From positions 6,411 through 70,410 of the forward strand of contig JAUVLW010000001.1 in NCBI GenBank assembly GCA_030600555.1: a DNA stretch of 64,000 bases, written 5' to 3'. Both the position numbers and the translations under genes were made by a program. Below are positions 1-64,000 of the stretch, piece after piece. Source of the stretch: Candidatus Aenigmatarchaeota archaeon (lineage in GTDB: Archaea > Aenigmatarchaeota > Aenigmatarchaeia > QMZS01). The notes beneath the pieces were generated by a model. It was not told where the DNA came from. It saw only the letters and a list, made by a program, of their open reading frames with translations, and made no database searches. The first letter of the stretch is position 1; every line of letters begins with the position of its first letter.

Positions 1-12
1 TCCCGAACATAA

Positions 13-324
13 TTATCTAAACAGAAAATAAGAGAATATAGAATATCCTATCTTAATTAGGAAATAGATAAATATCAGGTTTACGCCTGGGTTGCTGAAT
101 CCATAAGAGAACAATATAAGGAAAGGTATTGCTAAATCAACCAGTGAATATATTTTTAACAAAATTGTCAGAGGAGGCAATATCTGAATAAATGTAGTAA
201 TTCCTCTCAAAAGGATGATTGAAATTATTATAACTGCAAACAGGTTGTTTGAATAACTCATCATAAGCAGAACACCTATTATTATGTCTATAAGCCCCAT
301 CAGGTAAATTAATATCATGAACAT
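13..324 (-). CDS. hypothetical small membrane protein
   Basis: 103 aa ORF, almost entirely hydrophobic with 2-3 predicted TM helices. No recognisable motif. Confidence 0.3.
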   Translation of the reverse strand: MFMILIYLMGLIDIIIGVLLMMSYSNNLFAVIIISIILLRGITTFIQILPPLTILLKIYSLVDLAIPFLILFSYGFSNPGVNLIFIYFLIKIGYSIFSYFLFR

Positions 325-386
325 AATTATTAGACAGGTAAATATTATTATTTGGATAATTTATAAATTTAATGATATTCAGTTAT

Positions 387-574
387 GCTTCAGTAGCTCA
401 GCAGGTAGAGCATCTGGCTGTTAACCAGGAGGTCGAAGGTTCGAGGCAACCCTTTTCAAGGTAATTGTTGAAAAAGGTCTGCACCCCAAAAATGCTCATC
501 TTTAGATGGCACCCCTTTTTGCATCGCAAAAAGAAGGACTTAATTGGGGTGAAATGAAAATCCTTCCTGAAGCG
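387..574 (+). tRNA. tRNA-Asn (anticodon GTT) with ~115 nt intron inside the T-loop
   Basis: Read directly from sequence: acceptor GCTTCAG / CTGAAGC plus discriminator G; D-arm GCTC-AGCAGGTA-GAGC; anticodon arm TCTGG-CTGTTAA-CCAGG; variable loop AGGTC; T-stem GAAGG (435-439) / CCTTC (562-566). The T-loop TTCGA|..|AT is interrupted by 445..559. The region is GC-rich in an AT-rich background. Exons: 387..444 and 560..574. Confidence 0.75.
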
Positions 575-622
575 TATTTTTTTAAAATAAAAATATAAAA
601 TTCCCAAAAAATAAAATCAAAC

Positions 623-877
623 TTATTTTTTCTTTGATTTTTTATCCCCGTCAATTTCTTTCTTTAATTTTACGTCTTTGAGTTCTTCTAGTTCCACCCA
701 CATTATCAACAATCCTGTTAAAATCAGAACTATTCCAACAGAGCCTGAGAGAAGCACTTTTAGACTAAATAAAGAGTCCACTAATCCAGCCATTTCAAAA
801 GAACTATGGAATACATACCAGGCAATCCCCGACAGGGTAATTAATACCCCAATTATTAGTTTTACTATCGTGTTCAT
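623..877 (-). CDS. hypothetical small membrane protein with Lys-rich C-terminus
   Basis: 84 aa ORF with two predicted TM helices and a charged KKEIDGDKKSKKK tail. Confidence 0.35.
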   Translation of the reverse strand: MNTIVKLIIGVLITLSGIAWYVFHSSFEMAGLVDSLFSLKVLLSGSVGIVLILTGLLIMWVELEELKDVKLKKEIDGDKKSKKK

Positions 878-916
878 ATATAATATAGGTATTAAATTAT
901 TTTGATTAGTTTTATA

Positions 917-1489
917 ATGGGATTTAGTAAATATTTGAGAGAAATCTGGAAAGCACCCAAGAAAAATGAGGTTTATAAAGAGAGATTAATAACTTATAGA
1001 AGAGAAAATGTTGTTGTTAAAATAGACAAACCAACCCGATTAGATCGGGCTAAAGCGTTAGGATATAAGGCAAAACAGGGATTTGTAGTTACAAGAGCGA
1101 AAATTAAGAAAGGAACCAGAGTGAGAACCAGAATAACAAAAGGAAGGAAACCATCAAATTTAGGTACAAGAATACCGGCAAAAAAGAGCAAACAAGTCAT
1201 AATTGAAGAAAGGGTTGCGAGAAAATTCCCAAATCTTGAGGTTTTAAATTCTTATTGGATTGGCGAAGACGGTAAAAGCACTTGGTTTGAAGTAATCTTA
1301 GTGGATAAAACTCATCCTCAAATAAGGAATGATAAAGATGTTAACTGGATGCTCGAAAGACAGCATAAAGGCAGAGTTTTCAGAGGTATGACTTCAGCTG
1401 CCAAAAAATCAAGAGGTTTAAGCCGTAAAGGAAATGGTGCTGAAAAGATAAGACCAAGTATCAGGTCAAATAAAACCCAGGGGAAATAA
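917..1489 (+). CDS. rpl15e: 50S ribosomal protein L15e
   Basis: [16 protein letters not shown].. N-terminus and the basic profile along the whole length are typical of archaeal L15e (~190 aa). The ORF-track start at 902 adds 5 residues, so the internal Met is preferred. Confidence 0.88.
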
Positions 1490-1553
1490 TTAATTTTTTA
1501 AAAAATAATTGGATTTTAGGTTATTTGCTGCGGTTTTATTCCAGAGAAATAAA

Positions 1554-2000
1554 CTATTTTTTATCAGTGCTTCCAAAACCCCCCCGACTATTTTCATCAA
1601 GCAAATCTTTATCATGAATTATATTTAAATCAGGCTTTTCAAATCTCAGGAACACAATTTGCCCTATTCTCTCGCCTTTTTCAATAATAGCTTCAGTTTC
1701 CCCAAAATTGTATAAATTTAGTTTTATTGAGTCTTCTTTTCCGCAGTAATCAAGGTCAATAATCCCCACAGAATTTAACATCATCAGGTTTTTCTTCACA
1801 GGGAGAGAACTTCTTACAAATAGAGAGACAAATATATTTTTATTGTTGAGTTTAACTATCATTCCCGTATCTACCACTTTGCTTGTCTTTGGGGAAATTT
1901 TTAGAGTTTCATTTGAGCATATATCATAACCCACAGAATTCGGTGTTTTGTAGCCAATATCATCAATTCCTTCAGGTACGTAAATTGTTCCTTCTTCCAT
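1554..2000 (-). CDS. dut: dUTPase / dCTP deaminase family protein
   Basis: GIIDLDYCGKEDSIKLNLYNFGETEAIIEKGERIGQIVF matches the dUTPase/dCTP deaminase beta-barrel motifs. The ORF-track N-terminus (to 2075) overlaps tRNA-Glu exons, so the start is moved to an internal Met (MEEGTIYV at 2000, or MLLIMEEG at 2012). Confidence 0.75.
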   Translation of the reverse strand: MEEGTIYVPEGIDDIGYKTPNSVGYDICSNETLKISPKTSKVVDTGMIVKLNNKNIFVSLFVRSSLPVKKNLMMLNSVGIIDLDYCGKEDSIKLNLYNFGETEAIIEKGERIGQIVFLRFEKPDLNIIHDKDLLDENSRGGFGSTDKK

Positions 2001-2011
2001 AATTAAAAGCA

Positions 2012-2244
2012 TGCTCCCGCCGGGATTCTCATATACCCTAAAATTACTTTTTGGGGTGCAGACCTTTTTCAACAATCACGCTGAAAAGGGTTGCTTTGAA
2101 CCCGGGTCACCGGCTGTCTCCATGTCATAGACTTTGCGTCTCATACCTTTCTTTATTAACCAATTTCTTGGTTCGGGTGTCGGCCTTTTTTTAAAGGCTG
2201 ACTTCGAAAGGCCGGGATCCTGGACCGAGCTAGACTACAGGAGC
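2012..2244 (-). tRNA. tRNA-Glu (anticodon TTC) with two introns: canonical 37/38 position (~89 nt) and T-loop (~69 nt)
   Basis: Minus-strand read: GCTCCTG-TA-GTCT-AGCTCGGTCCA-GGAT (classic tRNA-Glu D-arm); anticodon stem CCGGC/GCCGG with loop CTTTCG|A; variable TGAC; T-stem CCGGG/CCCGG; acceptor 3' CGGGAGC + A. Exons: 2244..2205, 2115..2096, 2026..2012. Introns: 2204..2116 and 2095..2027. Confidence 0.7.
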
Positions 2245-2360
2245 ATAAATATTTAATTATTAATTTTTTAAAAGGTGGGTAAACAGCTTTATTGAGTATA
2301 TTCAAATAATTTTATAGATTGCCAGACCTCTATATATTTTATCTGGCTGAGATACAGAAA

Positions 2361-3083
2361 TTAATCTATTAGAGAATCCAAATATTCTTTTTCAAGGAAA
2401 TGTAGTTTACCGGGGATTATAATAACACAGAGAAAGCAATCCTGATTGAGCAGGTTTTTTATTTTATCATATCTTAAAATTTGTTCACTGCTTCCTGCTT
2501 TGCAAAAAACAACAACTTCAGTTTCTTCTGAAAGAAGATTTTTTTTGAATTTATTTTCCAGCTCAAGCAATATTTTTAACCCTTCACCACAGGTCATAAG
2601 TTTTTCTTTTGTGATATCCAGAAGGAATAATGTGTGCGCATCCTGTTTAAGATTATCTTCAAGTAGATTATAAGGCGCTTCAGAATAATAATAGGATATT
2701 GTTGAGACTTTCCCAAATTTATAAATTTGCAATCCTGTTTCTCCGATTGCGGAAAATATAGAACTTGAATGTATTATTTTTGTTTCAACTCCGGATTTTT
2801 TTGCGTCAAGCAGAATTGAATTATGAGTTGTCGCAATCAGAGAATCTCCGGGAACCAACAAAGCAACATCTTTTTCTTTTGCGGTGTCCAGAATATTATT
2901 GATATTATTTTCTAAATCTTCCCTCTCCACCGTTTCTGCATCAATACCCAGACTTTCTAAATCCCCTTTCCATAAACTTGTGTATCTTTCGATGAGAACT
3001 TTATCGCACTTTTTTGCGGCTTCCAAACCTTTAATAGAAATATCTTTTTCATCCCAGAGACCAATACCAATTAAATATAACAT
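2361..3083 (-). CDS. dph5: diphthine synthase (Dph5)
   Basis: MLYLIGIGLWDEKDISIKGLEAAKKCDKVLIERYTS.. is a tetrapyrrole-methylase-fold diphthine synthase signature, ~240 aa. The start is moved to an internal Met to avoid overlap with the upstream gene. Confidence 0.85.
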   Translation of the reverse strand: MLYLIGIGLWDEKDISIKGLEAAKKCDKVLIERYTSLWKGDLESLGIDAETVEREDLENNINNILDTAKEKDVALLVPGDSLIATTHNSILLDAKKSGVETKIIHSSSIFSAIGETGLQIYKFGKVSTISYYYSEAPYNLLEDNLKQDAHTLFLLDITKEKLMTCGEGLKILLELENKFKKNLLSEETEVVVFCKAGSSEQILRYDKIKNLLNQDCFLCVIIIPGKLHFLEKEYLDSLID

Positions 3084-3084
3084 A

Positions 3085-4209
3085 TCAACACAAAATTTCA
3101 CCTTCTCCGATTACTATTTTAGGATGGGCTCCTAATGAAAAAGGGTCTTCTTTCCACACAATTAAAGACGCGAGTTTATTTTCTTTTATTTCTCCGATTT
3201 CTTTTGCACCAATAATTTCAGCATTCTGTTTGGTTATTATTGAGATGCATTCTGCTTTGCTGAGACCAAAGTATTTGAAGAATCTTAATTGCAAAAATAA
3301 ATTTCTTTGAAGGACTACAGGATGGTCGCTTATCAAACCATATTTTAAATTAGATTTTGCAAGAAGTCCTATATTTTTCCAACTTTCATTTTTTAATTCA
3401 ACTTTAGGCGGGAAGGAATCCACAGGACCATATACCACAGGGAATCCTGAATCTTTGATTATTTTAAATCCTCTTTCTGTGTTTATGTCGCATGCGTGAT
3501 TTATCACAATGTTTTTTAGTTTGAATTCTTTTGCTATTCTAATTATTGCAATTATATCATCTTCTTTATGAACATGAATCATTAATCTTTCTTTGTTTTC
3601 AATTATCCTAATTAAATGTTCAGTTAAATAACCAATTTCTTCGGGTTTCTTTTTTTTCTTTTCAATGAGTTTTTTTGCTTTTACCGCTTCCGATAATTTG
3701 CTTCTCAAAAGATATGCTGCCCCCATTCTTGTATAAGGTCTTGAGCCTTTCCATTCAGTTGTGCTTCTTGGGTTGTAACCAAAAGCCATCTTGATTCCAG
3801 TGTATTTCATAAATGCTTCTTCGGCGTTTTTTGCGTAATTTTTTATTAAGACGCATCGCCCTCCAATTATATTTCCGCTTCCAGGCATTATATTTGAGTA
3901 TAAAATTCCATGCTCAACAGATTCTGAAAATGCTTTGTCTTCAAGATAAATTGAATCCAAAGGGTCTGCAAAAAGGAAAGGTCCCATAGGGTCGTTAGCT
4001 TCATCTTCCTGATAAGGTTCGCCGCTTCTGCATAATCCAATATGGCAATGAGAATCCACAAATGCTGGTGTAACAATTCCTTCACCAATAATTTCGCATT
4101 TTGGTTTTGTTGCGGTAATTTTTTTAATCTTTTTATCAAATATAATATAAACATTTTCTTTTGTGTTTTTTGAACCATCATACAATAATTTCGCTTTTAC
4201 CGCTTTCAT
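3085..4209 (-). CDS. amidohydrolase-family metal-dependent hydrolase
   Basis: PAFVDSHCHIG (an HxH metal-binding motif) near the N-terminus, and a C-terminal Asp-containing segment of the TIM-barrel amidohydrolase superfamily. 374 aa. Confidence 0.65.
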   Translation of the reverse strand: MKAVKAKLLYDGSKNTKENVYIIFDKKIKKITATKPKCEIIGEGIVTPAFVDSHCHIGLCRSGEPYQEDEANDPMGPFLFADPLDSIYLEDKAFSESVEHGILYSNIMPGSGNIIGGRCVLIKNYAKNAEEAFMKYTGIKMAFGYNPRSTTEWKGSRPYTRMGAAYLLRSKLSEAVKAKKLIEKKKKKPEEIGYLTEHLIRIIENKERLMIHVHKEDDIIAIIRIAKEFKLKNIVINHACDINTERGFKIIKDSGFPVVYGPVDSFPPKVELKNESWKNIGLLAKSNLKYGLISDHPVVLQRNLFLQLRFFKYFGLSKAECISIITKQNAEIIGAKEIGEIKENKLASLIVWKEDPFSLGAHPKIVIGEGEILC

Positions 4210-4231
4210 AAGTAATATTGAAATTTAATAG

Positions 4232-4570
4232 TTATAATAATTTGAGGTCTTTAATTAATTCATCAATTTTTTTGTCTTCTGCAGGACCAATCCCGAGGCA
4301 GGTAATTGTTGCGCTTGGAAGTTGGGTTAACCCGGCATCAATTACTAGATAATTTGGCAGGTTTTTTTCAAATACTCTTTTTTGTAATTCTATCAGTTCC
4401 ATTTCATCTTTAACTTTCAGAACAATTTTTTTGGCTCCTTCTTTTTCCCAGATTTCTCTCAATTGTTTATCCGCTCTTTTATAGGAACCTATGCTTGCAT
4501 GAGCAACCTGAGCCGCAATTTTTCCTTTACCCATTTTTAGATTAGTTCTAACAATAATTACTTGTTTCAT
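4232..4570 (-). CDS. pth2: peptidyl-tRNA hydrolase, archaeal type (Pth2)
   Basis: MKQVIIVRTNLKMGKGKIAAQVAHASIGSY.. is a diagnostic Pth2 N-terminus. ~113 aa after trimming a 16 aa ORF-track extension. Confidence 0.85.
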   Translation of the reverse strand: MKQVIIVRTNLKMGKGKIAAQVAHASIGSYKRADKQLREIWEKEGAKKIVLKVKDEMELIELQKRVFEKNLPNYLVIDAGLTQLPSATITCLGIGPAEDKKIDELIKDLKLL

Positions 4571-5170
4571 ATATACATTCAAATTATAATTATGCTTAAG
4601 AAAACTAATGAAATGCATGAAATTTCAAACAAAAAACTCCCTAGATTTTTAGTTTATCTAATTTCATTTGTCGCATTTTTTGTTTCTTCACTCCTGTTAC
4701 TTTTCACATTGCCTTATATGATATTTGTTTCAGATTTATTAGGTTATGCAGCAATAATTATTTTTTCTGTAATACTTGGTTTATTGTTTAAGTTTCTTTT
4801 AGATAAAAGTGAATGTAAGAATCTGGATTATATTCTATTGCCTGTTATTCTTTCAACAATAAGCACTATTGTTTTTGGTTTTCTAAAATATATGGAATTG
4901 ATGTTTCAATTTATTAGCAATGCAGATCGGGTTTTTTCAGGATTGCCAAATTCATATTCTTCATTAGTAAATTTTCCAAGTACTGATTTGTTATTTTTCT
5001 TGTTAATGGTGTTGTTTAACTTAAGTTTTGTCTACAAATATCTACAGAATTCCGGTGATAAAAGATATATCTTTTTGTATATAATTCCCATAGTCTGTTA
5101 TTTTTTAATATCTTTTGCAGTTGGGGTCTTGTTTGGCTCTTCAATGAGTATGGGTTTAGCTCCAATATAA
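4562..5170 (+). CDS. hypothetical polytopic membrane protein
   Basis: 202 aa with 5-6 hydrophobic helices. No recognisable motif. Confidence 0.4.
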   Translation: MFHIYIQIIIMLKKTNEMHEISNKKLPRFLVYLISFVAFFVSSLLLLFTLPYMIFVSDLLGYAAIIIFSVILGLLFKFLLDKSECKNLDYILLPVILSTISTIVFGFLKYMELMFQFISNADRVFSGLPNSYSSLVNFPSTDLLFFLLMVLFNLSFVYKYLQNSGDKRYIFLYIIPIVCYFLISFAVGVLFGSSMSMGLAPI

Positions 5171-5203
5171 AATCTATTTGCCAGATTACAAAAAATATTC
5201 AGC

Positions 5204-5644
5204 TTATTTCTTAGGTGTTGCTATAATTCCGCCTAAACCCGCAGAGGCAATCTGATGGATAACCCCGGAAGTCATGTTTGCGACATCTTGTATTTCTCCA
5301 GCTGAGATATTTAAGGTATTTGGTTTTAGAATTTCAATTGAACTTGGACCATAAGAAATAGTTATAACCATAAGGGTTTTCAAATCCTGAACCATTGCTT
5401 CGGTTTCAACAATCTGCGAGTATGCAAATTCAATGCCTTTCATTGGTTTTTCAACCTTTTCTATTTTGCTGAAGTCTTTTTTATAGACTAAAGATGTTTT
5501 TATTTTCTCTAGTTTATCAATATGTTCTTTCAGGCTTTTCTCCACAATTTCTTTATTCATCCCAAGAACTTCAAATATAAGGTTAACTTTCATCCATTTT
5601 TTAGCTTCAAGCTCTTTCATTTTGCATTTTAGTTCTGCGTCCAT
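5204..5644 (-). CDS. hypothetical protein (N-terminal coiled coil)
   Basis: 146 aa ORF with clean codon structure. Family not recognised. Confidence 0.4.
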   Translation of the reverse strand: MDAELKCKMKELEAKKWMKVNLIFEVLGMNKEIVEKSLKEHIDKLEKIKTSLVYKKDFSKIEKVEKPMKGIEFAYSQIVETEAMVQDLKTLMVITISYGPSSIEILKPNTLNISAGEIQDVANMTSGVIHQIASAGLGGIIATPKK

Positions 5645-5729
5645 AATTAATTAAAAAATTTAAATGGGGTTAAAAATGTTCTTCAATTTGATTATATCCT
5701 TTTCTTGAGAATTCAGCTGTGGATATAGT

Positions 5730-6038
5730 CTATTTGTAAGGGTTTCTGTAGCTTATTTCCAGTCCTCCGCCAATAGTTCTTCTGGCTTTGGTGTAATAGT
5801 TTAATTCTGTGTACTCGCCTAATAATTGGTTTATTATCGCAGTTTTCAGCTTAAATTCCGGAACTTTTTCAAGGTCCTCAAGATTGATAAAATAAGGGCG
5901 TACCCCTGAGTGGTCTTCGGTTTCATCCCATCCATATCCAATATGAGGTTTTTTACCATGAACTCTTATTTCTTCTTCATCAGGGATAAATAAGATATTT
6001 TCTCCTATATGTATAATTCGGTTTTCAGGTGATTCCAT
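5730..6038 (-). CDS. hypothetical protein
   Basis: The ORF-track version (to 6167) runs through the 3' exon and intron of tRNA-Leu, so it is trimmed to the internal Met (MESPENRIIHIG..). Confidence 0.4.
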   Translation of the reverse strand: MESPENRIIHIGENILFIPDEEEIRVHGKKPHIGYGWDETEDHSGVRPYFINLEDLEKVPEFKLKTAIINQLLGEYTELNYYTKARRTIGGGLEISYRNPYK

Positions 6039-6061
6039 AAAAATACCTAAAAGTTTAAAAA

Positions 6062-6251
6062 TGCAGGAGGGGAGACTTCCGGTAAGATGTAATTTTAGTT
6101 TCTTTTGCTTAAGGTGTTTCTTTTCTAAAGACATTCGTCCTTTGGACGATGCATCGTTGCGAAGCAACTAATGAAATCTTATTCGAACTCCCGAACCGAC
6201 TAACAGACAGAGTCCTTAGCCCTGCGCCTTTGACCACTTGGCTACCCCTGC
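6062..6251 (-). tRNA. tRNA-Leu (class II; anticodon reads AAG) with ~110 nt intron in the T-loop
   Basis: Minus-strand read: GCAGGGG-TA-GCC-AAGTGGTCAAA-GGC-G-CAGGG-CTAAGGA-CTCTG, long variable arm TCTGTTAGTCGGTTC, T-stem GGGAG ... CTCCC, acceptor 3' CTCCTGC + A73. The T-loop TTCGA.. is interrupted by ~6077..6186. The A34 anticodon is unusual for archaea. Confidence 0.65.
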
Positions 6252-6402
6252 ATAATATTAAATAAAGTAAATTCTTAAGTGAATGTTATGGTTGATTATT
6301 TGTATAGTTTTGAAAATAATGAAATTAGGGTTTTTGATGAAAATACCCGTGTAAAATTAGTTAAAGAGTTCTGCGTTTGATAATCTGAATAAGTTCAGCT
6401 AA

Positions 6403-7593
6403 TTAACAAAAATCAAATATTCTTCTTTGGGTTAATAGTTTGCTTTTTTTATTGTATTCTTCAATAGGAAGTCTTAATTTTGCGTTTAAGAAATTGAACA
6501 GTTCATTTAAATTTGTAAATTTATCATAGTTTAGTTTGAAAGCATTTCTTATCCCTTCCCTGACTTCCCACACCCCAACAGGAATTTCATATCCTTCGTG
6601 AATTTCTCTTATCACAATTGCTCTTGCTTGCTTTTTCATTCTTAACAAACCCTCGGCAACAGCGAACCTTGCGGCGTAATAACCCCCGCTCTGTGAAATT
6701 GCGTATTTTTTCCTTCCTCCGCATCCTTCATGTTCTATAGTTACACTCGGTTCTTTTCCCTGAAGGTTCCATAAAGTACCCGGGAACCAGGATTCAAATT
6801 GTTCAAATTCCCAGTTTCCCGGAATCAGGATAATGTAATAATAGTTATCAAGATAATTGTTTGTGAATAAAAAATATTCATTAACAGAATCAAAGTCATT
6901 TATTTGTTTTATAAAATGTTTCCCTAACAAATCATCCATTGCTGTGATGCTCCATCTTGTTGGCACAATTTTCTTTTTTACCCCGAGAACCCCTGAACTC
7001 AGAATTTTTGAAATCTGTGAAACTTCAAATTTTGAGTTGTAGAATTCTATTGCGGCGTCATTTGCTTTCATTTCCCCGTCAATCAGACCATAAACTTTTT
7101 TTGTGATTTTAGGATTATCCACCAGTTTTATTTTATTTACTTCCCCGCTCGCTCCCATTGGCTGAGTGATTGTTGAGAATGATTGCAAGAATGAAGGTTT
7201 CTTTGAGAAATTGATTTCCAGGTCCACAGGTTTTATTGAAAGAGTTATGTCCTGCAACTCCTGAATATATCTGTCTTTTGTGAAAATATTTTTTTTCAAT
7301 TTACCCCTTACAAGAGAATATCTGTCTTTGACAATGCTGTTAAGATCCATACCGTACATTTTTTCAGGTGTATCTTGTCTTTCAAGATTGGACTCATTCA
7401 GTGAAATCATAGGTCCGACTAATAAATTAGGATATCCTTCATGACCAACAAAAACAGATTTTGGGGAAGGTCCAAACAAAGTTTCCTTGATTTTTGGGGT
7501 TGAGATTTTTTGGTAATATATTTTTGTCAGCAATGGGCATTTATCCCTCCCACACAATTTTCTTACTCCTTTGCAGATTAAACATAAGTTCAT
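6403..7593 (-). CDS. hypothetical protein with N-terminal Cys4 zinc-ribbon motif (possibly Nre-family DNA-repair-associated protein)
   Basis: N-terminus CLICKGVRKLCGRDKCP is a CxxC..C..C motif. ~396 aa. The Nre assignment is from memory only. Confidence 0.35.
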   Translation of the reverse strand: MNLCLICKGVRKLCGRDKCPLLTKIYYQKISTPKIKETLFGPSPKSVFVGHEGYPNLLVGPMISLNESNLERQDTPEKMYGMDLNSIVKDRYSLVRGKLKKNIFTKDRYIQELQDITLSIKPVDLEINFSKKPSFLQSFSTITQPMGASGEVNKIKLVDNPKITKKVYGLIDGEMKANDAAIEFYNSKFEVSQISKILSSGVLGVKKKIVPTRWSITAMDDLLGKHFIKQINDFDSVNEYFLFTNNYLDNYYYIILIPGNWEFEQFESWFPGTLWNLQGKEPSVTIEHEGCGGRKKYAISQSGGYYAARFAVAEGLLRMKKQARAIVIREIHEGYEIPVGVWEVREGIRNAFKLNYDKFTNLNELFNFLNAKLRLPIEEYNKKSKLLTQRRIFDFC

Positions 7594-7655
7594 AAATTTT
7601 TACTGATATAAATTAAACAAATGGTATTTGTTTTTAGGTTATAAGAGAAATTTAT

Positions 7656-8678
7656 TTAAGCATAACCCGTATAATCATTTTTAGGAACATTTATTTTTTG
7701 AGGTAAAAGGTTATTTTCATTTAAATATAAATCCGGGTCATTTAGAAAACCCAATCCAATACCATAATAATCTGAACCAGGTAAGATTTTTATCTTGTCG
7801 CCTTTTTTCAGAAATATCGCAACTTTGTAGGGATTAACTACAAGGGTAGATTCATCTAAAGGCTGGGTTGGTTGCACATCAAAATACACAGCTTCTGATT
7901 GATAACCTTTGTTCTTAAGAATATGTTCTGCTATTTCTAAAGAATCATATTGGACTTCTGCAATGGATTTATTGATTTCAGGCAATTCAGTTTCATTATT
8001 TTTAAGTTCCGCAATTTTATTTATTATTTGTGTGTCTTTTGGAGCGACGAAAGCGTATTTTAATTTATTATTGGGATTAGTTTCGTTAGTTGTATACACA
8101 AGGAATTTTTCAACACCTATAGGTATTGGAACTGGTATTGTTGGATGCAATGCCATCTTTTGACTTTCTATTATATTGGAAAATTCAAGTTTATTATAAT
8201 CTTCTTTATTAATTGAAATTTTGTCTAAAACTTTTATTTTTCTTAAAGAGTCAATATCTTTAAAATCAATATATTTCAGATATTCGCGTGTTTTTTTATC
8301 GGTTTTAAACAAACCTTTGTCTGCGTTTATTTCACTTTCTCCAACTAAAGCATATATGAGTCCCGCCACATTTTTTACAGGACTTAAAGAATTTTCTGAT
8401 AAATACAATGATGAAATAACATCATCTTTATATTTTGCCACTTCAAGTTTATTTATTTCTTCTCCAGCAGTCTCAAGAAAGGTTTTAATGCAACTATTGT
8501 TTTTGTTTGATTTATTGTATATTATTGAACCTAATTGCTGTAATTCGGTTTCTGTTCCAGGAATAATTGAGCTATAAACCGTTTTTTTTGTTAATAATGA
8601 TTTTGCGTTTCCGCTTAAAAAAATTGCATTATTTTCGGGGTCAAATCCAATTCTATCTATTTTTATTCTCTTTGACAT
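7656..8678 (-). CDS. hypothetical protein
   Basis: Long ORF with good coding structure. The start is trimmed to the Met after the upstream gene's stop (the ORF track extends to 8840, overlapping 8707..9930). Confidence 0.45.
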   Translation of the reverse strand: MSKRIKIDRIGFDPENNAIFLSGNAKSLLTKKTVYSSIIPGTETELQQLGSIIYNKSNKNNSCIKTFLETAGEEINKLEVAKYKDDVISSLYLSENSLSPVKNVAGLIYALVGESEINADKGLFKTDKKTREYLKYIDFKDIDSLRKIKVLDKISINKEDYNKLEFSNIIESQKMALHPTIPVPIPIGVEKFLVYTTNETNPNNKLKYAFVAPKDTQIINKIAELKNNETELPEINKSIAEVQYDSLEIAEHILKNKGYQSEAVYFDVQPTQPLDESTLVVNPYKVAIFLKKGDKIKILPGSDYYGIGLGFLNDPDLYLNENNLLPQKINVPKNDYTGYA

Positions 8679-8706
8679 AATTAATAAGTAGCAAAATTTT
8701 AAATAA

Positions 8707-9930
8707 TCAAAATTCTCCGAGATTTTTCTGTTTATACTTGAAAAATTCAATTTCTTCGTTTTCCCCCAAAGGAAGGAGTTTTCCATATTCTCCGGCTCCT
8801 CCTGGAATCTGTTTAATTTCTTCTTTCCTGAAAGCCTCAATATATTCTCCGACTTTTAAATCAACTTTTTTTAATTCTTCTATCGGAGCGTCAATTAAAA
8901 CATTAATTTCATTTCCGAATTGCTGGACAAATTTATTCCATACTCCTGAAACTGTTTTTGAAGAGAATGTTTTAATGTTATAGACCGTTGCGATTATTTC
9001 TGTTAATGGATAGATGTGAACATATTTTACCCTGTCGGGATTTCCATCGCTGTCAGAGATTTCAAGTATTTTATCAACCACTCCTTTATTTATTATTCCC
9101 CCACATTCGCCGCATTTCCAATTTAGTTTTTTCGCGTCTTCAAGTTTGTAAAATCTTAGACAATTTTTGCATCTTGACAAATGATATTTTCCGTGTTCAG
9201 GATAAAACCCGCAGTTCATGGTTACTTTTCTCCCGTCTTTCTGGTGCAGGGCTTTTTTAAGTTCGTCGTAGGTAAGGTCTTTAATTTTGAGCCTGTTGAA
9301 TTCTCTTGCAATCCTTAATGGATAAGGCGAGTGAGCATCTGAGTTTGAAAGGAAAGTTAATTTGTGCAGTTCGGAAATTCTGTCCGCCATTTTCGAATCC
9401 GCGGAAAGACCAAGTTCAAGAAAAGAAACTTTGTCAGCGTATTTTCCGTAACATTCTTTTAGTGTGTTGAAATGCGCATACATCCCAAAGTAGGGAGTGA
9501 AAGCGTGGGCAGGTCCGAACATTCCGTCGCATTCAAGAACTTTCTCCGCAATTTCTTCACCCATTATTTTCAGCCACGGTCTGCCGTCAGCGTCAAGATT
9601 GTTTGAGTATTTTGAAAGTTTCTCTCTGAGTTCATCCGCCTTTGAGAAAGAAGGCAGCAAGATTACATGATGAACTCTTCCAAGAGCCTGCACCTCAGTC
9701 TGCAAGACAAATTTTGTCTCGCTGTTTTTGTAAGTGTAAATTCCGTCTCCTTTGAGTGTTTCTTTTAAGTGGGCAAGCCATTTGTTGTGTAAGCAGTCTC
9801 CGGTTCCAAGCAACTGAACCCCTTTCAGTTTTGCCTGTTCCGCAAGAATTGGAATTTCCATTTTTTCGGAAACAGCTCTTGCGTATTTTGAATGAATGTG
9901 CAAATCCGCGTTTATTTCAAAGAAGTCCAT
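8707..9930 (-). CDS. PHP-domain phosphoesterase with C-terminal zinc ribbon (endonuclease Q-like)
   Basis: N-terminal DLHIHSKYARAVS is the PHP His motif. The C-terminal CKNCLRFYKLEDAKKLNWKCGECGG zinc finger and the ~400 aa size fit the EndoQ architecture. Confidence 0.5.
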   Translation of the reverse strand: MDFFEINADLHIHSKYARAVSEKMEIPILAEQAKLKGVQLLGTGDCLHNKWLAHLKETLKGDGIYTYKNSETKFVLQTEVQALGRVHHVILLPSFSKADELREKLSKYSNNLDADGRPWLKIMGEEIAEKVLECDGMFGPAHAFTPYFGMYAHFNTLKECYGKYADKVSFLELGLSADSKMADRISELHKLTFLSNSDAHSPYPLRIAREFNRLKIKDLTYDELKKALHQKDGRKVTMNCGFYPEHGKYHLSRCKNCLRFYKLEDAKKLNWKCGECGGIINKGVVDKILEISDSDGNPDRVKYVHIYPLTEIIATVYNIKTFSSKTVSGVWNKFVQQFGNEINVLIDAPIEELKKVDLKVGEYIEAFRKEEIKQIPGGAGEYGKLLPLGENEEIEFFKYKQKNLGEF

Positions 9931-10102
9931 ATAAGGCTTTTCTTTTTAAAAAAGAAAAACCCTTAAGCCAAAAGAAAACAATTTTTTAATACAACAACAA
10001 TGAATTTGGTATAAGTTAATAAATATGTATATATATTATATTCTCCCCGGTATGGTTTCGGCAATGCCGGGATATTATTATTGTGTATTATTAAGTAATC
10101 TT

Positions 10103-10636
10103 ATGTCAGAGAGAGTAGTTATTTTTATAGATGGGAGTAATTTTTATCACGGGCTTAAAACCAATATTGGGGTTAAAGACATTAATTTCCTGAAGTTTGC
10201 GAGAAAACTTGCGCGAAAAAGGAAACTGGTAAGGGTATATTATTACAATGCCCCTCTTGATATAAACTGCGATAAAGAAAATTATTGGAAACAGCAGGAA
10301 TTTTTTGATAAACTAAGAAAACTTCCAAACTTTAAATTGGTGTTGGTGAGATTGCAGAAAAGAATTGTAAATGAAAAACCAATTTATACAATAAAAGGAG
10401 ATGATGTATATCTGGCAACCCACCTAATTGTTCTCGCCTACAATGATGCCTATGACACAGCGATTCTGGTTTCAGGTGATGCGGATTTTATCCCCGCAAT
10501 AAAAGCAGTCCAGGCAAAAGGAAAACAGGTGGATAATTATTATTTTAACAAAGGAGGTTCTTGGCATCTAAGACACGAATGCGATAATTCAGTGTTGATG
10601 GATGAGAAGTTCATGGAGGGATGTTTGGAAGTATGA
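10103..10636 (+). CDS. NYN-domain (LabA-like) ribonuclease
   Basis: VVIFIDGSNFYHGL ... ILVSGDADFIPAI is the NYN/LabA Asp motif pattern. The internal Met MSERVV is taken as the start. Confidence 0.65.
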   Translation: MSERVVIFIDGSNFYHGLKTNIGVKDINFLKFARKLARKRKLVRVYYYNAPLDINCDKENYWKQQEFFDKLRKLPNFKLVLVRLQKRIVNEKPIYTIKGDDVYLATHLIVLAYNDAYDTAILVSGDADFIPAIKAVQAKGKQVDNYYFNKGGSWHLRHECDNSVLMDEKFMEGCLEV

Positions 10637-10881
10637 AATCTAAAAAAGACAAAGTGGAAACTAAAAAATGTAGTTATGAATATATTCATTCAGGAATGTC
10701 ATGGAAGAAAATATTACATGATGTTTATATAAATGCACCACATTATCCTAATGAACCTAATAAGTTGAATTTTAGTGAGGATAAACATCCCATAGCAAAG
10801 AGATTAAAAATAAGTGGAGCTGAATTAGTGCAGGGGATTATTTTTTTTGGTAAAACAAAATTTAATAGAACAAACAAATAA
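10621..10881 (+). CDS. hypothetical protein
   Basis: 86 aa ORF with no recognisable motif. Confidence 0.3.
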   Translation: MFGSMKSKKDKVETKKCSYEYIHSGMSWKKILHDVYINAPHYPNEPNKLNFSEDKHPIAKRLKISGAELVQGIIFFGKTKFNRTNK

Positions 10882-11173
10882 GGGATTATTTGAATTAACA
10901 GAAAAAGGATTTGATGTTGCAAATAAAAATGAAAACCTTAAGGCAAATAAAGAATTTAATGGGTTGATAGTAATTGCAACAACCCTTATTGCTCTGATTA
11001 CTTTATTTAATTTTTTAGTTGAGGTTTTTTTAATGAGTCCTTCTGAGGACTTAAAAATAGTTCTTGTTATTATTCTAATTTTAGTTTCATTAATACTTAT
11101 TTCATTAATACTAAGACTTCTAACAAAATGGATTCCTTTATTATTTGGAAGAAAAAACGATTTATTTGATTAA
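10847..11173 (+). CDS. hypothetical membrane protein
   Basis: 108 aa: a soluble N-terminus followed by two TM helices. Confidence 0.35.
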   Translation: MVKQNLIEQTNKGLFELTEKGFDVANKNENLKANKEFNGLIVIATTLIALITLFNFLVEVFLMSPSEDLKIVLVIILILVSLILISLILRLLTKWIPLLFGRKNDLFD

Positions 11174-11198
11174 CTATTAAACCAACCAAACTATAATT

Positions 11199-11711
11199 AT
11201 GTGCCGAGGCTTCTACTGGATGTTAATTTTTATCCTAAGCATAATCACCACCAGTTTAGGAATTGGTATTTTCCTGGGTGGAACCGGAATTTATTTTGCT
11301 GGATTTACAATAACTATTTTCTTTCTATCTCTCGTTGCCATGAGTTACCTGAGTTATAGTTCAAGAATGATTCTCGAAGAGGGAAAGCAAAAAGTTAAAA
11401 ATCTCAGGGAAAATAAAAAAGACAACAAAGATGATCTTGAGCAACTTGAAATGAAATTGAAAGAACTGGAGAAATTGCCTCTTGCGGACAGAATCGCAAT
11501 GTTTTTCCCAGAGAGAACCGGGATGTTGGACAGGCACGAAATAAGAAGGGCTTTGATGATTACTTTCACTATTGTCTACTTGATTTTACTGTTCACGGAA
11601 AGCCCGATGATGGAATATATCAACTGGGTATATCTTTCAATGGTCTCATTCTACTTTGGTTCGCGGGGTATTGAGAAATATGCTGAAGCAAGAAACGCAG
11701 ATAAAAAATAA
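11199..11711 (+). CDS. hypothetical membrane protein with central coiled coil
   Basis: 170 aa: TM helices flanking a K/E-rich coiled-coil segment. Confidence 0.4.
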   Translation: MCRGFYWMLIFILSIITTSLGIGIFLGGTGIYFAGFTITIFFLSLVAMSYLSYSSRMILEEGKQKVKNLRENKKDNKDDLEQLEMKLKELEKLPLADRIAMFFPERTGMLDRHEIRRALMITFTIVYLILLFTESPMMEYINWVYLSMVSFYFGSRGIEKYAEARNADKK

Positions 11712-11799
11712 AAATCATATACTTTTTAAAATCTTCTATGAAAATATTATCTTGTTCTGGAAATCCCCGAGAATATTAATATAATTATTTAGTATTTTT

Positions 11800-12315
11800 A
11801 TGGCTCAATTTAATGAAAAATCCGGGACCGGATGTTGTCTAAGATTTAATCCAAGACCCTGGATGGATCAAAGAATTGTGTGGATGAATAAATTATTTAT
11901 TAAATACACTGTGAGAAGTCTGTTCCACATTCCGTGGAACTTAAAGAAAGTTTTGTCAGAGAAGAACGAGATAATTCAATTTGTAGGGGCTACTACACCG
12001 CAACCGCTAATACTTTCATATGAGAAGGCTTATCTAACTTCTGAAATTTACGTTGCTGTGAGTAGAGAAATTCTCGGGGAGGAAATGGTAAAATTATCAG
12101 GAACTTTTTTAACAAAAGTTTACGAAGGTTCTTCTAAAAATATGGGTGACTGGATTAAAGAGATGAAAAAATATGTAAAATCAAAAAATGAGGAGCTAGA
12201 AAGATTATATTTCTTTTTCACAACCTGTCCGGATTGCGCAAAAATATATGGCAAGAATTATGTTGTTTTCCTTGCTAAAATCAAGGAAGATCCAAACAAG
12301 AAAATTAAATTCTGA
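11800..12315 (+). CDS. hypothetical protein
   Basis: 171 aa ORF with clean codon structure. Confidence 0.4.
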   Translation: MAQFNEKSGTGCCLRFNPRPWMDQRIVWMNKLFIKYTVRSLFHIPWNLKKVLSEKNEIIQFVGATTPQPLILSYEKAYLTSEIYVAVSREILGEEMVKLSGTFLTKVYEGSSKNMGDWIKEMKKYVKSKNEELERLYFFFTTCPDCAKIYGKNYVVFLAKIKEDPNKKIKF

Positions 12316-12344
12316 TTAAGGATAATAACTTTCATTCCAAAAAT

Positions 12345-13094
12345 TTAATTAATCTTCCCGGTCTGCCAATCTCTTATAATTGTTTTTGCGGTTTTTGTAA
12401 TATCAGGTTCCCCACCTTTTCTTAGAATTCCTCTTTTTAACGCAATTTCCTTGATAGTTTCTTCTTTGTCTTTCTGAGTATCCACTCCGTAGAAATATTC
12501 AATCATGCCCGAGTATCGTTCCATTAATTTAATTACAACTATATCCGCTTCTCTTATCTGGTTGAAATCAATTGTTCCTATAAGCGCATGTTTTATATAA
12601 TCAGTTTCTGAATAAGGAATAACTCCGGGTGTGTCCATTAGCATTATCCTTTTGTGGATTCTTATCATCTGCAGATTCTTTGTGTACCCGCTGATTATGC
12701 TGGTCGGAGCTGATTTTTTCCCTTTCATTGCATTAATCAATGAAGATTTTCCAACATTTGGATAACCAAGAACCCCAACATTGATTGTATTGTAATTTTT
12801 TATTCCGGCTTTTTCGGCTTCGATTAAAATCCTGTCACGCAGAATTTTTGTTCCAAGATGTTTTTTTGCTGAGATAAAGACGCAGGGTTTTAGGTTTTTC
12901 TTGTATTTTTCAACAATATCTTTATCAACAAGGTCGCATTTGGTTATAACATAAATTAATGGTTTTTCGGAATCTTCTACTTTATCCTCCACTTCAGGAT
13001 TCATTGTTTCTTCCACAAGGCGGGCATCCAGCAATAATAGTAAAACATCTGACTCTTTTATTACTTTATCAACAAGTTTCCAGAATTTTCCCAT
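12345..13094 (-). CDS. circularly permuted GTPase (YlqF/RbgA/Nug1-like ribosome-biogenesis GTPase)
   Basis: G4 (ITKCDL) precedes G1 (GYPNVGKSSLIN) and G3 (DTPG), the cpGTPase order. 249 aa. Confidence 0.75.
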   Translation of the reverse strand: MGKFWKLVDKVIKESDVLLLLLDARLVEETMNPEVEDKVEDSEKPLIYVITKCDLVDKDIVEKYKKNLKPCVFISAKKHLGTKILRDRILIEAEKAGIKNYNTINVGVLGYPNVGKSSLINAMKGKKSAPTSIISGYTKNLQMIRIHKRIMLMDTPGVIPYSETDYIKHALIGTIDFNQIREADIVVIKLMERYSGMIEYFYGVDTQKDKEETIKEIALKRGILRKGGEPDITKTAKTIIRDWQTGKIN

Positions 13095-13114
13095 AATTAA
13101 ATTTAATTAAACTT

Positions 13115-13960
13115 TCAGTGTTTGTATTTATTAGAATACCACCTTAATATTGATGCATTTTGAATCCAGGTGTTTGGAAGGTCAACAATAAGGCAAATTA
13201 TCAGTACTGCAGCAAGTTGTCCGAATACAGATGAAAACCCGGTTATCAATAAAATCGAAATAAGCGCAACCATACTTGTTGCTGTCATTGTAAGTCCGGT
13301 TTTAAGGGCTTTTTTGTATTGTTCATCAAAACTCTTTCTTGATTTAAGGGTTCTTGTGGTAAGTAAAATATCTGTGTCAACTGAATAACCAAGGGACATT
13401 AAAAGAGCGGTAAAGGTGACTATGGATAAAGGTATTGAAAAAATATTCATAAAAAGCATTGTAATTACAATATCAGAGAATGCGCACAGGACAACTGCAA
13501 ATGATGGGATGACTGTTCTGAAAAGGAGAAATATTATAATAGCTATTGCGATGAAAGCAATAAATACAGCATAGAGTATTTCATTAAAAATCCCTGCGCT
13601 TAATTTAGGGTCTATTTTGCTGAGTTCATAACTGCTGATTTCCATGGTTGTGTTAATGTCTTTTATCAGCGCATCAACATTATCTTCAGAACATTCAACT
13701 GATAATTGGGTTTCAATTGCGCTTGTTGTTGTATAGGTATTAACATGATATTTGGTTTGAATTGTATCTCTCAAAGTGGATATTTCATTATAATTTGCGT
13801 CAGAGAATGAAAAAATAAGAAGGTTTCCACCTTCCAAATCGATACTCTTATCAATAAAACTACCCGTTGTCGCTTGTTTGTGCCCTAAAAAGGCAAGACT
13901 GATTAAAAGAAATGCCAGAGTAATATAGATAAGTTTGCTGTTCATAACCATTTTATTCAT
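13115..13960 (-). CDS. secF: protein-export membrane protein SecF-like
   Basis: N-terminal TM helix, an extracytoplasmic domain, then 5 TM helices with LMSLGYSVDTDILLTTR, a SecD/F-type segment. 281 aa. Confidence 0.55.
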   Translation of the reverse strand: MNKMVMNSKLIYITLAFLLISLAFLGHKQATTGSFIDKSIDLEGGNLLIFSFSDANYNEISTLRDTIQTKYHVNTYTTTSAIETQLSVECSEDNVDALIKDINTTMEISSYELSKIDPKLSAGIFNEILYAVFIAFIAIAIIIFLLFRTVIPSFAVVLCAFSDIVITMLFMNIFSIPLSIVTFTALLMSLGYSVDTDILLTTRTLKSRKSFDEQYKKALKTGLTMTATSMVALISILLITGFSSVFGQLAAVLIICLIVDLPNTWIQNASILRWYSNKYKH

Positions 13961-14059
13961 TAAATTAAATAAGGGGTTTTTATCCTTTATTCTGTAAAAG
14001 AAGGTTTTTAGTCTTTATTCTGTAAGATAAAGGTATTATTCTGAATTTTAGAAAAGAAG

Positions 14060-14539
14060 CTATGATTTAATAAATAGAGAAAATCCATTAACTCCGGCAA
14101 TAACCACAAAGGTCACAATCACCCCCGCAATTAACACACCAACAATATTTGCCTGAGAGAACTCTTTTCTTTTAAATCCGAGGAGGAAAGCCGCTAAAGC
14201 CCCGGTCCACACCCCTGAACCCGGGAGGGGAACTCCGATAAACAGGGCAAGACCAATTGTCCCGTATTTATCAACAGGTCCATGCATTTTTTTCTGAATC
14301 CTTTTTACGCATTTATTGTAGATTCTCTCAAGAATCTTTATTCTTAGTACATAAGGCAGAATTGTGTGAAGTGAATAAAAGATTATCTCGCCAAGAGCTA
14401 TATTTGCCAGAATAATAATAAAAAACGCAACTAAAGGATCCATTTCCAATACAACCAAAGCATAAGGGATTGAGGCTCTTAGTTCCAGTGTTGGCAAAAA
14501 GGTAAGCAAAATAACCCAGAATAAATTATAAGGTTCCAT
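14060..14539 (-). CDS. small membrane protein (putative small multidrug-export family)
   Basis: 159 aa with 4 TM helices. The pattern ELRASIPY...GVPLPGSGVWTGALAAFLLG resembles Pfam Sm_multidrug_ex. Confidence 0.45.
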   Translation of the reverse strand: MEPYNLFWVILLTFLPTLELRASIPYALVVLEMDPLVAFFIIILANIALGEIIFYSLHTILPYVLRIKILERIYNKCVKRIQKKMHGPVDKYGTIGLALFIGVPLPGSGVWTGALAAFLLGFKRKEFSQANIVGVLIAGVIVTFVVIAGVNGFSLFIKS

Positions 14540-14554
14540 TATTGTTAATTGAAA

Positions 14555-15599
14555 TTATAATGAATATTCCCAGATTCTTTTTTCTTTTGGAGTTCTTATG
14601 TTGGAGACTTCACCGCAAATATCTTTCAGAAATAATTTTTTTATCTTCTCCACATTATAATCAGGATAATTTCCCAAAATCCACATTAATTTAGTCATTG
14701 CGGTTTCGCTAATCATGTCATGACCTGGAATTGCTCCGGCATCCAAAGCCTTTTTGCCGCATTCATAAAGGTACATCCACGAGAAACCAATTGCGCACTG
14801 TGAAGACACAACAATTGGAATTCCTTTTTTCACAGCATTTTCTATTTCAGGCACAAGAGAATTTTCATCAATAGGAACATTACCCGCCCCAAAACCTTCC
14901 AAAATTATTCCTTTGTATCCAAGCTCTATTAAATTAGAGATTATTTTTGGATCGAATCCAGGCGTTATTTTTAGTACGCAGACTTTTTCCTCAAGTTTAT
15001 TAAAATATTTCAGTTCACTGTTTTCTTTTTTGAAATGTTCTCCTGTTAATCTAATATCATGTTCAATCACGCCCAATGGCAACATACCTATACTTTCAAA
15101 TGCTTCAAATTCCACTTCCCTGAATTTTTTGGTTCTGTTTCCTCTCAGAATCTTGCTGTTAAATACAATCATCACTTCGCATATATTTGTTTCTGTGGCA
15201 ATGCGAACTGAATCCAGAATATTTCTTTTTGAATCAGAACCCAGCATATGCGGAGGAACCTGTTAACACAATAGGTTTTGATAAATCCTGCAATAAGAAA
15301 GACAAGGCTGATGCGGTGTAATGCAGGGTATCAGTTCCATGAGTAATCACAAACCCATCATATTCAGAATAACTGTCTTTAATTGTTTTGGCGATTTCAA
15401 CCCAGTGTTTTGGCTGCATATTGGATGAGTCAATATTGAGTAAATCAATGGTATTAATATCCGCCAAATTCTTTATTTCAGGAATAAAATCCAGCAATTC
15501 AGTTTCATTGAATTCCCCGGGTCTCCAACTCCCGTTAACCATTTTGGCAGTAATTGTCCCTCCGGTTCCAATAAACAGAATTTTCTTCTTTTCCATCAT
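14555..15599 (-). pseudogene. ansA: L-asparaginase (type I) gene interrupted by a frameshift
   Basis: 15599..15234 encodes the N-domain (FIGTGGTITA, VITHGTDTL, PIVLTGS) and then hits a stop. The C-domain (SDSKRNILD..., GIILEGFGAGNVP) continues in a different frame from ~15247. Confidence 0.7.
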
Positions 15600-15735
15600 T
15601 AATATAGTTTATAAAATTTGATATTTTAATTTTGGTTTTATTCCCTTCAAAAAACCTATAATCTGCGAAATAACCTTTAATTATTAAATAACATCCAATC
15701 TCCGTGACTTTCAATAATAAATTATTAGGTAAATT

Positions 15736-16893
15736 ATGTACCCTGAATTAAATATCGGAATAGTCGGTCATGTTGACCATGGAAAAACAACTTTAGTGGA
15801 AGCCCTCACAGGAAAATGGGTGGATACTTTTTCAGAGGAAAAAAAGAGGGGGATAACCATCAGGTTAGGATACTCTGATTTTTCAATTTACAAATGCGAA
15901 AAATGCGGGAGATCCACAACAAACAAAAAGTGCGTTCATTGTTTTTCTGACTGCAAACATGAAAAAATATTTTCTTTAATTGATGCTCCTGGACACGAAA
16001 GTTTGATTCCAATTGTTCTTACCGGAGCCGCTTTATTTAATGCCGCAATTCTTGTGATTGCCGCAAATGAAAAATGTCCCCAGCCGCAAACTCTTGAACA
16101 TTTAAGAGCTCTGGAAATAGGAGAAATAAAAAATATTATAATTGTTCAGAATAAAGTTGACCTTGTGTCAAAGGAAGAATCCATAAAAAATTATAATGAG
16201 ATTAAAGAATTGATTAAAGGAACAATTGCTGAGAACTCAAAGATAATTCCAACTTCAGTGCAACAGGGAGTTGGGATAGAATATTTATTGGACGAACTTC
16301 TGAAACTAGAAAAACCAAATTATCCGGAAGGAGATTTTTTATTCCTTGTCGCAAGATCTTTTGACGCAAATAAACCCGGGATAAAACCCGAGAATCTGGT
16401 GGGCGGCGTAATCGGCGGAAGCGTAATAAGAGGCAAATTAAAAGAGGGAGAAGAACTAATAATAAAACCGGTTTCCATAAAAGGAAATTATGTTGAACTT
16501 GGAACAAAAATAAAAAAAATAATGCGGGATGAACTTGAAGTTGATGAAGCGACCTGCGGAGGTCTTGTTGCTTTACAGACAAGTTTTGATCCTTCAATGG
16601 CAAAGTCAGATAGACTTGCGGGATGTCTTGCAGGAACAAAAAACATGCCTGAAATTCTTTATGAAATTGAAACCGATTATAATTTATTCAAAGGCTATGA
16701 ACTTAAAACCGGAGATACTTTATTGGTTTATTGCAGGAACAGCAGAAGCACAGGAAGTATATCTTCAATAAATGATAAGAAACTAAAATTAAATTTAAAA
16801 CTGCCAATCTGCGCTGAGAAAAGAGCAAAGGTGAGTTATTCAAAACTTGTTGATGGGAAATGGCATCTGATAGGTTGGGGGAGGATAAATTAG
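15736..16893 (+). CDS. eif2g: translation initiation factor aIF2 gamma subunit
   Basis: GHVDHGKTTL G1 motif, the zinc-ribbon insertion CEKCGR...CVHC, and NKVDL G4. 385 aa. Confidence 0.9.
   Translation: MYPELNIGIVGHVDHGKTTLVEALTGKWVDTFSEEKKRGITIRLGYSDFSIYKCEKCGRSTTNKKCVHCFSDCKHEKIFSLIDAPGHESLIPIVLTGAALFNAAILVIAANEKCPQPQTLEHLRALEIGEIKNIIIVQNKVDLVSKEESIKNYNEIKELIKGTIAENSKIIPTSVQQGVGIEYLLDELLKLEKPNYPEGDFLFLVARSFDANKPGIKPENLVGGVIGGSVIRGKLKEGEELIIKPVSIKGNYVELGTKIKKIMRDELEVDEATCGGLVALQTSFDPSMAKSDRLAGCLAGTKNMPEILYEIETDYNLFKGYELKTGDTLLVYCRNSRSTGSISSINDKKLKLNLKLPICAEKRAKVSYSKLVDGKWHLIGWGRIN
16826..16893 (+). repeat. direct repeat copy A (3' end of aIF2-gamma gene)
   Basis: ~85% identical to 18839..18907 (attcaaaacttgttga.gggaaatggcatctgatag.tt.ggg..ag.at.aatta). 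Confidence 0.6.
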
Positions 16894-16959
16894 GTTGGGA
16901 CTTTTGTTGTATTTAATATAATTTCCATTGTTAGGAAGAATTGAATAATCTTATTGGTT

Positions 16960-17712
16960 TTAATTTACTTGTTCATGAGATTTCAAATATTCCTCTATTT
17001 GTTTATTCGTTTCTTTTAGATCATCTAATTTAAGCAATTCTATAATTATCTTTTTTATTTTATTTAAATCCAATTTATTTAAAACATTTTTCCAATCAAG
17101 CTTGCTTTTGTTCAACCCCAAATGTCCTTTTTCCCCATCATATCCGCTTGCATGAATATAAATAACTCTTTTTCTTACTTTTCTTAAAAATTCTTCTAAA
17201 TCCATATTCAATGTTTTATTCATTACAGCCATCCCCAAGTGGCACAAATCCAAGTTAACTTTTAATTGAGGAAGTTTCTCCAAATTATATAAAACATTCT
17301 TGCCATTGAAATTCTCATTTACTTCATAAAGAAATTCTACTTTGTTTTTTTTCGAATATTTCAATAGTCCGGAAAGGAGTTTTATTTCTTGGGCTGTTAA
17401 TTTATTTTGTTTTAGATGAACAATCAGTTCTTTGCAACCTAAATACTTGCATGCAAGAATTTCTGCCTTCAAAATATTTATTTCCATTTCCTGCAGGGTC
17501 TTTTCTTTGTAGGTGAAGACCATCGTTGTTTGGGTGTGCATACTCAAATTTTTTCCTTTCAACTTTTGTTTAATTATATCTAAATTCTTTTTTTTAAAAC
17601 CAAAATTCTTATCACTGCTAATAATTTCTGAAACATCCATATCAATTTTTTTAGGATCTTCATAAAAAATATCCCAGGTTTTAAGTCCAATTTTTGTTTT
17701 TACTTTTTTCAT
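16960..17712 (-). CDS. xylose-isomerase-like TIM-barrel protein (sugar phosphate isomerase/epimerase family)
   Basis: 250 aa with CKELIVHL and IHASGYDG...GHLGL segments resembling AP-endonuclease-2/xylose-isomerase TIM barrels. Confidence 0.4.
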   Translation of the reverse strand: MKKVKTKIGLKTWDIFYEDPKKIDMDVSEIISSDKNFGFKKKNLDIIKQKLKGKNLSMHTQTTMVFTYKEKTLQEMEINILKAEILACKYLGCKELIVHLKQNKLTAQEIKLLSGLLKYSKKNKVEFLYEVNENFNGKNVLYNLEKLPQLKVNLDLCHLGMAVMNKTLNMDLEEFLRKVRKRVIYIHASGYDGEKGHLGLNKSKLDWKNVLNKLDLNKIKKIIIELLKLDDLKETNKQIEEYLKSHEQVN

Positions 17713-17766
17713 AATTAGTATTGTTCCTGTTTTATATATTGTTTGTTGTATTTTTTCCTGAAAATG

Positions 17767-18687
17767 TTATGGAAGATTTTTCCCCGATTCTTTACGGGTT
17801 GTTGCTTCCTTTTTTTTATCAAGCAAAGAATTAAATAAGATATTCGCTACGTTTTTTCCAGAGAGTTCTTTATACAATAAGATATTTGGGTTTATACTAA
17901 TGTCAATAGCGTAATATTCTCCTTCTTTTTCTATGAAATCAACTTCACAACATAAAGATCCAACTTCTTTAGCAACCCGTTTCCCAATTTCACACAGTTC
18001 ATCTGAAGGTGTGAGAAATGTTCTTCTTTGAGCTACATTGCTTCTATCTTCTCCTTCTTTTGGAGTTTCTTCTATACCTATTACTTCTTTACCAATTACA
18101 AGAAGTTTAGTGACTTTACCTTCTATTACTTCTTGTATATAAAAAGGCTTCGATGCGCTATGCATGCTATCTATTATTGCATTTGCTGTAGACGAGTTTT
18201 TTATTACCATAATGCCATTTCCGCCATGAATATCAGAGAGTTTAAAAACAATTTTGTCAAGTTCGCTTACAATATTTTTGCTTACTTCTGGCGACAGGGT
18301 CAAATAAGTCTTTGGGTATTTTACTTTTGCTCTATCAAATACCTTTGCTAAAAGTGCTCTATTGGACGAATAAAGAGCAGCCTTTGGTTCATGAGTTAAA
18401 ATTACTTTTTTGTTTTGCAGAATATTTGATACTAAGTAACTAAATGGAAATTTATCGCAGGGAACATGCAGGATACAAAGATTATAGTTTGCGATATTTT
18501 TATCTTTATACATTACTTTTTCATTTCCTTCTATATAAAGTTTTGGAAGTGTTACTAAAACACTATTTGATATTCCTTTAAATTTTTTAGATTCTTCATA
18601 AAGATAGATGGCTGATTTATCATCCTTATTGCTAATTATGCAAAGTTCCACATCATCATTTTTTAACTTATCTATACCTTTTATCAT
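17767..18687 (-). CDS. ATP-grasp family ligase (RimK/glutamate-ligase-like)
   Basis: IMVIKNSS...PFYIQEVIEG...EVDFIEKEGEYYAIDISINPN is the ATP-grasp fold pattern. Confidence 0.55.
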   Translation of the reverse strand: MIKGIDKLKNDDVELCIISNKDDKSAIYLYEESKKFKGISNSVLVTLPKLYIEGNEKVMYKDKNIANYNLCILHVPCDKFPFSYLVSNILQNKKVILTHEPKAALYSSNRALLAKVFDRAKVKYPKTYLTLSPEVSKNIVSELDKIVFKLSDIHGGNGIMVIKNSSTANAIIDSMHSASKPFYIQEVIEGKVTKLLVIGKEVIGIEETPKEGEDRSNVAQRRTFLTPSDELCEIGKRVAKEVGSLCCEVDFIEKEGEYYAIDISINPNILLYKELSGKNVANILFNSLLDKKKEATTRKESGKNLP

Positions 18688-18838
18688 ATAAGTTATTGGA
18701 TTTAAATAAGATATTCACTTCATTTTATATATTTGTGTATATAAATAAACATATAAAGTTATTTTTTGTTAAATAGAAAATTATTGGTTTTTTGGAATAT
18801 AATATACAACGGCTAAAATTCAGAATAATAATAAGAAT

Positions 18839-18907
18839 GCGAAAGTGAATATTCAAAACTTGTTGAAGGGAAATGGCATCTGATAGATTAGGGAAGAATT
18901 AATTAAA
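18839..18907 (+). repeat. direct repeat copy B (degenerate duplicate of aIF2-gamma 3' end)
   Basis: Out-of-frame remnant (..AKVNIQNLLKGNGI*) of the aIF2-gamma C-terminal coding sequence, immediately upstream of 18921. Confidence 0.6.
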
Positions 18908-18920
18908 TAAGTTATCAATT

Positions 18921-20003
18921 ATGAGTACTCAGGAAAATTTTTATGATGTAATTGTTGTTGGTGCAGGACCTGGCGGAAGCGCAGCCGCCGAGAAATGCGC
19001 TGGACATGGACTAAAAACTCTGCTAATTGAAAAAGAAAAACTTCCGCGGGACAAACCATGCGGTGGTTTGTGTATTGATTATCTAAAAGAACTCATTGAA
19101 TTGTATGGTTCTGAAATTAATGATATCGTTGAGGGAAGGACGGAGATATTAAAAGTGTATCTTAACCAGAATATTGTATTTTCAAAAAATTATCCAATAG
19201 ATTCATTCTTGCGAAAGAAACTTGATTATTTTATTACAAACAAAGCAATTAAATCTGGGGCAAATGTGATTGACAATTGTGCAGTAAATAATATTGTAAT
19301 TGGTAGGAACAAAGTGCAGGTTTCTACGGAAAAAGGACTGTTTAATTCAAAAATAATTATCGGCGCAGACGGAGTAAATAGTATTGTTGCAAAGAAGACA
19401 GGATTAAATGAGGGTTGGAATAAAAATGATGTCTCGCTTGCAATGGAGTCTGAGATAAAAATGAGCAGCAAAGAAATTGAAAAAAGATTTGGAAATTGCA
19501 TTTTTATATATACTTATTCCAATTTCCTCGGATATGAATGGGTTATACCAAAAAAGGGATGCGTCAATATCGGGCTTGGAACTTCTGTATCCAGATCCCG
19601 TAATCTAAAAGAACGATTTGAGGATTTGGCTAAACGATTGAATATTAAAGTGAAACCAGCAGATATCAAAGCGCACATGATACCTTTGAATTTACTTAAA
19701 AAAACTTATAAAGAGAGAGTGCTTTTGTGCGGAGATGCAGGCGGATTCGTATATCCTCTTATGGGAGCTGGCATTGAAACGGCTATCAGAAGTGGCAGGG
19801 CTGCTGCTGACCTATGCAACGAAGCTGTAGAAAATAATGATTTTTCTTTAAAGAGATTTAAAAAATATGAAACCTATTGTGATTATTTTGTTAAAGAGAT
19901 AAAAAAGAGTAGATTGCAGTTAAGTATCTTTGAATTTTGCCTGAAATACAAATTGCTAAACCGTTTTTTGATAACCAGACTTTTTAGATCTATGGTGAGG
20001 TGA
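18921..20003 (+). CDS. geranylgeranyl reductase family FAD-dependent oxidoreductase
   Basis: YDVIVVGAGPGGSAAAEK is an FAD Rossmann motif, followed by PCGG. 360 aa. Confidence 0.8.
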   Translation: MSTQENFYDVIVVGAGPGGSAAAEKCAGHGLKTLLIEKEKLPRDKPCGGLCIDYLKELIELYGSEINDIVEGRTEILKVYLNQNIVFSKNYPIDSFLRKKLDYFITNKAIKSGANVIDNCAVNNIVIGRNKVQVSTEKGLFNSKIIIGADGVNSIVAKKTGLNEGWNKNDVSLAMESEIKMSSKEIEKRFGNCIFIYTYSNFLGYEWVIPKKGCVNIGLGTSVSRSRNLKERFEDLAKRLNIKVKPADIKAHMIPLNLLKKTYKERVLLCGDAGGFVYPLMGAGIETAIRSGRAAADLCNEAVENNDFSLKRFKKYETYCDYFVKEIKKSRLQLSIFEFCLKYKLLNRFLITRLFRSMVR

Positions 20004-20084
20004 ACTCCCTTTCCATTGTTTGAACTATTTTATAATTTCCCCTCAAAATTATTAACTTACTTAAAATTATAATTATAATAATTT

Positions 20085-20843
20085 ATGAAACTTGAATCAC
20101 CAGAATTAATAGCAGATCTTTTATCAAAAGACCGGAGAATAGATACCCGGAAACTGAATGAAACAAGGAAAATAGAATATAAAGTTAATTTTGTGAAAAA
20201 AGCAGAGGGGAGTTGTTATCTTTCTATGGGAAATACAAAAGTTGTTGTTGGAATTAAATTTGGCACAATGACCCCTTACCCGGACTCACCTGATAAGGGA
20301 GGTTTAATGGTTACTATTAATTATGCGCCAATTATCTGGAAGGAATTGTCAGCAAACTCAGATATTGAGATATCTCGGGTGCTTGACAGGAGCATAAGAG
20401 AGAGCAAAATGCTGGATTTAAAAGAATTCTGCGTGACAGAAGGAGAAAAAGCATTTCAGGTGTTTATAGACTGCTATGTGATGAATTATGATGGAAATCT
20501 TCTTGAAGCTCTTAATTTGGCAACCGTGAAAGCTTTAATGAACATGAATATGCCAAAACTTGAAGAAAATGACAAAATTGGGATTTCAGACAAAAAAATT
20601 GAGTTAAAATCAAAACCTGTGCTTGTAATGGTATCAGGACTTAATGACAAATACCTGTTTGATTTGAACCAATCTGAGGAAGGTGGTGTTGATTTTTCAA
20701 TTTCAATTTCATATCTTGATGAAAACACAATCTGCGCAATGCAGAAAACAGGGATTAAAGGAATTCCTGTGAGTAAAATGGATGAAATTTTCAAAATCGG
20801 AGCAGAGAAACAGAAGGAATTGAGGAAGATTTTAGATGAATAA
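20085..20843 (+). CDS. rrp42: exosome complex RNase PH-like subunit (Rrp42-like)
   Basis: DRRIDTRKLNETRKIEY...AEGSCYLSMGNTKVVVGIK is an RNase PH ring-subunit pattern. 252 aa. Confidence 0.6.
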   Translation: MKLESPELIADLLSKDRRIDTRKLNETRKIEYKVNFVKKAEGSCYLSMGNTKVVVGIKFGTMTPYPDSPDKGGLMVTINYAPIIWKELSANSDIEISRVLDRSIRESKMLDLKEFCVTEGEKAFQVFIDCYVMNYDGNLLEALNLATVKALMNMNMPKLEENDKIGISDKKIELKSKPVLVMVSGLNDKYLFDLNQSEEGGVDFSISISYLDENTICAMQKTGIKGIPVSKMDEIFKIGAEKQKELRKILDE

Positions 20844-20963
20844 TTTTTTATTTAATGAATTATTTTGTATATTGAGTTAAGTATTTAATAGGAATGTGTT
20901 TTGAAATACCTAATTAAAAATAAATGAAAATATTTTCCAATTAAAAATAATTCTAAAAAGTAA

Positions 20964-21662
20964 TTACAATCTTCTTCCTCTCCTACCCCCTTTCTTCCTC
21001 ATGTATCCATGAATCACTGGAGTTGAATCTTCAATTATGTTTATTTTTAAATCTGACCTTGAAATTGCTTTGATTGCTGATTGGGACCCTTTTCCAACTG
21101 ATGATGATTTATGTCCTCCTGGAGCCCTGATTCTTATATCAACCTCAGTAATTCCTCTTTCCAAAGTTTCTTTTACAACCCTTTGGGCCGCAAGCATTCC
21201 CTGAAATGAAGCGCTTTTTAATCTATCTGCTTTTGTAATCATACCCCCGGAAACTCTAGAGATTGTTTCTGCTCCAGTAATGTCAGTAACATGAAGTATT
21301 GTGTTATTTCCGCTTGAATAAATATGAATTACGCCTTTTTGACTTTCCTGTTTTTTTGGTTTGCTTTTAACTTCTTCAATAACCTCTTTTTTCTCTGATT
21401 TTTGGGTTTTTTTTACATTTTCTTCTGTTTTGACCTCATTTTTAATTTTAACTTTTTCTTCAACTTTAGAATCTTTTTTATATTCAGTTTTAATTTTTTC
21501 TTCTGTTTTGACCTTTTCTATCTCTTTAATTTTAACCTCTTTGGATTCGGTGTTTTCTTTTAAATCAGATTCCGGTTTAGTTTTAATTACTTCTTCTGTT
21601 TTCTCAGCTATTCCCGCTTTTTCATCCATTTTCACTTCGTTATTTTCTTTAGGCATAAACAT
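20964..21662 (-). CDS. rps11: 30S ribosomal protein uS11 with ~100 aa Lys/Glu-rich N-terminal extension
   Basis: C-terminal 130 aa (GVIHIYSSGNNTILHVTDITGAETISRVSGGM...RAPGGHKSS...GGRRGRRL) is canonical uS11. The N-terminal 100 aa are low-complexity K/E repeats. Confidence 0.85.
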   Translation of the reverse strand: MFMPKENNEVKMDEKAGIAEKTEEVIKTKPESDLKENTESKEVKIKEIEKVKTEEKIKTEYKKDSKVEEKVKIKNEVKTEENVKKTQKSEKKEVIEEVKSKPKKQESQKGVIHIYSSGNNTILHVTDITGAETISRVSGGMITKADRLKSASFQGMLAAQRVVKETLERGITEVDIRIRAPGGHKSSSVGKGSQSAIKAISRSDLKINIIEDSTPVIHGYMRKKGGRRGRRL

Positions 21663-21714
21663 AAAATAAAATTAAAAATAAAGGACTATAAAAGTTTAAT
21701 TAGAACTAATTATA

Positions 21715-21858
21715 ATGGACACAAGAAAGAAAGAATTGCCTGCGCAGTGCAGACGGTGCAAATCAACAAGCGGAGTGATAACAAAATATAACCTGTATTA
21801 TTGCAGACATTGTTTCAGGGAAATTGCAACCAGAATCGGATTTAAGAAATACGATTAA
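21715..21858 (+). CDS. rps14: 30S ribosomal protein uS14 (type Z / S29e)
   Basis: 47 aa: ..CRRC..GVITKYNLYYCRHCFREIATRIGFKKYD. Not in the ORF track because it is under 60 aa. Confidence 0.8.
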   Translation: MDTRKKELPAQCRRCKSTSGVITKYNLYYCRHCFREIATRIGFKKYD

Positions 21859-21900
21859 TTATTGCGAATTTTTAGATTATATATAAAAGGCTAGTATATT

Positions 21901-22305
21901 ATGCCCGAAGTAAATCAGAATGCTTTAGTTGTGCAGGAATTAGTAAGAAGAGCTAATTCACACACGCAAAGATTGAGAACTGTTGATGAACAGATGAGGC
22001 AGATTAATTCCAAACTTAGCAATGAAGAGCAACACAGATTGAAAATGAGTAAATTAAATACTGAAAAATTTGAGAAAATTATAGAAGATCTTGAGGGTAT
22101 TGATAATAAGATAAGCGACCTTAAAAATGAGCTTGTGAAAGTTCATGAAAAAGAAAAAGGTTTTGTAAAAGAAAAAGAAATAAATACAATTAAGAAGGAG
22201 ATGGAATTATTGTCTCCGATGAAACACGAGTTTGTGACCTGGAATGAATTAAACCGGGAAGTTAAAAAATTGAAAGATGAGTTTAAAATTGCCGTTCGGC
22301 CATAA
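21901..22305 (+). CDS. hypothetical coiled-coil protein
   Basis: 134 aa with heptad-rich, K/E-rich sequence. Confidence 0.4.
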   Translation: MPEVNQNALVVQELVRRANSHTQRLRTVDEQMRQINSKLSNEEQHRLKMSKLNTEKFEKIIEDLEGIDNKISDLKNELVKVHEKEKGFVKEKEINTIKKEMELLSPMKHEFVTWNELNREVKKLKDEFKIAVRP

Positions 22306-22315
22306 GGGGGAAGAA

Positions 22316-23053
22316 ATGGGAAGTATTCCGATTAAGGAAGTTACTTTGTTGAGAAAGCAGGGTAAATCTGATAGAGAAGTAATTACCAAATTAAAAGCGC
22401 AGGGATTTTCTTTTCAGGCAATTGAAAAAGCAATGTTGCATGTTTTAAAATCAGGTGTTGGGAATTCAAATGATCCTATCTCACAACCTGGAATGAGACC
22501 TCCTCAGAATTTTGGGCAACCACCTCAGGTAATTCCGCAGCAACCCCCAGGTATGCAACCTCCGCAACAAGGTTCCCCGCAGTTACCGCAAAGAGAGCAG
22601 GTAAATTTTGGAAGGCAGGCTCAGCCAGCCCAGGGAACTCAGGAATTAATGCCAGAACAGAAACTTGGATTTTCCGGCATGCAGGAACCAAGTCTTGAGA
22701 TGCAATCTGAACCAACTGATTTAATAGAAGAAATTGTTGAGGGTGTTGTTGAAGAAAAATTTGAGAAATTGGATACTAAATTTGAATTTATACAAAAAAA
22801 TCAGGAAAAACTAAAAGAAGAAATTGAGGCAATGAAAATTTTGTTGACAAATGAAGTTCAAAAAGTGGAGAAATTAGTTGAGGGGTCCAAAGAAGAAACC
22901 AATAAATTGGATGATGAAATAGAAACAATAGATATTAAATGCGCGGCTCTTGAAAGAGCATTCAAACAATTTTTGCCAGACCTTGCGGAGAAAGTTAGGT
23001 CAAAGACTTTGAAACAACAGGGGGTTGAGGTTGTTAATGAAGAGATGAAATAA
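22316..23053 (+). CDS. hypothetical protein: small N-terminal domain, Pro/Gln-rich linker, C-terminal coiled coil
   Basis: The PPQ/QPP low-complexity block (22480..22640) is followed by an acidic coiled coil. The start is set to the internal Met MGSIPIKE. Confidence 0.4.
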   Translation: MGSIPIKEVTLLRKQGKSDREVITKLKAQGFSFQAIEKAMLHVLKSGVGNSNDPISQPGMRPPQNFGQPPQVIPQQPPGMQPPQQGSPQLPQREQVNFGRQAQPAQGTQELMPEQKLGFSGMQEPSLEMQSEPTDLIEEIVEGVVEEKFEKLDTKFEFIQKNQEKLKEEIEAMKILLTNEVQKVEKLVEGSKEETNKLDDEIETIDIKCAALERAFKQFLPDLAEKVRSKTLKQQGVEVVNEEMK

Positions 23054-23142
23054 TCTTTTAATAAACAGATGAAATAATTATTTGAGGAATAAATATTAAA
23101 ATAAACTGGAATAAAAAATCCAACCAACAGCTATTGAAATAA

Positions 23143-23466
23143 TTAGTGCTCAATAAATTTCATTTTATATTTCCCTAACAGAATATCATTCCCGCTGTGA
23201 AGTTCAACAGGCCGATAAGAATCCAATTCTTCAGTCATAGAAAAATCCTTGCCATAACGCGTTAATTTAGTTCTGTTTTTAGAATCCAAATCTTCCAGAT
23301 AATAAATTTCATTTTCTGTAAAGATTTCTGCGTGTCTTCCTGAAACAGTTTTTAAAATTTCTTTATTTCCTTTTAGAATTATATCGCAGGTTCCATTTGT
23401 TCCTATAATAACTTTAGCGTAAACATCGTAGATTTTATTATCTTCTAAATCAAATAAGATTGCCAT
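23143..23466 (-). CDS. FHA-domain protein
   Basis: ..ILKGNKEILKTVSGRHAEIFTENEIYYLEDLDSKNRTKL.. matches the FHA core (GR/VSRxHAxI...YxLxDLxSxNGT). 107 aa. Confidence 0.65.
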   Translation of the reverse strand: MAILFDLEDNKIYDVYAKVIIGTNGTCDIILKGNKEILKTVSGRHAEIFTENEIYYLEDLDSKNRTKLTRYGKDFSMTEELDSYRPVELHSGNDILLGKYKMKFIEH

Positions 23467-23553
23467 ATATGATTATTATATAAAAGTAAATATTGCTTAA
23501 AAATAAAACATATCTTGAAAAAGTTTATTATATGAGAATTATCAGAATATATT

Positions 23554-25374
23554 ATGGATTCTATGACTTTAGATGAAGCTATAAATAAATTTAAGAAGTT
23601 TGATAATGATTTACCTGAAAAATTTAGAATCTCCAGGCAGGATATACTTAATGGGGATGTTAAAAAATTAATTAAAGCCTATCGAATATTGGCTATGAAA
23701 TATCACCCAGATAGGAATTCATTACCTGAAGCAGAAGAAAAATTTAAGGAAATGAAGTCAGTTTATGAATTTTTAATAGTGGAAGCTGAATATTACCAAG
23801 AGAAAAAAAAAGTAAGTGATCCAGAAGAAGCAAAAAGAGAAAAATCAAAAGAGAAAAAGACTTACGATGATCAGGATACTTTTGAAGAGAAAATTATTGA
23901 TTTGGAAAAACAACGAGAGCAGGGATCAGTCCAAAAGATAATTAATATGTTAACTGGAAAGTCAACACAAGGAGGCGCAATATCTAAAGGGGAACTCCAG
24001 AAAATAGTAAAAAGAATACGAAGAAAAAAAATCCCTTTGATTAAAGATGAAAAACAACGTTTTGAATATCAAAATAAATTATATTTAATAACAAAAATAT
24101 ATAAATTAATAAAAGGCGGCAGGTTTGATGAAAGTAAATCTTTGGAATGTTTTAATAGGTTAATGGATTTGGAAACCAGCATTGATAATGTTTTGATGGC
24201 TCAGGAATTGGAGGGGATAGAAAAATCACCAATGATAAGACCTGATTATGGAGTGACTTCCGTAATCAAAGAAAGAAAAACTGAAACAGAACCTTCGAAA
24301 GAACCGCTTCAACTTGGACCTGGACCAAAACCCGGAGAATATTCCCCAATTATAAGACCTGATTATACAGGAACTTCAAGACCAAAAGGTGAAGGACCTG
24401 TAATAACACCACCACCAAAAAAACCTCTCCAACTAGGTCCAGAAGTTTCTGAACCCGAACCAAACCCGGAACCCGAGCCAAAAACAAAAAAACAGAAAAC
24501 TAGAGGAACTGGAATTCCCAGAAATCTTTGGATACCTTTATTACAATTCTTCGCATTCATTCTCGGAATTTACCTGCTTTTATTTACTCCTTACTGGATT
24601 TTCGGTTTGCCTTTGGTGATTGCGGGTATTCTGCTTTTAATTGGGGTCCAAAGCGAGAGAGAAGGTTTAAGAGAACTTTTTGATTGGTTCCTGCATGATG
24701 ATACAGGGAATAAATGGGGGATGATTCTTGTGGTTGGAATAGGGAGTTTAATTGTATATTTTCAACTTGGTCCTATAATTGCTGCAATACCCCTTTTAGT
24801 AATATTTACCTATTTCGCGTTTGGAAAAAAAGTTGTTGGTGATGGACATTTTGTTGAATATGTTACTGGACTGAGCGGAGCAACGATTGTATTGTACTAT
24901 TTTTTTGGATATTATGTTGCTGCAATACCTCTTTTGTTGGTGATTATAGCCAAGATATTTGGGAGAACTGCGCTCGGTGAACATTTTACTGAATTTATAA
25001 TGACTGGGACAGGAATTGTTCTTTTCATTGGAGGCGCCCAGTATGCGGCATCTTATCTTTATGTTACTTTTTCATGGCCTTTATTGGTGGGATTTGGTCT
25101 TTTCAATGCAATGCTCTTGATAGCATTATGGTCGATGGAAGAAGGTGGTGGAAATGCAGAAAAAGATAAAGCCGAAACTGAAGAGGCTAGAGCAGCGACA
25201 AAATATTATGAAAGTAAGATGGATAGACAGGATAAAAATTTGGATGAATGGAAGGAAGGTGCTGAGAAAGAAAAATTAAAAACAGAGAAGGAAGTGGCTG
25301 AGGAGGAAAAAAAAGCCGCAAAAGCAAAGACAGATGCTGCAGAAGCGGAAGAAGAAGTTGCTAAAGAAAACTAA
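23554..25374 (+). CDS. membrane-anchored J-domain protein
   Basis: N-terminal J domain with LIKAYRILAMKYHPDRN (HPD motif). Then a K/E-rich segment, two ~38 aa Pro-rich tandem repeats, 8-9 TM helices and a K/E/A-rich C-tail. 606 aa. Confidence 0.65.
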   Translation: MDSMTLDEAINKFKKFDNDLPEKFRISRQDILNGDVKKLIKAYRILAMKYHPDRNSLPEAEEKFKEMKSVYEFLIVEAEYYQEKKKVSDPEEAKREKSKEKKTYDDQDTFEEKIIDLEKQREQGSVQKIINMLTGKSTQGGAISKGELQKIVKRIRRKKIPLIKDEKQRFEYQNKLYLITKIYKLIKGGRFDESKSLECFNRLMDLETSIDNVLMAQELEGIEKSPMIRPDYGVTSVIKERKTETEPSKEPLQLGPGPKPGEYSPIIRPDYTGTSRPKGEGPVITPPPKKPLQLGPEVSEPEPNPEPEPKTKKQKTRGTGIPRNLWIPLLQFFAFILGIYLLLFTPYWIFGLPLVIAGILLLIGVQSEREGLRELFDWFLHDDTGNKWGMILVVGIGSLIVYFQLGPIIAAIPLLVIFTYFAFGKKVVGDGHFVEYVTGLSGATIVLYYFFGYYVAAIPLLLVIIAKIFGRTALGEHFTEFIMTGTGIVLFIGGAQYAASYLYVTFSWPLLVGFGLFNAMLLIALWSMEEGGGNAEKDKAETEEARAATKYYESKMDRQDKNLDEWKEGAEKEKLKTEKEVAEEEKKAAKAKTDAAEAEEEVAKEN

Positions 25375-25524
25375 AATGACAAAAAATAATTCAATTGGGA
25401 AAATCCAAAAAAATGAAGAGATGATGAAAGAAAAAAATTTAGTTGGGAAAAAAACTTTTCAGACAAAATCTGAAAAAATGTTTTGTAAAGAGAAAAATAT
25501 TATATTTGAAAAACACGCGAAAAT

Positions 25525-27324
25525 ATGAAAGGTGGATTTAGACTTGAACCCGGGTATATAATGAAATCCGCGTTATGCGGTTTCCTTATTGCATTTAATA
25601 CAGTCCTGTTCATGAATTATTTCCTTGATATAAATATCTACGGCGGAAGTTTGTTGTGGTTTGGTTTAATAGATGCGGCTCTTATTTTATTAGTTGCTTA
25701 TCCATTTAGAGAAGGCGGCGTAATTGCAATAACAATAATATTTTTGGTTTTTGGGTATGCGCTTTATGGACCTTATGCTGAATATTTAGCCGGACCTGTT
25801 AGCGGAATTAAAGAGAGTATGTCGGATATGCCTGAATTGGCGGAGAAACAAATGCACTGTATGATGTTGATTTTCACAAACCCAATGGCTTACCAGCAGG
25901 AATGCGGACCTGATCAGGAAAAAGTAATTGAAGAGGACCCTGAAGATTTTGGTCTGGAGATTGTAGACTTTGAAGTGCTGCCGGATATTGAAATCTATGC
26001 GAAAATGCCAATACAAATACGAACTGTGCTTGAGAATATGGGTGATTATCCTGCGATTAATGTGATGATAAGCAGCGTTGGTGAAAAATTCAGGAACTGT
26101 GAGGTGGAAGTTCTTAATATCAGCAAGGTTTCCGGGGAATCTATTGATAATTTAAGATTAGGTCAGACGCATCATTATAATATGATGGGTAAAGTAAATG
26201 ATCCTTGGAAAGGAGATGGAGAATGCATTTATGCGCAAAACAAAATGGGGCTTGATGGAACAATAGAGACAACTTGTTCTTATGATTACCAGACCGAATC
26301 TTATCTTGAATTGGAAGCAGTTAGAAATATGAATGAAGTTAAGAAATTTGAAGTTGTTTCTGCAAGGGAAAAAGCCGCCCCAGCAAATGTATTAATGTTC
26401 ACTTTTATTCCTTTGATATGGAAACTTATTGAGGATGGTGAAGAAGGTTCAGTTGAAGGTTACAGGGAAGCAATAATACCAATAAGTTTCCAGAATGAGA
26501 GACAGAAAGATAAAATTGGTTTGAGAGGTGAAAATTTGTATTATACGGTGTATATGGATAATGATCATGAGGCATCTGTTTGGTGCAATGAAGTATGTTC
26601 AGAAGTAAATGAACCTGAATGCATGACGGATTGCCTTGCTAGTTATAGTAAAGAAGATTCTAAACCCCACCATTGCGAAGAGTATGCAACAGGAGAATTG
26701 TTAAAAGGAGTACCTATTGATACTTGCGGCAGTTATAGAGGAGCTCCTAGTTATAATAGTGAAGAATATGTTAGTTGCACAATGAGGGAAGAAATTGCTG
26801 CAAGCGGGGAAGATGATTGCAAGAATAAAACCGGAACTGCAATAACAAACCAAGACGGCAGTTATTGGTTCTGCGCAAATTCTAAAGATAAAAAAATAAG
26901 TATTAAATTTAGCGAGGAACTGGATTGTAAACTTGCCCGAGGCGTGGTAATTTATGAAGTGGAAGGCAATTATAAAAGAGGAAGTGGAGATAAAATCACT
27001 TTATCTATTGTGGGTGAGCAAGCGAAAGAATTTGTGGAATTAAGATGCGATGATTCAATAGAAGTTTCAGAAGATGATGTTGTTAGATGCGATGAGGTGG
27101 ATGGTGAGATTAATCTGGTCTGGTTAAATAATGATCTGGAATTAAAGAAAGGAGAGAAGAGGTTTGTGTATTCAGGTGTGATTATTTCTTTAAATGACTG
27201 GCCTGAAGAATCAACAAAAATGAATTTTGGTGTAAAATCCCACGCAACCTATAGGGTTACGATTACAAAAACAAATACTTTCAAAGTCAATAATCCTTAT
27301 TATACCAGTTCGCCTGTTGATTGA
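25525..27324 (+). CDS. hypothetical membrane protein with large Cys-rich extracytoplasmic domain
   Basis: 3 N-terminal TM helices, then a ~450 aa domain with more than 25 Cys. The stop overlaps the next gene's start (ATGA). Confidence 0.5.
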   Translation: MKGGFRLEPGYIMKSALCGFLIAFNTVLFMNYFLDINIYGGSLLWFGLIDAALILLVAYPFREGGVIAITIIFLVFGYALYGPYAEYLAGPVSGIKESMSDMPELAEKQMHCMMLIFTNPMAYQQECGPDQEKVIEEDPEDFGLEIVDFEVLPDIEIYAKMPIQIRTVLENMGDYPAINVMISSVGEKFRNCEVEVLNISKVSGESIDNLRLGQTHHYNMMGKVNDPWKGDGECIYAQNKMGLDGTIETTCSYDYQTESYLELEAVRNMNEVKKFEVVSAREKAAPANVLMFTFIPLIWKLIEDGEEGSVEGYREAIIPISFQNERQKDKIGLRGENLYYTVYMDNDHEASVWCNEVCSEVNEPECMTDCLASYSKEDSKPHHCEEYATGELLKGVPIDTCGSYRGAPSYNSEEYVSCTMREEIAASGEDDCKNKTGTAITNQDGSYWFCANSKDKKISIKFSEELDCKLARGVVIYEVEGNYKRGSGDKITLSIVGEQAKEFVELRCDDSIEVSEDDVVRCDEVDGEINLVWLNNDLELKKGEKRFVYSGVIISLNDWPEESTKMNFGVKSHATYRVTITKTNTFKVNNPYYTSSPVD

Positions 27325-27356
27325 TATGTTATTTATTATTTTGTAAAAATAAATTT

Positions 27357-27893
27357 ATGGTGACTCAGAAGGAAATTATTGATTTAGTCGAAGGTAATTA
27401 TTCTGCGAAAGTTTACCGAGAATATTCAAATCCACCAACATATATAGAAATGAATGGTGTGGATATATCGCTTTATCCTGAATTTCCATTAAATTTTGGA
27501 TTAAATATATTATATGAAAATTTAGTGGGCTGTCATCTTAAACACCCTAAAACAATAGAACCTGATACAAATTTTAAAGTAAAAGGGATTGATATTGAAG
27601 CGCCTGCAAACTATAGGGTTTTTGTTGAACAAGGAGATTGTTTAAAAGAATTTCTTGATTTAACGGCTGATAAAAGAAATTTATATCCTGTAAAGTATCT
27701 TGAGGGTGAAATAATTGATTTAAAAAAGGAAGAATTTGATGAAGAGAAATTCCTGAAAATTGTTAATTCTTTCCATGAAATAGGAGATATGGTACTTAAG
27801 ATGGACGAAAGAAAAGAAGCTGAAGAAAAAGAAGAACGCAAGTGGAGGCAGAAACATAATTTTGGAAAGTATGAATCTTGGCTAAAAGAGTAA
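27357..27893 (+). CDS. hypothetical protein
   Basis: About 180 aa. Translationally coupled to the upstream gene. The internal Met MVTQKEI is taken as the start. Confidence 0.4.
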   Translation: MVTQKEIIDLVEGNYSAKVYREYSNPPTYIEMNGVDISLYPEFPLNFGLNILYENLVGCHLKHPKTIEPDTNFKVKGIDIEAPANYRVFVEQGDCLKEFLDLTADKRNLYPVKYLEGEIIDLKKEEFDEEKFLKIVNSFHEIGDMVLKMDERKEAEEKEERKWRQKHNFGKYESWLKE

Positions 27894-27952
27894 ATTATTA
27901 CCCTAAATCCGAAAATTTCTTATATAAATATTAAATTAATTATATTATACTA

Positions 27953-28014
27953 TCCGTATTCTTAACGGTTTATTGCTGATTCTTTTATCAGATTTATGTT
28001 CTAAACCGTTTACG
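27953..28014 (+). other. nested inverted-repeat (stem-loop) element between the 27357 gene and aCPSF1
   Basis: CCGTAttcttAACGGTTTA ... TAAACCGTTTACGG, with an inner CTGATtcttttATCAG palindrome. Confidence 0.4.
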
Positions 28015-28028
28015 GCAGTTGTTTAAAT

Positions 28029-29885
28029 ATGGATTATCTGAAGACAGTTAAAGAACTTCTTCCTGAACTCCCGGATGCAAGAATTCATTACGAAGGCAGT
28101 AAAATTGTCATTTATACCCGTGATAAGGAATTCTTCTTGAGACAGGATGAAAAGGTAAGGGAAATAGTGGAGAAAATAAAAAAAAGAGTAGAGATAAGAA
28201 TCGAATCAGATACATTATCTTCCACAGAAGATACAATCAAAAAAATCAAGGAGATTGTGCCAATTGATGCTGAGATTTCAGATATATCTTTTGAGCCTGA
28301 TTTTTCAAAAGTAACAATTATAGTCAAATTTCCGCAGAAAGCTATTGGCGAGATGGGGGAAACTGTTAGAAGGATTAAACACGAAACTTTATGGATTCCA
28401 CTTGTGCAAAGAGTTGCTTCCCCAAAATCCCATCATGTTGAGGTAATTAGGAATGTTTTAGTTCAGAGTTCAAAATACAGGAAGAGATTTTTAAATAATG
28501 TTGGAAAAAATATTTATCAGGGAGAACCAAAAGAAACAAAATATGCCCGGGTTATTTCTTTAGGGAGTTGCAGGGAAGTTGGGAGAAGTTGTTTTATATT
28601 GCAAACTCCAAATTCAAATGTGATGCTTGATTGCGGACTTTCTACTGGAGCTTCCGGGGAAGATCAATATCCAATCTTTTCTTCTGATTTTAATATAGAC
28701 ACTTTGGATGCAATTGTGTTGAGCCACGCGCATCTTGACCACAGCGGATTTATACCTTATCTTTTCAAGATGGGTTATGATGGTCCGGTTTATTGCACAG
28801 AACCAACAAGAGAACTTTCCGCTCTTTTGCAATTAGATACCATACAATTGATGCAAAAAGAATATGGTAAGAGTGTGTATACCAGTTCAGATATAAAGAA
28901 AGCGATAAAGAATACAATACCTTTAAAATACAAGGAAGTTACTGATATTACTTCAGATATCAGGTTGATTTTTGAAAATGCAGGACACCTTCTTGGAAGC
29001 GCAATATCCCATTTTAATATAGCAAACGGTAAGGTAAATATAATTTATACGGGAGATATAAAATATTCAGTTTCTAATTTGCTCAACCCCGCATTCACGC
29101 AGTTTATGAGGTGCGAAGGTTTAATAATGGAAAGCACTTATGGAGCTCCAAATGATGTAACTCCCCGATTGGAGGATGCGGAAAAAGAATTAATCTCTAT
29201 AATTAAGGAGACCAGCAAAAGAGGTGGAAAAATATTAATGCCTTCTTTTGCAGTTGGAAGGGGACAGGAGATTATGGTAATTCTTGAAAAATACAAGGTA
29301 GATATACCTGTTTATGTTGACGGGATGATTTTTGATGCTTCCGCAATCCATTCAACTTATCCAAAATATCTTGCGCGGGATCTTCAAAAACAAATAATCA
29401 GCGGGAACAATCCTTTTGAATCTGACAGGTTTATCCATGTTGCCAGTTATGCTGAAAGGCAGCAGGTATTGAGTGATGAGAAACCTTATATAGTTATTGC
29501 AACTTCAGGTATGATGAATGGCGGTCCCATCCTGGAATACTTTAAGAAATTCGGGCCAGACCCAAAAAACACTTTGGTTAATGTTGGGTATCAGGCTCGC
29601 GGAACTATTGGAAGCAAGATACAAAAAGGAGATAAAGAAGTGGAGTTGCCGAGCGGGGAAAAAGTTGAGTCCAATATTGAAATAAGGACTTTAGATGGTC
29701 TTTCAGGGCACTCTGACAGGAAACAATTGCTTAATTTTATAGGTCACTTAAAAGAAAAACCAAAAAGAGTTTTAATTAATCATGGAGAATCTTCCAAAGC
29801 AATTGGACTTGCTGAAGCAATCCATAGTATATTCAATATTGAAAGTTATGCTCCGATGAATATGGAGGCTATGAGATTTCTTTAG
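28029..29885 (+). CDS. fttA: archaeal CPSF1 / FttA beta-CASP ribonuclease (KH + MBL + beta-CASP)
   Basis: N-terminal KH domains and the metallo-beta-lactamase motif LSHAHLDHSG. 618 aa. Confidence 0.9.
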   Translation: MDYLKTVKELLPELPDARIHYEGSKIVIYTRDKEFFLRQDEKVREIVEKIKKRVEIRIESDTLSSTEDTIKKIKEIVPIDAEISDISFEPDFSKVTIIVKFPQKAIGEMGETVRRIKHETLWIPLVQRVASPKSHHVEVIRNVLVQSSKYRKRFLNNVGKNIYQGEPKETKYARVISLGSCREVGRSCFILQTPNSNVMLDCGLSTGASGEDQYPIFSSDFNIDTLDAIVLSHAHLDHSGFIPYLFKMGYDGPVYCTEPTRELSALLQLDTIQLMQKEYGKSVYTSSDIKKAIKNTIPLKYKEVTDITSDIRLIFENAGHLLGSAISHFNIANGKVNIIYTGDIKYSVSNLLNPAFTQFMRCEGLIMESTYGAPNDVTPRLEDAEKELISIIKETSKRGGKILMPSFAVGRGQEIMVILEKYKVDIPVYVDGMIFDASAIHSTYPKYLARDLQKQIISGNNPFESDRFIHVASYAERQQVLSDEKPYIVIATSGMMNGGPILEYFKKFGPDPKNTLVNVGYQARGTIGSKIQKGDKEVELPSGEKVESNIEIRTLDGLSGHSDRKQLLNFIGHLKEKPKRVLINHGESSKAIGLAEAIHSIFNIESYAPMNMEAMRFL

Positions 29886-30030
29886 TTGTGTGGATTAGGA
29901 TATGCGATAATTTCTCTGAAATATAAACTATTTAAAATATATTAATGATATGAGTCTACTAAATAATTCAGTACATTTTAATTTTTTTAAAAACAAAGAA
30001 TTCAATTAATTTTACATATCAATATTTATT

Positions 30031-31097
30031 ATGAATTTTGGTGAATCTTTAATTAACATTTTCGTTCCCATCTATTTGTTTAATCAAGGTTATGAAATTT
30101 ATCATATTATAATCTTTTATTTTTTAGTTTCATTTTATTTTTTAGTGTTTTCTTATAGCGGCGCTAAATTAGTTGGAAAGATTGGAGAAAAACATTCCAT
30201 TCTTATTTCAACTATTTTCCTTATAACTTATTATTTATAAATAAATATGTTATTCTATTCTACATCTTACCTTTATTATTCTCTTTGAGGGCAATATTGT
30301 TTAACTATGGATATCATCTAAATTATATTAATCATTCTCAAAGAAAAAAGAGGGGAAAAGAATTGGCTTTTATAGGGATTATTATTTTATTATCCACAGC
30401 ATCTGCTCCGTTGATAGGGAGCGTAATTGCAAATATTAATTTTACAATTGTATTTATAATTAGTTCTTTATTGGTAATTATTGGGACGGTTCCACTTTTC
30501 TTTACAAAAGATTCATATGAAAAAGTAAATTTTACTTTTGATAATCTAGCAGAAAAATTATTCTCAAAGAAAGATAGGGGAAATTTTATTAGTTTTTCAG
30601 GTTATGCTATAGAATCAATAATTGGTAGAACTATCTGGACTATTTTTTTAATAATAATAATAGGATCAATTTTTAAAACTGGTTTAATAATTTCGTTAAC
30701 ACTCTTAATTTCTCTCGGGATATTTTATTTTATGGGTAGAATTACAGACAAATATGATAAGATAAAACTCATAAAAATAGGAACTATTTTATACTTTTTT
30801 GCATGGATTGGTCGTATTTTTGCGGATACCTATTATAAAATATTATTTATTGATTCTTATAAAAATTTGAGTGAAAAAATAGTGCATATCCCTTGGTCAT
30901 CGCATAGTTATGATTTGGCAGAAAAAGAAGATTATTTTTGTTTCATAGTGTCAAGAGAGATAATATTTAATTTTATTAGAGTTTTAATCTTACCTGTTTT
31001 ATCTTTCATTTTTTGGATAGATTACAATCCTTTTCTTATTAGTTTTTTTATTGCTGCTATATTTAGTCTCGGGTATGTATTTATTAAAAAAGAATAG
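30031..31097 (+). pseudogene. MFS-type transporter split by stop/frameshift (fragments 30031..30240 and 30285..31097)
   Basis: Fragment 1 has TM1-3 and an MFS motif-A-like GAKLVGKIGEKHSIL. Fragment 2 has ~8 TM helices and a second motif-A-like GRITDKYDKIKLIKIG. The fragments are in different frames and separated by TAA. Confidence 0.4.
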
Positions 31098-31151
31098 ACT
31101 GTTGTTGGATTTAGGTTTATAATTTGATTATTTCTTATTAGATATAAAAAT

Positions 31152-33737
31152 CTATTTTACAATAACCCCTTCCGCAGAACTTAAATTAATTTCTCTGTAG
31201 ATAACAGGTCTCTCAGTTGAACTTAATATTTCACCCCTCCATTTTTCATCTGTTAACCTGTCGTCCATAGGCCATGCGAATTCATAGTAACTAAAAATTG
31301 GACCTACTGCAATTCCAATCCTTCCATCTTTTGCTTTATGCGCAACAACAATCCAGTCAACTTTTCCGGTTCCAACCTCAAGGACTTTCTTTGTATTTGA
31401 TTCTGTGTGAACATCCGCAATCATGCTTGTTTTAAAAGCCTCATCTTTTCCTTCAAGAACTGTTTTTTTAGTGCATTGTTTTCCAACAGGGCATCCTCCT
31501 GATTGTATTTCCAAAGCGGACGCAAGATTTTCAAGTATTGAATCAAATCTTGAATTAATAGATTTTATATAATCATAATCTTCTTCTGTTAAATTTTCCG
31601 CTTTCAGTTCTTTCTCGGAAATTATTCTCAATTTTTCCATCATTTCAGAACTTTGCTCAAGGGAACTTCGGACTTCGTCAGTTATAATCTCTTGTTCACC
31701 TAGTCCTTGTTTAAGGAAATCAATGGCGTATTTTGCTCTTGCAAATAATTCGGGGTTTGGTTCAACATAACCATAATATTTTGCTTCAATTGGATCTGGC
31801 ATTGAAGTGATTCCAAGTGCGGTTGCCCAAGTATAACTTTGCTTTACATACAAAATTGTGTCATGTCTTAATTCAGCCCAGCTTGACAAACTTGTAATTA
31901 AATCCTTTAATTTCCAGGTTTCATTTCTCATCCAGTTTGGATATCCTTCAGGTTTCTCTTTCAGAACCGGTTGTAACATCCAGAGCCAGGTATTATATAA
32001 ATTCTTTGTCCACATTTCTTCGGAGTATGAATCTATAAGGGTTCTTAGTTCATACTGTTTTTTATCATAACCGCAGTATCCATTATTATAATATTCATTT
32101 AGTGTCTGTTCTGCTTTTTTAGAACCCAGAATATTTATAACATCCAATCCTGTTGGCATAAATCTGCACACAGAATATAATTGAGATTCATTTAATCCCC
32201 CGCAAAATCCGGCGGTATGCATTTCCAATGCTTTGCTGCAGACTTCATTCCAGTACTTTGTGCGGTCTTCATCCATATAAGTGCATGTGGTATAGAATCC
32301 TTTTGGTTTTGAAAGTTTTGAATAAGTTGATTCGCAGTCCAGAACTTTTTGGTAATACGGCGATTTTACATTAGGTCCAACATTTTTGTAAACCAAATCC
32401 CCAAGTATTTGAGAATCAATTGCGTATCTTTGCCCGATTAATCTTAAACCCTGCGTCAGTTCTTTTAGGTTTCCTGCAAGGTCGATTTCAAATCCCCCGA
32501 GAATTTTCGGACCTTCTGAGTTATTTAGTTCTTTCTGTATTTTTTTTGCGACATTTACTGTAAGAGTCATTTCTTCATCAAATTCATAACCATAAACTTT
32601 TTTTATAGCTTCGTCATAATCATAAAAAGTAAAGTCATCCGATACTCCGGCAAAGAAACTTGTTATTGAATATATCTTGTTGTAGATTTCTGAAGCCGGA
32701 TAAATTTTTCCTTCAAATTTAACTTCTGCTGATTTTACTGCATCGGTCAATAGAATTGCCTGTTTTGTCCAACCATCCCCTCTTGTTTTAAAAGTAATTC
32801 TTCCAAGCCACATCATTGATTTGAAATATTGTTTTAGTCCTTCTGAACTCGTGTAATGACCTCTTGGAACATATTGCGAATAATCTTCACAGTAACATTC
32901 TCTTGTGCAGATTTCACTGTAAAATTCAACAGAGTCCCATTCTTTTCCCTGATAAAATATTTTTCCGCCTTTTATCTCCTGGCTGCATTTTTCATTTTCC
33001 CATTTAGGAAAAGCGAGCCTTAAGCATTCATCTGGGCAGTCTTTACTCATGATTTCAGATTTGAAAAATCCTTCATGCTTTTCTATTCTATCAAGTTCTT
33101 TGTTCACATCATCTGCGACAAAATAAGTGACTACATAATTAGGGTCGAGCAGTTTCATTGCAACGCTCAGGTAAGCAATATTTCTTTTTGAAAGTTCTTT
33201 TAGTTCTCCATCTTCAAACCCATTGTATTGCCTCATGGATTCTTTTATCAAAGATTTTAAAAATTCTTTTAACATTGGGGATAATTTTTTAATTTCAAGA
33301 TTCTTGAGAATCTCATTAAATTCAAGGTGGAATAAATGCAATATTGAATCTGAGGTTATAAATACAGGTATGTCTTTTTGGTTGAGGTTTAAATAAGCAT
33401 GTTCAAATCGGTCATATTCAGTTCCAGATAAAATTATGGCTCCATTATTTAGTAAAGTCTGTATTTGTTCTTCGCTTAGATTATTTCCAAATCTTTCAAC
33501 TAAATCTCTTTGGTAATTTTCCGGCAATTCTGTTAAAGGCAATTCATATTCGGAATTGTTATAAGTTTCAGGCGTATATTCATAATCTGACAGGAACATT
33601 GAAAGTCTTGGTTGTGGGATTGCGCCTGAGGAATAAACCGATTCTTTTTCACCCAGCACCGTCGGAGGGTTTGTGTAATAAAAAACTGTATAAATCGCCA
33701 CCAGAATAACTAAGGTGATTATAATTAGTTTTTTCAT
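31152..33737 (-). CDS. large secreted/extracytoplasmic protein, Cys-rich, unknown function
   Basis: 861 aa with an N-terminal signal/anchor helix and many Cys. No catalytic motif recognised. Confidence 0.5.
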   Translation of the reverse strand: MKKLIIITLVILVAIYTVFYYTNPPTVLGEKESVYSSGAIPQPRLSMFLSDYEYTPETYNNSEYELPLTELPENYQRDLVERFGNNLSEEQIQTLLNNGAIILSGTEYDRFEHAYLNLNQKDIPVFITSDSILHLFHLEFNEILKNLEIKKLSPMLKEFLKSLIKESMRQYNGFEDGELKELSKRNIAYLSVAMKLLDPNYVVTYFVADDVNKELDRIEKHEGFFKSEIMSKDCPDECLRLAFPKWENEKCSQEIKGGKIFYQGKEWDSVEFYSEICTRECYCEDYSQYVPRGHYTSSEGLKQYFKSMMWLGRITFKTRGDGWTKQAILLTDAVKSAEVKFEGKIYPASEIYNKIYSITSFFAGVSDDFTFYDYDEAIKKVYGYEFDEEMTLTVNVAKKIQKELNNSEGPKILGGFEIDLAGNLKELTQGLRLIGQRYAIDSQILGDLVYKNVGPNVKSPYYQKVLDCESTYSKLSKPKGFYTTCTYMDEDRTKYWNEVCSKALEMHTAGFCGGLNESQLYSVCRFMPTGLDVINILGSKKAEQTLNEYYNNGYCGYDKKQYELRTLIDSYSEEMWTKNLYNTWLWMLQPVLKEKPEGYPNWMRNETWKLKDLITSLSSWAELRHDTILYVKQSYTWATALGITSMPDPIEAKYYGYVEPNPELFARAKYAIDFLKQGLGEQEIITDEVRSSLEQSSEMMEKLRIISEKELKAENLTEEDYDYIKSINSRFDSILENLASALEIQSGGCPVGKQCTKKTVLEGKDEAFKTSMIADVHTESNTKKVLEVGTGKVDWIVVAHKAKDGRIGIAVGPIFSYYEFAWPMDDRLTDEKWRGEILSSTERPVIYREINLSSAEGVIVK

Positions 33738-33868
33738 AATGATATTCGGAATTTTGATTATATAAGGAATTTGATAATTTCAATATTTGGTTTTGTTTCA
33801 GAAGATCTCCAGATTTCCTGTAAATTTGGGTATTTATAATTTAAATTACTATTAATTAGTGGAACAAA

Positions 33869-34438
33869 ATGGACAATAGAATTTATAGGAAAAGAGTTGA
33901 GCAAAGTTGGAGAAAAAATATAGGAAGAGATGTTGGAGGGAATCCTGAGCGAAAGGGAACTGGATCTGAGGTTGAACAAGATCAAGGGGATTATATTCAT
34001 TCAGGTCGCATGGATTTATTAAATGATACTTTTAAACATATTATTACAAGAATTAAAGAAGAACCTATAGGAAATAAATATATTGATATTTTGTTTGGTC
34101 ATGATGTCTGGGGTGTTTTTAAATATGATTGCCTTAAAATTGAAGAAACTGAACTTGGGTATGCGCCAACAAAATTCATCTATTATACTGAAAATTCTGA
34201 AAAGAAGGAAATAGATTTATTTTCAAAAATAGGCCTCGATTCAGAAGATCCTTATGAACCTGTTTTTGGACCTATTAGTAAATATTTTGAAAGAAGCGGT
34301 TCAGATATTAAATATGGCAATTTAGTTGAAAGATATATCAATGCGAAAGAACGATTAAGAGAGCATACAGAATTAACTGAAAATAATGTATTTTTTGTTG
34401 AACAACGTTCAGATTGGTATCTAAGTTATTCTAAATAA
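33869..34438 (+). CDS. hypothetical protein
   Basis: 189 aa ORF. Confidence 0.35.
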   Translation: MDNRIYRKRVEQSWRKNIGRDVGGNPERKGTGSEVEQDQGDYIHSGRMDLLNDTFKHIITRIKEEPIGNKYIDILFGHDVWGVFKYDCLKIEETELGYAPTKFIYYTENSEKKEIDLFSKIGLDSEDPYEPVFGPISKYFERSGSDIKYGNLVERYINAKERLREHTELTENNVFFVEQRSDWYLSYSK

Positions 34439-34452
34439 AATAAATAATAAGA

Positions 34453-34851
34453 TTATTTTATTTTAACAATTAATTCTCTGTTTCTGGGTTTATTGTCAAA
34501 GTCAATGAATATAATCTGCTGCCAGGTTCCTAAAACTAAATCACCATTTTCCACTGGAATGCACATTGATGGTTTTAGCAAAGCGCTTCTTATGTGGGCA
34601 TAACCATTGCCGTCGCCCCATCTTTTATTGTGCTCATAATTTTCGTTCATAGGAGCAATTTTTTCAAGAACATTTTTCAAATCAGAAATAGCTCCGCTTT
34701 CAAATTCAATTGTTGTGATTCCTCCAGTTGAACCAGGGCAGAAAACAAGGCAGATGCCCTCTTTGACTTTTGAGTCTTTTACAATTTCCCTGACTTTATT
34801 TGTGATGTCAATTATATCACTGAATCCTTTTGTCTGAATCGAGAAGTTCAT
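34453..34851 (-). CDS. YjbQ/UPF0047 family protein (secondary thiamine-phosphate synthase-like)
   Basis: 132 aa; ..GICLVFCPGSTGGITTIE...GDGNGYAHIRSAL...LVLGTWQQIIFIDFD.. matches the YjbQ pattern. Confidence 0.7.
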   Translation of the reverse strand: MNFSIQTKGFSDIIDITNKVREIVKDSKVKEGICLVFCPGSTGGITTIEFESGAISDLKNVLEKIAPMNENYEHNKRWGDGNGYAHIRSALLKPSMCIPVENGDLVLGTWQQIIFIDFDNKPRNRELIVKIK

Positions 34852-34869
34852 AATTTAAAAGAAATATTT

Positions 34870-36267
34870 CTAAAAATATGGCTGAAAGAGAATAATTATA
34901 ATAAGTAAGCTAATCAAAATCAGTAAACTGCTTATCCAAACCCATTTTTTTGAATTTTTATGCGCTGCGTAAAATCCAGCCAACAAACTAAGACCTTCAA
35001 TAAATATTAATTGTTTTGGCAGTTGCGTGGATAATATAATGCACCCCAGTAAAGATAGGAATAAAAGTGTATAATAAACATATTTGTTTTTTAGTTTAGT
35101 TAAACCCATTTTGGCAAAATAACCAACAATAAAAGGAAGACCTGCTATTATGAAACATATGCCTGAGAGTAAACTGAGGATTAAGGTAAATTCTAAAACA
35201 GGGAAAACCAAATTCCTAATTTTTTCGTTTAGGGAAATATAATTTGGGTCCAAATCTGAGTTGTATTTCGTTGATGCGAAATAAGAATCTTCTTTTAAGT
35301 CTTTCAAATCACCGTCATATGTTAATTGAGTAATATATTTTTCATTTGTTAAGTTATATTTATCTTTTAAGGAATTGGTTAAAGGGGTCATTTTTGCAGT
35401 AGATAAAACATTTCTTTCATCCTCTACAGGTGTTTCTGAAAAAACATACACTTTTACTTCAGTATCTCCGTCATTGATACTTGAAATTTTCATTGGATAA
35501 AAGGGTTTTTCTGGTTGGAAGGTGAATTTTAATGGTGTGGAAATTCCTTGTTTTAATTCGTAAAGAATTTTTATTGCAGAGCTCGATGCATTTTCACATT
35601 CAGTTTCATATTCTAACCAATATTTTATATATTCTTCCAAGTATTCATCTTCAATAAGATAATCCGGAATGGAAATTGCTTCAGCGCATATTCTATCCAT
35701 ATTTGTAATTTTCAAATTTTCATATTTATTTGTTAGATTAATTTTGTTTGCAATAAAATAAAAATCTCCTCTATCGCAATAATCCTGCAAAATAGGTATT
35801 GCGGTTTCAGGTGTATTGTATCCATTCTCATTCAACCAATCAACAAGAACTGAAGCATCGGTGGCTTTCAGAATTGTAATATCATAAATGTCAACTTTCT
35901 TGGTTTCTATAACCTGGATTCCCTGATTTCGCATTCCACCATCCATAACTCCGAGACCCCAACCTTTAGAAGTATCTATTGGATTAAATAAGTCCGTTAA
36001 TTCATAAAATATCTGTATATCTCCTTCATCAACTTCTGGTTTTACTTTGGAAGGAATTGGCACAACCCAAGCCAGATTAGTTAAGTTATCAACGCTTATT
36101 TTTGTGGATAAAATCATTGTTTCTGTTGTCCCGTCCCAGAAAATTGCCGCCTTTTGCGAGGGGGCATAGACTTCGCTGTAATCCGGAATAAATACGCAGC
36201 CATCAGCAATAGTTAAAGGCAATAAACAAATCGCAATTAATAAAAAGGTAAATAATTTTTCATTCAT
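34870..36267 (-). CDS. hypothetical extracytoplasmic protein with signal peptide and C-terminal TM anchors
   Basis: 465 aa: an N-terminal signal peptide and 2-3 C-terminal TM helices. Confidence 0.45.
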   Translation of the reverse strand: MNEKLFTFLLIAICLLPLTIADGCVFIPDYSEVYAPSQKAAIFWDGTTETMILSTKISVDNLTNLAWVVPIPSKVKPEVDEGDIQIFYELTDLFNPIDTSKGWGLGVMDGGMRNQGIQVIETKKVDIYDITILKATDASVLVDWLNENGYNTPETAIPILQDYCDRGDFYFIANKINLTNKYENLKITNMDRICAEAISIPDYLIEDEYLEEYIKYWLEYETECENASSSAIKILYELKQGISTPLKFTFQPEKPFYPMKISSINDGDTEVKVYVFSETPVEDERNVLSTAKMTPLTNSLKDKYNLTNEKYITQLTYDGDLKDLKEDSYFASTKYNSDLDPNYISLNEKIRNLVFPVLEFTLILSLLSGICFIIAGLPFIVGYFAKMGLTKLKNKYVYYTLLFLSLLGCIILSTQLPKQLIFIEGLSLLAGFYAAHKNSKKWVWISSLLILISLLIIIILFQPYF

Positions 36268-36298
36268 AAGGATATCTGTTTAGAATTATATTAAATAA

Positions 36299-36985
36299 TT
36301 AAAATCCATTTGGTACAACGAAAATCAAATCCCTCTTAAAGATTTTATCTTCTCCATTAATTTCAATCTCAGCTCTTTGACCCTGCAGGTCTTTGTTGAT
36401 AATTATTTTTTTGAGTTTTCCTTTCACTCCTTTATTTCTACCTCTTATAATTAAAACCTCAGAGCCTTCTTTGTAAGGCACAACTTCCAGAATTTTTTTG
36501 GATTTAATTGAAATTTTTATTGTGTCAGAAACCATATATTTGTCTTTGTCTTCTTTTGACAATAAGATATTTTTACCATTATGTAAGTTTAACTGAAGAC
36601 CTTTTTTTACCATGGTTTTGCCTATAATTTTGCAGTATTTTGAATCTGCGTCTTTATCGCTGATTTTTTTTAATTCAAAACTTTTCTTTGAAGGAAGCAC
36701 GAGATAATTCTCTTTGTTTCCCTTATTTGTTATAATATCCATCAATCCAACCGGAAACCTTCTTTCTGTAATTTCTTTACCATCCACCAAAATTTCTTTG
36801 TTATTTAGGATTTTCTTTGCGTCTCTGCTTGTTTTACCAAGTTTTAGGATATCCCTGATAACTATTGTAATAGGTATTGATGTTGCTTTTGGATGAGGTC
36901 CCGGGATAGGAACCACTGCAAATCTTTCCTCTTTTCTTGCCAAAGGCCAAAACCCAGGCATTTTTTGTCTTTTTAGGTGTGTCAT
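36299..36985 (-). CDS. rps4e: 30S ribosomal protein S4e
   Basis: MTHLKRQKMPGFWPLARKEERFAVVPIPGPH.. is the eS4 N-terminus. 228 aa. Confidence 0.9.
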   Translation of the reverse strand: MTHLKRQKMPGFWPLARKEERFAVVPIPGPHPKATSIPITIVIRDILKLGKTSRDAKKILNNKEILVDGKEITERRFPVGLMDIITNKGNKENYLVLPSKKSFELKKISDKDADSKYCKIIGKTMVKKGLQLNLHNGKNILLSKEDKDKYMVSDTIKISIKSKKILEVVPYKEGSEVLIIRGRNKGVKGKLKKIIINKDLQGQRAEIEINGEDKIFKRDLIFVVPNGF

Positions 36986-37167
36986 AAATTAGATAAAATT
37001 AAATAAATAAGCCTTGTTTGAATTATAAAACCCGTTATTTAATAAGATTATTTTTTATTATGACTGGAATTTGCGTTTACCTGCGAATTTTTGCAGAATA
37101 TAAATTATATATATCAAAAGTTATTCTATTATGGTAGTAAATATATTAGAATTAATTGGTGTGAATT

Positions 37168-37797
37168 ATGGTAAATAAAAGATGGATGTGTGGTGAAGAA
37201 ATGTATTTTAGATCAGTCCGACCAGAGAATTCTATAAAAATTACTGATATGGTAAAACCCACAAAAGAGGGTTTAAACGGTAACGGTGTTTATGCAACAA
37301 CCAGTTTACAGGATGCTGTCTTAGAATGGGGTAGAGTAAAATTTGGGGATAACTCGGAAGATGGGACTATAATGTTACTAAAACCTAAAGGAAAGTGGTA
37401 TAAACCAAGATATACTGGCAACATAACGCCAAAATATAGTAAGAAAGCCCACCATCTTGAAAAAACAGTTAGAGTTTATAAAGATAATGATTCATCCCTT
37501 CCCGATGTGGAAGGTATAGTGAATTATAGAATACTTATTAACTGTAATGATGGTGATGATTCCTTTGAAGTAGAGCAAAAATCCCAGAAAGTTGATGGCA
37601 GACAAATTGAAATATATGACATAACCTTAAAATCAAGTGATGCCAATTACAGTACGGTATTGGAAAAAGATATGGCTCATTACATCTCTTCATATCTCCA
37701 CAATGACAGAAAATTTAATGAAATGTGCAGTAATAATAGTATTTGGAGTTATACTCCAAAGGAAGAAGAATTAAAAGCTAATGTTATGTTTGGATAA
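37168..37797 (+). CDS. hypothetical protein
   Basis: 209 aa ORF. Confidence 0.35.
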   Translation: MVNKRWMCGEEMYFRSVRPENSIKITDMVKPTKEGLNGNGVYATTSLQDAVLEWGRVKFGDNSEDGTIMLLKPKGKWYKPRYTGNITPKYSKKAHHLEKTVRVYKDNDSSLPDVEGIVNYRILINCNDGDDSFEVEQKSQKVDGRQIEIYDITLKSSDANYSTVLEKDMAHYISSYLHNDRKFNEMCSNNSIWSYTPKEEELKANVMFG

Positions 37798-38161
37798 ATA
37801 TTATATAGCTCCAGATAATTTACTTAAGTGTAAAAAAGGAGACCCTAGATTTAAAATCAGATTAGATTCTTTTTTGGAGGAGTGCGGTTTAACTGAAAAA
37901 TATCGTGGATTGTTTTATGATTAGTTTGCAAGAGTTTCTTGTTTTTATAGGGTATTTTAAATTTGCAATTAAATAAAAATAAATAAGGTTTTTTAGTTTT
38001 TTTAATCCATATATTTTTTAGTTATTTGTTTTTCAACTAATTCATTCAAATCAATTCCTTTATAGGTTGTTCCATATCCAGGTCCTAAATAGGCACTGTT
38101 ATCCAGTCTATTGTCTTTGAGTTCCATATTATTAAATGATAATAAAGGGTTTAAATATTCA

Positions 38162-39343
38162 TTATTCTCCAAAAATCTTAGCCCAGAACCCTTTTTTCTT
38201 CTTTTTCTTAAGTTCTACTTCAAGTTTCTTGTTATAAGCATCAATTTTCTTTTCCGCAATCTCCGCGGCTTTTTTGTTGTTTCCTACTCCAACTGTAAGC
38301 CCAACACCAATGATTATAACTTTCTTTTTCACTTCTTTCATGCACCTCCATACTGCTTCATCAACAAAGGGCAGAGCTTCTTTAATCTCTTTTTTCATTG
38401 GCATTAATGCCTGTTCAGGTTTCATTTTAACTATAACCCCGTCAACAGGAATGTTTTTATCTGTGAGGAAAGTCTCTGCAAAGAATCTTTCTGCTCCTCT
38501 TGGACCCATTGCAAACCCAACTCCTTCCGCAACCAATCCTATCTTCTCGCTTTCAAGAGCCCCGCTCGCATCTATTGTGATTATTTTATCTATTTTGTTC
38601 TTTGCGACAATTTTCCTGATTGCTTCATCAATATTTCCAAGGTTTGCTCCAGGACCGTCAGCTTTTAAAATGAAAACATCTTTCCCATCAAGTTTTTTCT
38701 TTGCGACAATTGTTCCTTCAGATATTTTTTCGGTTTTTGTATCCCCGATTATATTTGCGGCGTAAAGCGGACCAATGCAATCTCCAACAGGAATGCTTTC
38801 AATTAAAGCAGGGATAGAGCTATACAATGCTTTCATCTGTTTGTCAATAAAAGGTAATTGCATTTGCAGTATCATCCCTATCTGGAAATTTTTTGTTTGT
38901 TTTATAAGTTCAATAAAATGTTTAATAATCTTTGTTATCTGGTATAAACCGATTGTGTGCGTTATGCTTGCGGCTAAGTTTCTTTGGTATTCTTTTGAAA
39001 ATCCTTCTGTGATATCTTCAACAAATAAATCTAATTTTTTGTCGTGCCTGTTTGTGATATATCTGACTTTCTTTGCAATCCCATTTGGATCTATGGAATC
39101 AGGCTCAACAACAAAAGTTTCCATTATCCGGTCAATACTAGCTTTTAGTTGTTTGTTTGTGAGTTTTGTTTTTTTATCTATTTTTTTAAGTATTAATTTC
39201 TGCGCTTTTGTAGTCATTTCCTCGTAACTTGCGGCTTTGGCATTCAATAATGTAAGAATCTGGTATAGCATTATTCTTGGAAACAAGAACATGAATGCAA
39301 TAAAAAGCACAAAACTAATTATCTCAAATACGCCTCCGAACAT
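38162..39343 (-). CDS. hypothetical membrane-anchored protein (possibly archaeal DUF1512-like)
   Basis: 393 aa with an N-terminal TM helix and a KKKKKK tail. The family assignment is tentative. Confidence 0.4.
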   Translation of the reverse strand: MFGGVFEIISFVLFIAFMFLFPRIMLYQILTLLNAKAASYEEMTTKAQKLILKKIDKKTKLTNKQLKASIDRIMETFVVEPDSIDPNGIAKKVRYITNRHDKKLDLFVEDITEGFSKEYQRNLAASITHTIGLYQITKIIKHFIELIKQTKNFQIGMILQMQLPFIDKQMKALYSSIPALIESIPVGDCIGPLYAANIIGDTKTEKISEGTIVAKKKLDGKDVFILKADGPGANLGNIDEAIRKIVAKNKIDKIITIDASGALESEKIGLVAEGVGFAMGPRGAERFFAETFLTDKNIPVDGVIVKMKPEQALMPMKKEIKEALPFVDEAVWRCMKEVKKKVIIIGVGLTVGVGNNKKAAEIAEKKIDAYNKKLEVELKKKKKKGFWAKIFGE

Positions 39344-39386
39344 TATACTATTAGATTAAATTAAATATAGTTCAAATTGGTTGTTT

Positions 39387-40130
39387 TTATTTTTTTATCT
39401 CAGGTTTTACTTCAGTTTCTTTTTTTGATTCTTCAGTTTTTTTTACTTCAACTTTTTCTTCAGATTTTGACTCAATCTTTTTCTCTTTTGATTCTTCTTT
39501 TTTGCTTTCGGTTTTCTCAACCTTTTTTTCTTCAGTTTTAGGTTTTTTAGCAATAGGTTTTGTTTCTATTTTTTCCTCAACTTTGGTTTTCTCTGCCACA
39601 GGAACTTTTGTCTCAGTCTTTTTTGCTTCTTCAATCTGGGTTTTCATTTTTGTTTCAAGTTCTTTGGTTATCTGTGTTTTTAAATCTTTTTTTATTTTGT
39701 CTTTAACTTCTGTTTCAATCTTTGTTTTGGATTCAACTACTTTTTTCCCGGTTTTTTCCTTAAGAATTATTTCAAGATGAGCTGCTTTTATCCTTGAACC
39801 TATATTCCTTTTGTGCCTTCTCCTGTGCATATGAGTTCCTTCCAAAGGCGCTATGTGCAGAATGTACATGTTTTCAGTATCAAGATTCTTAAACTCCGCA
39901 TTCTTTTCAGCGGATAAAATAATATTTAGGACTTCCTTGGTTGTTTTAGGATAATATCGACCCTCAATACTCCTTTTTGATTTCAAAACATCTTCAAGGA
40001 ACTGTTTTGCCACAGGCAAACCAAGACCTCTTACTGATTTGCACACTGGTTTAGCGTTTTTAACCGATATTCTCAGGTTATTTGAGTATGCTTTTGCCAC
40101 ATTATCCCCCTCAACTTTTCTACTATACAT
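39387..40130 (-). CDS. rpl22: 50S ribosomal protein uL22 with ~100 aa Lys/Glu-rich C-terminal extension
   Basis: The N-terminal 150 aa (..ENMYILHIAPLEGTHMHRRRHKRNIGSRIKAAHLEIILKEK) are canonical archaeal uL22. They are followed by a K/E/T low-complexity tail. Confidence 0.8.
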   Translation of the reverse strand: MYSRKVEGDNVAKAYSNNLRISVKNAKPVCKSVRGLGLPVAKQFLEDVLKSKRSIEGRYYPKTTKEVLNIILSAEKNAEFKNLDTENMYILHIAPLEGTHMHRRRHKRNIGSRIKAAHLEIILKEKTGKKVVESKTKIETEVKDKIKKDLKTQITKELETKMKTQIEEAKKTETKVPVAEKTKVEEKIETKPIAKKPKTEEKKVEKTESKKEESKEKKIESKSEEKVEVKKTEESKKETEVKPEIKK

Positions 40131-40132
40131 AA

Positions 40133-40519
40133 TTATTTCTTGGATGCGCTAAACTTTGTCCCCTTTGAAGCGCCTATACCAGCAGAACCATGATGAAGTG
40201 ATTTTCTTGTTAATGCGAATTCACCAAACCTGCGTCCCACAAGTTCTTCAGTAATATCAACTGCGACAAATTCTTTTCCATTATGAATCCCGATTTTGTG
40301 TCCTATCATTTCAGGTAAAATTATCATATCTCTACAATGGGTTTTAATAAATTTTCGCCCTTTCTGCTCTTTAAACTTGTCTATTGCGGCTAATACTCTA
40401 TTTTCTTCTTCTGTAAGCCCTCTCTTAAATTTCCTTCTTATTTCAGAGGGTAATAACTCTACAAATTCTTCTCTTGAGAGTTCTTTTGGCTTTTTCCCCT
40501 TGTAAATAAATTCTGCCAT
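40133..40519 (-). CDS. rps19: 30S ribosomal protein uS19
   Basis: ..[26 protein letters not shown].. is the uS19 signature. It sits immediately upstream of uL22, as in the S10 operon. Confidence 0.9.
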
Positions 40520-40585
40520 AATTAAGAATAAAAATTAAATAGTTATCTAATTACTGATATTTCAATATTATTTGGGGTATTATAT

Positions 40586-42373
40586 ATGAATCTAAAAAAA
40601 TTGCAGGAATTCCTCGGTTCTGGCAAGGATTTGGGTGAATTGCCCGATTATTTTTCAATAATTGTTGATGAGAGAAAATTTGAGTTTAAAAGAACCCCCA
40701 AAAAGCCCCAAAAACTGGTAAAATACCCAAGAGACAAATTAATGGAAGAAATAAAATGGCCTCAGAATGCGGGAACCTATGATATTGGGGATGTTGCAAA
40801 TCCGGTTATGTTAATCTGCCCTTCTCAGGACAGGGAATTGCAGGAACATGCAATTTATGCGGGAGTTTGCGCAACAGGACCTTGTTTAACCCCGAGAGGA
40901 GTTGAACTCCTGATAACAAACACAATCTCAAACCCAAACATAAGGTTTTTAATTCTTGCGGGAAGAGATTCCGGGCATTTAACCGGTGATTTAATTGAAA
41001 ATTTAATACTGAACGGGGTTGATGAAAACAGAAAGGTAATAGGCTCAAAGTGCCCTTCTTTCCCTTATCTCCCAAACCTGAGTCTGGAAGCAATAAATAG
41101 ATTTAGGGAACAGCTGGAAGTTATAGATTTGATTGGGGTTTTTGATTCCACCCTGATAACTTTAATAATTAGGCTTTGTTTGCAGGAACCGATTAATGCT
41201 TATGAATTGACCTATGAAGAAAAACCTTCATCTCTCTTTAAACAAATTGAGGACCCTAAGAAAATCACTCACATCTTATTTGATAAAGGTGCTGTGAGCA
41301 AAGAACCCATGGTCTTATCTTATTCTTTAGTGGATTTGCAGTCCCTTCCTTACGAAGCATTTTCAACAACAGGAACCACGGTTTACGCTTCCACTGTTGA
41401 GGAAGCCCACAAAATACTTGTTGACTTTTTAAAAAGAGCGGGGGTGTGGGTAAAACAGGAGAGCAATAGGATGGGTCTGGATGTAATCGCAACAACAATT
41501 GTTGTGGAAAATCTTGAGCAGGGTCTTTACCCAAAAAATTACAAACCTGTGGAATGGGTTGATTCTGATGAAAAAATGAAACAATATTTGAAAGCTTATG
41601 GTGTGTGGAATTACTTAGTTCCCTGGAGCAATGTTGTGTTTGATGAAAATCTTGAGAAGACAGTTCCTTCAATTCCGGACATGAAATATTTATCTTATTC
41701 TTACGGAACGAGGATTACCGCAAAGGGAATGGATTCCTGCAAAAAAGAAGAGAGGGGAGGAATTATTAAATTGGTGAAATCTTTCCAGGAAAAACATTAT
41801 GAAAAAGTTCCTAATTTTAAATCAATCCTAAATTTTTATCATGATTTGGAAAGTGTTCAAAAACAAAGTTTTAATCAGTTGCTGGCAATTACCAAAGCAT
41901 GTTCGATTATTGTTAAGGATAATATTACCGGGACTTACAGACCTTACCTGCAGTTGCACGTTGCGGATGATTTAAAACCAATTGACCCAAGAAAAATGCA
42001 TAATCCATGTTATTGCATGTTTGTTCCGTTTTTCAGGAAAACTTATTATAGGGAATATAATAAGGATGGAATTACTCGCAGGTTTTTAGTTCCTTCTTTG
42101 AGCGTGGAGAAAGAAACAGATTTGAAATATGATTGGTTGTTTATGCCATCGGCTTATTTGAGAGCCCATGACTGGTTTGCTTTTCCCGCAAATGTCCACG
42201 GGTCTTTAGCTATGGGGAATTTTATATTGCAGAATATTGAACAGGAGACCGGGAAGAAAATTCCCTGGGGTTGTTATTCACATCATGCTTCGTCATTGCA
42301 TCTTGTTGATTATTCTTTTGATAAAAATATGCTTGAAAAACTTAACCGAACTTTACCTTCAGACAAACATTGA
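40586..42373 (+). CDS. large fusion protein with thymidylate-synthase-like C-terminal domain
   Basis: C-terminal HNPCYCMFV (compare ThyA PCH), DWLFMPSAYLRAHDWFAFPANVHGSLAMGNF (compare DVFLGLPFNIASYALL) and CYSHHASSLHLVDY (compare GDTHLY). The N-terminal ~350 aa are of unknown family. Confidence 0.4.
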   Translation: MNLKKLQEFLGSGKDLGELPDYFSIIVDERKFEFKRTPKKPQKLVKYPRDKLMEEIKWPQNAGTYDIGDVANPVMLICPSQDRELQEHAIYAGVCATGPCLTPRGVELLITNTISNPNIRFLILAGRDSGHLTGDLIENLILNGVDENRKVIGSKCPSFPYLPNLSLEAINRFREQLEVIDLIGVFDSTLITLIIRLCLQEPINAYELTYEEKPSSLFKQIEDPKKITHILFDKGAVSKEPMVLSYSLVDLQSLPYEAFSTTGTTVYASTVEEAHKILVDFLKRAGVWVKQESNRMGLDVIATTIVVENLEQGLYPKNYKPVEWVDSDEKMKQYLKAYGVWNYLVPWSNVVFDENLEKTVPSIPDMKYLSYSYGTRITAKGMDSCKKEERGGIIKLVKSFQEKHYEKVPNFKSILNFYHDLESVQKQSFNQLLAITKACSIIVKDNITGTYRPYLQLHVADDLKPIDPRKMHNPCYCMFVPFFRKTYYREYNKDGITRRFLVPSLSVEKETDLKYDWLFMPSAYLRAHDWFAFPANVHGSLAMGNFILQNIEQETGKKIPWGCYSHHASSLHLVDYSFDKNMLEKLNRTLPSDKH

Positions 42374-42640
42374 GAAAAATAAGAAGAATATGAATAGCGT
42401 GAGCAGGGCAATTAATGCAATTCTTGCGCTTCCAACCGCAAACTTGCTGAGAAAATATACTAAAGGGGTTAATACAAGGAATGCAAGGATAACCCCGGAT
42501 GGACCTCCAACAGTAATTCCATAAATAAGGGAGTTGATGAGTTGTATGAATAATGAGAATACTGAGACAATTGTTGAGACTGTGTTTGATAAGATTACAT
42601 AAAAAATCTGGAATAAAATCGACAATGGCGAATCTACCAT
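42359..42640 (-). CDS. hypothetical small membrane protein
   Basis: 93 aa with 3 TM helices. Convergent with the upstream gene. Confidence 0.3.
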   Translation of the reverse strand: MVDSPLSILFQIFYVILSNTVSTIVSVFSLFIQLINSLIYGITVGGPSGVILAFLVLTPLVYFLSKFAVGSARIALIALLTLFIFFLFFSMFV

Positions 42641-42763
42641 ATACTATTTAGTTCTTAATGGATAATATGTAATTTTTGCATTATTCTTAATTGCAGGGAT
42701 TAGTTTTAGACAAACTTAAAAATGAATTAATTTTGGATAACTCCATTATAAATAATCTATTTT

Positions 42764-43639
42764 ATGGAGTGGTATGTATTTGCTTTTGCCTGCGCTTTTG
42801 TGGTTTCACTTGCCGCCATAACCGAAAAAAGAACATTAATCAAAGAGCATGCAATGGAATTCTCCACAGTTCTTGCAATATTCAACTTTATATTATCCAT
42901 CCCTTTATTGGTCTTTGCGGATTTTAGCATATTTTATAACTCAATAGATTTGCTTATTTTAATTTATTGCGCCTCGCTTCTTGGAAGTATTGCTTTTCTG
43001 TTAATTGCGAAAAGCATGAGACATATGGATATTTCAAGGGTATCCCCATTACTTAATTTCAGTCCTGCTGTAGTGGCTGTATTGGCATTTGTACTTTTAG
43101 GTGAAAAACTTACTTTGATTCAAATATTTGGTATTGTGATCCTCATGATTGGCGCTTATCTGTTAGAATCAAAAAATGGCATGAAAACTTTTTCAAAAAC
43201 AATGAAAGAGTTTACGACTTCAAAATATATTTTTTATATTGTTATTTCTTTTTTTCTCTATGGTTTAAGTTCAATAATTGATAAGTATTCCCTTGGGTTT
43301 ATGACTCCTGTTACTTATCTGGCAACCCTGCAATTTTTTATAGCAATAAATTTTATTGTGATGATAAGTCTATTTCATAATGGGGTCTCTGGAATAAAAA
43401 ACGGGATTAATAGAGCCGGGAAATGGATATTCCTTGTTGCTGTATTTACTGTATCTTATAGACTTCTGCAGTTGCAGGCAGTATCAATGGCATATGTAAG
43501 TCTGGTAATACCAATTAAAAAATTAGGAACTCTTTTTTCAACAATAATCGGAGGTAAAGTGTTCCATGAAAAAGATTTATTGAAAAAAGGTATTGCCTGT
43601 CTGGTTATGCTTATTGGGGTGTATTTGATAGTTATCTGA
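42764..43639 (+). CDS. EamA/DMT-superfamily transporter
   Basis: 10 TM helices. ..VLLGEKLTLIQIFGIVILMIGAYLL.. is typical of EamA domains. Confidence 0.7.
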   Translation: MEWYVFAFACAFVVSLAAITEKRTLIKEHAMEFSTVLAIFNFILSIPLLVFADFSIFYNSIDLLILIYCASLLGSIAFLLIAKSMRHMDISRVSPLLNFSPAVVAVLAFVLLGEKLTLIQIFGIVILMIGAYLLESKNGMKTFSKTMKEFTTSKYIFYIVISFFLYGLSSIIDKYSLGFMTPVTYLATLQFFIAINFIVMISLFHNGVSGIKNGINRAGKWIFLVAVFTVSYRLLQLQAVSMAYVSLVIPIKKLGTLFSTIIGGKVFHEKDLLKKGIACLVMLIGVYLIVI

Positions 43640-43686
43640 GTTGGAATTTCTTAAAAGTTGTATGAACTAAGAAATAATAGTTTGGT

Positions 43687-44202
43687 TTATAATTTCCCTA
43701 ATTTTTCAAGAATTTTGACACCTCTTTCAATATAAGCAGGTGTTTCACGCCTTTCCAGATCTTGTTTTATTATATCATCAATATTTCTTGGTTGGTAAGA
43801 ATAATAGCGTGTATTTCCTGAATCATCATTTGTTTTTTCTGTGCCCAATTCATAATCTTTTCTTCTCAAATTATTTGCAGAGATAAATGGATTTTCTTCA
43901 CTTATTTTTGTTGGGTTTTTGGAGGTCAATATTTCAGTAAAATAAGGGTCTCCAAGATATTGTAGGTGTTCTGTAAAATCTTTATAAGGTGCGGAATTTT
44001 CTGTATGGACCTGATGAAGAGCTACAGTAAAATCATCTTCTGTAACACCGTTTGTTTTATGGTAAAGTTCATACGCTTCAAGTATTTCTTCAGGTACTCC
44101 AAAACCCCTGTTTTGAAAATTGGAATAAATCTGTTCTGGTGATTTTCCTAGGTCAAACAAGCTACCAGCTAAATGTAATTCTTCCATAAAATTAAAACCC
44201 AT
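43687..44202 (-). CDS. hypothetical protein (paralog of 44244..44711)
   Basis: Shares NPF(I/M) and a C-terminal RG(V/I)(K/E)IL(E/T)(K/E)L motif with its neighbour. Confidence 0.4.
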   Translation of the reverse strand: MGFNFMEELHLAGSLFDLGKSPEQIYSNFQNRGFGVPEEILEAYELYHKTNGVTEDDFTVALHQVHTENSAPYKDFTEHLQYLGDPYFTEILTSKNPTKISEENPFISANNLRRKDYELGTEKTNDDSGNTRYYSYQPRNIDDIIKQDLERRETPAYIERGVKILEKLGKL

Positions 44203-44243
44203 AAGTTTTTAAAGGAACAACTGGTTTTTTGAATAAAATTCAA

Positions 44244-44711
44244 TTATATTCTTTCTAATTCTGTAAGAATTTCAATACCTCTTCGTACGTATTCATTATC
44301 TTCTGGTCCATCTATCAAATCTCCAAAGGCATATATATCCATAAAAGGATTATTGTCATTTATTTTGTTTGAATGATAAATAATTCTAAAATTATCATCT
44401 CCTGTGTAGAGTTCATATTCTTCAATATCTCTGAATACATTTGAATGTTTCTCAAAATCCTCCTGCATTTCAGCAGGTTCTTTATATCTTTTACTATTCT
44501 TATCAAACTCAGATTTACTTATAAATCTTCTTTTTATTTCAAGATGCTCGAGATAGGCGCCATAACTTGGAAATCCCCCATTATAAGCTCTGTGATAAGC
44601 TCTAATAGTATTTAGTGAACAGGATATATTTTTCTCTAAAAGTCTGTTATAAATTTCTCTGGGAATTAACCCTTCTGTGCAATATTCTTTCACTAATTTT
44701 TCTATACCCAT
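44244..44711 (-). CDS. hypothetical protein (paralog of 43687..44202)
   Basis: 155 aa. See the neighbouring paralog. Confidence 0.4.
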   Translation of the reverse strand: MGIEKLVKEYCTEGLIPREIYNRLLEKNISCSLNTIRAYHRAYNGGFPSYGAYLEHLEIKRRFISKSEFDKNSKRYKEPAEMQEDFEKHSNVFRDIEEYELYTGDDNFRIIYHSNKINDNNPFMDIYAFGDLIDGPEDNEYVRRGIEILTELERI

Positions 44712-44726
44712 AAAGTAATAAAATAA

Positions 44727-45419
44727 TCATTTATTAAGGTAATATTTTCTCTTAGTTTCATCAAATTTTTCAATTGAATACCGCAACATTGTCCTTGGCA
44801 TGGTTTTATGGTATTTTTCAAGGAAAGTTTCCTCTGTTTTTTGGTCTCTTTTTCCGATTTCTCTCAGCATCCACCCAACCGCTTTGTGGATTAAATCGTG
44901 GTTGTCGTTTAGGAGAATTTCTGATATTTTTAGGGTATCTTCAAATTCGTTGTTTTTTATGAATGTATGTGTTGAGATTATTGAAATTCTTTTTTCCCAC
45001 AGGTTTTTTGAGTTGGCGAGTTTGTATAGAATTTTTCTGTCTTTGTTTAGGAGGTAGTTTCCAATAATATGGGGGGCTGAGATATCAACCAAATCCCAGT
45101 TATTGATATTGGTTGTGTTCTTCAGGTAAAAGTCAAATATTTTTTTCTTTTCGGTTTCATCTGATTTCCTGTATTTGTCAATGAGTATAAATAAGGAACA
45201 TGCCCTGTATTCGTGGATGTTTGTTGATAATAATTCCTGCAATTCTTCAAGGGATAAGTTGATATATTTCTTTGCAATCTTTCTTTGCTCGGGAACAATG
45301 ATTCCAAGAAAAGTATCTCCTTCTCCATACTCGCCTTTTCCAGTTTTAAAAAATCTTAGATAAACTTTTGCTTTCTCCGGGTTTTTTAGGGATTGGAGTT
45401 CTTGTTTTAGTGTTGGCAT
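44727..45419 (-). CDS. DNA alkylation repair enzyme (AlkD/AlkC HEAT-like repeat family)
   Basis: ..NNWDLVDISAPHIIG...LWEKRISIIST...HDLIHKAVGWMLREIGK.. is the AlkD-family pattern. Confidence 0.75.
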   Translation of the reverse strand: MPTLKQELQSLKNPEKAKVYLRFFKTGKGEYGEGDTFLGIIVPEQRKIAKKYINLSLEELQELLSTNIHEYRACSLFILIDKYRKSDETEKKKIFDFYLKNTTNINNWDLVDISAPHIIGNYLLNKDRKILYKLANSKNLWEKRISIISTHTFIKNNEFEDTLKISEILLNDNHDLIHKAVGWMLREIGKRDQKTEETFLEKYHKTMPRTMLRYSIEKFDETKRKYYLNK

Positions 45420-45509
45420 AATATTTTTGACATATTAATTTAGTTGTGGGTTGATGAACCCACTTATTTTTCAAGCAGACAATTTTTACCTTCCAGCATA
45501 AAAAATAAA

Positions 45510-46463
45510 TTATGCGCGGGAAGATGGTTTAAGCAGTTGTTTGTAAAAGGATATGTTGATTGTTTCCCCCTCAATATCTTCAATATATCTTGTTATGTCA
45601 TCCAGATAATTTTGGATGGTTTTATTATTAATCTGCGAGATAAGATTATTTATTTTTTTGAAGTCACTATCTTTTGTCTTTTCAAAAATTTTAGATGTTT
45701 TATGGATGAGATGACTTATAGTTCCGTTAAGTTTATATTTAATAAATGTTAAAATTTCTTTTTTGTTTTCAAAACAGGTTTCATGTTTATTTAAATATTC
45801 TCCGAGTCTGTAAAGATCATCTCCAATATTCTCTAATTTCTTGCTTATCAAAAAATATGAAGGAATCAACGATGTATTTTTTATTTTTGATGAATGCAGA
45901 ATCTTTGAATCTGTAAGCGATAATGAAATAAGTTTTGTCCCCAGATGATATAATCTGTCAATTTCATTTTCATTTATTCTTATTTCTTCAATATCTATTT
46001 CATTTAAAATGTTTGAAAGAGATAATTCAAGTATGGTATTTATCCGGTAAAATATTTGGTAAATGGTGACTTTTGATTCGTCCAGCAGTATTTTTAGGGT
46101 AATCTTTTTATTGTCTTCATAGGTTATTTCAGTCCCGCTCATATGCGCCAGAGTTTTTCTGATTTTTGTTTTGACTTCTTTTGTCAACTCTTTTTTGGAA
46201 TATAGATTGATATTTTCAATTCCAAGGTAATATAATACAAATACAATCTGGTCGATATTATTGAGGTATTCATCAATATTCAGGGAAATCTCATCCATTT
46301 TTTTTCTTTTGATTAAATGAGAAGACAAGAGCAATGTTTGGTTATCTTTTTCATAAATCAATAGTTCATCTTTTTCTTTTAATTTATTCTTTTTAACCCA
46401 TTCCTTTGGCAATGAAATGGAATAAGTGCTGCCCGCAATCAATTGTATTTTTCTCCTGTGCAT
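45510..46463 (-). CDS. phoU: phosphate uptake regulator, AbrB/SpoVT N-terminal domain fused to PhoU-like domain
   Basis: The N-terminal RKIQLIAGSTYSISLPKEWVKKNKLKEKDEL is a swapped-hairpin AbrB/MazE-like domain. The rest is a helical PhoU-like repeat region. Divergent from pstS. Confidence 0.6.
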   Translation of the reverse strand: MHRRKIQLIAGSTYSISLPKEWVKKNKLKEKDELLIYEKDNQTLLLSSHLIKRKKMDEISLNIDEYLNNIDQIVFVLYYLGIENINLYSKKELTKEVKTKIRKTLAHMSGTEITYEDNKKITLKILLDESKVTIYQIFYRINTILELSLSNILNEIDIEEIRINENEIDRLYHLGTKLISLSLTDSKILHSSKIKNTSLIPSYFLISKKLENIGDDLYRLGEYLNKHETCFENKKEILTFIKYKLNGTISHLIHKTSKIFEKTKDSDFKKINNLISQINNKTIQNYLDDITRYIEDIEGETINISFYKQLLKPSSRA

Positions 46464-46478
46464 AATTGTAAAAGAAAA

Positions 46479-46531
46479 GTAACTATATAAATATTTATGT
46501 AACTATATAGTTTATATAGGATAACTATATA
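46479..46531. promoter_or_regulatory. three direct repeats (G)TAACTATATA spaced 20-22 bp in phoU/pstS divergent promoter region
   Basis: Copies at 46479-46489, 46499-46509 and 46522-46531. Confidence 0.5.
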
Positions 46532-46593
46532 TATTATCCTACCATATGAGTATATGGAAATTAAAGTTGCAGAAGCAATAGATTGGGTGAATT

Positions 46594-47535
46594 ATGGGAG
46601 ATAATAAAAAATTGAACGGTGTTTATTTAGCGGGCGCATTATTATTGATTATTTTAGTGTCCGGGTGCACCACTGAAAATAAGATTACGGGAGATCATGT
46701 AAAAATTGTTGAGAACATTGAGATAAAAGGTTCGGATACTTTATTGCAGTTGGTTTCAAATATGGCTGAAGCTTATATTGAAAATAAACCTGATGCAAAA
46801 ATATCTGTAACAGGCGGAGGTTCTGGAACAGGCATTGCCGCGTTGATTAATGGCGAAATTGATATTGCGGATGCTTCCAGAAAAATTAAAGAAGAAGAAT
46901 TGGAACAGGCAAAGGGAAGAGGAATAAATCCATGGGAGTTTATAATTGCAAGAGATATGTTGTCAGTAATTGTAAGCAAGAACAATCCTGTGTCGGAGTT
47001 GACTCTAGGACAGATAAGCAAAATTTACAAAGGAGAGATTACTAATTGGAATGAAGTTGGGGGAAATAATCAGAAAATTACTCTCTACGGAAGGCAGAGC
47101 ACTTCAGGAACATATTCATATTTTATGAAAAAAGTTGTGGAAGGAGATTATTCTCCTCATATGATGAATCTGGAAGGAAATCAGGCAATTGTGGATGCGG
47201 TTAAACAGGATAAAGAAGGGATAGGATATGTTGGGCTTGGTTATATTGCGGACGAGAATGGCAATCCTGTTGGAGGCATAAAAATAGTGGAAATAGCAAA
47301 GGATAAAAATTCCCAGTATGTTTCTCCTTTGGATGAATCAAAGCATTCCTTATATCCGATTTCCAGACCATTGCTTCAGTATCTGGCAGAAAAACCAATT
47401 AAAAATTCCGGGGTTTACAACTTTTTAAAATTTGAGTTGAATGCTGAAGGGCAGGAGATTGTAAAAAAAGCGGGATTTGTTCCAATAACTTCAGAAGACA
47501 GGAACCACAATAAAGAGTTGTGGAATAAGATTTAG
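46594..47535 (+). CDS. pstS: phosphate ABC transporter substrate-binding protein PstS
   Basis: Signal peptide plus Cys (LVSGC), then ..SVTGGGSGTGIAALINGEIDIADASR...TSGTYSYF.. PstS motifs. Confidence 0.85.
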   Translation: MGDNKKLNGVYLAGALLLIILVSGCTTENKITGDHVKIVENIEIKGSDTLLQLVSNMAEAYIENKPDAKISVTGGGSGTGIAALINGEIDIADASRKIKEEELEQAKGRGINPWEFIIARDMLSVIVSKNNPVSELTLGQISKIYKGEITNWNEVGGNNQKITLYGRQSTSGTYSYFMKKVVEGDYSPHMMNLEGNQAIVDAVKQDKEGIGYVGLGYIADENGNPVGGIKIVEIAKDKNSQYVSPLDESKHSLYPISRPLLQYLAEKPIKNSGVYNFLKFELNAEGQEIVKKAGFVPITSEDRNHNKELWNKI

Positions 47536-47547
47536 GTTGCAAATAAT

Positions 47548-48438
47548 ATGTTCAATTACAAGAATACAAAAGAAAAATTAATTGAACTGTTTTTTTCAAC
47601 AACGGGAATCCTGACCTTATTGATATTGATTGGAATCTTTGTTTTTCTTTTTGTTACGGGAATACATACTTTTGCAAAGATAACTCCAACAGACTTTTTT
47701 TTGGGTGAGCAATGGAACCCGGATGCATATGGAACACCAAAATGGGGCATTTTGAGTTTGATAATCGGAACTTTAATGATAGCGTTTGGCTCTTTGGTTA
47801 TGTCAATACCCTTGGGACTGGCGGGCGCTGTTTATTTATCTGAAATTGCGGGCTCAAGAACAAGAGAATTGTTAAAGCCGGCCATAGAAATGATTGCGGG
47901 CATCCCGTCGGTTGTGCTGGGTTTAATTGGCATATTATTTCTTTCGCCGTTGATTGCCAATGTTTTTGGGTTGAGCCATGGACTTAATGCGTTTACTTCT
48001 TCAGTTATAGTCGGGGTGATGGTGTTGCCCACAATAATCAGCATCTCAGAAGATGTTTTGACTTCACTGCCAAATGAATTTAGGGAAGCCAGTCTCGCAT
48101 TGGGGGCGACAAAATGGCAAATGATAAGGATGACTTTGCTCCCGGCTGCTTTGTCCGGAATTGTGGCAGCTGTAATGCTTGGGTTGGGAAGGGCGATTGG
48201 AGAAACAATGGTGGTCCTGATGGTGGCGGGCAATTCAATAGCAATGCCCACCTCATTTTTTAGTCCAGTAAGACCAATGACCGCCAATATTGCAATAGAA
48301 ATAAAAGAGGTTGTGACCGGAAGCCTTCATTATGATGCTCTTTTCGCTATCGGGCTTGTGTTATTTGTCATGACTTTTATTGTAAATTTCATTTCGGACA
48401 TTATTGTAGAAAAACATGTGAGGAAATACAGATGGTAA
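47548..48438 (+). CDS. pstC: phosphate ABC transporter permease PstC
   Basis: 6 TM helices and an EAA-like loop ..EASLALGATKWQMI.. Confidence 0.85.
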   Translation: MFNYKNTKEKLIELFFSTTGILTLLILIGIFVFLFVTGIHTFAKITPTDFFLGEQWNPDAYGTPKWGILSLIIGTLMIAFGSLVMSIPLGLAGAVYLSEIAGSRTRELLKPAIEMIAGIPSVVLGLIGILFLSPLIANVFGLSHGLNAFTSSVIVGVMVLPTIISISEDVLTSLPNEFREASLALGATKWQMIRMTLLPAALSGIVAAVMLGLGRAIGETMVVLMVAGNSIAMPTSFFSPVRPMTANIAIEIKEVVTGSLHYDALFAIGLVLFVMTFIVNFISDIIVEKHVRKYRW

Positions 48439-49286
48439 GTGAACAATCAAAACAGGCAATATATTTTACGCTTTTCAAGTCAGCCACAGTTTTATCAGTC
48501 GCAATTTTATTATTTGTGCTGCTGTTTATTTTTTGTGAGGGAGCGGGAGTTGTGGATATTAAATTTCTTACAAGTATGTGGTCTCACCGGGAGATTACTC
48601 AGGGAGGAATTCTCCCCGCAATTATGGGAACCTTTTTTCTGGCAATCGGAGTTTCTGTTGTATCAATACCCCTCGGTATTTGCACCGCTATTTATTTGAA
48701 TGAGTATGCGAAAGAAAATCTTCTTACGCGGACAATTAAACTCGCAATAAGAAATCTTGCGGGCGTGCCGTCAATAGTTTATGGAATTTTTGGTCTGGCT
48801 TTTTTTGCCCTGTTCCTGAAGCTCGGTGGCTCATTGATTGCCGCATCATTGACCCTCGGATGCATGACCCTGCCGTGGATAATAACCGCAAGCGAAGAGT
48901 CTCTTAAAGCAGTTCCTAATTCATTCAGAGAAGGAAGCTATGCATTGGGAGCCACAAAATGGCAGACTATAAAAACCAATGTTCTGCCCCATTCTTTTAG
49001 CGGAATAATGACCGGAGCAATACTGGGTTTATCCAGAGCTATGGGAGAAACCGCTCCAATTATCATGGTCGGAGCCACATTTTTCATAGCTCATTTGCCA
49101 AATTCTCCTTTTGATAAATTTATGGCAATGCCTTATCATTTATATATTCTGGCAACCCAGCATTCCAGTCCTTATGCGAGAGAATATGCTATGGGAACTG
49201 CTCTGGTATTGGTTGCTTTAATATTTATGCTGAACTTGGGGGTATTTGCATTAAGATATAATTTGAGGAAGAAAAAGGCGTGGTAA
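48432..49286 (+). CDS. pstA: phosphate ABC transporter permease PstA
   Basis: ..EGSYALGATKWQTI.. EAA loop. Overlaps the pstC stop. Confidence 0.85.
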   Translation: MVSEQSKQAIYFTLFKSATVLSVAILLFVLLFIFCEGAGVVDIKFLTSMWSHREITQGGILPAIMGTFFLAIGVSVVSIPLGICTAIYLNEYAKENLLTRTIKLAIRNLAGVPSIVYGIFGLAFFALFLKLGGSLIAASLTLGCMTLPWIITASEESLKAVPNSFREGSYALGATKWQTIKTNVLPHSFSGIMTGAILGLSRAMGETAPIIMVGATFFIAHLPNSPFDKFMAMPYHLYILATQHSSPYAREYAMGTALVLVALIFMLNLGVFALRYNLRKKKAW

Positions 49287-49287
49287 T

Positions 49288-50049
49288 ATGAAAGAGAAAG
49301 TAAAGATAGGGTTTAAAGATATGGGTTTTTGGTATGGCAGTAAACAGATTTTGTCTGAGGTTAATCTAAAGTTTTATTCAAAAAAGATTACCGCGTTGAT
49401 TGGTCCTTCGGGATGCGGAAAATCCACATTGATTCGGTGCATCAACAGGATGAATGATTTAGTTCCAACTGCGAAAATTGACGGCAGGATAATCTACAAT
49501 AATGAAGATATTTACGGAAAAAATGCGGATGTTATTGAACTAAGGAAAAAAATCGGGATGGTGTTTCAAAAGCCAAATCCTTTTCCCATGTCTATATTTG
49601 AGAATGTTGCGTATGGTTTGAGAATACAAAATATGAAGGATAAAAATGAGATTGCCCGGATTGTTAAAAAAAGTTTGGAGAAAGCGGATTTGTGGAATGA
49701 AGTCAAAGACTGTTTAAGTCGTTCAGCTTTTGGACTTTCCGGGGGTCAGCAACAAAGATTGTGCATTGCAAGGACTTTGGCAAATGACCCCGAGGTTGTT
49801 TTGCTTGATGAACCCTGCTCATCTTTGGATCCAATTGCCACAGCAAAAATAGAAGTTTTATTAAAAAAAATAAAACGCGAAAAAACCATTATTATTGTTA
49901 CGCACAATATGCAGCAGGCAAAAAGAATCTCGGATTATTCCTGCTATTTGCTGAATGGAAAAATTATTGAATATTCAAAAACAGAAAATATGTTTACTCA
50001 CCCGAAAAACAAATTAACAAAAGATTATCTTGATGGGCGGTTTGGTTGA
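49288..50049 (+). CDS. pstB: phosphate ABC transporter ATP-binding protein PstB
   Basis: Walker A GPSGCGKST, ABC signature LSGGQQQRL, and Walker B LLDEP. Confidence 0.9.
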   Translation: MKEKVKIGFKDMGFWYGSKQILSEVNLKFYSKKITALIGPSGCGKSTLIRCINRMNDLVPTAKIDGRIIYNNEDIYGKNADVIELRKKIGMVFQKPNPFPMSIFENVAYGLRIQNMKDKNEIARIVKKSLEKADLWNEVKDCLSRSAFGLSGGQQQRLCIARTLANDPEVVLLDEPCSSLDPIATAKIEVLLKKIKREKTIIIVTHNMQQAKRISDYSCYLLNGKIIEYSKTENMFTHPKNKLTKDYLDGRFG

Positions 50050-50672
50050 GTTTATTTTCTAAATATTCTGAGGCTCTGCTTCAATCGGGTATTATAAATT
50101 TATTTTTAGTGGTAAAGATTATGTCTGAATTAATTGTATTTTGCAATCCCCGGCAGGTTTATGCGGGGAAATTAGAACTGGATATTGCCAGAGAGTACAC
50201 TAAAATGGCTATTGATGACTATGATAAACTAATCTCTTTTGATGAAAAATACCTGCCTTTTGTTGAAACTCCTGATTATGAATTTTGCATTGGGAAAAAA
50301 GGCAGTAGAAATTTATTATTAAATTTGTTTGCGCAACAACCAATGACAAGGGTTGGGGATGTTTATGAGAATTTTAAATCATCAAGTTATCTTTTCAATC
50401 CGGAATCAAAAGAAGAATTGTGTTTGCCTGATTTGGATGTTGTTCAAATAGAAGGAGATTATCAGGTTCGGGATGCCGCAAAAACCATTAAACAATTTTA
50501 TGAAAGTTTTGGGTGGGAGGCTTACATTTTTGATGGTCAAATTGAGGAGAGGATTGTGGTAAATCCAATTTCTGATAGATATGATGGGCCTATTGAAATA
50601 ATACCCCCGGGAATTCTTCGAGAGATTGCGGAAGAAACTGTTGGATATGATGTTGAGGGGTTGTGTTTTTAA
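50046..50672 (+). CDS. hypothetical protein translationally coupled to pstB (not PhoU-like)
   Basis: ATGA overlap with the pstB stop. 208 aa with no recognisable family. Confidence 0.4.
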   Translation: MSLFSKYSEALLQSGIINLFLVVKIMSELIVFCNPRQVYAGKLELDIAREYTKMAIDDYDKLISFDEKYLPFVETPDYEFCIGKKGSRNLLLNLFAQQPMTRVGDVYENFKSSSYLFNPESKEELCLPDLDVVQIEGDYQVRDAAKTIKQFYESFGWEAYIFDGQIEERIVVNPISDRYDGPIEIIPPGILREIAEETVGYDVEGLCF

Positions 50673-50706
50673 TAACAAATGATGTTCGAAAGATATTGGA
50701 TGAAAA

Positions 50707-51540
50707 TTAGGAATTCGTAATATTTCCACTCGTCCAATTTTTTGGTTCTCTATTCTCTTGAGCAGTTAAACTAATAAAAAGTAATTTTTTAGTATTATCA
50801 AAAACGTGCTTTAGATTCTCATCTTCCAATTCTTTTTGTGGGACAAAGGCTTTCATAAATTCAAATATTTTAAGGAAAACTTCTAGTAGAATATTGTTAC
50901 TGAAACAAATAGTCCACATAAACTCCCGATAATTATATTCATTATAAGCTTTTGTCCATACAAATGTTTTTCCTTCAATATCAATCACATCTTCTTTATG
51001 GAAGTAAGGATGTACAAATTGACAAAGATATTTATAGTCATTGTAATCCTTTTTAATATGTTTAACTAAGTTGAATAGGGAATATCTTGCCAATTTCTTT
51101 TTATTACCATTACTACGTGCTTTGAGATAATCTTTTAATTTTTCAGGTTCACCTAAAAAATACTCGAGTTGTACCCCCCTCTCAAAATTAGACCTCAGTA
51201 AAGAATTTGCTTCTATATAACTACCTTGGATAATTAGGTCTTGTATAACTTTAGAAGTCTTTAACAGTCTATTGAAAAGAGACTGAATAAATAATACCAG
51301 ATTAGAATCCAGTTTTTTTGTCATATTTGGAATGTCGGCAACACAAACTAAAAACACCCAATTAATTAAATCTCTATTTTCCGTGGTAATCTCAAGTAAT
51401 TTGTAGTAATCTTTAAATGTGCTCTTTTTTACATCATACCCACAATTTTCATAGATAATATCCCAAGTCCTATTATTTAATTTCTTTTTCAATAAAAAAG
51501 GATTCTTTTTATTAAATTCGAGATTAAATCTCTTTGGCAT
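50707..51540 (-). CDS. hypothetical protein (cassette gene C)
   Basis: 277 aa ORF. Confidence 0.4.
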   Translation of the reverse strand: MPKRFNLEFNKKNPFLLKKKLNNRTWDIIYENCGYDVKKSTFKDYYKLLEITTENRDLINWVFLVCVADIPNMTKKLDSNLVLFIQSLFNRLLKTSKVIQDLIIQGSYIEANSLLRSNFERGVQLEYFLGEPEKLKDYLKARSNGNKKKLARYSLFNLVKHIKKDYNDYKYLCQFVHPYFHKEDVIDIEGKTFVWTKAYNEYNYREFMWTICFSNNILLEVFLKIFEFMKAFVPQKELEDENLKHVFDNTKKLLFISLTAQENREPKNWTSGNITNS

Positions 51541-51634
51541 GATAAATCTCTATTTGTTTTAATATAAATAAATCATACTACAATTTTAAATGTTGCAAAG
51601 GAGTTTCGGTTTTTAGATGTAGTATAAAAATCTC

Positions 51635-52615
51635 TTAAAAAACAGTATATTTATGTTCTTTGTAATTTAAATAACTCTTGATAATAGAAAGGATAAGAAG
51701 AATATAAGCCATGGTCGAATCTGTTTTGATGGTCCATCTTTCTTTTAATTTTGCATCAACTCCGTGTGCTTTTCCCATAGAACGAATATTTCCAAGTGCC
51801 GATGAAATATTATTTAATTTGGTTGGGAATTCTTCATATTTATTTAATTCATTTGAAATTTGGACTATTCCTGAGCATTTTTTTAGGTTTATATTATTTG
51901 CTAAATCAATTCTAAGGAAATCTTCTAAAGCTCTTCCTGCATCATTAATTGCTTCTTCATTTTTCTTATTTAATTTGGTTATTGCCGTTGCTAAATCATC
52001 CAAGACATCTTCAGAAATCTTACTGAATAATTCTCCAAACTCTTCTCTTAAAAATTTATTTGCGAGTAATTTATTATCTATAGATTTCTCAAGTGCATAT
52101 ACTGTTTCGTTCTTTGAAATTTTTTGTTTTATGTCTATTTTGAGATAAGTAATCCATTCATTAAAAATCTTAATAATTATTTTTTCGTTCTGATCTAAAT
52201 TATATATAGATTTTAGTATCTTTGCACTTTTGTCAGGATTTTGGCCAACAGAAATAAAATAAGAATATTCTATAAATTTTTTATCTTTAATCAAAAAACT
52301 TTTAATTATCTGTTCTGCACCACTGATTTGACCACTCAACTTTTGCATTAATTCTTTTTTTAAAATAAATCCTTCATTTTTGGATATAATAATTTCTTTT
52401 TCTTTTAAGAAATCCAAAGATTTGGTGATATAAGAATCTGTTTTGTTAACAAATAATCTAATTTCTTTTTCGTTACAAACCTTTTTTCTCTTTGTGCATT
52501 CATAGACATAAATTATAATTTCTGCTGTTAATTTAATTGGAGGATTTAGAATTTTTGTCATTTTATTCATCTTTTTTTGATAATTTTTTTTTGATAAGGC
52601 TGAGAGTTGCATCAA
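51635..52615 (-). CDS. hypothetical protein with N-terminal wHTH-like region and C-terminal candidate HEPN (Rx5H) motif (cassette gene B)
   Basis: ..ALGNIRSMGKAHGVD.. lies ~49 aa from the C-terminus (around 51782). The N-terminal ~70 aa resemble a winged helix. Confidence 0.35.
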   Translation of the reverse strand: MMQLSALSKKNYQKKMNKMTKILNPPIKLTAEIIIYVYECTKRKKVCNEKEIRLFVNKTDSYITKSLDFLKEKEIIISKNEGFILKKELMQKLSGQISGAEQIIKSFLIKDKKFIEYSYFISVGQNPDKSAKILKSIYNLDQNEKIIIKIFNEWITYLKIDIKQKISKNETVYALEKSIDNKLLANKFLREEFGELFSKISEDVLDDLATAITKLNKKNEEAINDAGRALEDFLRIDLANNINLKKCSGIVQISNELNKYEEFPTKLNNISSALGNIRSMGKAHGVDAKLKERWTIKTDSTMAYILLILSIIKSYLNYKEHKYTVF

Positions 52616-53267
52616 CTAAGGTTAAATGGTCTTTTTCCATAATTTCAATTGTTTGGTTGATATTTGGTCCTCTAATATGAATAAAATAATTCTCTGATGT
52701 TGTTTTTAGGTCTATTTTTGGAAGGGTTTGATCGGACTCTAAGTTTTTTTCTAGATTATTAATAAGTTTAGATTGTTCTTCTTTTGAACATTCTTTGGGT
52801 TCGTGGTTGAATGTGTTATCTTGATTAAGTATACCTATCATTTTTGCACCTTCGATAAAGAATTTCCCAACTCTAGACGCATATCTTTCATCTACCTCAA
52901 ATTCTTTGATTAAAACTTTATCTAGTATTTTAATAGGTAATTCTGAATTTTTATATTTATCAAATATCTCTTGAAACAAAGGTGCTTTGAAAAATGCTTT
53001 TTTCAATTGTATTTTTTTTTCTTGATCATTATATGCCAATTTATAATCTTTATATAATGGAGATATTGATAAAGTTCCTTTCTTGACATTAATTAAACCG
53101 AATTTTTTAGTAGCGGTAATCCTATCTACAAAACCTCCACTAAGTTTTTTCCCTAATTGTGAAGCACAGGTTTCTTTATTGCAATCTCCACCTAATTTAT
53201 CCACAACGACCGCTAGATCCATAGCAGACCTGAATGATGTTTTTGGATAGTTAACAATTCTTGGCAT
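52563..53267 (-). CDS. hypothetical protein (cassette gene A)
   Basis: 234 aa. The N-terminal ~70 aa may be helix-turn-helix-like. Confidence 0.4.
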   Translation of the reverse strand: MPRIVNYPKTSFRSAMDLAVVVDKLGGDCNKETCASQLGKKLSGGFVDRITATKKFGLINVKKGTLSISPLYKDYKLAYNDQEKKIQLKKAFFKAPLFQEIFDKYKNSELPIKILDKVLIKEFEVDERYASRVGKFFIEGAKMIGILNQDNTFNHEPKECSKEEQSKLINNLEKNLESDQTLPKIDLKTTSENYFIHIRGPNINQTIEIMEKDHLTLVDATLSLIKKKLSKKDE

Positions 53268-53685
53268 TCATATCACCTTATAATTTATTATACTAAAAAA
53301 CTTTATATACTTACTATATTTAGTTATGTATTTTAGTTCTTGAAGTCATAATAGGATTTTTTTCTATATATATTCTGTTTTGTAGATATTTATTATTTTA
53401 TCTCAAATCTAAAATTATGCGGACACAGACGTTTTCTTAAAATGTAAAAAATTGGTTAATAGGGATAAGAACCTTTTGTACTTTGAGTAATGAAAAAATA
53501 TGGACAAAAACGCACAAAATAGGCTGAAGTTACTTAGATTAACGGGATAATTAAGTTCAAAGAAGTATTTTCCTAATTAGACAATCCATTTTATCACAGA
53601 TCACATCATGATTACTTTGTATAAGATTATCTTATTTTAAATTCTAATCACAATCCCCAAATAAATCAAACCCTCTTGATTAATT

Positions 53686-54198
53686 ATGAACCAAGAACTG
53701 GAAATAAGAAGCTTCATCTCAAAGGAACAATATGAAAAACTCTTAAACTTTTTCAGAAAAAATACCAAACTGATTAAAGAGGATTATCAGGAAACATTTT
53801 ATTTTGATTCCAAAGAGGATTTGAGAATACAGAAAAACAATTTTTATTCAAAAATCTGGATGAAGAAAGGCAACTTCCATGATGAATGCAGGGATGAATT
53901 TGAAATAAAATTCAGCAGGGATGAATTTGAAAATCTTGAAAACCTGTTTGTTGGTTTGGGATATAATGTGGAAATAAAATGGTTCAGAAAAAGATATGAA
54001 TTTGAGTGGAATAAAACCAAAGTGTGTCTGGATTTCACAAAAGGATACGGTTATATAATTGAACTGGAGAAAATGTGTTCCACCGAAGAAAAACACACAA
54101 TGAAAATTCTTGAGGAATTAAAACAAAACCTAAAATCCCTCAACATCAACCCAAAAGAAGAATTCAAGAAGAAATTCGAGTATTATAAAGAAAATTGA
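53686..54198 (+). CDS. CYTH-domain protein (CyaB/thiamine-triphosphatase-like)
   Basis: N-terminal ELEIRSF (an ExExK/R-type motif), a ~170 aa size, and an acidic/basic alternating pattern. Confidence 0.55.
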   Translation: MNQELEIRSFISKEQYEKLLNFFRKNTKLIKEDYQETFYFDSKEDLRIQKNNFYSKIWMKKGNFHDECRDEFEIKFSRDEFENLENLFVGLGYNVEIKWFRKRYEFEWNKTKVCLDFTKGYGYIIELEKMCSTEEKHTMKILEELKQNLKSLNINPKEEFKKKFEYYKEN

Positions 54199-54372
54199 CC
54201 GAATAACCCAAAATTTATTTTCAATAGATACTGCAATTAAAGAGACAGAAAATAATTCAGGGAATTTACCTCCATAGAAACTTGTTTTCACTCCAAAAAC
54301 TTCTTTAAATTGCGGGTTAAATCCAATTCGTGAAAATAATCAGGTTATTAAAGGAGGAATTAATATAATCTT

Positions 54373-54720
54373 ATGAAAAATAGTTTAATTGTTGGAATTG
54401 TCGTTTTTGTTTCATTAATTGCTTTAGGAGTTTATTTTTATCCTCAACAAGAAGAATATTGTTATCTTAGAGAGAAAGAAGGATTGTCTATTCCTGAAGA
54501 TATGAATCAGGGATTATCTCTTTCTGAAGCTAAAGAAATAGCAGTCAATAGTGAATGCGGGGATAGACTTAAAGACACTTATATGTGCAATGAAGATACA
54601 GGGAGTTGGTGGATTGATTTGAATATTGAAAGAGAAGGATGTAACCCTGCATGTGTTGTTTATGTAGTATCAAAAGAAGCGGAAATAAACTGGAGATGCA
54701 CGGGTTTAATTGAACCCTGA
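54373..54720 (+). CDS. small secreted Cys-containing protein
   Basis: 115 aa with a signal/anchor helix and 6 Cys. Confidence 0.4.
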   Translation: MKNSLIVGIVVFVSLIALGVYFYPQQEEYCYLREKEGLSIPEDMNQGLSLSEAKEIAVNSECGDRLKDTYMCNEDTGSWWIDLNIEREGCNPACVVYVVSKEAEINWRCTGLIEP

Positions 54721-54925
54721 TTTTTTATAATGAGTTCGGCATAATTGCGTTTATAGGGCTATTCTTCCCAGATAAGGCAATCTATTTCATAATAGTTCCC
54801 GCAATCTTAATTGCCCTGTATACGGTAATCTACTCTTATCTTGAATTTCAAAACCAACTTAAAAAATAAACTATTTCAATTCTATTTGTCAAATTTAAAA
54901 CAAAGTTTTACTTACAAAATTAGAA

Positions 54926-55138
54926 TTATTCGGAAGTGTCCTTTTCTACATTTACTGCTTTTGGACCTTTATCTCCCTGTTCTATCTCGAACACAACTTT
55001 GTCTCCATCATTTATTTTTGTTCCTTCTTTAAGACCTGTGCTGTGCACAAAGTACTCTTTTCCATCTTCTCCAGCAATGAATCCAAAGCCTTTGAAGTCG
55101 TTGAAGAATTTTACTTCTCCTTTTATTTGATCTGTCAT
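54926..55138 (-). CDS. csp: cold-shock protein (CspA family)
   Basis: ..[30 protein letters not shown].. carries the RNP1/RNP2 motifs. 70 aa. Confidence 0.85.
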
Positions 55139-55243
55139 ATATAATTTACCTGAAAACCTTTAAGTATCATAAAATCCTTTAATTAAGCGGTTATTTTGCA
55201 AAAAGACGCATAATCCTTGAGAATAAATAAAAATAGGTAAATT

Positions 55244-56179
55244 ATGGAACTTATAGTAATAGGGCATAAAAACCCGGATACAGATTCAATTATCTCTCCA
55301 ATGATAGTATCCCATTACAGCGATTCCCTGTTTGGACGTCACGCAGTCGCAAAGAGGGCAGGAGAAGTGAATAATGAAACAAAATTTATCTTGAATTACT
55401 TAACAGACTCAACAATCAAGTTGCCTGATTTACTGGAAGAAATTAAGGAGGAAAAGGAGGTTGTTTTGGTTGACACCACAGAACAAACACAGCTTATTGA
55501 GGGGATAAATGAAAATAATCTTTTTGCGATTATAGACCACCACAATTTAGGTGGATTGAAATCTTCAAAACCAGTTTACGCAAGAATTGAGCCTCTCGGA
55601 TGCACATGCACAATATTGTATAAAATCCTGAAAGAGAAACATCTGGAAATAACCCAGGAAGTTGCTTGTTTAATGGCATCAGCAATTATCTCAGACACAT
55701 TATTTTTGAATTCCCCAACCACAACAGACGAAGACAGAACAATTCTTGAGGAATTAAATAAAATCGCGGAGCTGGATTTGGAATATTATTCAATGAAAAT
55801 GTTCAAAGCAAAATCCAGTCTTGAAGGAATAGAAACAAGTGAAATAATTGAAAAAGATTACAAGTTTTTTGAAATGGGGAGCTCAAAGGTTGGAATCGGA
55901 GTGTGGGAAACTGTGGCTCCGGAAACTGTTAATGAAAAGAAAGCGGAAATTCTCGAAGCATTAAAAATCAAAAAACAAAAAGATGGTTTGGATTATTTGT
56001 TTTTCGGTGTCGTGGATATTATCAAAGAAAATACTTATTTGTATCTGGTGGGAGATGAAGAAACTAATCTTGCAAAGGAAATATTTAAGGGCAGTCTGGA
56101 AGATAATGTGATGTTTGCGGAACATATAGTCTCAAGAAAAAAACAGATTGTGCCGCAATTAAAAGAAAAACTTGAATAA
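55244..56179 (+). CDS. ppaC: DHH-family phosphoesterase, likely Mn-dependent inorganic pyrophosphatase (family II)
   Basis: IVIGHKNPDTDSI, IIDHHNLGG, and the ~310 aa DHH+DHHA2 size. Confidence 0.7.
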   Translation: MELIVIGHKNPDTDSIISPMIVSHYSDSLFGRHAVAKRAGEVNNETKFILNYLTDSTIKLPDLLEEIKEEKEVVLVDTTEQTQLIEGINENNLFAIIDHHNLGGLKSSKPVYARIEPLGCTCTILYKILKEKHLEITQEVACLMASAIISDTLFLNSPTTTDEDRTILEELNKIAELDLEYYSMKMFKAKSSLEGIETSEIIEKDYKFFEMGSSKVGIGVWETVAPETVNEKKAEILEALKIKKQKDGLDYLFFGVVDIIKENTYLYLVGDEETNLAKEIFKGSLEDNVMFAEHIVSRKKQIVPQLKEKLE

Positions 56180-56282
56180 TGAAAATATTTGAAGAAGTCA
56201 TGAAATTAGACAAAAAACCAAAAGAGAAAGTTACTTCAGCGCTTTTAAAAATGAACGGGATTAGGGTAATTAGCGAAGAAGA

Positions 56283-56391
56283 TTATTAATCAATGTGAGA
56301 GTTAGAATAATAAATCAGGGATTTTATTAATCAATGTGAGAATCAAGATAAATAAAGGAAATTATTGACCCGAGAAAATTAATGTGAGTGA
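56283..56391. repeat. direct repeats TTATTAATCAATGTGAGA (x2, 41 bp apart) plus degenerate third copy TTAATGTGAGTGA
   Basis: Located at 56283-56300, 56324-56341 and ~56377-56391, between ppaC and the MazG-like gene. Confidence 0.5.
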
Positions 56392-56556
56392 TAAATAAAA
56401 TAACCCAAAAATGCTATTAACCTCGAATAATTACAATAATTCCAAAGAAATATTTGTTGTTATTGAGCAATGGGAATAATTGGAAAATATAATTAACAGG
56501 AGTTCCATCCACAAATATAATCTTTAAATAAAATACCTTTTAAATCCAAATAAATT

Positions 56557-56889
56557 ATGGAAATTCATCAGGCTCAACAGAAGATTAAGGAATTGCTCGG
56601 AGAAATAGAACACCCGAGACTGGCTTCATTTGTTGCTTTAACAGAAGAAGTTGGGGAAGTTGCAAATGAAGTTATGAAAAAAGAAATCTACGAGGAAACC
56701 GATGATATAAAAGAGTTGAAGGCAGAAATTGCGGATGTATTAATCTGCGTCTTAGAGCTTGCAAATGTGTATAATTTCGACCTGGATTCTGAATTTGAGA
56801 AGAAACTGGAGCACATTAAACCCAGAACAAAAAAATGGAAAGTAGATTTAAAAGACCTGCTGGAGAAGAAGAGAAATAAATTGAATTAA
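56557..56889 (+). CDS. MazG-like nucleotide pyrophosphohydrolase
   Basis: ..LTEEVGEVANEV...EIADVLICVLELA.. is the all-alpha NTP-PPase EExxE/D motif pattern. 110 aa. Confidence 0.65.
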   Translation: MEIHQAQQKIKELLGEIEHPRLASFVALTEEVGEVANEVMKKEIYEETDDIKELKAEIADVLICVLELANVYNFDLDSEFEKKLEHIKPRTKKWKVDLKDLLEKKRNKLN

Positions 56890-57789
56890 TTAAGGCAAAT
56901 CCCTTAAATTAACAACTGGTTTATCAAAAGGATTATCCAGAATTCTTGGGCATGCGGTATTCACATAAACATCAAAATCAAGCCCCATCAGTTTCTCATT
57001 TGTAATCATATCAAATATTAAAATCTTTGTTTTTTTGCCCTGTTCCCTCAGCCGGTCTTCAAATTGTTCGCAATCCTGGTAAAACTGCCCTGGTTTGGTT
57101 GACACAAGAATACCAACTTTTTTTGCGTCCTCAAATTTTGAAATTCTTGCTGCTTTTTTCATCTCTTCTTTCATAAGTTCCCTGCTTAAATCCTCAAGTT
57201 TATTTCTCTCAAGGTTCAAAAAATAAGTTTTTCCTTTCAACGCAAGAGGATGGAATTTCCCGGACCCAATGAACAGATTTAATTCCCCCGCAGGTTCAAA
57301 TTCCGAGCACCCAAGTATGATTTTCTTATCAACAACTTCTTTTCCAATATCCTCTAAATAATCTCCAAGATACTCAAGAAGTCTTCTGAAAGGTTCTGAG
57401 GAATAAATACCTATTTTTTTCTCTTCAATTTTTTCAATCTCTTTTTTCAGTTCTTCTGAAATCTCTGCTTTAATCTCAACAGGAACATAAATCACTGGAA
57501 TCTTTGTTTTAACCCCAAAATCGTAATGACCAAAATGAATAATTATGTCACATCCCAAAACTTCCGCTTCTTTAAGAGGCAAGTCGCAGGCTCCGTAACA
57601 AGGTTCAGCCGCTATAAAAACATCAACACAGCATTCTTTCTCAATTTTGGCTGAAATGCGGGAAACCTCTGTTTTTAGACCTTCAGGCACTTGAATCAGG
57701 ATTTTTTTATGGTCCTTACTTTTAATCTCTTTAATTGCTTCTGAAATATCCGCTAACATAATATTACTTGAAAATAATTGATAGTTCAA
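56890..57789 (-). CDS. dph2: diphthamide biosynthesis enzyme Dph2 (2-(3-amino-3-carboxypropyl)histidine synthase)
   Basis: Three conserved Cys segments (..CCVDVFIAAEPCYGACD.., ..ILGCSEF.., ..VNTACPR..) as in archaeal Dph2. Confidence 0.8.
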   Translation of the reverse strand: MNYQLFSSNIMLADISEAIKEIKSKDHKKILIQVPEGLKTEVSRISAKIEKECCVDVFIAAEPCYGACDLPLKEAEVLGCDIIIHFGHYDFGVKTKIPVIYVPVEIKAEISEELKKEIEKIEEKKIGIYSSEPFRRLLEYLGDYLEDIGKEVVDKKIILGCSEFEPAGELNLFIGSGKFHPLALKGKTYFLNLERNKLEDLSRELMKEEMKKAARISKFEDAKKVGILVSTKPGQFYQDCEQFEDRLREQGKKTKILIFDMITNEKLMGLDFDVYVNTACPRILDNPFDKPVVNLRDLP

Positions 57790-57824
57790 TATAAGGTAAT
57801 CTATTGGTTCTATTTGATAAAAAA

Positions 57825-58436
57825 TTAATTCAAGTTTAATTTCTTCTCAAAAACTCCGCCTCTCGGCTCAGTCTCCGAGAATATCTGCGCCTGAAATTTA
57901 TACAAACTCACGGGCTTCATAATCCATGCATCTTCATCAAGACTGGCTTTAAGACACAGTTCGCACAGATAAGTTTTTAAATCCCATTCCTGCTTAACAG
58001 GAACTTGGGGAAGGAAAATCCCCGAGTTGTATTTGTATTTAATAAACAGCCCATCTTCCCCAATTTTAATTTCATTCAGGTAATCCCTTGGATGGTAAAC
58101 AAGAATTTTCTGCATGTCGCTCAACACAGTTATTTCAATTACGATTTTATCCAGTTCTTCTACAGTTAAAGGCATAAATCTTGGGTCCTGGGTTGCGGAA
58201 CAACTTGTTTCTATAACCCCGTTAATCAGGCTTTTGTCAGATTCAATTAGTCCAATACAACCCTTTAAATCTCCTCCAGGATGTTTAAGAATTGTGCAGA
58301 AGACCCCTTTTTTTTCAAGCAGTTCAGGAAAATCGGGTTTTGGGGGTGTCATTGGGAGAAGACTTTCAAGATAATGCGCAATTGAATTTCTTGCAAGCTC
58401 CACAAGATACTCTCCTTCTTTTATATTGAGGTGCAT
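57825..58436 (-). CDS. AMMECR1-domain protein
   Basis: ..DLKGCIGLIE.. with a CxG motif. 203 aa. Confidence 0.8.
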   Translation of the reverse strand: MHLNIKEGEYLVELARNSIAHYLESLLPMTPPKPDFPELLEKKGVFCTILKHPGGDLKGCIGLIESDKSLINGVIETSCSATQDPRFMPLTVEELDKIVIEITVLSDMQKILVYHPRDYLNEIKIGEDGLFIKYKYNSGIFLPQVPVKQEWDLKTYLCELCLKASLDEDAWIMKPVSLYKFQAQIFSETEPRGGVFEKKLNLN

Positions 58437-58488
58437 AATATAATATTCTTTGAAAGCAATAATCTAAATATATATTGTTTTTGTTATT

Positions 58489-59079
58489 ATGGGTAAATGG
58501 TACAGAGGTTTTAAGGAAAGGTTGCTAGATGTTTGTGAACCGGGAAGAACATGGAAGGAATATAACTGGGACGAAGGTATTCAGGAACTGCACAATTTAG
58601 CACCAAAAAGCCGGAGGAGTATTTTTGGCATAAAAACAGATGAATTTTTAGATGAACTCTTGACTGGTAAAACACGAGAAGTTTTAAAGGACAATTATAA
58701 TAATTATTATTCCAGAAGCAAGAAATTTCCTTTTTTGCCATCATCCGCAAACATTTTAGGGGCATCATATGTGCCTTCAAACATTTTTTTATTTGATAAT
58801 AAAGAATTGCCCGAACCTCATAGGGAAGAATTAAAAGAACTGAGAAAAGATATTCCCCCTTCATATTTTTTGATAAAAAAAGGAGATTCCTATATTTTAG
58901 ATGGATTTGAATCCTGCGGTGTTGGCACAGATTTTGCTATTTTTGAATATTTAGGTTTTGATAGAAATAATATTTGGTATAAGGATCCAGAGACAAATAA
59001 GGTCTTAGTTGTAAAAAATGACAATCTTTTTAGAGACAAATTGGTGTATAATACAGTATCAGAGTTTTATGATATTTAG
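58489..59079 (+). CDS. hypothetical protein
   Basis: 196 aa ORF. Confidence 0.4.
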   Translation: MGKWYRGFKERLLDVCEPGRTWKEYNWDEGIQELHNLAPKSRRSIFGIKTDEFLDELLTGKTREVLKDNYNNYYSRSKKFPFLPSSANILGASYVPSNIFLFDNKELPEPHREELKELRKDIPPSYFLIKKGDSYILDGFESCGVGTDFAIFEYLGFDRNNIWYKDPETNKVLVVKNDNLFRDKLVYNTVSEFYDI

Positions 59080-59154
59080 TTTTTTTCTTATTTTTTAATT
59101 TATCCTTTCTAATTTGTCTGAATTTCTTCTTATCTTTTTAATTTCTGATAAATT

Positions 59155-60717
59155 ATGGTTTTTGGAAAAGAAGAGCTAATTGTGCCAGATACTTCAGTAT
59201 TAATATCAAAGAAACTTACTGAATTAATTGACAACGGACAACTGAAAAAAGTAAAAGTTCTTGTTCCTGAATTTGTTATTGATGAACTTCAGGCTCAGGC
59301 AAACAAAGGCAAAGAAATCGGTTTTCTGGGTTTGGAAGAAATTAAGGAATTAAGGAAACGAAATGTAAAACTTGAATTTGTGGGAAGGAAGCCGACAATA
59401 GACGAAATAAAACTCGCAAAGAAAGGAAGAATTGACGCATTAATAAGAGAACTCGCTCAGAAACACAAAGCAACTTTATACACAAGGGATTTTGTGCAGG
59501 CGCTTGTTGCGGAAGTTTTTGGCGTAAAAGTAAAATTCATTAAAACCCCGCATAAAAAAGCGGATCTTAAATTTTTAAAATTGCTCACAAAAGATACAAT
59601 GTCCCTGCATTTTAAAGTGAATTGCGTCCCTCTGGCAAAAAGGGGACACCCTGGAAAATGGGACTTAAAAAAAGTCGGGAAAGAAAAACTTTCAAAGTCA
59701 AAATTTGAGCAACTTGCATCCAGCATACTCAAAGAGATTAGAGGAAAGAATTTTGCTTTTGTTGAGTTTGAAGAATATGGGGCTATGGTTTTGCAGATAA
59801 GGGATATGAGAATCTCAATTACAAGACCCCCATTTTCAGACGCGGAGGAGATAACAATTGTGCGACCAATAGCGAAATTGGGCATTGATGATTATGAACT
59901 TTCAGAGAAACTTAAAAAGAGAATAACTGACGAAGCCGGAGGAATTCTTATTTCTGGGCCTCCTGGAAGCGGCAAATCAACTCTGGCCGCGAGTCTTGCT
60001 GAATTTTATCAGAAGCAGGATAAGATTGTAAAGACAATGGAACAGCCGAGGGATTTGCAGGTAAATGAAAAAATAACCCAGTACGCTCCGTTGGCAAAAT
60101 CATTCGCAAAGACCGCGGAAATATTATTATTGGTCAGACCTGATTACACAATTTTCGATGAGATAAGAACCTCTTTTGACTTTAAGATTTTTAGTGATTT
60201 AAGGCTTGCAGGCGTTGGGATGGTTGGGGTGATTCATGCTTCCAAACCAATTGATTCAATCCAGAGATTTGTTAACAAAGTTGAACTTGGGATGCTCCAT
60301 AATATCGTGGATACAATAATTTTTGTGAAGGACGGTAAAATAGAAGAAGTTTATTCCACGGATTTAATAGTGAGGGTTCCCACAGGAATGAGGGATTCTG
60401 ATCTTGCAAGACCTTTAATGGAAATCAGGTCATTTGAAACCGGAAAACTTGAGTATGAAATTTATTCTTTCGGAGACGAAACCATTGTTATTCCAATTGA
60501 AGAGTTTGATGAAAAAGAAGTGGAAAAAAAAATCAAGCAAATAAAAAAAGAAATCAGCAAGTATGATAAAAATGCTGTAATAGAACATACTTCAGGAACT
60601 GATTTCAGGGTTTATGTTAATAAAAAAATAATTGCTAAATTAATCGGTCGCGGGGGGAAAGGTATTGATAAGCTGGAAACTAAACTTAAGGCTCATCTTG
60701 ATATTCTTGAACGGTAA
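59155..60717 (+). CDS. PIN domain + PhoH/PilT-like ATPase + KH domain protein (COG1855-type)
   Basis: N-terminal LIVPDTSVLIS (PIN), Walker A ISGPPGSGKSTLA, and C-terminal IIAKLIGRGGKGIDKL (KH GXXG). Confidence 0.65.
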   Translation: MVFGKEELIVPDTSVLISKKLTELIDNGQLKKVKVLVPEFVIDELQAQANKGKEIGFLGLEEIKELRKRNVKLEFVGRKPTIDEIKLAKKGRIDALIRELAQKHKATLYTRDFVQALVAEVFGVKVKFIKTPHKKADLKFLKLLTKDTMSLHFKVNCVPLAKRGHPGKWDLKKVGKEKLSKSKFEQLASSILKEIRGKNFAFVEFEEYGAMVLQIRDMRISITRPPFSDAEEITIVRPIAKLGIDDYELSEKLKKRITDEAGGILISGPPGSGKSTLAASLAEFYQKQDKIVKTMEQPRDLQVNEKITQYAPLAKSFAKTAEILLLVRPDYTIFDEIRTSFDFKIFSDLRLAGVGMVGVIHASKPIDSIQRFVNKVELGMLHNIVDTIIFVKDGKIEEVYSTDLIVRVPTGMRDSDLARPLMEIRSFETGKLEYEIYSFGDETIVIPIEEFDEKEVEKKIKQIKKEISKYDKNAVIEHTSGTDFRVYVNKKIIAKLIGRGGKGIDKLETKLKAHLDILER

Positions 60718-60734
60718 ATCTTAAGGCTTATAAT

Positions 60735-61715
60735 ATGAATAAATCTGAATTTGTTGGGTTGCTGAACGACCTCGAATGGGAAGATTTTGAAGTCAGGGAA
60801 ACAAAAAAAGATAGTTTAAAAAACAGCATGGAATCATTAAGCGCTTTTTCAAATACTGCGGGAGGCTGGATTGTTTTTGGGGTTAAAAAAACCCCGGGAA
60901 ATTATGAAATTATTGGAGTTTCTGAACCACAGGAACTTAAACAGGACGTCTCCTTATTGTTGAAAGAAGCTGAGTTCAATCAAAAAATAAAAATAAAATG
61001 CGTGAGCTACAGGCTGAACCGAAAAATTCTTTTGGCATTTTATATCCCGCCTTCGGAAAACAAACCAGTTTATTTTAATTCCATGGAAAATACTTTTGTA
61101 AGAACTTTCAGAGGCAACAGAATCGCAACGCACGAGGAAATTGATATTATGATTACAAACACTTCTTTAGGGAAAGAAGACACTTATTCTTTGAACAGTG
61201 CAAGCGTTTTCTCTGAAAACGATGGAATTGAACCCAGAGAGTTTACAATTGATGATGTGGATTTGGAGAAAGTTAAAAATCAGGAATTGCAGTTTAGGAA
61301 TATTGCTCCGAAACGCAAACAGGAAAATATCCTTCAGGAAAAATGCAAGGAACTAAAACCAGTAGCAGATTATCCAACAGAATTAATTAAGAAAACTTCT
61401 GATTATTCCGGAGAAGTTGAATCTGTTGAATCTAAAAATAATTCTGAGGTTCCCCCAGGAAATAACAAATATGAGGGTGATTATTCAAATGGAGCCCAGA
61501 ATAATTATTCCGGCGAATCCTCAGAAGAAAAAAACAATAAAGAGTATTCAGAAAATATTAAACCTGTGAAAGACCTGCGATTAGAAAATTTTAATCATAA
61601 AGACACTTTAAAAGGTCATATAGAAGGATACACAAAGGAACAGATTATAGAATACAAAAAAGACCCAAAAAAGGATTACAAGCAGGATTACCCGAAAAAA
61701 TCAGAGGATTCTTAG
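60735..61715 (+). CDS. protein with N-terminal AlbA_2/Schlafen-like putative DNA-binding domain and low-complexity C-terminal half
   Basis: ..ESLSAFSNTAGGWIVFGVKK.. matches the AlbA_2 (PF04326) core. The C-terminal 150 aa are N/S/E/K-rich. Confidence 0.5.
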   Translation: MNKSEFVGLLNDLEWEDFEVRETKKDSLKNSMESLSAFSNTAGGWIVFGVKKTPGNYEIIGVSEPQELKQDVSLLLKEAEFNQKIKIKCVSYRLNRKILLAFYIPPSENKPVYFNSMENTFVRTFRGNRIATHEEIDIMITNTSLGKEDTYSLNSASVFSENDGIEPREFTIDDVDLEKVKNQELQFRNIAPKRKQENILQEKCKELKPVADYPTELIKKTSDYSGEVESVESKNNSEVPPGNNKYEGDYSNGAQNNYSGESSEEKNNKEYSENIKPVKDLRLENFNHKDTLKGHIEGYTKEQIIEYKKDPKKDYKQDYPKKSEDS

Positions 61716-61760
61716 AAAATTGCGGATAATTTTAAATTTTATTAAAAAAATATTTAAATT

Positions 61761-61973
61761 ATGGGATACGCTTTTAATAGAGGGATTGAAATTATTAGTA
61801 TAGGTGGTTTAGGATTAAGCGCAGATTTTATTGCAGGGCAATTTCCCGGTCCAGCAACTGTTTTGGCTGGCGGAGTATTGGCATATTCAGCATTTGTGGA
61901 TACTTTTGAATATAAACAAGGATTATCGGATGATCTGAAATGTGGACGGGATAAACTTAAAAATTATTTATAA
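61761..61973 (+). CDS. hypothetical small Gly-rich hydrophobic protein
   Basis: 70 aa. Confidence 0.3.
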   Translation: MGYAFNRGIEIISIGGLGLSADFIAGQFPGPATVLAGGVLAYSAFVDTFEYKQGLSDDLKCGRDKLKNYL

Positions 61974-62015
61974 ACTCTTTTTGATGGATATTTAAAATAA
62001 TTTACTTACTAAATT

Positions 62016-62330
62016 ATGGTAAATAATTTAGGAGAATACAAAGAAAAAATATTGGATAGATTCAGCACTAATTATCGAGACCAAGATATATCAATTGAAG
62101 GTATATTGTTTGAGGATGATGGGAGATTGTATGTGGTTGCGGGACCAACAGGCGCAGAGATTACGAATTATCATTCTTTGGATAAGACTTATAAAGATAT
62201 GTTAAACACATCCTGCGAGAAAGGAACAAACTTGGTTTTTAAGGGAAAAGAAGTAATTCTCGGGAGACCTGAGATAATATTTGGTGAGTTTGGGATTAAC
62301 TTATATTCTGTGGACTCAAATTATCCTTAG
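62016..62330 (+). CDS. hypothetical protein
   Basis: 104 aa. Confidence 0.35.
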   Translation: MVNNLGEYKEKILDRFSTNYRDQDISIEGILFEDDGRLYVVAGPTGAEITNYHSLDKTYKDMLNTSCEKGTNLVFKGKEVILGRPEIIFGEFGINLYSVDSNYP

Positions 62331-62334
62331 ATAT

Positions 62335-62952
62335 ATGAAACACGATAAAGCTGTGAGGTGGAGGAAAGATTTATATAATTCATGGAAACATTTTGGAATC
62401 AAGAGAAAAGATGTGGAATTATTTGGAGACCCCTGGCATATTGCGAGAGCAGAACAGTTTCTTAAAAATAATGAAATCGAAGTTAAATGGGTTGGGGGAG
62501 ACTGCGAAAACGGGAGCACTTTGGATATTGTACTGAGAGTTCCTTCAGAGAGCGGAAGATTTATGGGTTATGATGTGATGTTTAAACTGGAAAGAATTGA
62601 TAAGCCAGACCAAACAGGAAATCTCTTAAGACCAATAAATAATTCTCATGGTTGTAAACATACACTTTATAGCAAGGATGTTTGCAGGATTCCGGGAAAT
62701 TGCAAACACGAGATTGCAGCGAGGGAATTTATTGAAAGAAATTTTGGCAAAATTATTGAAGAATATGCCCCCAATCTCGAAGGTTATGATATTTGCAGAA
62801 TTTATGTTGATTCAGATACGCCTTATTTTGTAAGAGAAAAATATGATAAACAGGATATGGATTTATATGAGAAGTTAACAGAAAAGAAATTATTTGATAC
62901 ACTTGTTGGGAGGGATGTACTGTACGAGCATTTAAAGAGGAAGTATAATTAA
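62335..62952 (+). CDS. hypothetical protein
   Basis: The ORF track starts at 62281, but the internal Met MKHDKAVRW avoids overlap with the previous gene. Confidence 0.4.
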   Translation: MKHDKAVRWRKDLYNSWKHFGIKRKDVELFGDPWHIARAEQFLKNNEIEVKWVGGDCENGSTLDIVLRVPSESGRFMGYDVMFKLERIDKPDQTGNLLRPINNSHGCKHTLYSKDVCRIPGNCKHEIAAREFIERNFGKIIEEYAPNLEGYDICRIYVDSDTPYFVREKYDKQDMDLYEKLTEKKLFDTLVGRDVLYEHLKRKYN

Positions 62953-63038
62953 TTGTAAGTGAGTTTTATCTGAATTTCTTTGGATTATATTAAGTTAACC
63001 CTCAAATTTTTATAAATCATTTTTAAAATCAATTAATT

Positions 63039-64000
63039 ATGTTGAACATTAAATTATTTAGGGAAACTCCGGAAATAATAAAGAAAAGCGAAAAAAATAG
63101 ATTTAAGGACGTTTCTTATGTGGATAAAGTAATTGACTTTGATAAGAGATGGAGAGAAAAATTGGATGAAATCCAGAAACTGAAACACGAAAAAAACAAG
63201 ATTTCAGAAGAAATTGGAAAATTAAAAAGAGAAAAAAAAGATACAGAAGATTTAATAGTTAAGGCGAGCAAAACAGATGATGAAATTTCCAAACTGGAGC
63301 GAGAGGTTCAGTTTTTAAAAGAGGAAAGGGAAATTCATAGATACAAAATAGGAAATATTCTTGATAAAAGCGTTCCTGTTGCTTTAACAGAAGAGGATAA
63401 TGTAACCGTCAGAACTTTTGGGGACCATACTGAATTTGAGTTTACTCCGAAAGGGCACGCTGAACTTGTTGAAAGATTTGCGGAACTTGAAAGAGCTGCA
63501 AGAATTTCAGGAGCGAGAACTTATTTTCTTAAAGGAGATTTGGTTCTGTTAAATCTTGCCCTAATTGAGTTTGGGATTAAAAGTCTTATTAAAAAAGGAT
63601 TCACCCCAATATTAACGCCTTTTTTCATAAACAAAAAACACATGAAAGCCGCTGCTGAACTTGCGGATTTTGAGGAAACTCTTTATAAACTTGAGGGCGA
63701 GGATTCATATTTAATTGCGACAAGCGAGCAGTCAATTGCATCGCTTCATTCAGGAGAAGTTCTGGAAGAAGAAACGTTACCATTAAAATATGCGGGATAT
63801 TCAACTTGTTTCAGGAAAGAAGCGGGCAGTCATGGGAAAGATACAAAAGGAATTTTCAGAGTTCATCAATTTGATAAAATTGAACAGTTTATTTTTTCCA
63901 ACCCAAAAGACAGCTGGGAACTTTTTGAAGAATTGATAAAAAACACAGAAGAAATTTATCAGGCTTTGGAATTGCCTTACAGAGTTGTGAATATTGCGAG
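63039..64000 (+). CDS. serS: seryl-tRNA synthetase (5' partial; continues beyond window)
   Basis: N-terminal coiled-coil arm (MLNIKLFRETPEIIKK...), then class II motifs ..YAGYSTCFRKEAGSHGKDTKGIFRVHQFDKIEQF.. Confidence 0.85.
   Translation, partial: MLNIKLFRETPEIIKKSEKNRFKDVSYVDKVIDFDKRWREKLDEIQKLKHEKNKISEEIGKLKREKKDTEDLIVKASKTDDEISKLEREVQFLKEEREIHRYKIGNILDKSVPVALTEEDNVTVRTFGDHTEFEFTPKGHAELVERFAELERAARISGARTYFLKGDLVLLNLALIEFGIKSLIKKGFTPILTPFFINKKHMKAAAELADFEETLYKLEGEDSYLIATSEQSIASLHSGEVLEEETLPLKYAGYSTCFRKEAGSHGKDTKGIFRVHQFDKIEQFIFSNPKDSWELFEELIKNTEEIYQALELPYRVVNIA

Follow-up and report, generated by a model that had tools for sequence, protein, structure and literature searches.

In the canonical bulge-helix-bulge (BHB) motif at position 37/38, the first four loop bases above a 5-bp stem pair with the intron, 3-nt bulges adjoin the resulting helix, and the cuts fall 2 nt 3' of this 4-bp helix. 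Introns at the T-loop position 59/60 have been described in ARMAN-2 (Ca. Micrarchaeum), where pre-tRNA-Cys(GCA) carries one that is cleaved in vitro and pre-tRNA-Pro(GGG) carries introns at both 53/54 and 59/60 (Fujishima et al., 2011, PMC3239211). In the Thermoproteales, related introns occur in unrelated tRNAs, a pattern that has been read as intron transposition (Fujishima, 2010, as reported in PMC4033280 and PMC4090602), and these two accounts interpret the families as the outcome of recent spread at the DNA level. A model of intron gain through the integration of mobile elements was put forward for Ca. Caldiarchaeum subterraneum (Sugahara et al., 2012, PMC3293823).

Here we analyzed a 64-kb stretch of a contig from an uncultured Aenigmatarchaeota archaeon (the window) together with related loci. 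Its tRNA-Asn and tRNA-Glu genes lie where the original prediction had placed them, and each carries an insert in the T-loop (Table 1). The site is indeed non-canonical, as had been claimed; however, the position is not new, since it is the one documented in ARMAN-2. Both the kind of intron and its site are known; here, every tRNA gene apparently carries one, and introns appear to be exchanged between genes. ARMAN-2, like the source organism a DPANN archaeon, shares the 59/60 site, the relaxed BHB (hBH/BHL) junction and an endonuclease with an extra loop. In contrast, the ARMAN intron is 13 nt long, and those found here measure 35-118 nt, with one or two internal hairpins; the enzyme is a three-unit epsilon2 form in ARMAN-2 but apparently a single alpha-type subunit here; and 56% of the tRNA genes are disrupted in ARMAN-2, whereas every gene found here is interrupted in the T-loop. 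A tRNA-Leu(AAG) with A34, which is present in the window, also occurs in ARMAN-4/-5 (PMC3239211). The Thermoproteales families, as far as the cited accounts describe them, likewise comprise similar introns at matching positions in tRNAs of different specificity within one lineage, although they differ from the source organism in phylum and enzyme type. Compared with what these accounts report, exchange would here be modular, the 5' hairpin module being traded and the orthologous 3' part left in place, and would also take place between sites that already bear introns. The canonical 37/38 intron, of which tRNA-Glu carries an example, has the same geometry as the T-loop introns; the latter, however, lie in the T-arm instead of the anticodon arm, have a relaxed 5' site and turn over fast, whereas the Glu 37/38 intron appears to be vertically inherited.

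Table 1. Positions of the interrupted tRNA genes and their intron elements within the 64-kb window.
Feature	Position	Strand	Details
tRNA-Asn(GTT) gene	387-574	+	exon 1 387-445, T-loop intron 446-560, exon 2 561-574
T-loop intron of tRNA-Asn, 59/60	446-560	+	115 nt (junction table)
47-nt core, Asn copy	446-492	+	P1 hairpin (446-482) and P2 5' strand (ACCCCAAAAA)
T-loop bases 54-57 (UUCG), tRNA-Asn	440-443	+	5' strand of putative central 4-bp helix; pairs with 555-558 (UGAA)
Putative central helix 3' strand (UGAA) and bulge A-A|U60, tRNA-Asn	555-558; 559-561	+	adjoins T-stem
tRNA-Glu(TTC) gene	2244-2012	-	exon 1 2244-2205, exon 2 2115-2095, exon 3 2025-2012
T-loop intron of tRNA-Glu, 59/60	2094-2026	-	69 nt
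47-nt core, copy 2 (tRNA-Glu)	2094-2048	-	sequence match to Asn copy
Canonical 37/38 intron of tRNA-Glu	2204-2116	-	89 nt; absent from the original prediction
tRNA-Leu(AAG) gene	6251-6062	-	106-nt T-loop intron 6181-6076 at 59/60; internal control

Unspliced, the Asn, Glu and Leu(AAG) genes were not called by ARAGORN, while in silico splicing yielded canonical cloverleaves in all three cases: a 73-nt tRNA-Asn(gtt) after excision of 446-560, a 75-nt tRNA-Glu(ttc) after removal of both introns, and an 84-nt Leu(aag). The exons of tRNA-Asn are identical to those of its L015 orthologue (73/73), and the tRNA-Glu exons are identical in L004 and L015. Searching the window against Rfam, at the gathering score as well as at E <= 1, returned the 5' part of tRNA-Asn (394-455) alone, and L001 and L002 gave no Rfam matches. 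A self-splicing group I or group II intron or another curated RNA family was rejected (only tRNA at E <= 1; introns of 69 and 115 nt, where hundreds of bases would be expected). Runs of T were observed 3' of the tRNA gene ends. The 37/38 intron of tRNA-Glu is ~90% identical in L004 and recurs with an internal deletion in L015; a BHB register (CUUU/GGAG plus AC|A) lies within 2.6 kcal/mol of its minimum energy. Sequence comparison over the five lineages sampled (window, L004, L006, L012, L015) suggests that it is inherited vertically.

The window and related loci, ten loci of independent assemblies, yielded 20 tRNA genes, and each of these is interrupted in the T-loop, 17 of them at 59/60 and three at 54/55. 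L003, an independent short-read assembly, reproduces the window sequence. In the window and the related loci apart from L003 and L016/L018/L019 (left out as copies of window, L015 and L017 sequence), ARAGORN called none of the genes interrupted at 59/60; its sole call, tRNA-Arg(CCT) in L010/L011, misplaces the intron, the true insert being at 54/55. Further candidates from an acceptor/T-arm scan (e.g., window positions 13548-13874, 53198-53424 and 54592-54976) fall within coding sequence and were discarded as chance matches, and an apparently gene-free stretch of L017, matching window positions 31156-33780, is an uncalled 861-aa ORF. A scan for bacterial-type promoters and terminators was uninformative for an archaeon.

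The original prediction placed the interruption after the fifth T-loop base, i.e., at 58/59. Sequence alone permits both positions, and splicing at 58/59 yields an equally valid cloverleaf; BHB geometry, however, makes 59/60 the better reading. A helix between bases 54-57 and the intron is fully paired in 15 of the 17 introns read at 59/60, for which random tetramers have a 3% chance, and base 57 follows suit (G57 with U or C, A57 with U). Directly 5' of the T-stem, the same 17 introns show a 3' bulge of AAU (14), AGU (two) or CAU (one). Minimum-energy folds of T-arm plus intron display the T-stem, a 3-nt bulge, a short helix and P1, with or without P2. The tRNA-Asn junction shows the 3-nt bulge in this fold, its intron consisting of P1, P2 and a free 3' tail, while in the minimum-energy fold of tRNA-Glu the preferred register is offset by one position (UUC/GAA, 1-nt bulge). 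For tRNA-Asn, a 3' splice site between 560 and 561 is proposed from the modelled junction; G59 is constant in four of four Asn orthologues, and the base that follows is variable.

At the 5' site the junction is less regular. Bases 58, 59 and the first intron base (i1) stand between the central helix and P1 and face P2 plus a linker, which gives a three-way junction; there is no clean 3-nt bulge, and the first intron base is able to pair inside P1. Folding bears out the 4-bp helix and the 3' bulge of the expected motif; a strict hBHBh' motif would add a second 3-nt bulge, with the 5' splice site, on the opposite strand, and then an inner helix. According to these models, the core-type introns would have a relaxed (hBH/BHL-like) splice motif, with near-strict versions in Leu(CAA) of L006 and Leu(AAG) of the window. 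In the proposed precursor, the T-stem would stay intact, and four bases close to the 3' end of the intron would pair with positions 54-57 (UUCR) of the T-loop; the last two intron bases and U60 would form the 3-nt bulge beside the T-stem, and bases 58-59 with the first intron base would separate the 4-bp helix from P1. The T-loop junction would mirror the 37/38 geometry because the T-arm and the anticodon arm both consist of a 5-bp stem and a 7-nt loop. The splicing endonuclease EndA would cleave both strands, in each case 2 nt 3' of the helix, after which the exons would be sealed by an RNA ligase. Splicing as such, the precise positions of the cuts and the order in which the introns leave are inferred from sequence and modelled folds.

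No EndA gene was found in the 64-kb window. Relatives encode the enzyme in L006-L008 (Pfam PF02778 and PF01974; positions 17708-18409 in L006) and in L001 (80% identical). It matches the catalytic subunits of M. jannaschii (1a79) and N. equitans (3iey_A) and, judged by its sequence, looks like a single alpha-type subunit, with a basic 6-aa insert immediately before the catalytic His. Assignment of this insert to the 'L3 loop' was rejected: L3 is C-terminal in the published description, whereas the insert lies beside the catalytic His, where L1/L2 sit. We predict that relaxed T-arm motifs are cleaved by an EndA of this type, a single alpha-type enzyme bearing a small basic insert.

The inserts of tRNA-Asn and tRNA-Glu begin alike, as originally noticed from the two genes. 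They open with a common 47-nt module that is identical at 44 positions (three differences) and includes the 28-mer TTGTTGAAAAAGGTCTGCACCCCAAAAA without change, for which 100 shuffles gave no match; the coordinates first assigned to the core (447-497 and 2093-2046) were a few bases off. The ending also proved to be common, both inserts terminating in ATGA(A/G)AAT. A search of relatives, as had been suggested, returned copies in Leu(CAA), Arg(TCT) and Ser(TGA) as well; together with Asn and Glu, five tRNA species have the core, in seven T-loop introns altogether. A covariance model built from five of the seven copies scored these at 81-89 bits and the independent L015 copies at 80 and 44 bits, and it had no matches outside tRNA T-loops in ~295 kb. 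Local alignment scores among core introns were 49-84, compared with a shuffle maximum of 25, and in the six copies compared P1 pairing held at 97%, two of the pairs showing compensatory changes (slid controls ~45%). Genome and metagenome collections were scanned for exact matches to a 23-mer, and each of the two yielded one locus; a degenerate pattern would reach further. Ten other introns at 59/60 from the window and relatives are without the core but have the same junction, a 4-bp helix and a 3-nt bulge that ends in U60 and is mostly AAU. The Leu(AAG) intron of the window is one such unrelated sequence at the same site; it and the core-less Glu, Asn, Ala and Leu introns of relatives match the core model at only E = 0.1-0.5, mostly through the exon part. 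These comparisons support the suspicion of a lineage-specific intron family, that is, lineage-restricted related introns in unrelated tRNAs. The 47-nt core would be the 5' module (P1 and one P2 strand) of one such family, which probably resides in at least five tRNA species of a single Aenigmatarchaeota genus.

Relationships among the core copies do not follow those of the tRNAs. The window Asn core differs from its L015 orthologue at seven of 47 positions, but from the non-orthologous copies in Glu (window), Leu (L001) and Arg (L002) at only three, two and four, respectively. The variable core sites are mosaic, four site pairs failing the four-gamete test, and the T-loop intron of tRNA-Glu in L004, from a sister species, differs from that of the window in its 5' part while its 3' part is homologous. 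Between species with genome identities of ~84-91%, exon identity is 100%, whereas introns vary, and the Asn and Leu(AAG) introns are unalignable with their orthologues in more distant relatives. These intron relationships depart from tRNA orthology and suggest spread after speciation. Cross-gene copies that are closer than orthologues, the mosaic sites and the L004 Glu 5' part together point to copying, most likely ectopic gene conversion between T-loop introns, an inference that draws on six short sequences in which few sites are informative; copying of introns, or of their 5' modules, from one tRNA gene to another would keep the core copies alike. The original suggestion of a mobile or duplicative intron fits this pattern. 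Homoplasy, for instance through independent compensatory changes, could produce some of the same signal, and for homologous recombination the exon sequence shared at the flanks (GGTTCRA / AATCC) is very short. If gene conversion is the mechanism, its tracts would run from the T-arm exon to near CCCCAAAA. Taken together, we think it probable that these are BHB-type, protein-spliced introns at 59/60 whose core is copied between genes and is not needed for cleavage; selection inside the core would mainly preserve the folding of the hairpin.

It is conceivable, though unlikely, that the core is under selection as a functional RNA in its own right, such as a protein-binding element, a chaperone of precursor folding or a stable and possibly circular intron-derived RNA, whose likeness across tRNAs would be kept by function and not by copying. 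The compensatory changes in P1 would fit this, as would the sharp transition from the near-identical core to P2 loops that cannot be aligned, the hairpins within P2 that retain pairing through double changes, and the orthologous Asn intron, in which both stems (P1 and P2) and the final 21 nt are conserved while the P2 interior is only ~50% identical. However, the core is missing from the ten introns mentioned above, including the orthologous Glu intron of L004, and in tRNA-Glu of L015 an insertion of ~60 nt replaces the apex of P1. Orthologous cores are 85% identical, which does not exceed the average for the genome, and function alone would leave unexplained why cross-gene copies are closer than orthologues. 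The core has no Rfam match and no C/D boxes; a C/D box guide RNA of the tRNA-Trp type was likewise rejected, as RUGAUGA and CUGA are absent from all seven core-type introns.

Randau and Soll are said to have presented in 2008 a model of tRNA intron gain via mobile elements. It seems to us quite doubtful that integrating mobile elements, with att sites spanning the 3' part of the tRNA, brought the introns in or replaced them, the core being a remnant of one element family. As in the published Caldiarchaeum model (PMC3293823), tRNA 3' parts would serve as attachment sites and intron content shifts between close strains; in L009, moreover, an insertion with an integrase gene splits tRNA-Glu exactly at T-loop position 58/59. 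Yet this L009 element is without the core, no core was found outside tRNA T-loops in the ~295 kb, IMG/VR viral contigs held no exact match to a core 20-mer, and an element specific for one tRNA could not account for a module in five.

The original prediction also considered a conserved scaffold required by the splicing endonuclease of the lineage to recognize T-loop introns, which now appears very improbable. In every copy, P1 follows the 5' splice site directly and might serve as an inner helix, and the other 59/60 introns also open with a hairpin in its place. It is this architecture that is common, however, and not the sequence: Leu(AAG) and the Glu, Asn, Ala and Leu introns of relatives are unrelated at the same site, the core-less introns keep the junction, and the top of the hairpin is replaced in L015 Glu. 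Finally, pseudogenes or assembly artefacts, suggested by genes that standard tools do not call or, for Arg(CCT), misplace, can hardly explain a feature shared by 20 of 20 genes in independent assemblies, including the short-read L003, with perfectly conserved exons and T-runs after the 3' ends.

The preferred reading, introns at 59/60 with a core copied between genes, bears on annotation as well as on intron evolution. Practically no tRNA gene of this lineage is recovered by ARAGORN or Rfam; therefore, Aenigmatarchaeota tRNA counts and completeness estimates are wrong as long as T-loop introns are left out of the models. Kaneta and colleagues reportedly flagged such a gap of missed tRNAs in the annotation of DPANN genomes in 2018. 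How non-canonical tRNA introns are gained and spread has long been debated. Between sister species ~12% apart, intron replacement, module swaps and large indels are seen at one constant site next to exons that do not differ, and this turnover makes the mechanism of gain and spread testable by population data. A more far-reaching possibility, to which we give tentative and rather limited credence, is that every tRNA gene of the clade must have a T-loop intron and that the module is selected and spread by module-level gene conversion. If so, the module might serve as a scaffold for folding or quality control, bind a protein or form a stable RNA derived from the intron, all tRNA maturation in the clade would go via T-loop splicing, and the clade would offer a natural system in which to follow tRNA intron turnover between species ~12% diverged.

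The inserts that interrupt the T-loops of tRNA-Asn(GTT) and tRNA-Glu(TTC) are relaxed bulge-helix-bulge (BHB) tRNA introns at the known site 59/60 of the tRNA numbering. ARAGORN called 0 tRNAs in the entire 64-kb window, and the Rfam match was limited to the 5' two-thirds of tRNA-Asn. After deletion of the inserts in silico, ARAGORN accepted cloverleaves of 73 nt for Asn(gtt), 75 nt for Glu(ttc) and 84 nt for Leu(aag), the last being a third gene whose anticodon carries an A at the wobble position, which is unusual in archaea. As the original prediction had stated, the Asn and Glu inserts start with nearly the same sequence, sharing an identical 28-mer, where none is expected by chance, and a module (the core) with 3 differences; their 3' ends also agree (ATGA(A/G)AAT in both). 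The second intron of tRNA-Glu had escaped that prediction. tRNA-Glu and the downstream dUTPase/dCTP-deaminase-like gene lie on the same strand with zero spacer (window 2012-2027, minus strand); the discriminator base of the tRNA falls within the first in-frame ATG of the latter, and another ATG follows 12 nt downstream. A mechanical ORF (1554-2075) reaches the tRNA-Glu intron solely via an upstream TTG.

Coordinates of interrupted tRNA genes, introns and splicing endonuclease (EndA) genes in the window and in related loci (L numbers)
Feature	Location	Strand	Remark
tRNA-Asn(GTT)	window 387-574	+	T-loop interrupted
Core copy, Asn	window 446-492	+	47 nt
tRNA-Glu(TTC)	window 2244-2012	-	T-loop interrupted
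Second intron, Glu	window 2204-2116	-	89 nt, canonical 37/38 site
Core copy, Glu	window 2094-2048	-	47 nt
tRNA-Leu(AAG)	window 6251-6062	-	found by acceptor/T-arm scan
T-loop intron, Leu(AAG)	window 6181-6076	-	106 nt, same T-loop place, sequence unrelated to core
tRNA-Glu, 54/55 mini-insert	L006 11212-11025		L15e about 76% identical
tRNA-Glu and tRNA-Arg(CCT), 54/55 mini-inserts	L010 11339-11199, 6816-6905		L15e about 76% identical
D-loop family intron, Arg(TCT)	L002 3588-3332		
D-loop family intron, Ala(GGC)	L004 2553-2796		about 100 nt extra insert
EndA gene	L006 17708-18409		233 aa
EndA gene	L001 3989-4531		adjoins tRNA-Leu(CAA)

The splice junctions were compared in a table of 17 T-loop introns of the 59/60 type. 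T-loop bases 54-57 (UUCG or UUCA) form all four pairs with the four intron bases preceding the last two in 15 of these introns and three pairs in the remaining 2, while full pairing is expected for 3% of random tetramers; G57 stands opposite U or C, and A57 opposite U. A 3-nt bulge made up of the last two intron bases and U60 (AAU in 14, AGU in 2, CAU in 1) adjoins the T-stem on its 5' side, and bases 58-59 together with the first intron base are located between the 54-57 helix and the intron hairpin. The T-arm, like the anticodon arm, consists of a 5-bp stem and a 7-nt loop, and its introns repeat the layout of the canonical anticodon-loop motif. Minimum-energy folds of T-arm plus intron gave the order T-stem, 3-nt bulge, short helix and hairpin(s), as in the junction table. 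The 5' site is relaxed, lying where the central helix meets the intron helices P1 and P2 with no clean bulge, and the tRNA-Glu fold favours a register offset by one. By the rule that each strand is cut 2 nt 3' of the 4-bp helix, the intron is placed at 59/60. The originally proposed position after the fifth T-loop nucleotide (58/59) is also compatible with the sequence, the last intron base being A, but the geometry and the retention of G59 in 4/4 Asn orthologues, where the next base varies, favour 59/60. Judging from geometry, conservation and precedent, the transcripts would be cut at these sites and ligated.

Site 59/60 is already documented as non-canonical: in ARMAN-2, pre-tRNA-Cys has a 13-nt 59/60 intron with a relaxed hBH motif that is cleaved in vitro by the organism's own endonuclease, and two introns, at 53/54 and 59/60, interrupt tRNA-Pro; for ARMAN-4/-5, a tRNA-Leu(AAG) has been reported (PMC3239211). 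Among the papers covered by text searches, none described tRNA introns of Aenigmatarchaeota. No EndA gene is present in the 64-kb window. A protein with both EndA Pfam domains is encoded in three loci of more distant lineages (L006-L008), and the EndA of L001 (Aenigmatarchaeota CSMAG_2581) is 80% identical to it. Among solved structures, the homotetramer subunit of M. jannaschii (1a79, E = 4e-29) and the catalytic subunit of N. equitans (3iey_A) come closest. Relative to M. jannaschii, a basic 6-residue insert (KLKRGPKT) directly precedes the catalytic His, and the N. equitans subunit likewise has an insert there. The specificity-broadening L1/L2 loops occupy this region, whereas L3 is C-terminal (PMC5829648); an assignment of the insert as L3 was accordingly dropped, and it is left unnamed. 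Extra loops in DPANN endonucleases have been linked to more disrupted tRNA genes, and incomplete DPANN tRNA sets point to undetected disrupted genes (Kaneta et al., 2018; PMC5829648). The EndA also has a lysine-rich N-terminal extension of roughly 55 residues. In L006 its gene is immediately followed by a TruB/Pus10-like gene; tRNA-Leu(CAA) lies about 560 nt upstream of the EndA gene, and a Peptidase_M54 gene separates them.

For the neighbouring ribosomal protein L15e, the top match (96% identity) is a Candidatus Aenigmatarchaeota genome-bin protein, lower matches are likewise from Aenigmatarchaeota, and the GC content is 30-35%. An exact core 23-mer occurs at one place in species-representative genomes, tRNA-Leu(CAA) of L001, and at one place in JGI metagenomes, tRNA-Arg(TCT) of L002; in both genes it lies in the T-loop, and both have D-loop and anticodon-loop introns too. 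Further loci, fetched around homologues of L15e and the Nre protein, comprise three sister species (L004, L015, L017; about 84-91% nucleotide identity) and more distant lineages (L006-L014; L15e identity 63-77%). The window, L015, L006 and L013 have tRNA-Asn upstream of L15e; the sister species L004/L005 lacks it there and has about 90 nt of unrelated sequence in its place (L004 9380-10010 vs window 300-620).

The core starts with P1, a 13-bp hairpin from the first intron base. Next comes ACCCCAAAA, whose pairing partner is a G-rich stretch close to the intron 3' end; the two form P2 around a variable loop. P1 pairing is 97% over six copies, with two compensatory double changes, against about 45% in slid controls. 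A covariance model built from five core copies scored these at 81-89 bits and found independent further copies in L015 (Asn, 80 bits; Glu, 44 bits); over about 295 kb it found no core outside tRNA T-loops. Rfam has no match for the core. With copies in Leu(CAA) of L001, Arg(TCT) of L002, Asn and Glu of L015 and Ser of L004, the core introns form one family of paralogues within a genus of Aenigmatarchaeota, as had been supposed. The Asn-specific P2 expansion (window 493-543) holds GGCACCCCTTTTTGC, similar to CTGCACCCCAAAAA of the core, and may be a partial internal duplication of it.

How the family spread was evaluated from orthologues. Between tRNA-Asn of the window and of L015, whose genomes are about 87% identical, 73/73 exon positions and the last 21 nt are identical, as opposed to 40/47 in the core (four of the seven changes being two compensatory pairs at the P1 base) and about 50% in the P2 interior, where double changes keep the hairpins; these changes indicate that folding is under selection. 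The core is conserved no better than the genome average. The window Asn core differs at only 3, 2 and 4 positions from the non-orthologous copies in window Glu, L001 Leu and L002 Arg, respectively, and the L015 Asn core is nearest to that of L004 Ser. The copies include two sub-types, GCA...CUGCACCCCAAAAA and U[GA]A...CUCAACCCCAAAAC, which are spread over orthologues; AGCGU occurs as a loop variant in both, and the four-gamete test fails at four site pairs. tRNA-Glu has the core in the window and L015; in L004, which is just as distant, the 5' part is a different one, fused to a homologous 3' part, the exons being identical and the 37/38 intron about 90% identical. The Leu(AAG) intron recurs in L017 with a 42-nt deletion and is replaced by different introns in L015 (45 nt) and L012 (39 nt). 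A second paralogous family is formed by D-loop introns, with mutually pairing common ends (AAAACTGCAAACA ... TGC(G/A)GTTTTG). Although informative sites are few, the pattern would be better explained by repeated copying, or by gene conversion at the module level, between T-loop introns than by simple vertical descent or a sequence-specific function, in line with the mobile or duplicative origin first suggested. Similar introns in unrelated Thermoproteales tRNAs were read as large-scale intron transposition (Fujishima 2010, as cited in PMC4033280 and PMC4090602).

Delivery of the introns by integrating elements would fit published models (PMC3293823), and one observation is suggestive of it. 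In L009, a more distant locus, just the last 16 nt of tRNA-Glu are left beside the dUTPase gene (5794-5808; AATCCCAGCAGGGGCA, starting at T-loop base 58/59), the DNA upstream is foreign and carries a Phage_integrase gene (9274-10365), and identity to the uninterrupted L006 locus begins exactly in the T-loop. This insertion is probably an integrated element with its other end beyond the contig. However, neither the viral contigs, searched with an exact 20-mer, nor the about 295 kb of loci yielded an element with the core.

The possibility that the core is a functional small RNA is weakened by its absence from orthologues, and also because the P1 apex is dispensable, being replaced in L015 Glu by an insertion of roughly 60 nt; core-type introns contain no C/D boxes. 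That the splicing endonuclease needs the core as a scaffold, as also proposed, is contradicted by ten other 59/60 introns without it, including window Leu(AAG) and the orthologues Glu-L004, Asn-L006 and Asn-L013. Seven of these ten, compared pairwise with the core family, aligned no better than shuffled sequence, and the covariance model reported few core-less introns, at E = 0.1-0.5 only. Together with the L015 Glu replacement, this shows that the core sequence is not required for recognition; what all 59/60 introns have in common is the junction, together with a hairpin that directly follows the 5' site. Perfect conservation of the exons excludes pseudogenes or assembly artefacts, as does the agreement of independent assemblies, including a short-read contig (L003, Logan SRR18936875) that is 100% identical to window 463-2078. 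It begins and ends within both core copies, so the core acts as an assembly-breaking repeat in these data.

All 20 distinct tRNA genes found in the window and the loci have an interrupted T-loop, although D-loop-only or otherwise unusual interruptions could escape both scans. The site is 59/60 in 17 and 54/55 in 3, the latter inserts being 15-16 nt long; at 54/55, the insert is able to pair with positions 49-52 of the T-stem (CUGG/CCAG, GCAG/CUGC). ARAGORN called none of the 59/60 genes, and it called tRNA-Arg(CCT) with the intron misplaced. T-loop interruption appears to be universal among tRNA genes of this clade. This apparent universality, the blindness of standard tRNA finders to these genes and the evidence for modular intron exchange go beyond the textbook view.

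Follow-up and report, generated by a model that had tools for sequence, protein, structure and literature searches.

The 64-kb window, by which we mean the whole stretch of DNA analysed here, holds on its minus strand a tRNA-Glu(UUC) gene with two introns, one at the canonical 37/38 site and the other in the T-loop at 59/60. We consider it very probable that this is a functional gene of an Aenigmatarchaeota-like DPANN archaeon, whose introns would both be spliced by EndA at relaxed sites. That tRNA-Glu contains a canonical and a T-loop intron had been proposed in an initial annotation of the sequence, and this is confirmed by the cloverleaf of the spliced product, by synteny and by a covarying 3' half-BHB.

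Anatomy of the tRNA-Glu(UUC) gene

The three exons (Table 1), once joined, give 75 nt that ARAGORN calls as tRNA-Glu(ttc) with stems of 7/4/5/5 bp. Excision of the introns restores a canonical cloverleaf, and the mature RNA measures 75 nt before CCA addition. As read from the sequence, G1 is at 2244 and the discriminator A73 at 2012, and CCA is not encoded. The gene is flanked by dph5 on one side and by a dUTPase gene, whose ATG is at 2000, on the other. The TATA-like box upstream of G1 is a putative promoter and the T-run past the discriminator a putative terminator. In L039, the ortholog from a close relative, a motif related to this box (ACCTTTAAAAAA) stands 25-36 nt upstream of G1, five bases farther. 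The initial annotation had also named a parse in which one of the inserts is intergenic spacer between two separate features; this parse is not supported, the pieces being contiguous and ordered, with one TATA-like box upstream and one T-run downstream.

The gene had been described as 233 nt long, with its loop CTTTCG|A split by 89 nt (2204..2116), which is what we observe, the intron lying at 37/38. By sequence, this junction could be placed at 37/38 or 38/39, of which 37/38 fits the splice motif. The T-loop junction is likewise ambiguous by sequence alone, because runs of A on both sides make 57/58, 58/59 and 59/60 all possible. However, the helix register common to 18 T-loop introns sets the cuts at 59/60, and intron 2 therefore extends from 2094 to 2026. 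Of the T-loop intron as first annotated (2095..2027), the length of 69 nt thus stands, while its register was one base off, and exon 2 has 21 nt in this register instead of the 20 nt originally given. Intron 1 contains a variant hairpin module in its 5' block, and its 3'-terminal 20 nt (AAGUCUAUGACAUGGAGAC) are kept in the orthologs.

Table 1. Features of the two intron-containing tRNA genes in the window.
Feature	Coordinates	Strand	Composition	Basis
tRNA-Glu(UUC) gene, 233 nt	2012..2244	minus	3 exons and 2 introns	ARAGORN on spliced product; syntenic orthologs
Exon 1, 40 nt, tRNA positions 1-37	2205..2244	minus	acceptor 5' strand, D arm, anticodon stem 5' strand, loop to G37; GCTCCTG-TA-GTCT-AGCTCGGTCCA-GGAT-C-CCGGC-CTTTCG	100% identical in L039
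Intron 1, 89 nt, canonical 37/38 site	2116..2204	minus		orthologs keep site
Exon 2, 21 nt, tRNA positions 38-59	2095..2115	minus	anticodon stem 3' strand, variable loop, T stem 5' strand, T-loop UUCAAA; A-GCCGG-TGAC-CCGGG-TTCAAA	
Intron 2, 69 nt, T-loop 59/60	2026..2094	minus	in order, hairpin module, ACCCC...GGGU helix, UGAG-AA	orthologs keep site
Exon 3, 14 nt, tRNA positions 60-73	2012..2025	minus	U60, T stem 3' strand, acceptor 3' strand, discriminator A; T-CCCGG-CGGGAGC-A	
Intron 1 3' splice motif	2115..2121	minus		register common to 11 introns
Intron 2 3' splice motif	2025..2031	minus		register common to 18 T-loop introns
Hairpin module, variant form, inside intron 1	2170..2203	minus		covariance model R1, 31.5 bits
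Hairpin module, canonical form, from first base of intron 2	2049..2094	minus		covariance model R1, 60.2 bits
TATA-like box	2264..2273	minus	TTTTAAAAAA	20-29 nt upstream of G1; read from sequence
T-run	2005..2008	minus		4-7 nt past discriminator; read from sequence
tRNA-Asn(GUU) gene	387..574	plus	one 115-nt T-loop intron (446..560) at 59/60	
Hairpin module opening the tRNA-Asn(GUU) intron	446..491	plus		covariance model R1

Conserved exons and intron sites in orthologs

The exact Dph5 protein of the window has no entry on record. Orthologous loci were fetched through homologs of dph5, and the same dph5-tRNA-dUTPase neighbourhood was compared between assemblies. The three-exon layout is common to orthologs in five independent assemblies (L039, L040, L043, L044 and L045). 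In L039, whose dph5 is 95% identical, all three exons agree base for base, whereas its introns measure 48 nt (intron 1) and ~118 nt (intron 2), as compared with 89 and 69 nt in the window. In L043, L044 and L045 (dph5 73-75% identical; one of the three is NCBI assembly GCA_023659975.1), the introns are 126 nt at 37/38 and 41 nt at 59/60, both at the same sites as in the window. There, changes in the exons are compensated in the acceptor stem (GCUCCUG/CGGGAGC to GCCCUUG/CAGGGGC), the anticodon stem (CCGGC/GCCGG to CCGCC/GGCGG) and the T stem (CCGGG/CCCGG to CUGGG/CCCAG). Across the orthologs, intron lengths amount to 48, 89 or 126 nt at 37/38 and 41, 69 or ~118 nt at 59/60, for a total range of 41-126 nt.

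All four of the orthologous or paralogous Glu genes that were spliced are called as tRNA-Glu by ARAGORN, and the tRNA-Glu(CUC) genes of L017 and L026 have two introns, too. In fact, each tRNA gene recognised in the window and the fetched loci contains at least one intron. Since the exons are constrained, the introns free to vary and their positions fixed, we take the inserts to be real introns of a functional gene. This conservation pattern speaks against a pseudogene and an error of assembly, as well as against two separate features with a spacer between them.

Structure of the splice sites

According to the BHB rule, a 4-bp helix lies between two 3-nt bulges, and each cut falls after the second base of the bulge. 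At the 3' end of intron 1, GGAG (2121..2118) forms such a 4-bp helix H with CUUU at C32-U35 (2210..2207), followed by the 3-nt bulge A-C|A38 (2117..2115) and then the anticodon stem. At the 3' end of intron 2, helix H consists of UGAG (2031..2028) paired with UUCA at U54-A57 (2100..2097), and the 3-nt bulge A-A|U60 (2027..2025) leads into the T stem. Both sites thus show the 3' exon helix, 3-nt bulge and 4-bp helix of an archaeal protein-spliced intron.

These registers are shared throughout the lineage. In an alignment of 31 columns over 11 of its anticodon-loop introns (from Glu, His, Gly, Leu, Tyr and Lys tRNAs), 100% of the cells of the motif are paired and eight of nine pairs covary; none of 500 shuffles matched this, and slid registers pair at 34-53%. 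Position 34, for example, faces intron position -5 as C-G, G-C, U-A or U-G across the 11 introns. For the T-loop motif, 98.8% of the cells are paired across 18 introns, with position 57 forming A-U (7), G-U (7) or G-C (4) pairs, and the rare C55 of the T-loop intron in L026 pairs with G. Other T-loop registers (58/59, or the helix moved by 1-3 bases) were rejected, as they reach 30-62% as opposed to 98.8%. A shifted 3-bp helix that the free minimum-energy fold of the single intron 2 sequence prefers was also discarded, its register not being conserved.

On the 5' side, with H enforced, the cut is located in a multibranch loop just before the intron hairpin. In intron 1, the cut and the hairpin are four unpaired bases apart; in intron 2, the hairpin begins with intron base 1. 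A second helix (ACCCC/GGGU) stands between hairpin and H. Relative to the free minimum-energy fold, the enforced BHB register amounts to +2.6 kcal/mol in intron 1 and +5.3 kcal/mol in intron 2. In neither intron is the 5' cut in a 3-nt bulge between H and h', as it is in the strict hBHBh' form, which loop-less alpha4 and alpha'2 enzymes generally accept. Given these relaxed 5' halves, both introns are therefore of the hBH type rather than strict hBHBh'. A strict BHB through GUCA/UGAC near the 3' end of intron 1 was tried and set aside; it is possible in the window, yet weakened in the L043 ortholog, and is not the one that is conserved.

A hairpin module shared between tRNA introns

Intron 2 and the T-loop intron in the tRNA-Asn(GUU) gene of the window open with nearly the same sequence over 46 nt. 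It forms a hairpin module of ~46 nt, composed of an outer helix of 3-4 bp (GCA/UGC), a small internal loop and an inner stem (CCUUU/AAAGG, often extended) that encloses a variable AT-rich loop, with a tail, ACCCCAAA, after the outer helix. The canonical form in intron 2 reads GCA-AC-CCUUUU...AAAAGG-UC-UGC, then ACCCCAAAA (folding z-score -4.5). The variant form in intron 1 reads GUC-AG-CCUUU...AAAGG-CC-GAC, then ACCCGAA (folding z-score -5.1), and its outer helix has been compensated to GUC/GAC relative to the canonical GCA/UGC. Similarly, the outer helix has changed from GCA/UGC to UGA/UCA in the tRNA-Asn ortholog of L039.

A covariance model, R1, was built from the module and scanned over the window, where it finds three copies, all inside tRNA introns. 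Across 46 copies, 98.9% of the cells are paired and seven of eight pairs show double changes, in an alignment that was fitted to the model, so that these counts lean toward its structure. Folding z-scores of the module hairpins range from -3.0 to -5.1. No Rfam family covers the module, and the literature searched for its sequence returned unrelated primer matches only. In a strand test, the complement was as stable as, or more stable than, the sense strand in 19 of 28 tRNA copies, a result that is either uninformative or leans toward a palindrome at the DNA level.

In public collections, the module is matched in Aenigmatarchaeota MAGs and one further archaeal MAG, at ~23 metagenome loci and in two IMG/VR contigs. 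It resides in introns of at least nine tRNA species (Glu, Asn, Met, Leu, Lys, His, Gly, Tyr and Ile), at sites in the D-loop and at 37/38, 53/54 and 59/60, as is characteristic of a transposed intron family. Besides, intergenic or tandem copies are found in L008, L012, L013, L015, L016, L020, L021, L031, L032 and L034, those in L015, L031 and L034 being tandem. Relatives also differ: a copy one base past the 3' end of tRNA-Leu occurs in L006 and has no counterpart in the orthologous L005. The 37/38 intron of tRNA-Leu(CAA) is present in L005, not in L006. Through a second small hairpin (CCAAGnAAUUGG), the module block in intron 1 of the window shows homology to an intergenic unit of L012 and L015; the L039 ortholog of this intron lacks the block. 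By best protein match, the L012 contig is Aenigmarchaeota-like. Lastly, six different genes have the module upstream in reverse complement, at exactly one base from the ATG; the site is typically a short spacer that separates tandem genes. A promoter within the hairpin loop of these copies was considered and dropped, as the distances fit inconsistently.

Bacterial REP- or MITE-like repeats are imperfect palindromes of small size, in which the arms are conserved and the loop varies; they are found in spacers between tandem genes and as tandem copies, and their presence varies between relatives. The module resembles them, combining extragenic copies with insertion polymorphism between relatives, although it differs in its archaeal host and in that the copies in the window are confined to tRNA introns. 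The module is reversed within long introns of L010 and L022, and these inverted copies lack the consistent arrangement of MITE-like terminal inverted repeats. Nor did the module flanks contain any consistent target-site duplication. Together, these observations agree with a hairpin element that would move or recombine and may have seeded or enlarged introns. A more specific version, which we regard as possible though rather doubtful, is that the module is a small mobile palindromic element that inserts into intergenic DNA and tRNA genes, where those copies would survive that form a half-BHB cut by a relaxed EndA.

The splicing endonuclease in related genomes

Neither PF01974 nor PF02778 was detected among the 60 ORFs scanned in the 64-kb window. 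With the M. jannaschii EndA sequence, which served solely as a search probe, EndA was matched at two loci of Aenigmatarchaeota MAGs, L005 and L006, where introns of the same family are also present. Both proteins (292 and 297 aa) have a Lys-rich extension of ~120 residues, followed by a single unit of PF02778 + PF01974. Among solved structures, they come closest to 1a79, the alpha4 enzyme of M. jannaschii, and to 3iey_A, the alpha subunit of N. equitans. A Lys/Arg insertion, GVKLKRGPKSVREH, lies between their catalytic Tyr and His and aligns to GVIPKKGKRSEREH of N. equitans; it is six residues longer than in M. jannaschii and has the same position as in the Nanoarchaeum alpha subunit. This basic insertion may correspond to the 'L3' loop of DPANN alpha4-type EndAs, which Kaneta et al. 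(2018, PMC5829648) connect with the disruption of tRNA genes.

In the initial annotation, epsilon2 or alpha2-beta2 forms had been put forward as the enzyme types that accept relaxed motifs. The window contributes no EndA to this question, and the related-MAG enzyme departs from the three-unit epsilon2 form, nor does its sequence establish alpha2-beta2. As judged from its domains, it is a single N+C unit, for which a beta partner is possible. The expectation that the endonuclease of this genome must accept non-canonical sites is, on the other hand, a reasonable one, with a precedent in the 59/60 hBH introns of ARMAN-2 (PMC3239211).

tRNA detection and genomic context

ARAGORN reports no tRNA in the raw window, even with anticodon-loop introns permitted, and Rfam reports none at the tRNA-Glu locus; a partial tRNA at 394-455 is all that Rfam finds in the window. 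We did not accept this failure as counter-evidence, because a T-loop intron makes non-detection the expected outcome and the silence of the tools is thus uninformative against the gene. GC-rich islands were also considered as hidden tRNA exons (the G+C content of the window is 33%), yet those inspected fall inside protein-coding ORFs. Among the archaeal markers encoded in the window are L15e, S4e, S19, aIF2-gamma, Nre, DUF1512, Dph2 and Dph5. The nearest proteins from Candidatus Aenigmatarchaeota MAGs are ~61% identical to its diphthine synthase, and other metagenome proteins reach 73-95%.

Proposed maturation and competing explanations

In the pathway we favour, the gene would be transcribed into one precursor of ~233 nt, and EndA would cut both relaxed hBH motifs, at 37/38 and 59/60. 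At the 3' junctions, it would recognise the exon stem, the 3-nt bulge with the cut and the 4-bp helix between positions 32-35 or 54-57 and intron positions -6 to -3; at the 5' junctions, the cut would fall two bases past the helix, directly before the conserved intron hairpin. By analogy with published work (PMC5829648), the canonical intron would probably leave first. An RNA ligase would then join the exons, and CCA would be added. Cleavage and ligation, as well as the tolerance of a single-unit EndA with a basic insertion for relaxed sites, are what we infer from an anatomy, a conservation of positions and a covariation of helices and hairpins that are observed directly.

Insertions of a small palindromic mobile element could also have broken the tRNA gene, so that it no longer yields any tRNA. 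The repeated hairpin module in the inserts does occur intergenically and in either orientation, and its presence or absence differs between relatives, as such a pseudogene would have it. Yet between the window and L039 the exons are perfectly kept while the introns have diverged by large indels, the farther orthologs maintain all stems by compensatory changes, and the helices between loops and introns covary. Moreover, as all recognised tRNA genes have at least one intron, this explanation would leave the lineage without tRNAs, and we judge it to be very improbable. Hardly more can be said for a tri-split tRNA, in which three separate transcripts would be joined in trans and the introns would be spacers with promoters in the AT-rich hairpin loops. 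Split and tri-split tRNAs are known in Nanoarchaeum and Caldivirga (PMC4033280), and the loops are indeed AT-rich and TATA-like. However, the pieces are adjoining, co-oriented and ordered in all orthologs, the gene flanks have a single TATA-like box at the usual distance and a single T-run, and the spacers fold back on the adjacent exon loops exactly like cis introns. Exons of 14 and 21 nt would also be very short as independent transcripts, which renders this scenario slightly less probable still than a broken gene.

The lowest probability of all we assign to removal by means other than EndA, for instance by an RNA that cleaves or splices itself by way of the conserved hairpin. The sequence of the module is conserved well beyond the needs of a BHB helix and matches no known family, which would leave room for such an RNA. 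At 69-89 nt, though, the introns are far below the size of group I or II introns, and Rfam ribozyme and intron families gave no match over the gene at E <= 10. Introns devoid of the module exist at the same sites (L039 intron 1, L043 intron 2), with nothing but the BHB half-motif, and the cuts fall where the BHB rule predicts. Removal of both introns by EndA thus remains the reading we prefer by a wide measure of confidence.

Relation to known systems

That tRNAs with several introns are known from Thermoproteales and some DPANN, as stated in the initial annotation, holds true, with precedents in ARMAN-2 (PMC3239211) and the Thermoproteales (PMC4033280). In ARMAN-2 (Ca. Micrarchaeum acidiphilum), pre-tRNA-Cys(GCA) has an hBH intron at 59/60 and pre-tRNA-Pro(GGG) has introns at 53/54 and 59/60, and, in vitro, BHB substrates of both the strict and the relaxed type are cut by its epsilon2 EndA (Fujishima et al. 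2011, PMC3239211). The present case shares with it the DPANN affiliation, a T-loop intron at 59/60 whose motif is of the relaxed hBH type, multiple introns in a single tRNA, and tRNA gene disruption alongside an EndA of presumably broadened specificity, as suggested here by the enzymes of related MAGs. In contrast, the ARMAN-2 enzyme is a three-unit epsilon2 form with its own ASL loop, whereas the related-MAG EndA is a single N+C unit; the ARMAN-2 introns are not reported to share a hairpin module, and the sites in our tRNA-Glu are 37/38 and 59/60. The same isoacceptor is interrupted twice in Methanopyrus kandleri, whose pre-tRNA-Glu(UUC) has, beside the canonical intron, one in the D-loop that is non-canonical (Kaneta et al. 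2018, PMC5829648). Both genes thus pair the canonical 37/38 site with one non-canonical intron of relaxed motif, which is D-loop HBh' in M. kandleri and T-loop hBH here; M. kandleri belongs to another lineage, and its enzyme is (alpha-beta)2 without a specific loop.

For the Thermoproteales, up to three introns per tRNA and intron families common to several tRNAs have been described (Sugahara 2008; Fujishima 2010, as summarised in PMC4033280). The likeness is that related introns recur across tRNA species and positions, which argues for spread within a lineage. The phylum and the sequence family are different, however, and the shared part is here a covarying hairpin of ~46 nt that also occurs outside tRNA genes and in both orientations, for which we found no Thermoproteales counterpart reported.

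We found no report of tRNA introns in Aenigmatarchaeota in the literature searched, and the tRNA-Glu(UUC) gene adds this group to the DPANN lineages with multi-intron tRNAs. As tRNA finders in standard use see none in the 64-kb window, though two tRNA genes are present, genomes of the lineage will look tRNA-poor unless T-loop introns are modelled. The occurrence of the multi-intron trait together with a single-unit EndA that has a basic insertion bears on the co-evolution of substrate range and tRNA gene disruption. If the reading of the module as a mobile element were true, tRNA-Glu, with one copy per intron, would show introns being gained or growing through an element that acts on DNA or by reverse splicing, and the precise placement of the copies in reverse complement, 1 nt before start codons, would hint at a second use, in regulation. 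The module provides a searchable handle on the old question of how archaea acquire tRNA introns and how these pass from gene to gene.

tRNA genes of the window and adjoining features

Besides tRNA-Glu(UUC), the window holds a second disrupted tRNA gene, tRNA-Asn(GUU), whose 115-nt intron lies at position 59/60 and starts at its 5' end with the hairpin module, a conserved, covarying element shared with the tRNA-Glu introns. T-loop introns are thus present in both tRNA genes recognised within the 64-kb window. The Rfam match to the tRNA-Asn gene was limited to model positions 8-63, and the gene was not called by ARAGORN. The neighbouring dUTPase gene reaches into tRNA-Glu in its longest mechanical ORF, yet its true start is likely the ATG at 2000, which lies 12 nt past tRNA-Glu and would give a protein of 148 aa (orthologs, 147 aa). 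By way of the long dUTPase ORF, tRNA-Glu could be masked by a gene caller.

Elsewhere in the window, the coding sequence of an asparaginase/GatD-like gene is divided between two ORFs, one with the N-terminal half of Pfam Asparaginase and the other with the remainder plus Asparaginase_C. The gene might be a pseudogene, or the split could stem from a frameshift or an error in sequencing. C/D-box snoRNA families gave three Rfam matches that were weak and below threshold (E 1.8-7.7); these could represent archaeal C/D sRNAs or chance.

Features of the window and of fetched loci
Feature	Sequence	Position	Strand	Remark
tRNA-Asn(GUU)	window	387-574	+	
T-loop intron of tRNA-Asn(GUU)	window	446-560	+	
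dUTPase, longest ORF	window	1554-2075	-	TTG start inside tRNA-Glu intron 2
Asparaginase/GatD-like, two ORFs	window	14555-15247 and 15234-15599	-	14-nt overlap
C/D-box snoRNA match	window	42832-42927	-	
C/D-box snoRNA match	window	45406-45480	+	
C/D-box snoRNA match	window	45915-45984	+	
EndA gene	L005	3986-4864	-	Aenigmatarchaeota MAG
EndA gene	L006	5475-6368	-	Aenigmatarchaeota MAG
Additional hairpin module	L006	7584-7630	-	1 nt past tRNA-Leu 3' end
Long T-arm intron	L010	~1420-1560		
Long T-arm intron	L022	~8390-8560		
Hairpin module	L037	1770-1806	-	intergenic; model R1, 45 bits
Hairpin module	L038	8827-8863	-	intergenic; model R1, 45 bits

Introns and splicing endonuclease in related genomes

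With introns allowed, ARAGORN called only intron-containing tRNAs and not a single intron-less one in ~270 kb of fetched archaeal loci, which had mostly been chosen for having the hairpin module. Between two Aenigmatarchaeota MAGs, orthologous tRNA-Leu genes showed two insertion/deletion differences: a 53-nt intron at 37/38 in the anticodon loop of tRNA-Leu(CAA) was found in L005 only, whereas the additional module copy was restricted to L006. The EndA of both MAGs comprises a single catalytic unit behind a Lys-rich, low-complexity N-terminal extension of ~120 residues, and has a basic 6-residue insertion that separates the catalytic Tyr from the catalytic His, as also seen in the N. equitans alpha subunit. 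Besides, long introns in the T-arm (53/54 region) of tRNA-Ile and tRNA-Tyr (L010 and L022) begin with a forward module and end with a reverse-complement one, the tails of which (ACCCCAAA/UUUGGGGU) are able to pair, rendering the intron roughly symmetric.

The hairpin module outside tRNA genes

Six different protein genes (loci L008, L013, L016, L020, L031 and L034) are preceded by a reverse-complement copy of the module, which terminates exactly 1 nt 5' of the start codon (...AAAGGGTTGCT-ATG); in three of these loci (L008, L031 and L034) this copy lies ~26-36 nt downstream of the stop of the preceding tandem gene. This exact spacing may reflect a promoter, a leader hairpin or targeted insertion, all of which are possible. 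A further copy, scored with the covariance model of the module (R1), lies in an intergenic stretch of two overlapping IMG/VR contigs (L037 and L038). Both contigs are classed as viral, which hints that the hairpin module may also be carried by archaeal viruses or by other mobile elements of this lineage.

Follow-up and report, generated by a model that had tools for sequence, protein, structure and literature searches.

A tRNA-Leu(AAG) gene split by a T-loop intron and conserved at one locus in Aenigmatarchaeota

Introduction

Reviews describe archaea as missing all ANN anticodons (PMC8007984, PMC11066159), no A34 deaminase is known in this domain (PMC8007984; 10.64898/2026.05.15.725136), and a 2026 survey counted 3 ANN anticodons among 10,517 archaeal tRNAs (10.64898/2026.05.15.725136). 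An initial annotation of the locus studied here had assumed that inosine is usual for archaeal tRNA-Arg(ACG), which is in fact the bacterial pattern, archaea being described without ANN genes or an A34 deaminase (PMC8007984, PMC11066159). The rule that ANN anticodons are absent feeds arguments on the evolution of the genetic code and on eukaryotic decoding. The closest described case is the tRNA-Leu(AAG) of ARMAN-4/-5, reported without a GAG partner by Fujishima et al. 2011 (PMC3239211); tRNA-Pro(AGG) is another ANN tRNA of ARMAN-4/-5. Comparable genes are known from the bacterial Lactobacillales (Oenococcus, Leuconostoc, Streptococcus and Lactobacillus), where AAG takes the place of GAG beside UAG in AT-rich reduced genomes and has long been retained (PMC8007984; 10.64898/2026.05.15.725136), and a tRNA-Thr(AGU) gene of Mycoplasma (Andachi et al. 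1987) is mentioned in 10.64898/2026.05.15.725136. As for introns at the site concerned, ARMAN-2 pre-tRNA-Cys and pre-tRNA-Pro are interrupted between positions 59 and 60 with hBH motifs (PMC3239211), and intron transposition in Thermoproteales is attributed to Fujishima 2010 in the account given by PMC3239211.

The locus described here lies in a window of 64,000 nucleotides from an ultrasmall archaeon of the Aenigmatarchaeota (DPANN), and comparison with its relatives makes it probable, with good confidence, that it is a functional tRNA-Leu(AAG) gene, predicted to be expressed and to be processed and to decode in the way proposed below. As in ARMAN-4/-5, it is a DPANN tRNA-Leu with A34, which in ARMAN was reported together with the absence of G34; in this respect the novelty is limited, the A34 archaeal tRNA-Leu being already known there as a neglected exception. 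What is new here is the phylum, the covariation-backed conservation of the gene at a single locus throughout a deep clade, the coexistence of AAG with a near-identical UAG paralogue, and the invariable intron at 59/60, which is sometimes accompanied by D-loop or variable-arm introns. The rule against ANN anticodons thus fails for a deep and widespread Aenigmatarchaeota clade. The Lactobacillales genes resemble the present one in their AT-rich setting, in their long retention and in standing beside UAG for GAG, and differ in that, as far as the cited accounts go, these bacteria have TadA, their A34 becomes I34 where tested, and the genes are intronless. The Mycoplasma gene likewise combines A34 with a four-fold codon box, in a genome that is small and AT-rich, and offers a possible model of inosine-free decoding, with the differences that the amino acid and the domain are others and that the unmodified state is here proposed rather than observed.

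Organization of the locus and the tRNA gene

The coordinates of the gene, its parts and its neighbours are collected in Table 1.

Table 1. Features of the tRNA-Leu(AAG) locus, in positions of the window
Feature	Positions	Strand	Description	Evidence
NreA	6403..7593	minus	upstream syntenic anchor	Pfam Nre_N + Nre_C
A/T-rich box	6269..6279	minus	CTTAAGAATTT; 18-28 nt upstream of the mature 5' end; candidate archaeal TATA-type promoter element	
pre-tRNA-Leu(AAG), complete gene	6062..6251	minus	190 nt; mature tRNA 84 nt; CCA unencoded	sequence reading; ARAGORN after splicing; covariation (11 orthologous sequences)
exon 1	6182..6251	minus	acceptor 5' strand, D arm, anticodon arm, variable arm, T stem 5' strand, T-loop 54-59 (UUCGAA)	
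anticodon loop	6219..6213	minus	C32-U33-A34-A35-G36-G37-A38 (CUAAGGA)	
anticodon	6215..6217	minus	AAG, with A34 at 6217	direct reading
T-loop U54-U55-C56-G57	6184..6187	minus	5' strand of central 4-bp helix; partner CGGA at 6081..6078	MFE fold
intron	6076..6181	minus	106 nt, between tRNA positions 59 and 60	alignment with relatives; MFE fold
intron 3' end	6076..6081	minus	CGGA-AG; CGGA is the 3' strand of the central helix	
exon 2	6062..6075	minus	U60, T stem 3' strand CUCCC, acceptor 3' strand CUCCUGC, discriminator A73	
T-run	6057..6061	minus	TTTTT directly after A73; likely transcription stop	
small conserved ORF	5730..6038	minus	~102 aa; begins 24 nt past the tRNA	
MJ0538-family gene	5204..5644	minus	downstream syntenic anchor	PF27325 on orthologues in related contigs; tblastn synteny
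PTH2	4232..4618		follows the MJ0538-family gene	

The best homologues of the NreA protein are found in Candidatus Aenigmatarchaeota MAGs, and the order NreA - tRNA-Leu(AAG) - MJ0538 - PTH2 is kept as NreA identity drops from 92% to 54%. One or two extra genes stand between NreA and the tRNA in two close relatives (NreA 92% and 90% identical), namely one for a beta-propeller protein and, in L001, a trehalase-like gene as well. A Pfam scan of the window ORF 5204..5644 itself gave no family. A mechanical 145-aa ORF (5730..6167) that overlaps the tRNA was rejected as an upstream over-extension of the small conserved ORF, the homologous region in L007 and L001 beginning after the tRNA. The window also contains archaeal genes for L15e, aIF2-gamma, exosome subunits, FttA/aCPSF1, S4e, diphthamide synthase and SerRS, its GC content is 32-35%, and neither LeuRS, EndA nor a deaminase was found among its 57 ORFs in a Pfam survey.

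Read on the minus strand, the tRNA begins with the acceptor 5' strand GCAGGGG and UA, followed by a D arm with the stem GCC/GGC and the loop AAGUGGUCAAA, by G26, by the anticodon stem CAGGG/CUCUG, and by a variable region of 15 nt, UCUGUUAGUCGGUUC, with the stem CUG/CGG; the T arm consists of GGGAG and UUCGAA, then the intron, U60 and CUCCC. The stems (7-bp acceptor, 3-4 bp D, 5-bp anticodon and 5-bp T) and the long variable arm are those of a class II cloverleaf, and the universal tertiary and loop nucleotides are present (U8, A14, G18-G19, A21, U33, purine 37, U54-U55-C56, A58 and C61). The initial annotation had already recognised a class II tRNA-Leu with a GCC/GGC D arm, a long variable arm and A73, as well as the intron in the T-loop and the uninterrupted AAG anticodon; sequence reading and ARAGORN bear out each of these, and the insert, which it had put at about 110 nt, is indeed in the T-loop with an exact length of 106 nt. 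The anticodon AAG pairs with CUU, a codon of a leucine family, and the leucine identity set of A73 and a long variable arm is present, A73 and the variable loop UUAGU being invariant in 11/11 sequences. The LeuRS of H. volcanii recognises A73 and the variable-loop nucleotides A47c/G47d. Alignments show the A/T-rich box to be conserved in front of the AAG genes and likewise before the UAG paralogue L026, and it may serve as a promoter element. Archaeal transcription terminates at oligo-T, and the T-run is the likely stop of this gene.

From these features the following pathway is proposed. The 190-nt precursor would be transcribed from the A/T-box promoter as far as the T-run, and before splicing U54-G57 would pair with CGGA near the 3' end of the intron, giving a relaxed bulge-helix-bulge made of the T stem as outer helix, the 3-nt bulge A-G-U60, the 4-bp helix with A58-A59(-U) opposite, and an inner helix. 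The archaeal splicing endonuclease would cleave at 59/60 and a ligase would join the exons, the T-loop being able to form only after splicing, and CCA would then be added. Charging by LeuRS would rely on A73 and on the long variable arm with its invariant loop UUAGU, and as this recognition is independent of the anticodon, A34 should leave the identity unchanged. CUU would be read by a Watson-Crick A:U pair and CUC would be covered too, with CUA and CUG taken by the UAG paralogue.

Intron and splice motif

Since there is a U at either junction, cuts at 60/61 and at 59/60 would lead to one and the same mature tRNA. In the MFE fold of the precursor, the T stem is stacked on the 4-bp helix UUCG/CGGA, the 3' splice site lies in a 3-nt bulge formed by the intron A-G and exon U60, A58-A59(-U) is left on the 5' strand, and the inner helix UAAGAU/AUCUUA follows. 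The strict hBHBh' motif, with two 3-nt bulges, a 4-bp helix and flanking helices, is not what this fold displays, its 5' side being a 2x1 or 3x2 internal loop with no clean bulge; because the 5' side is an internal loop and the 3' half is canonical, the motif is regarded as relaxed. A central helix with one bulge, as in the hBH/HBh' types, was observed, and in every case UUCRAAU and the T stem are re-formed once the intron is removed. Pairing of positions 54-57 with the four bases before the last two of the intron was complete in 17/19 distinct introns of 40-140 nt, and covariation was observed at position 57, where G57 pairs with C/U and where A57 has U as its intron partner in 2/4 cases. The site, the T stem as outer helix, the 4-bp central helix and the 3-nt bulge are shared with the 59/60 introns of ARMAN-2, from which the present introns differ in being long and in that one module (..CCCUUU-loop-AAAGGUCUG..CCCCAAA) occurs in T-loop as well as D-loop introns. 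A loop-bearing EndA has been described in several DPANN lineages in an analysis whose scope did not extend to Aenigmatarchaeota (PMC5829648).

The introns of the two close relatives (NreA 92% and 90% identical) are 45 and 64 nt long at the same site, and relative to the L002 intron the window copy carries a 42-nt two-hairpin insert, which occurs only once in the window. The Leu intron matched no C/D-box or other Rfam family. The T-loop introns of the window Asn and Glu tRNAs share a common 47-nt core with 94% identity, and the Leu intron of the window has no significant similarity elsewhere in the window, so that its supposed independence of the Asn/Glu core holds for this copy; it does not extend to the orthologous Leu introns of L007 and L050, which carry that core. 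The site is thus constant, and the intron sequence that occupies it turns over. T-loop introns at this same site were observed in the window Asn and Glu tRNAs and in the Ile and Ser tRNAs of relatives, presumably because the docking helix uses the near-universal T-loop sequence UUCR, on which introns with a YGRR-NN end could dock whatever the tRNA. Related intron sequences common to different tRNA genes of one genome are likewise a trait of known non-canonical archaeal introns. The lineage places tRNA introns in the D-loop, anticodon loop, variable arm and T-loop (L038, L052, L053 and L177).

Conservation and covariation

Comparison of 24 AAG loci gave 11 distinct mature sequences, in which 253/253 stem cells are paired and 12 of the 23 cloverleaf pairs display compensatory (two-sided) change; none of 500 shuffles reached the observed value on any measure, and pairing fell to 35-55% in slid controls. 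All seven positions of the anticodon loop are invariant in all AAG homologues. Exon 1 is identical or nearly so in L001, L002 and L007. In the distant NreA homologues (63%, 58% and 54% identity) a tRNA-Leu with the loop CUAAGGA follows directly after NreA, with changed D (GGA/UCU), anticodon (CUGGA/UCCAG and CAGGG/CCCUG), T (GCCGG and GGCGG) and variable stems, and two of these copies have a second intron in the D-loop. These patterns indicate that A34 is held by selection in this tRNA-Leu, whereas change has gone on elsewhere in the molecule and in its introns.

A scan of the genome collection with the exact D arm followed by CUNAGG, a pattern that misses D-loop-intron genes and the L182 UAG gene with its one D-loop difference, gave 43 loci with T (36), A (6), C (1) and G (0) at position 34. 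The six A34 genomes (GTDB species) comprise three titled Aenigmatarchaeota and three titled 'uncultured archaeon'. GCA_030614705.1 and GCA_030631635.1 are assemblies with AAG contigs. A metagenome scan with V at position 34 gave, among the matches listed, mostly soil archaeal tRNA-Leu(CAG), together with at least nine further AAG contigs with GC of 0.31-0.44; its five 'G34' matches were rejected as they are not tRNAs.

Leucine isoacceptors and codon usage

A tRNA-Leu(UAG) nearly identical to the AAG gene was observed upstream of rpl5 in several relatives, with the same anticodon arm except at position 34, with the same 59/60 intron site and with a similar promoter box. The L182 UAG gene (JAUWTN010000008.1) and the L007 AAG gene (JAUWTN010000026.1) belong to one assembly, GCA_030614705.1; their sequences differ at 5/84 positions, and, once spliced, the L007 AAG tRNA matches that of the window exactly. 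The L026 UAG gene was accordingly rejected as an orthologue of the AAG gene, being at another locus (upstream of rpl5) and coexisting with AAG in one assembly. The search for other leucine isoacceptors that had been advised for this locus thus yielded UAG in a sister genome and, in narrow pattern scans, no GAG: tRNA-Leu(GAG) was absent among the 43 genome loci and the 120 metagenome matches listed, for exact D-arm or anticodon-arm patterns from which introns or variants can hide genes. As AAG and UAG coexist, the AAG tRNA is expected to be the reader of the pyrimidine-ending codons CUU and CUC, and UAG that of CUA and CUG; by analogy with ARMAN-4/-5 and the Lactobacillales, A34 may stand in for the G34 of other archaea, with GAG having probably been lost.

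The CUN codons of the window comprise CUU 416, CUC 114, CUA 117 and CUG 208, so that CUU makes up 49%. The CUC/CUU ratio is 0.27, within the range of other NNC/NNU pairs (0.19-0.74), and CUC is thus undepleted, a pattern for which inosine or an undetected GAG tRNA would account no less well than weak A:C reading. CUA is less frequent than CUG (117 vs 208), yet A-ending codons exceed G-ending codons 2.6 to 1 in the other four-fold boxes; the same CUA shortfall relative to other boxes was observed in other Aenigmatarchaeota loci, all carrying the UAG gene. The contrast in codon usage between AAG loci and loci with a UAG match only is too weak to separate I34 from A34.

State of A34

The chances that A34 stays unmodified are judged to be about even. 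For A34 without modification, U is the preferred partner, and pairing with C is modest (PMC11066159). Such decoding would leave CUU and CUC to the AAG tRNA and would have a parallel in Mycoplasma. The A34 of the Mycoplasma tRNA-Thr(AGU) is reportedly unmodified. That A34 is in some other or unknown state seems unlikely. The locus offers a well-defined setting in which to ask what supports CUU/CUC decoding, unmodified A34 or a deaminase as yet unrecognised in archaea.

Conversion of A34 to inosine, which would let a tRNA-Leu(IAG) read CUU, CUC and CUA by means of a horizontally acquired TadA-type enzyme or an unrecognised archaeal deaminase, is possible and must be considered doubtful. A genomically encoded A34 in a four-codon box, as in I34-tRNAs, was found here; its retention by selection over deep divergence goes with I34 in bacteria and eukaryotes (PMC8007984), and for the tRNA-Leu(AAG) of Oenococcus and Streptococcus, deamination by TadA is reported at second hand in 10.64898/2026.05.15.725136. 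The normal rate of CUC agrees with inosine, and the rarity of CUA compared with CUG would fit poor I:A pairing; against the latter, CUA is already covered by the UAG tRNA, and the shortfall recurs in the other loci that carry the UAG gene. The other tRNAs observed in the clade, for Asn (GUU), Ile (GAU), Glu (UUC) and Ser (UGA), have G34 or U34, and there is therefore no sign of a general A34/inosine system.

The enzyme is the other point on which this alternative turns, an A34 deaminase being unknown in archaea (PMC8007984). The initial annotation had proposed a check for a TadA/ADAT homologue; a motif scan for a cytidine-deaminase fold found no such ORF in the window or the other clade loci scanned, ~220 kb in all. 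Some DPANN do have TadA-family 'nucleoside deaminase' genes, and the copy in L037 (Anstonellales) adjoins a tRNA-Leu(CAG); it carries no information on the present clade. It belongs to another DPANN class, the L037-type protein scores 69 bits against a TadA cut-off of 150, and the best 120 homologues of this protein, from Micrarchaeia and among bacterial guanine/nucleoside deaminases, include no Aenigmatarchaeota. In the outgroup contigs L049 (motif scan) and L048 (precomputed Pfam), the genes adjoining NreA look like dCMP deaminases, and literature searches for TadA in DPANN gave false matches only. Should A34 be converted to inosine in this clade, and perhaps in ARMAN-4/-5 too, archaea would have their first case of wobble inosine, and the eukaryote-like use of A34 instead of G34 would have arisen in archaea independently or by gene transfer.

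A redundant isoacceptor, with GAG retained and AAG as an extra copy tuned to the abundant CUU, appears quite improbable. Pattern scans can miss intron-split or divergent genes, such as L182, and a hidden GAG would account for the normal CUC usage; the lack of any G34 tRNA among the genome and metagenome matches listed speaks against it, as does the fact that the documented stable cases of tRNA-Leu(AAG) are all without GAG, in ARMAN-4/-5 (PMC3239211) and in Lactobacillus, Lactococcus and Streptococcus (10.64898/2026.05.15.725136).

Detection of the gene and integrity of the anticodon

No tRNA was found anywhere in the raw window by ARAGORN, and the Rfam tRNA model, even at E<=10, left the tRNA-Leu gene unmatched, its sole match in the window being a partial tRNA at 394-455. 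As both are blind to the gene in this form, the insert was taken out by hand, after which ARAGORN called tRNA-Leu(aag) for each plausible splice pair, and for 19/19 complete homologous genes after splicing. The AAG case was probably overlooked because such genes are split at non-canonical sites and default finders miss them, and DPANN tRNA inventories with 'missing' tRNAs call for split-aware searches.

The failure of standard detectors, together with the stated absence of A34 from archaea, would also be expected of a pseudo-tRNA or decaying gene, destroyed by the T-loop insertion and with A34 as a relic mutation or an assembly error, an option raised in the initial annotation that now has very little left in its favour. 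The 24 loci come from independent assemblies and occupy the same genomic position; their stems vary by compensatory substitution alone, with constant loops; and the introns turn over, yet the splice helix and the exact insertion site stay. The neighbouring Asn and Glu tRNA genes have similar T-loop introns, so the insertion is the normal gene architecture of the lineage. Covariation and the invariant anticodon loop therefore tell against a pseudogene, an assembly error and a misread anticodon to the point of excluding them. The misparse that the initial annotation had also allowed for, in which a different folding, one more short intron or a loop out of register would give UAG, GAG or UAA as the true anticodon, is scarcely credible, for although hidden introns are a fair concern in a lineage with so many intron sites, the 17-nt anticodon arm is contiguous, no alternative fold with a standard anticodon was found, the 5-bp stem covaries (CAGGG/CUCUG, CAGGG/CCCUG, CUGGA/UCCAG and CUGGC/GCCAG) around a fixed 7-nt loop with U33 and G37 in register, a one-base shift would place C at position 33, and the arm of the UAG paralogue differs at position 34 only.

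A Recurring Intron Module in tRNA Genes

An intron module that recurs across different genomes, with the pattern (C/G)A(N)CCCUUU-loop-AAAGGUCU(G)..(A/C)CCCCAAA, was found both in T-loop introns, where the host tRNAs are those for Leu, Asn and Glu, and in D-loop introns, where they are Leu tRNAs (Table). Its presence at both sites, in several tRNAs and several genomes, suggests an intron family that is either mobile or functionally constrained, and the module could serve as a binding site for an endonuclease or another protein, or as a small RNA. In the window, the T-loop introns of tRNA-Asn and tRNA-Glu have a 47-nt core in common (GCAACCCUUUUC..UUGAAAAAGGUCUGCACCCCAAAAA) with 94% identity. 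Both genes went undetected by ARAGORN, while Rfam detected tRNA-Asn only in part and gave no match for tRNA-Glu.

T-loop introns were also observed in tRNA-Ile(GAU) and in a class II tRNA-Ser(UGA) of related contigs, each similar to the T-loop intron that interrupts tRNA-Leu in the same genome or in a sister genome, such as in L053, where UUCAAAAGGCUUUUUGGCAAAGUCAAACCG is found in the Leu and Ile introns alike. Because of this resemblance, the introns look, from their sequences, homogenised within a genome.

The Leu intron of the window carries an additional 42 nt relative to its relatives with 90% NreA identity, comprising two short hairpins (GUUGC-UUC-GCAAC and CGUCC-AAA-GGACG) that flank a GAUGCAUC palindrome; no second copy of this segment was found elsewhere in the window.

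Location of the tRNA genes, intron features and other genes described
Feature	Location	Strand	Remarks
tRNA-Asn(GUU), intron-split	window 387-574	+	188 nt; T-loop intron at 59/60
tRNA-Glu(UUC), intron-split	window 2012-2244	-	233 nt; two introns, at/near 37/38 and at 59/60
Additional segment of Leu intron	window 6136-6168	-	
Intron module	L007 7832-7985; L050 9182-9307; L128/L140/L141 D-loop introns; window Asn/Glu introns		
tRNA-Ile(GAU), T-loop intron	L053 ~6046	-	related contig
Class II tRNA-Ser(UGA), T-loop intron	L080 ~712	-	related contig
tRNA-Leu(UAG)	L177-L180 ~3725-3955		upstream of rpl5
tRNA-Leu(UAG)	L175 ~3768-3985		upstream of rpl5
TadA-family deaminase	L037 2147-2650	+	motif HAE..CEPCPMC
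tRNA-Leu(CAG)	L037 2704-2732	-	adjoins deaminase gene
C/D-box snoRNA families, sub-threshold Rfam matches	window 45406-45984; 42832-42927	+; -	weak
PIN + secretion-ATPase-like/STAND NTPase fusion	window 59155-60717	+	
Schlafen AlbA_2-domain protein	window 60735-61715	+	adjoins the fusion
MazE-domain protein	window 45510-46463		317 aa

Leucine tRNA Paralogues, Codon Use and Deaminase

The paralogous tRNA-Leu(UAG) genes of L177-L180 apparently contain four interruptions, namely a D-loop mini-intron and introns at 37/38, in the variable arm and at 59/60. Three introns were the maximum then known in one archaeal tRNA gene (Fujishima 2011, PMC3239211). The tRNA-Leu gene in L175 (GCA_023659975.1) has the anticodon loop CCUAGGA, with C at position 33 instead of the near-universal U, and its acceptor opens with G1:C72 followed by a U2:G71 wobble.

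Codon use in the 28 kb of window coding sequence was unusual for a 33% GC genome, with CUG exceeding CUA, CAG at least equal to CAA and a high UUG, and the other codon boxes exhibit a strong third-position preference for A over G.

A 162-aa TadA-family 'nucleoside deaminase' immediately adjoins the tRNA-Leu(CAG) gene in L037, a contig of Candidatus Anstonellales (Micrarchaeota); its top NCBIfam match was TadA, with a score of 69 bits that falls short of the cut-off (150).

Other Features of the Window

The weak Rfam matches in the window belong to SNORD73, snoR66 and snoZ13 (E 1.8-7.7) and may represent archaeal C/D box sRNA genes, and the PIN/STAND NTPase fusion, AlbA_2 and MazE-domain genes are possible defence or toxin-antitoxin genes.

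Follow-up and report, generated by a model that had tools for sequence, protein, structure and literature searches.

DPANN archaea have tiny genomes, and gene gain and loss in them are mostly inferred from gene trees. We analyzed a 64,000-nucleotide stretch of DNA (the window) from one of them, a tiny symbiotic archaeon of the Aenigmatarchaeota, in which the end of the translation-factor gene aIF2-gamma recurs 2 kb beyond the true end of that gene, with two other genes in between. How did a spare copy of this gene's tail come to lie there? The initial annotation proposed an integration event that displaced the original 3' end.

The end of aIF2-gamma is present twice

The repeat is approximately 72 nt long (Table 1) and is one of only three repeat pairs detected by self-BLAST in the 64 kb, where 16827-16892 aligned with 18842-18905 (66 nt, 86.4% identity, one gap, E 1.4e-12). 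Its ungapped core (16837-16892 versus 18850-18905) comprises 56 nt with 89% identity, and the repeat contains identical runs of 17 and 19 nt. A 37-nt pattern derived from the core matched exactly twice, at the two copies, while 0.00 matches were expected (100 shuffles). The tail repeat is real, as the initial annotation had stated (~68 nt, ~85% identity).

At copy 1, homology to copy 2 and to relatives lacking the insertion stops immediately behind the stop codon; at copy 2, homology to aIF2-gamma starts at AATGC (18836). The single-nucleotide deletion in copy 2 follows position 18849, the TGG>TAG change is at 18889-18891, and the stop-equivalent TAA is at 18904-18906, 14 nt before the ATG of the geranylgeranyl reductase (GGR) gene. 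No plus-strand ORF with a start codon spans copy 2. This confirmed that copy 2 is out of frame and just upstream of a reductase gene, and that a TIM-barrel and an ATP-grasp gene (PF01261 and PF08443), both on the opposite strand, separate the copies.

Table 1. Coordinates of the features at the aIF2-gamma locus (positions in the window)
Feature	Position	Strand	Evidence or remark
aIF2-gamma gene, intact, 385 aa	15736-16893	+	Pfam GTP_EFTU 4.6e-32, eIF2_C 1.6e-13
Repeat copy 1: functional aIF2-gamma tail, last 23 codons and TAG stop	16822-16893	+	Codon-registered (AGA GCA AAG ... AAT TAG)
Xylose-isomerase-like TIM-barrel gene, 250 aa, convergent with aIF2-gamma	16960-17712	-	PF01261, 38.9 bits (cut-off 31.1)
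RimK/MptN-like ATP-grasp ligase gene, 306 aa	17767-18687	-	PF08443, 3.4e-12
AT-rich divergent intergenic region; right edge (~18830-18836) is a single non-homologous joint	18688-18835
Repeat copy 2: displaced, non-coding aIF2-gamma tail	18836-18906	+	1-nt deletion, TGG>TAG
GGR family gene, 360 aa	18921-20003	+	TIGR02032, 200.7 bits (cut-off 158.8)
Rrp42-like exosome subunit gene, conserved right border of the variable locus	20085-20843	+	RNase_PH, RNase_PH_C

The aIF2-gamma protein is 91-95% identical to its orthologues in Aenigmatarchaeota MAGs. For the TIM-barrel gene, a CbiR-like NCBIfam match was weak and below the cut-off; its sole close homologue (81%) is in lineages L004/L164, and the next ones (at most 67%) are in unrelated gene clusters. 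The ATP-grasp gene matched the NCBIfam models MptN and RimK far under their cut-offs and had only 14 homologues at E ≤ 1e-20 among 5.8 billion proteins. Besides the window, L004 and one fragment, the protein database contained no ATP-grasp or TIM homologue at 80% identity or above. The composition check suggested by the initial annotation did not mark the two genes as foreign by codon usage (distance z -0.27 for TIM and +0.49 for ATP-grasp). The GC content was unremarkable for ATP-grasp (z -0.8) and low for TIM (27.1%, z -1.9, fourth-lowest among 65 ORFs). Since its GC content is low and its next relatives reside in unrelated gene clusters, the TIM gene, at least, may be a recent import.

The junctions recur in independent assemblies

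The initial annotation had also raised the possibility of an assembly artefact. A separate Logan assembly of SRR18936875 reproduced both junctions exactly to the base, and two MAGs of a sister species, JAUWTN01 and JAIWDF01, each assembled independently, had the same architecture in diverged sequence (85-92%). These recurrences dispelled the worry. Strain mixing does occur in the MAGs of this group, one of which contains two different aIF2-gamma genes (L005 and L006), and the Logan assembly breaks within the TIM gene at 17538. Nevertheless, a chimeric joining of two strains during assembly or binning, with duplication of the gene end, is exceedingly improbable given the recurring junctions and the difference between the copies at ~14% of positions, which is unlike a collapsed or duplicated assembly. 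Differing arrangements share samples or bins in a further case: L154 and L075 both come from Ga0190303.

Relatives contain filled and empty sites

In L004/L164, gene order and junctions are as in the window. These lineages represent a separate species (aIF2-gamma DNA 90.8% identical), and their copy 2 (80 nt, ~91% identical to their own copy 1) is still in frame. Thus, the relatives with the same four-gene order do have the repeat; the same order without a repeat was the observation that the initial annotation had named as speaking against its reading. In line with the synteny check that it proposed, aIF2-gamma is directly followed by GGR or a GGR remnant, and has a single tail, in L005, L010, L006, L007 and L151-153. 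Among these empty-site relatives, L005, L010 and L006/7 are about as close to the window as L004/L164.

Copy 1 and the sequence upstream of it align with aIF2-gamma. Copy 2 and the sequence downstream of it align continuously with the aIF2-gamma tail, the 14-nt spacer and the GGR start of L005, L010, L006 and L007, so that copy 2 is still joined to its original downstream gene in the layout of the empty-site genomes. Because of this collinearity, which includes the spacer, we conclude that copy 2 is a displaced aIF2-gamma tail. This part of the initial reading, a displaced tail at a real presence/absence polymorphism, held up. A second tail was detected only in the window and in L004/L164/L165, by a DNA search of L005-L010 and a fuzzy peptide search of ~95 loci.

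The distances among the clade-1 lineages are all about equal (84-91% in three flank genes), and the flanking genes did not single out the window and L004 as sisters. With such similar distances, the distribution of the block may reflect a single gain or, alternatively, multiple deletions between the repeats.

The aIF2-gamma-Rrp42 interval is variable, and its ATP-grasp gene is probably an old resident

Rrp42 bounds the variable region on its right-hand side in every lineage whose contig reaches that far, except L010. Between the two conserved core genes, about ten different gene contents were found across lineages. The interval contains nothing in L161-163 and a 61-aa ORF in L155-156. Contents with ATP-grasp are PHP+ATP-grasp, MNT+HEPN+PHP+ATP-grasp, DUF1861+p151+ATP-grasp and GH130+ATP-grasp. 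The others are GGR, a GGR pseudogene, radical SAM and the window type. The locus therefore has the makeup of a hot spot, in which the core genes on either side are conserved while the content between them varies among related genomes.

In the more distant L008, L073-75, L009 and L169, ATP-grasp(-) adjoins Rrp42(+) divergently, without GGR. The identities in these lineages are 69-75% for ATP-grasp, 67-69% for Rrp42 and 77-78% for aIF2-gamma. Since the divergence of ATP-grasp matches that of the flanking core genes, its presence at this position looks like vertical descent. The 70-100 intergenic nt just upstream of ATP-grasp in the window can be aligned to the sequence between ATP-grasp and Rrp42 in L008, L009 and L073. 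If ATP-grasp is old at the locus, it is equally valid to say that an older ATP-grasp gene acquired a tail plus GGR on its downstream side.

The same gene end was replaced a second time

The aIF2-gamma genes of L073-75 and L008 differ at 5 of 1139 nt and then at 10 of the last 19 nt. Behind these replaced 19 nt, L073-75 carry a 1.25-kb insert with an MNT/HEPN toxin-antitoxin pair, and at its right junction 9 nt of the old tail remain (ATTGATTAG). This event was a replacement with a 10-nt loss and no duplication. The breakpoints also differ: in the window, one copy ends directly after the stop codon and the other begins at codon ~363, whereas the joint in L073 is 19 nt before the stop codon. Judged by these sequences, the event in L073-75 is independent of that in the window and has the same topology.

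Probable recombination between two versions of the locus

On balance, the repeat is probably a "3'-end displacement" scar, left when two alternative versions of the hypervariable aIF2-gamma-Rrp42 locus recombined. One version would be aIF2-gamma - TIM(-) - ATP-grasp(-) - Rrp42, of the older type with ATP-grasp divergent from Rrp42, and the other aIF2-gamma - GGR - Rrp42. With both present in closely related Aenigmatarchaeota, DNA of one would have entered a genome with the other, and the flanks would have paired by homology in aIF2-gamma or Rrp42. A single illegitimate joint (~18830-18836) would then have connected the region upstream of ATP-grasp to codon ~363 of the other allele's aIF2-gamma. 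The product would have one complete aIF2-gamma ending in copy 1, and would retain the other allele's last 23 codons as copy 2, with the original 14-nt spacer to GGR intact. The pathway could be homology-facilitated illegitimate recombination; alternatively, a circular fragment could have been integrated by homologous recombination. The two-parent origin is our inference, as is the choice of the recipient among the parents; later deletions between the repeats may account for some empty sites, and copy 2 may have been conserved by gene conversion or by GGR expression signals that it carries.

This explanation accommodates what is observed at the locus: the repeat, the empty sites, the collinearity at both ends, the shared junction, the variable content, the second tail replacement and the absence of mobile-element hallmarks. 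It is also favored by the co-occurrence of differing arrangements in one sample or bin (L005 with L006, L154 with L075) and by bacterial precedents. Regarding the parents, the aIF2-gamma - GGR arrangement was seen in L005 and L010. The arrangement aIF2-gamma - X - ATP-grasp - Rrp42 was seen only in the 77-78% clade, with other genes at X, and the predicted clade-1 parent (aIF2-gamma - TIM - ATP-grasp - Rrp42 without GGR) was absent from the collections scanned. Sliding-window identity to six relatives revealed no evident mosaic breakpoint within aIF2-gamma of the window or L004.

The two tails appear to carry signatures of two different aIF2-gamma alleles. AAAGG is common to copy 1 of the window and of L004. 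Both copies 2 have GCG as well as an AAT (Asn) codon that also occurs in aIF2-gamma of L010, L006 and L007, and GGC (Gly) is present in L004 copy 1 and in L005. These matches, a handful of sites in 72 nt, suggest that the tails already differed when they were joined. Because of them, recombination between two versions of the locus appears to fit the tails better than duplication of an att site.

Integrative elements and intragenomic rearrangement as alternatives

An att-site duplication would be expected from a decayed integrative element: a plasmid- or virus-like element with an attP mimicking the aIF2-gamma tail would have integrated by a tyrosine recombinase, leaving the copies as attL and attR, and would later have lost the integrase and other genes except for TIM and ATP-grasp as cargo. 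Indeed, an integrase would leave exactly such a direct repeat that regenerates a 3' end. The block lies between direct repeats of ~72 nt, of which one restores the target gene (aIF2-gamma is intact), and empty sites exist in close relatives. The identical 17- and 19-nt stretches could serve as a core, archaeal att sites of 29-69 bp have been documented (2019, PMC6563490), and an MNT/HEPN cassette arrived independently at the same gene end in L073-75. However, the hallmarks of the element itself are missing. As the initial annotation had noted, no integrase remains: Pfam revealed no recombinase family or other element gene in both block genes, their neighbors and 20 other window ORFs of 170-410 aa. 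IMG/VR contained no relative of either protein and no match to the repeat core, and a viral origin was rejected on these empty scans. Moreover, ATP-grasp stands beside Rrp42 in distant relatives too, with species-like divergence. The breakpoints of the two independent events differ, the L073 event was a replacement rather than a duplication, and the two tails resemble two chromosomal alleles. We therefore regard a decayed integrative element as unlikely, and TIM and ATP-grasp as its cargo is the part of the initial reading that was not upheld. Nothing shows that a mobile element caused the displaced tail.

ARAGORN found no tRNA in the window, and a tRNA as the target was rejected; the sole tRNA-like sequence is 16 kb off. 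At the block ends, terminal inverted repeats scored at least as well in 414 of 500 shuffles, and the scores for the window, L004 and L073 were not above the shuffle means. With no inverted repeats, no transposase found and a 72-nt repeat far above the length of target-site duplications, a transposon, IS or casposon was rejected. It is also very doubtful that the aIF2-gamma 3' end is a dedicated, recurrent insertion site in Aenigmatarchaeota, used by small cassettes of two genes that lack an integrase and each supply a replacement tail (TIM+ATP-grasp in the window lineage, MNT+HEPN in L073-75). If it were, this would mean cassette capture in trans or by an unrecognised mechanism, integron-like but without a linked integrase. 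Finally, the scar could have arisen within one genome, by tandem duplication from the tail onward in an ancestor with the order aIF2-gamma - GGR - TIM(-) - ATP-grasp(-) - Rrp42, and subsequent deletions that left a spare tail. Every component is found at this locus in relatives, and odd states are common to the two copies of a genome (GGA in L004, GGCAT in the window), which gene conversion explains equally well. This route, which would need at least three events starting from an order seen in no genome, and which is at odds with copy-specific signatures matching different alleles of other lineages, is quite improbable.

Is copy 2 kept for a function?

Compatible with any of these origins, the tail may carry the promoter or start context of GGR, so that only recombinants keeping the tail express GGR. 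In the empty sites, GGR starts 14 nt after the aIF2-gamma stop codon, and any GGR-proximal signal must therefore lie within the tail. Between the window and L164, identity was 90.4% in copy 2, 74% in the adjacent intergenic region and 58% in the 12 nt of the spacer that were scored (18909-18920), and relative to the intergenic rate, copy 2 gave a binomial P of 0.0004. GGR starts in the genome-typical AATTATG context (T at -1 in 81% of 52 ORFs). This AATT-ATG context was the only strong signal upstream of the window genes, which yielded no sharp, positional TATA-like box. Scans for sigma-70 promoters and intrinsic terminators, whose models are not appropriate for archaea, gave no more sites than in shuffles, and RNA structure was not significant (z -1.7, +1.05 and -0.8). 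The conservation of copy 2 was not distinguishable from a coding-level rate (P 0.13), and conversion by copy 1 would account for it as well; identity in other intergenic stretches ranges from 65% to 94.5%. A function of copy 2 is thus conceivable but rather doubtful.

Discussion

At the aIF2-gamma-Rrp42 locus, the physical scar of one gene-flux event is preserved, with filled and empty sites in sister lineages and a second, independent event. It offers a concrete, testable case in which gene flux occurs through recombination, at a hot spot flanked by core genes, in a phylum of uncultivated archaea. The interval is also a place to seek accessory genes such as a toxin-antitoxin pair, a lipid reductase and a lineage-specific ATP-grasp ligase. 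No new type of mobile element emerges from the scar, and displacement of this type has bacterial precedents.

Direct repeats at both ends, a regenerated target and empty sites in relatives are shared with archaeal iMGEs (PMC6563490) and with tDNA islands, for which a regenerated target plus a displaced fragment is described (Islander, PMC4383910). The event in L073, for its part, resembles NitEve-E2, in which the stop-codon region was replaced by incoming sequence (PMC6563490). In contrast to those elements, no integrase, element genes or viral or plasmid relatives were found here in IMG/VR and the ORFs scanned, and the block is 1.9 kb long with two metabolic-type genes, one of them probably an old resident of the locus.

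C-terminal displacement by homology-facilitated illegitimate recombination was proposed for Vibrio cholerae T6SS effector-immunity arrays and Rhs loci (Kirchberger et al. 2017, PMC5361080, which cites Jackson et al. 2009). There, as in the reading favored here, an incoming module and the resident gene have an upstream homologous anchor in common, the new 3' end takes over without a dedicated recombinase, and the former 3' end, together with the gene behind it, is pushed downstream and persists as an orphan. However, the anchor here is a housekeeping translation factor with an invariant tail function rather than a polymorphic toxin, and this DPANN archaeon has a single displaced tail and no array.

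Horizontal-transfer hot spots between conserved core genes have been described in bacteria (Oliveira et al. 2017, PMC5635113). Similarly, two core genes border a short region with ~ten alternative contents here, and most variants lack a mobility gene, consistent with turnover by recombination in the flanks. Whereas those hot spots were found in complete bacterial genomes, ours is on MAG contigs of an archaeal phylum, and the scar itself is preserved.

Duplication of the aIF2-gamma 3' end around two genes

Self-BLAST of the window (33% GC) paired 16827-16892 with 18842-18905 (66 nt, 86.4% identity, one gap, E 1.4e-12), one of just three repeat pairs across the window, and so recovered the imperfect repeat of the aIF2-gamma tail described in the initial annotation. 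The ungapped core comprises 56 nt at 89% identity, and a 37-nt core pattern matched twice in the window and never in shuffles. Domain and family searches and codon reading also upheld what had been said of the genes and of copy 2, including its 1-nt deletion upstream of the reductase gene. The aIF2-gamma protein is 91-95% identical to Candidatus Aenigmatarchaeota MAG proteins, and the geranylgeranyl-reductase family protein (GGR) scored above the NCBIfam cut-off; its ATG follows the stop-equivalent TAA of copy 2 after 14 nt. Neither in the window nor in L004, a sister-species locus, does copy 2 lie inside a plus-strand ORF with a start codon.

An assembly artefact, raised at the outset as an alternative, was ruled out. 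Both junctions were found base for base in Logan contigs of SRR18936875, whose sole break is at 17538, inside the TIM-barrel gene, and the same architecture is present in two MAGs from another species, each assembled separately (L004, JAUWTN010000022; L164, JAIWDF010000078), 85-92% identical to the window gene by gene.

Coordinates of features in the window and, where a locus is named, in relatives
Feature	Position	Strand	Remarks
tRNA-like gene	387-492	+	anticodon GTT (Asn)
55-nt element	438-492	+	recurs at 2102-2048 (minus strand), 91%, same sense
T-arm-like sequence and second 55-nt element	2048-2140	-	
Asparaginase-family gene	14555-15599	-	frameshifted; 121-aa and 230-aa ORFs, 14 nt overlap
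aIF2-gamma	15736-16893	+	
Copy 1	16822-16893	+	last 23 codons and TAG of aIF2-gamma (codon reading)
Xylose-isomerase-like TIM barrel (TIM)	16960-17712	-	
RimK/MptN-like ATP-grasp	17767-18687	-	
Copy 2	18836-18906	+	1-nt deletion after 18849; TGG to TAG at 18889-18891 (codon reading)
GGR	18921-20003	+	
Rrp42-like exosome subunit	20085-20843	+	
Conserved stretch	21663-21900		238 nt, intergenic, between S11 gene and 134-aa ORF
Inverted repeat pair	23828-23860 / 39476-39507		33 nt, 94%, 15.6 kb apart (self-BLAST E 6.6e-06)
GGR remnants	L006 4196-4479; L007 7375-7658; L151-153		GGR cut down to ~300 nt, frameshifted
MNT/HEPN insert	L073 7190-8466 (likewise L074, L075)		compared with L008 4894-4913
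Small-gene run with TIM homologue	L167 821-7176		co-directional

Empty sites and the origin of the duplication

The proposed synteny comparison, whether aIF2-gamma is directly followed by the reductase gene in relatives, gave this order in L005 and L010, with 14-18 nt from stop to GGR start (alignment A1), and a frameshifted GGR remnant in the same position in L006, L007 and L151-153. These empty sites bear out that the locus is polymorphic for an insertion or deletion and that a gene tail was displaced. In alignment A1, copy 1 and all upstream DNA align with aIF2-gamma of the relatives, and copy 2, the spacer and the GGR start align continuously with the empty-site arrangement. Since copy 1 homology stops directly after its stop codon and copy 2 homology starts at AATGC (18836, +/- ~6 nt), the window equals an empty site plus 16894-18835 and one repeat copy, ~2,014 nt in total. 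Both junctions recur in L004/L164, where copy 2 (80 nt, frame intact) is ~91% identical to copy 1 of those loci. AAAGG is common to both copy 1s (window and L004) and GCG to both copy 2s, which places the duplication before the split of the two species. At L010, GGR is 59% identical to that of the window at the same position, with flanks at ~93%; past GGR, synteny breaks and Rrp42 is missing.

In SecF, SmMdr and aIF2-gamma, the window, L004, L005, L010 and L006/7 lie at roughly equal distances from each other (84-91% DNA identity), so parsimony cannot tell a single gain from repeated loss. The repeat's 5' edge reads AAT (Asn) in both copy 2s and in aIF2-gamma of L010, L006 and L007; GGC (Gly) occurs in L004 copy 1 and L005, and Gly is also encoded in more distant relatives (77-78% aIF2-gamma identity). 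A state at the extreme 5' edge of copy 2 cannot reach the gene through deletion between the repeats; judging from few sites, the aIF2-gamma-GGR genomes of Asn type are thus probably not deletion derivatives. By the same few sites, an Asn-type tail plus GGR must presumably have been there already when joined to a Gly-type aIF2-gamma-TIM-ATP-grasp, and a two-allele origin seems favoured over intragenomic duplication or att duplication.

One illegitimate joint (~18830-18836; slash below) between two locus versions, together with homologous pairing in a flank, would suffice. Version (i) would be L-aIF2-gamma-TIM-ATP-grasp/Rrp42-R and version (ii) L-aIF2-gamma(.../tail)-GGR-Rrp42-R, and their joining would give the window order. 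A circular fragment integrated via the tail by homologous recombination would yield the same product. Differing arrangements co-occur in the same samples, so donor DNA is at hand. Once formed, the 72-nt direct repeats would permit block loss through homologous recombination, and the Gly-type L005 could be such a revertant.

Provenance of the block

The initial annotation had read the block between the copies as cargo of an integrative element. Contrary to this, the suggested integrase search, covering the block, the genes next to it and another 20 window ORFs of suitable size, turned up no integrase or transposase and no other element gene. There were no terminal inverted repeats at the block and no tRNA near it, and IMG/VR contained no relative of TIM or ATP-grasp and no match to the repeat core. 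As for the suggested compositional check, GC and codon usage were unremarkable, save the low GC of TIM (27.1%, z -1.9).

ATP-grasp lying beside Rrp42 in distant relatives also argues against cargo. At 77-78% aIF2-gamma identity it is oriented as in the window and lies immediately upstream of Rrp42, divergent from it, at loci with neither GGR nor a second tail: aIF2-gamma-PHP-ATP-grasp-Rrp42 in L008, the same plus MNT/HEPN in L073-75, aIF2-gamma-DUF1861-p151-ATP-grasp-Rrp42 in L009 and GH130-ATP-grasp-Rrp42 in L169. Identity to this clade is 69-75% for the ATP-grasp protein, 67-69% for Rrp42 and 77-78% for aIF2-gamma, a parallel divergence as would be expected for vertical descent. Among 5.8 billion proteins the family has 14 homologues at E<=1e-20, and the only members at >=80% identity come from the window, L004 and one fragment; the gene therefore seems to be wholly absent from the empty-site lineages. 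The family is confined to Aenigmatarchaeota-like contigs, divergent beside Rrp42 in four lineages (L008, L009, L073, L169) and beside aIF5A in a fifth (L166).

The nearest relatives of TIM, L004 aside, are at most 67% identical and fall in unrelated clusters. The closest (66%) ends a run in L167 with a Pol-beta nucleotidyltransferase, zeta-toxin-like kinase, acetyltransferase, methyltransferase and AAA_18 kinase; in L168 the homologue is followed by a 2'-5' RNA ligase-like gene. This context is quite unlike that of the window.

Still more distantly, aIF2-gamma adjoins Rrp42 (L161-163), has a 61-aa ORF between it and Rrp42 (L155-156) or is followed by a radical-SAM gene (L158-160). With this variety, the aIF2-gamma to Rrp42 stretch is a hot spot, with some ten different contents in all.

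An independent second event at the aIF2-gamma end

Strains L073-75 and L008 are nearly identical (98% identity between their PHP proteins). Their aIF2-gamma genes show 5 differences in the first 1139 nt and 10 in the last 19, with the endings GFGKID* against GWGKVT*. At the very end of the gene, L073-75 carry a 1.25-kb insert with genes for a nucleotidyltransferase (PF01909) and a HEPN protein (PF05168), a toxin-antitoxin-like pair, which terminates at ATTGATTAG, the final 9 nt of the old tail. The replacement 19 nt, different from L008, are again a bona fide aIF2-gamma ending. In two lineages, then, incoming DNA appears to have arrived with an aIF2-gamma tail of its own, and part of the resident tail stayed behind each time.

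Later fate of the second tail copy

Compared with L164, copy 2 of the window shows 90.4% identity, against 74% for the intergenic DNA on its left side and 58% over the scored spacer positions 18909-18920 (12 nt). This conservation departs from the intergenic rate (P 0.0004) and does not differ significantly from a coding-level rate (P 0.13). Gene conversion between the copies is suggested by two sites: both copies in L004 read GGA, and both in the window read GGCAT. Alternatively, the aIF2-gamma tail may bear signals for the expression of GGR, whose start in empty-site genomes lies 14 nt past the aIF2-gamma stop; neither a promoter in copy 2 (scans of the window) nor RNA structure in the tail copies was demonstrable.

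Other features of the window

The tRNA-like gene (Rfam RF00005, 38.7 bits, model positions 8-63 of 71) alone in the 64 kb reached the Rfam gathering threshold; ARAGORN missed it. It has no matching 3' acceptor strand downstream; its T-arm runs into the 55-nt element, whose second occurrence also follows T-arm-like sequence. The two regions may represent related tRNA introns of non-canonical type or halves of split tRNAs. The asparaginase-family gene, split also in the Logan contig, is intact (349 aa) in L164/L165, in pieces across three frames in L005 and largely deleted in L006, and appears to be decaying in several lineages. The conserved stretch, without an Rfam match, shows 94.5% identity to L164, more than any flanking gene (84-93%). 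Gene starts have a strong AATT-ATG context (T at -1 81%, T at -2 73%, A at -3 62% of 52 ATG-start ORFs), and no Shine-Dalgarno-like signal was seen there.

Comparison with known systems

We class the repeat as a scar of 3'-end displacement, left at a hot spot of recombination, keeping the indel polymorphism and displaced tail of the initial annotation but not its element cargo. That the aIF2-gamma tail is a dedicated cassette-insertion site seems unlikely. The event is of a known kind, a new example in a DPANN archaeon at a translation-factor gene. Its topology is that of the C-terminal displacement, or homology-facilitated illegitimate recombination, described for Rhs and T6SS loci (PMC5361080). 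Archaeal elements integrate into the 3'-distal part of protein-coding genes, including cases in which element sequence replaces the stop region (PMC6563490); the window shares this scar but showed neither an integrase, among the ORFs scanned, nor element cargo. With the well-described gene-flux hot spots between bacterial core genes (PMC5635113), the locus shares the population pattern.
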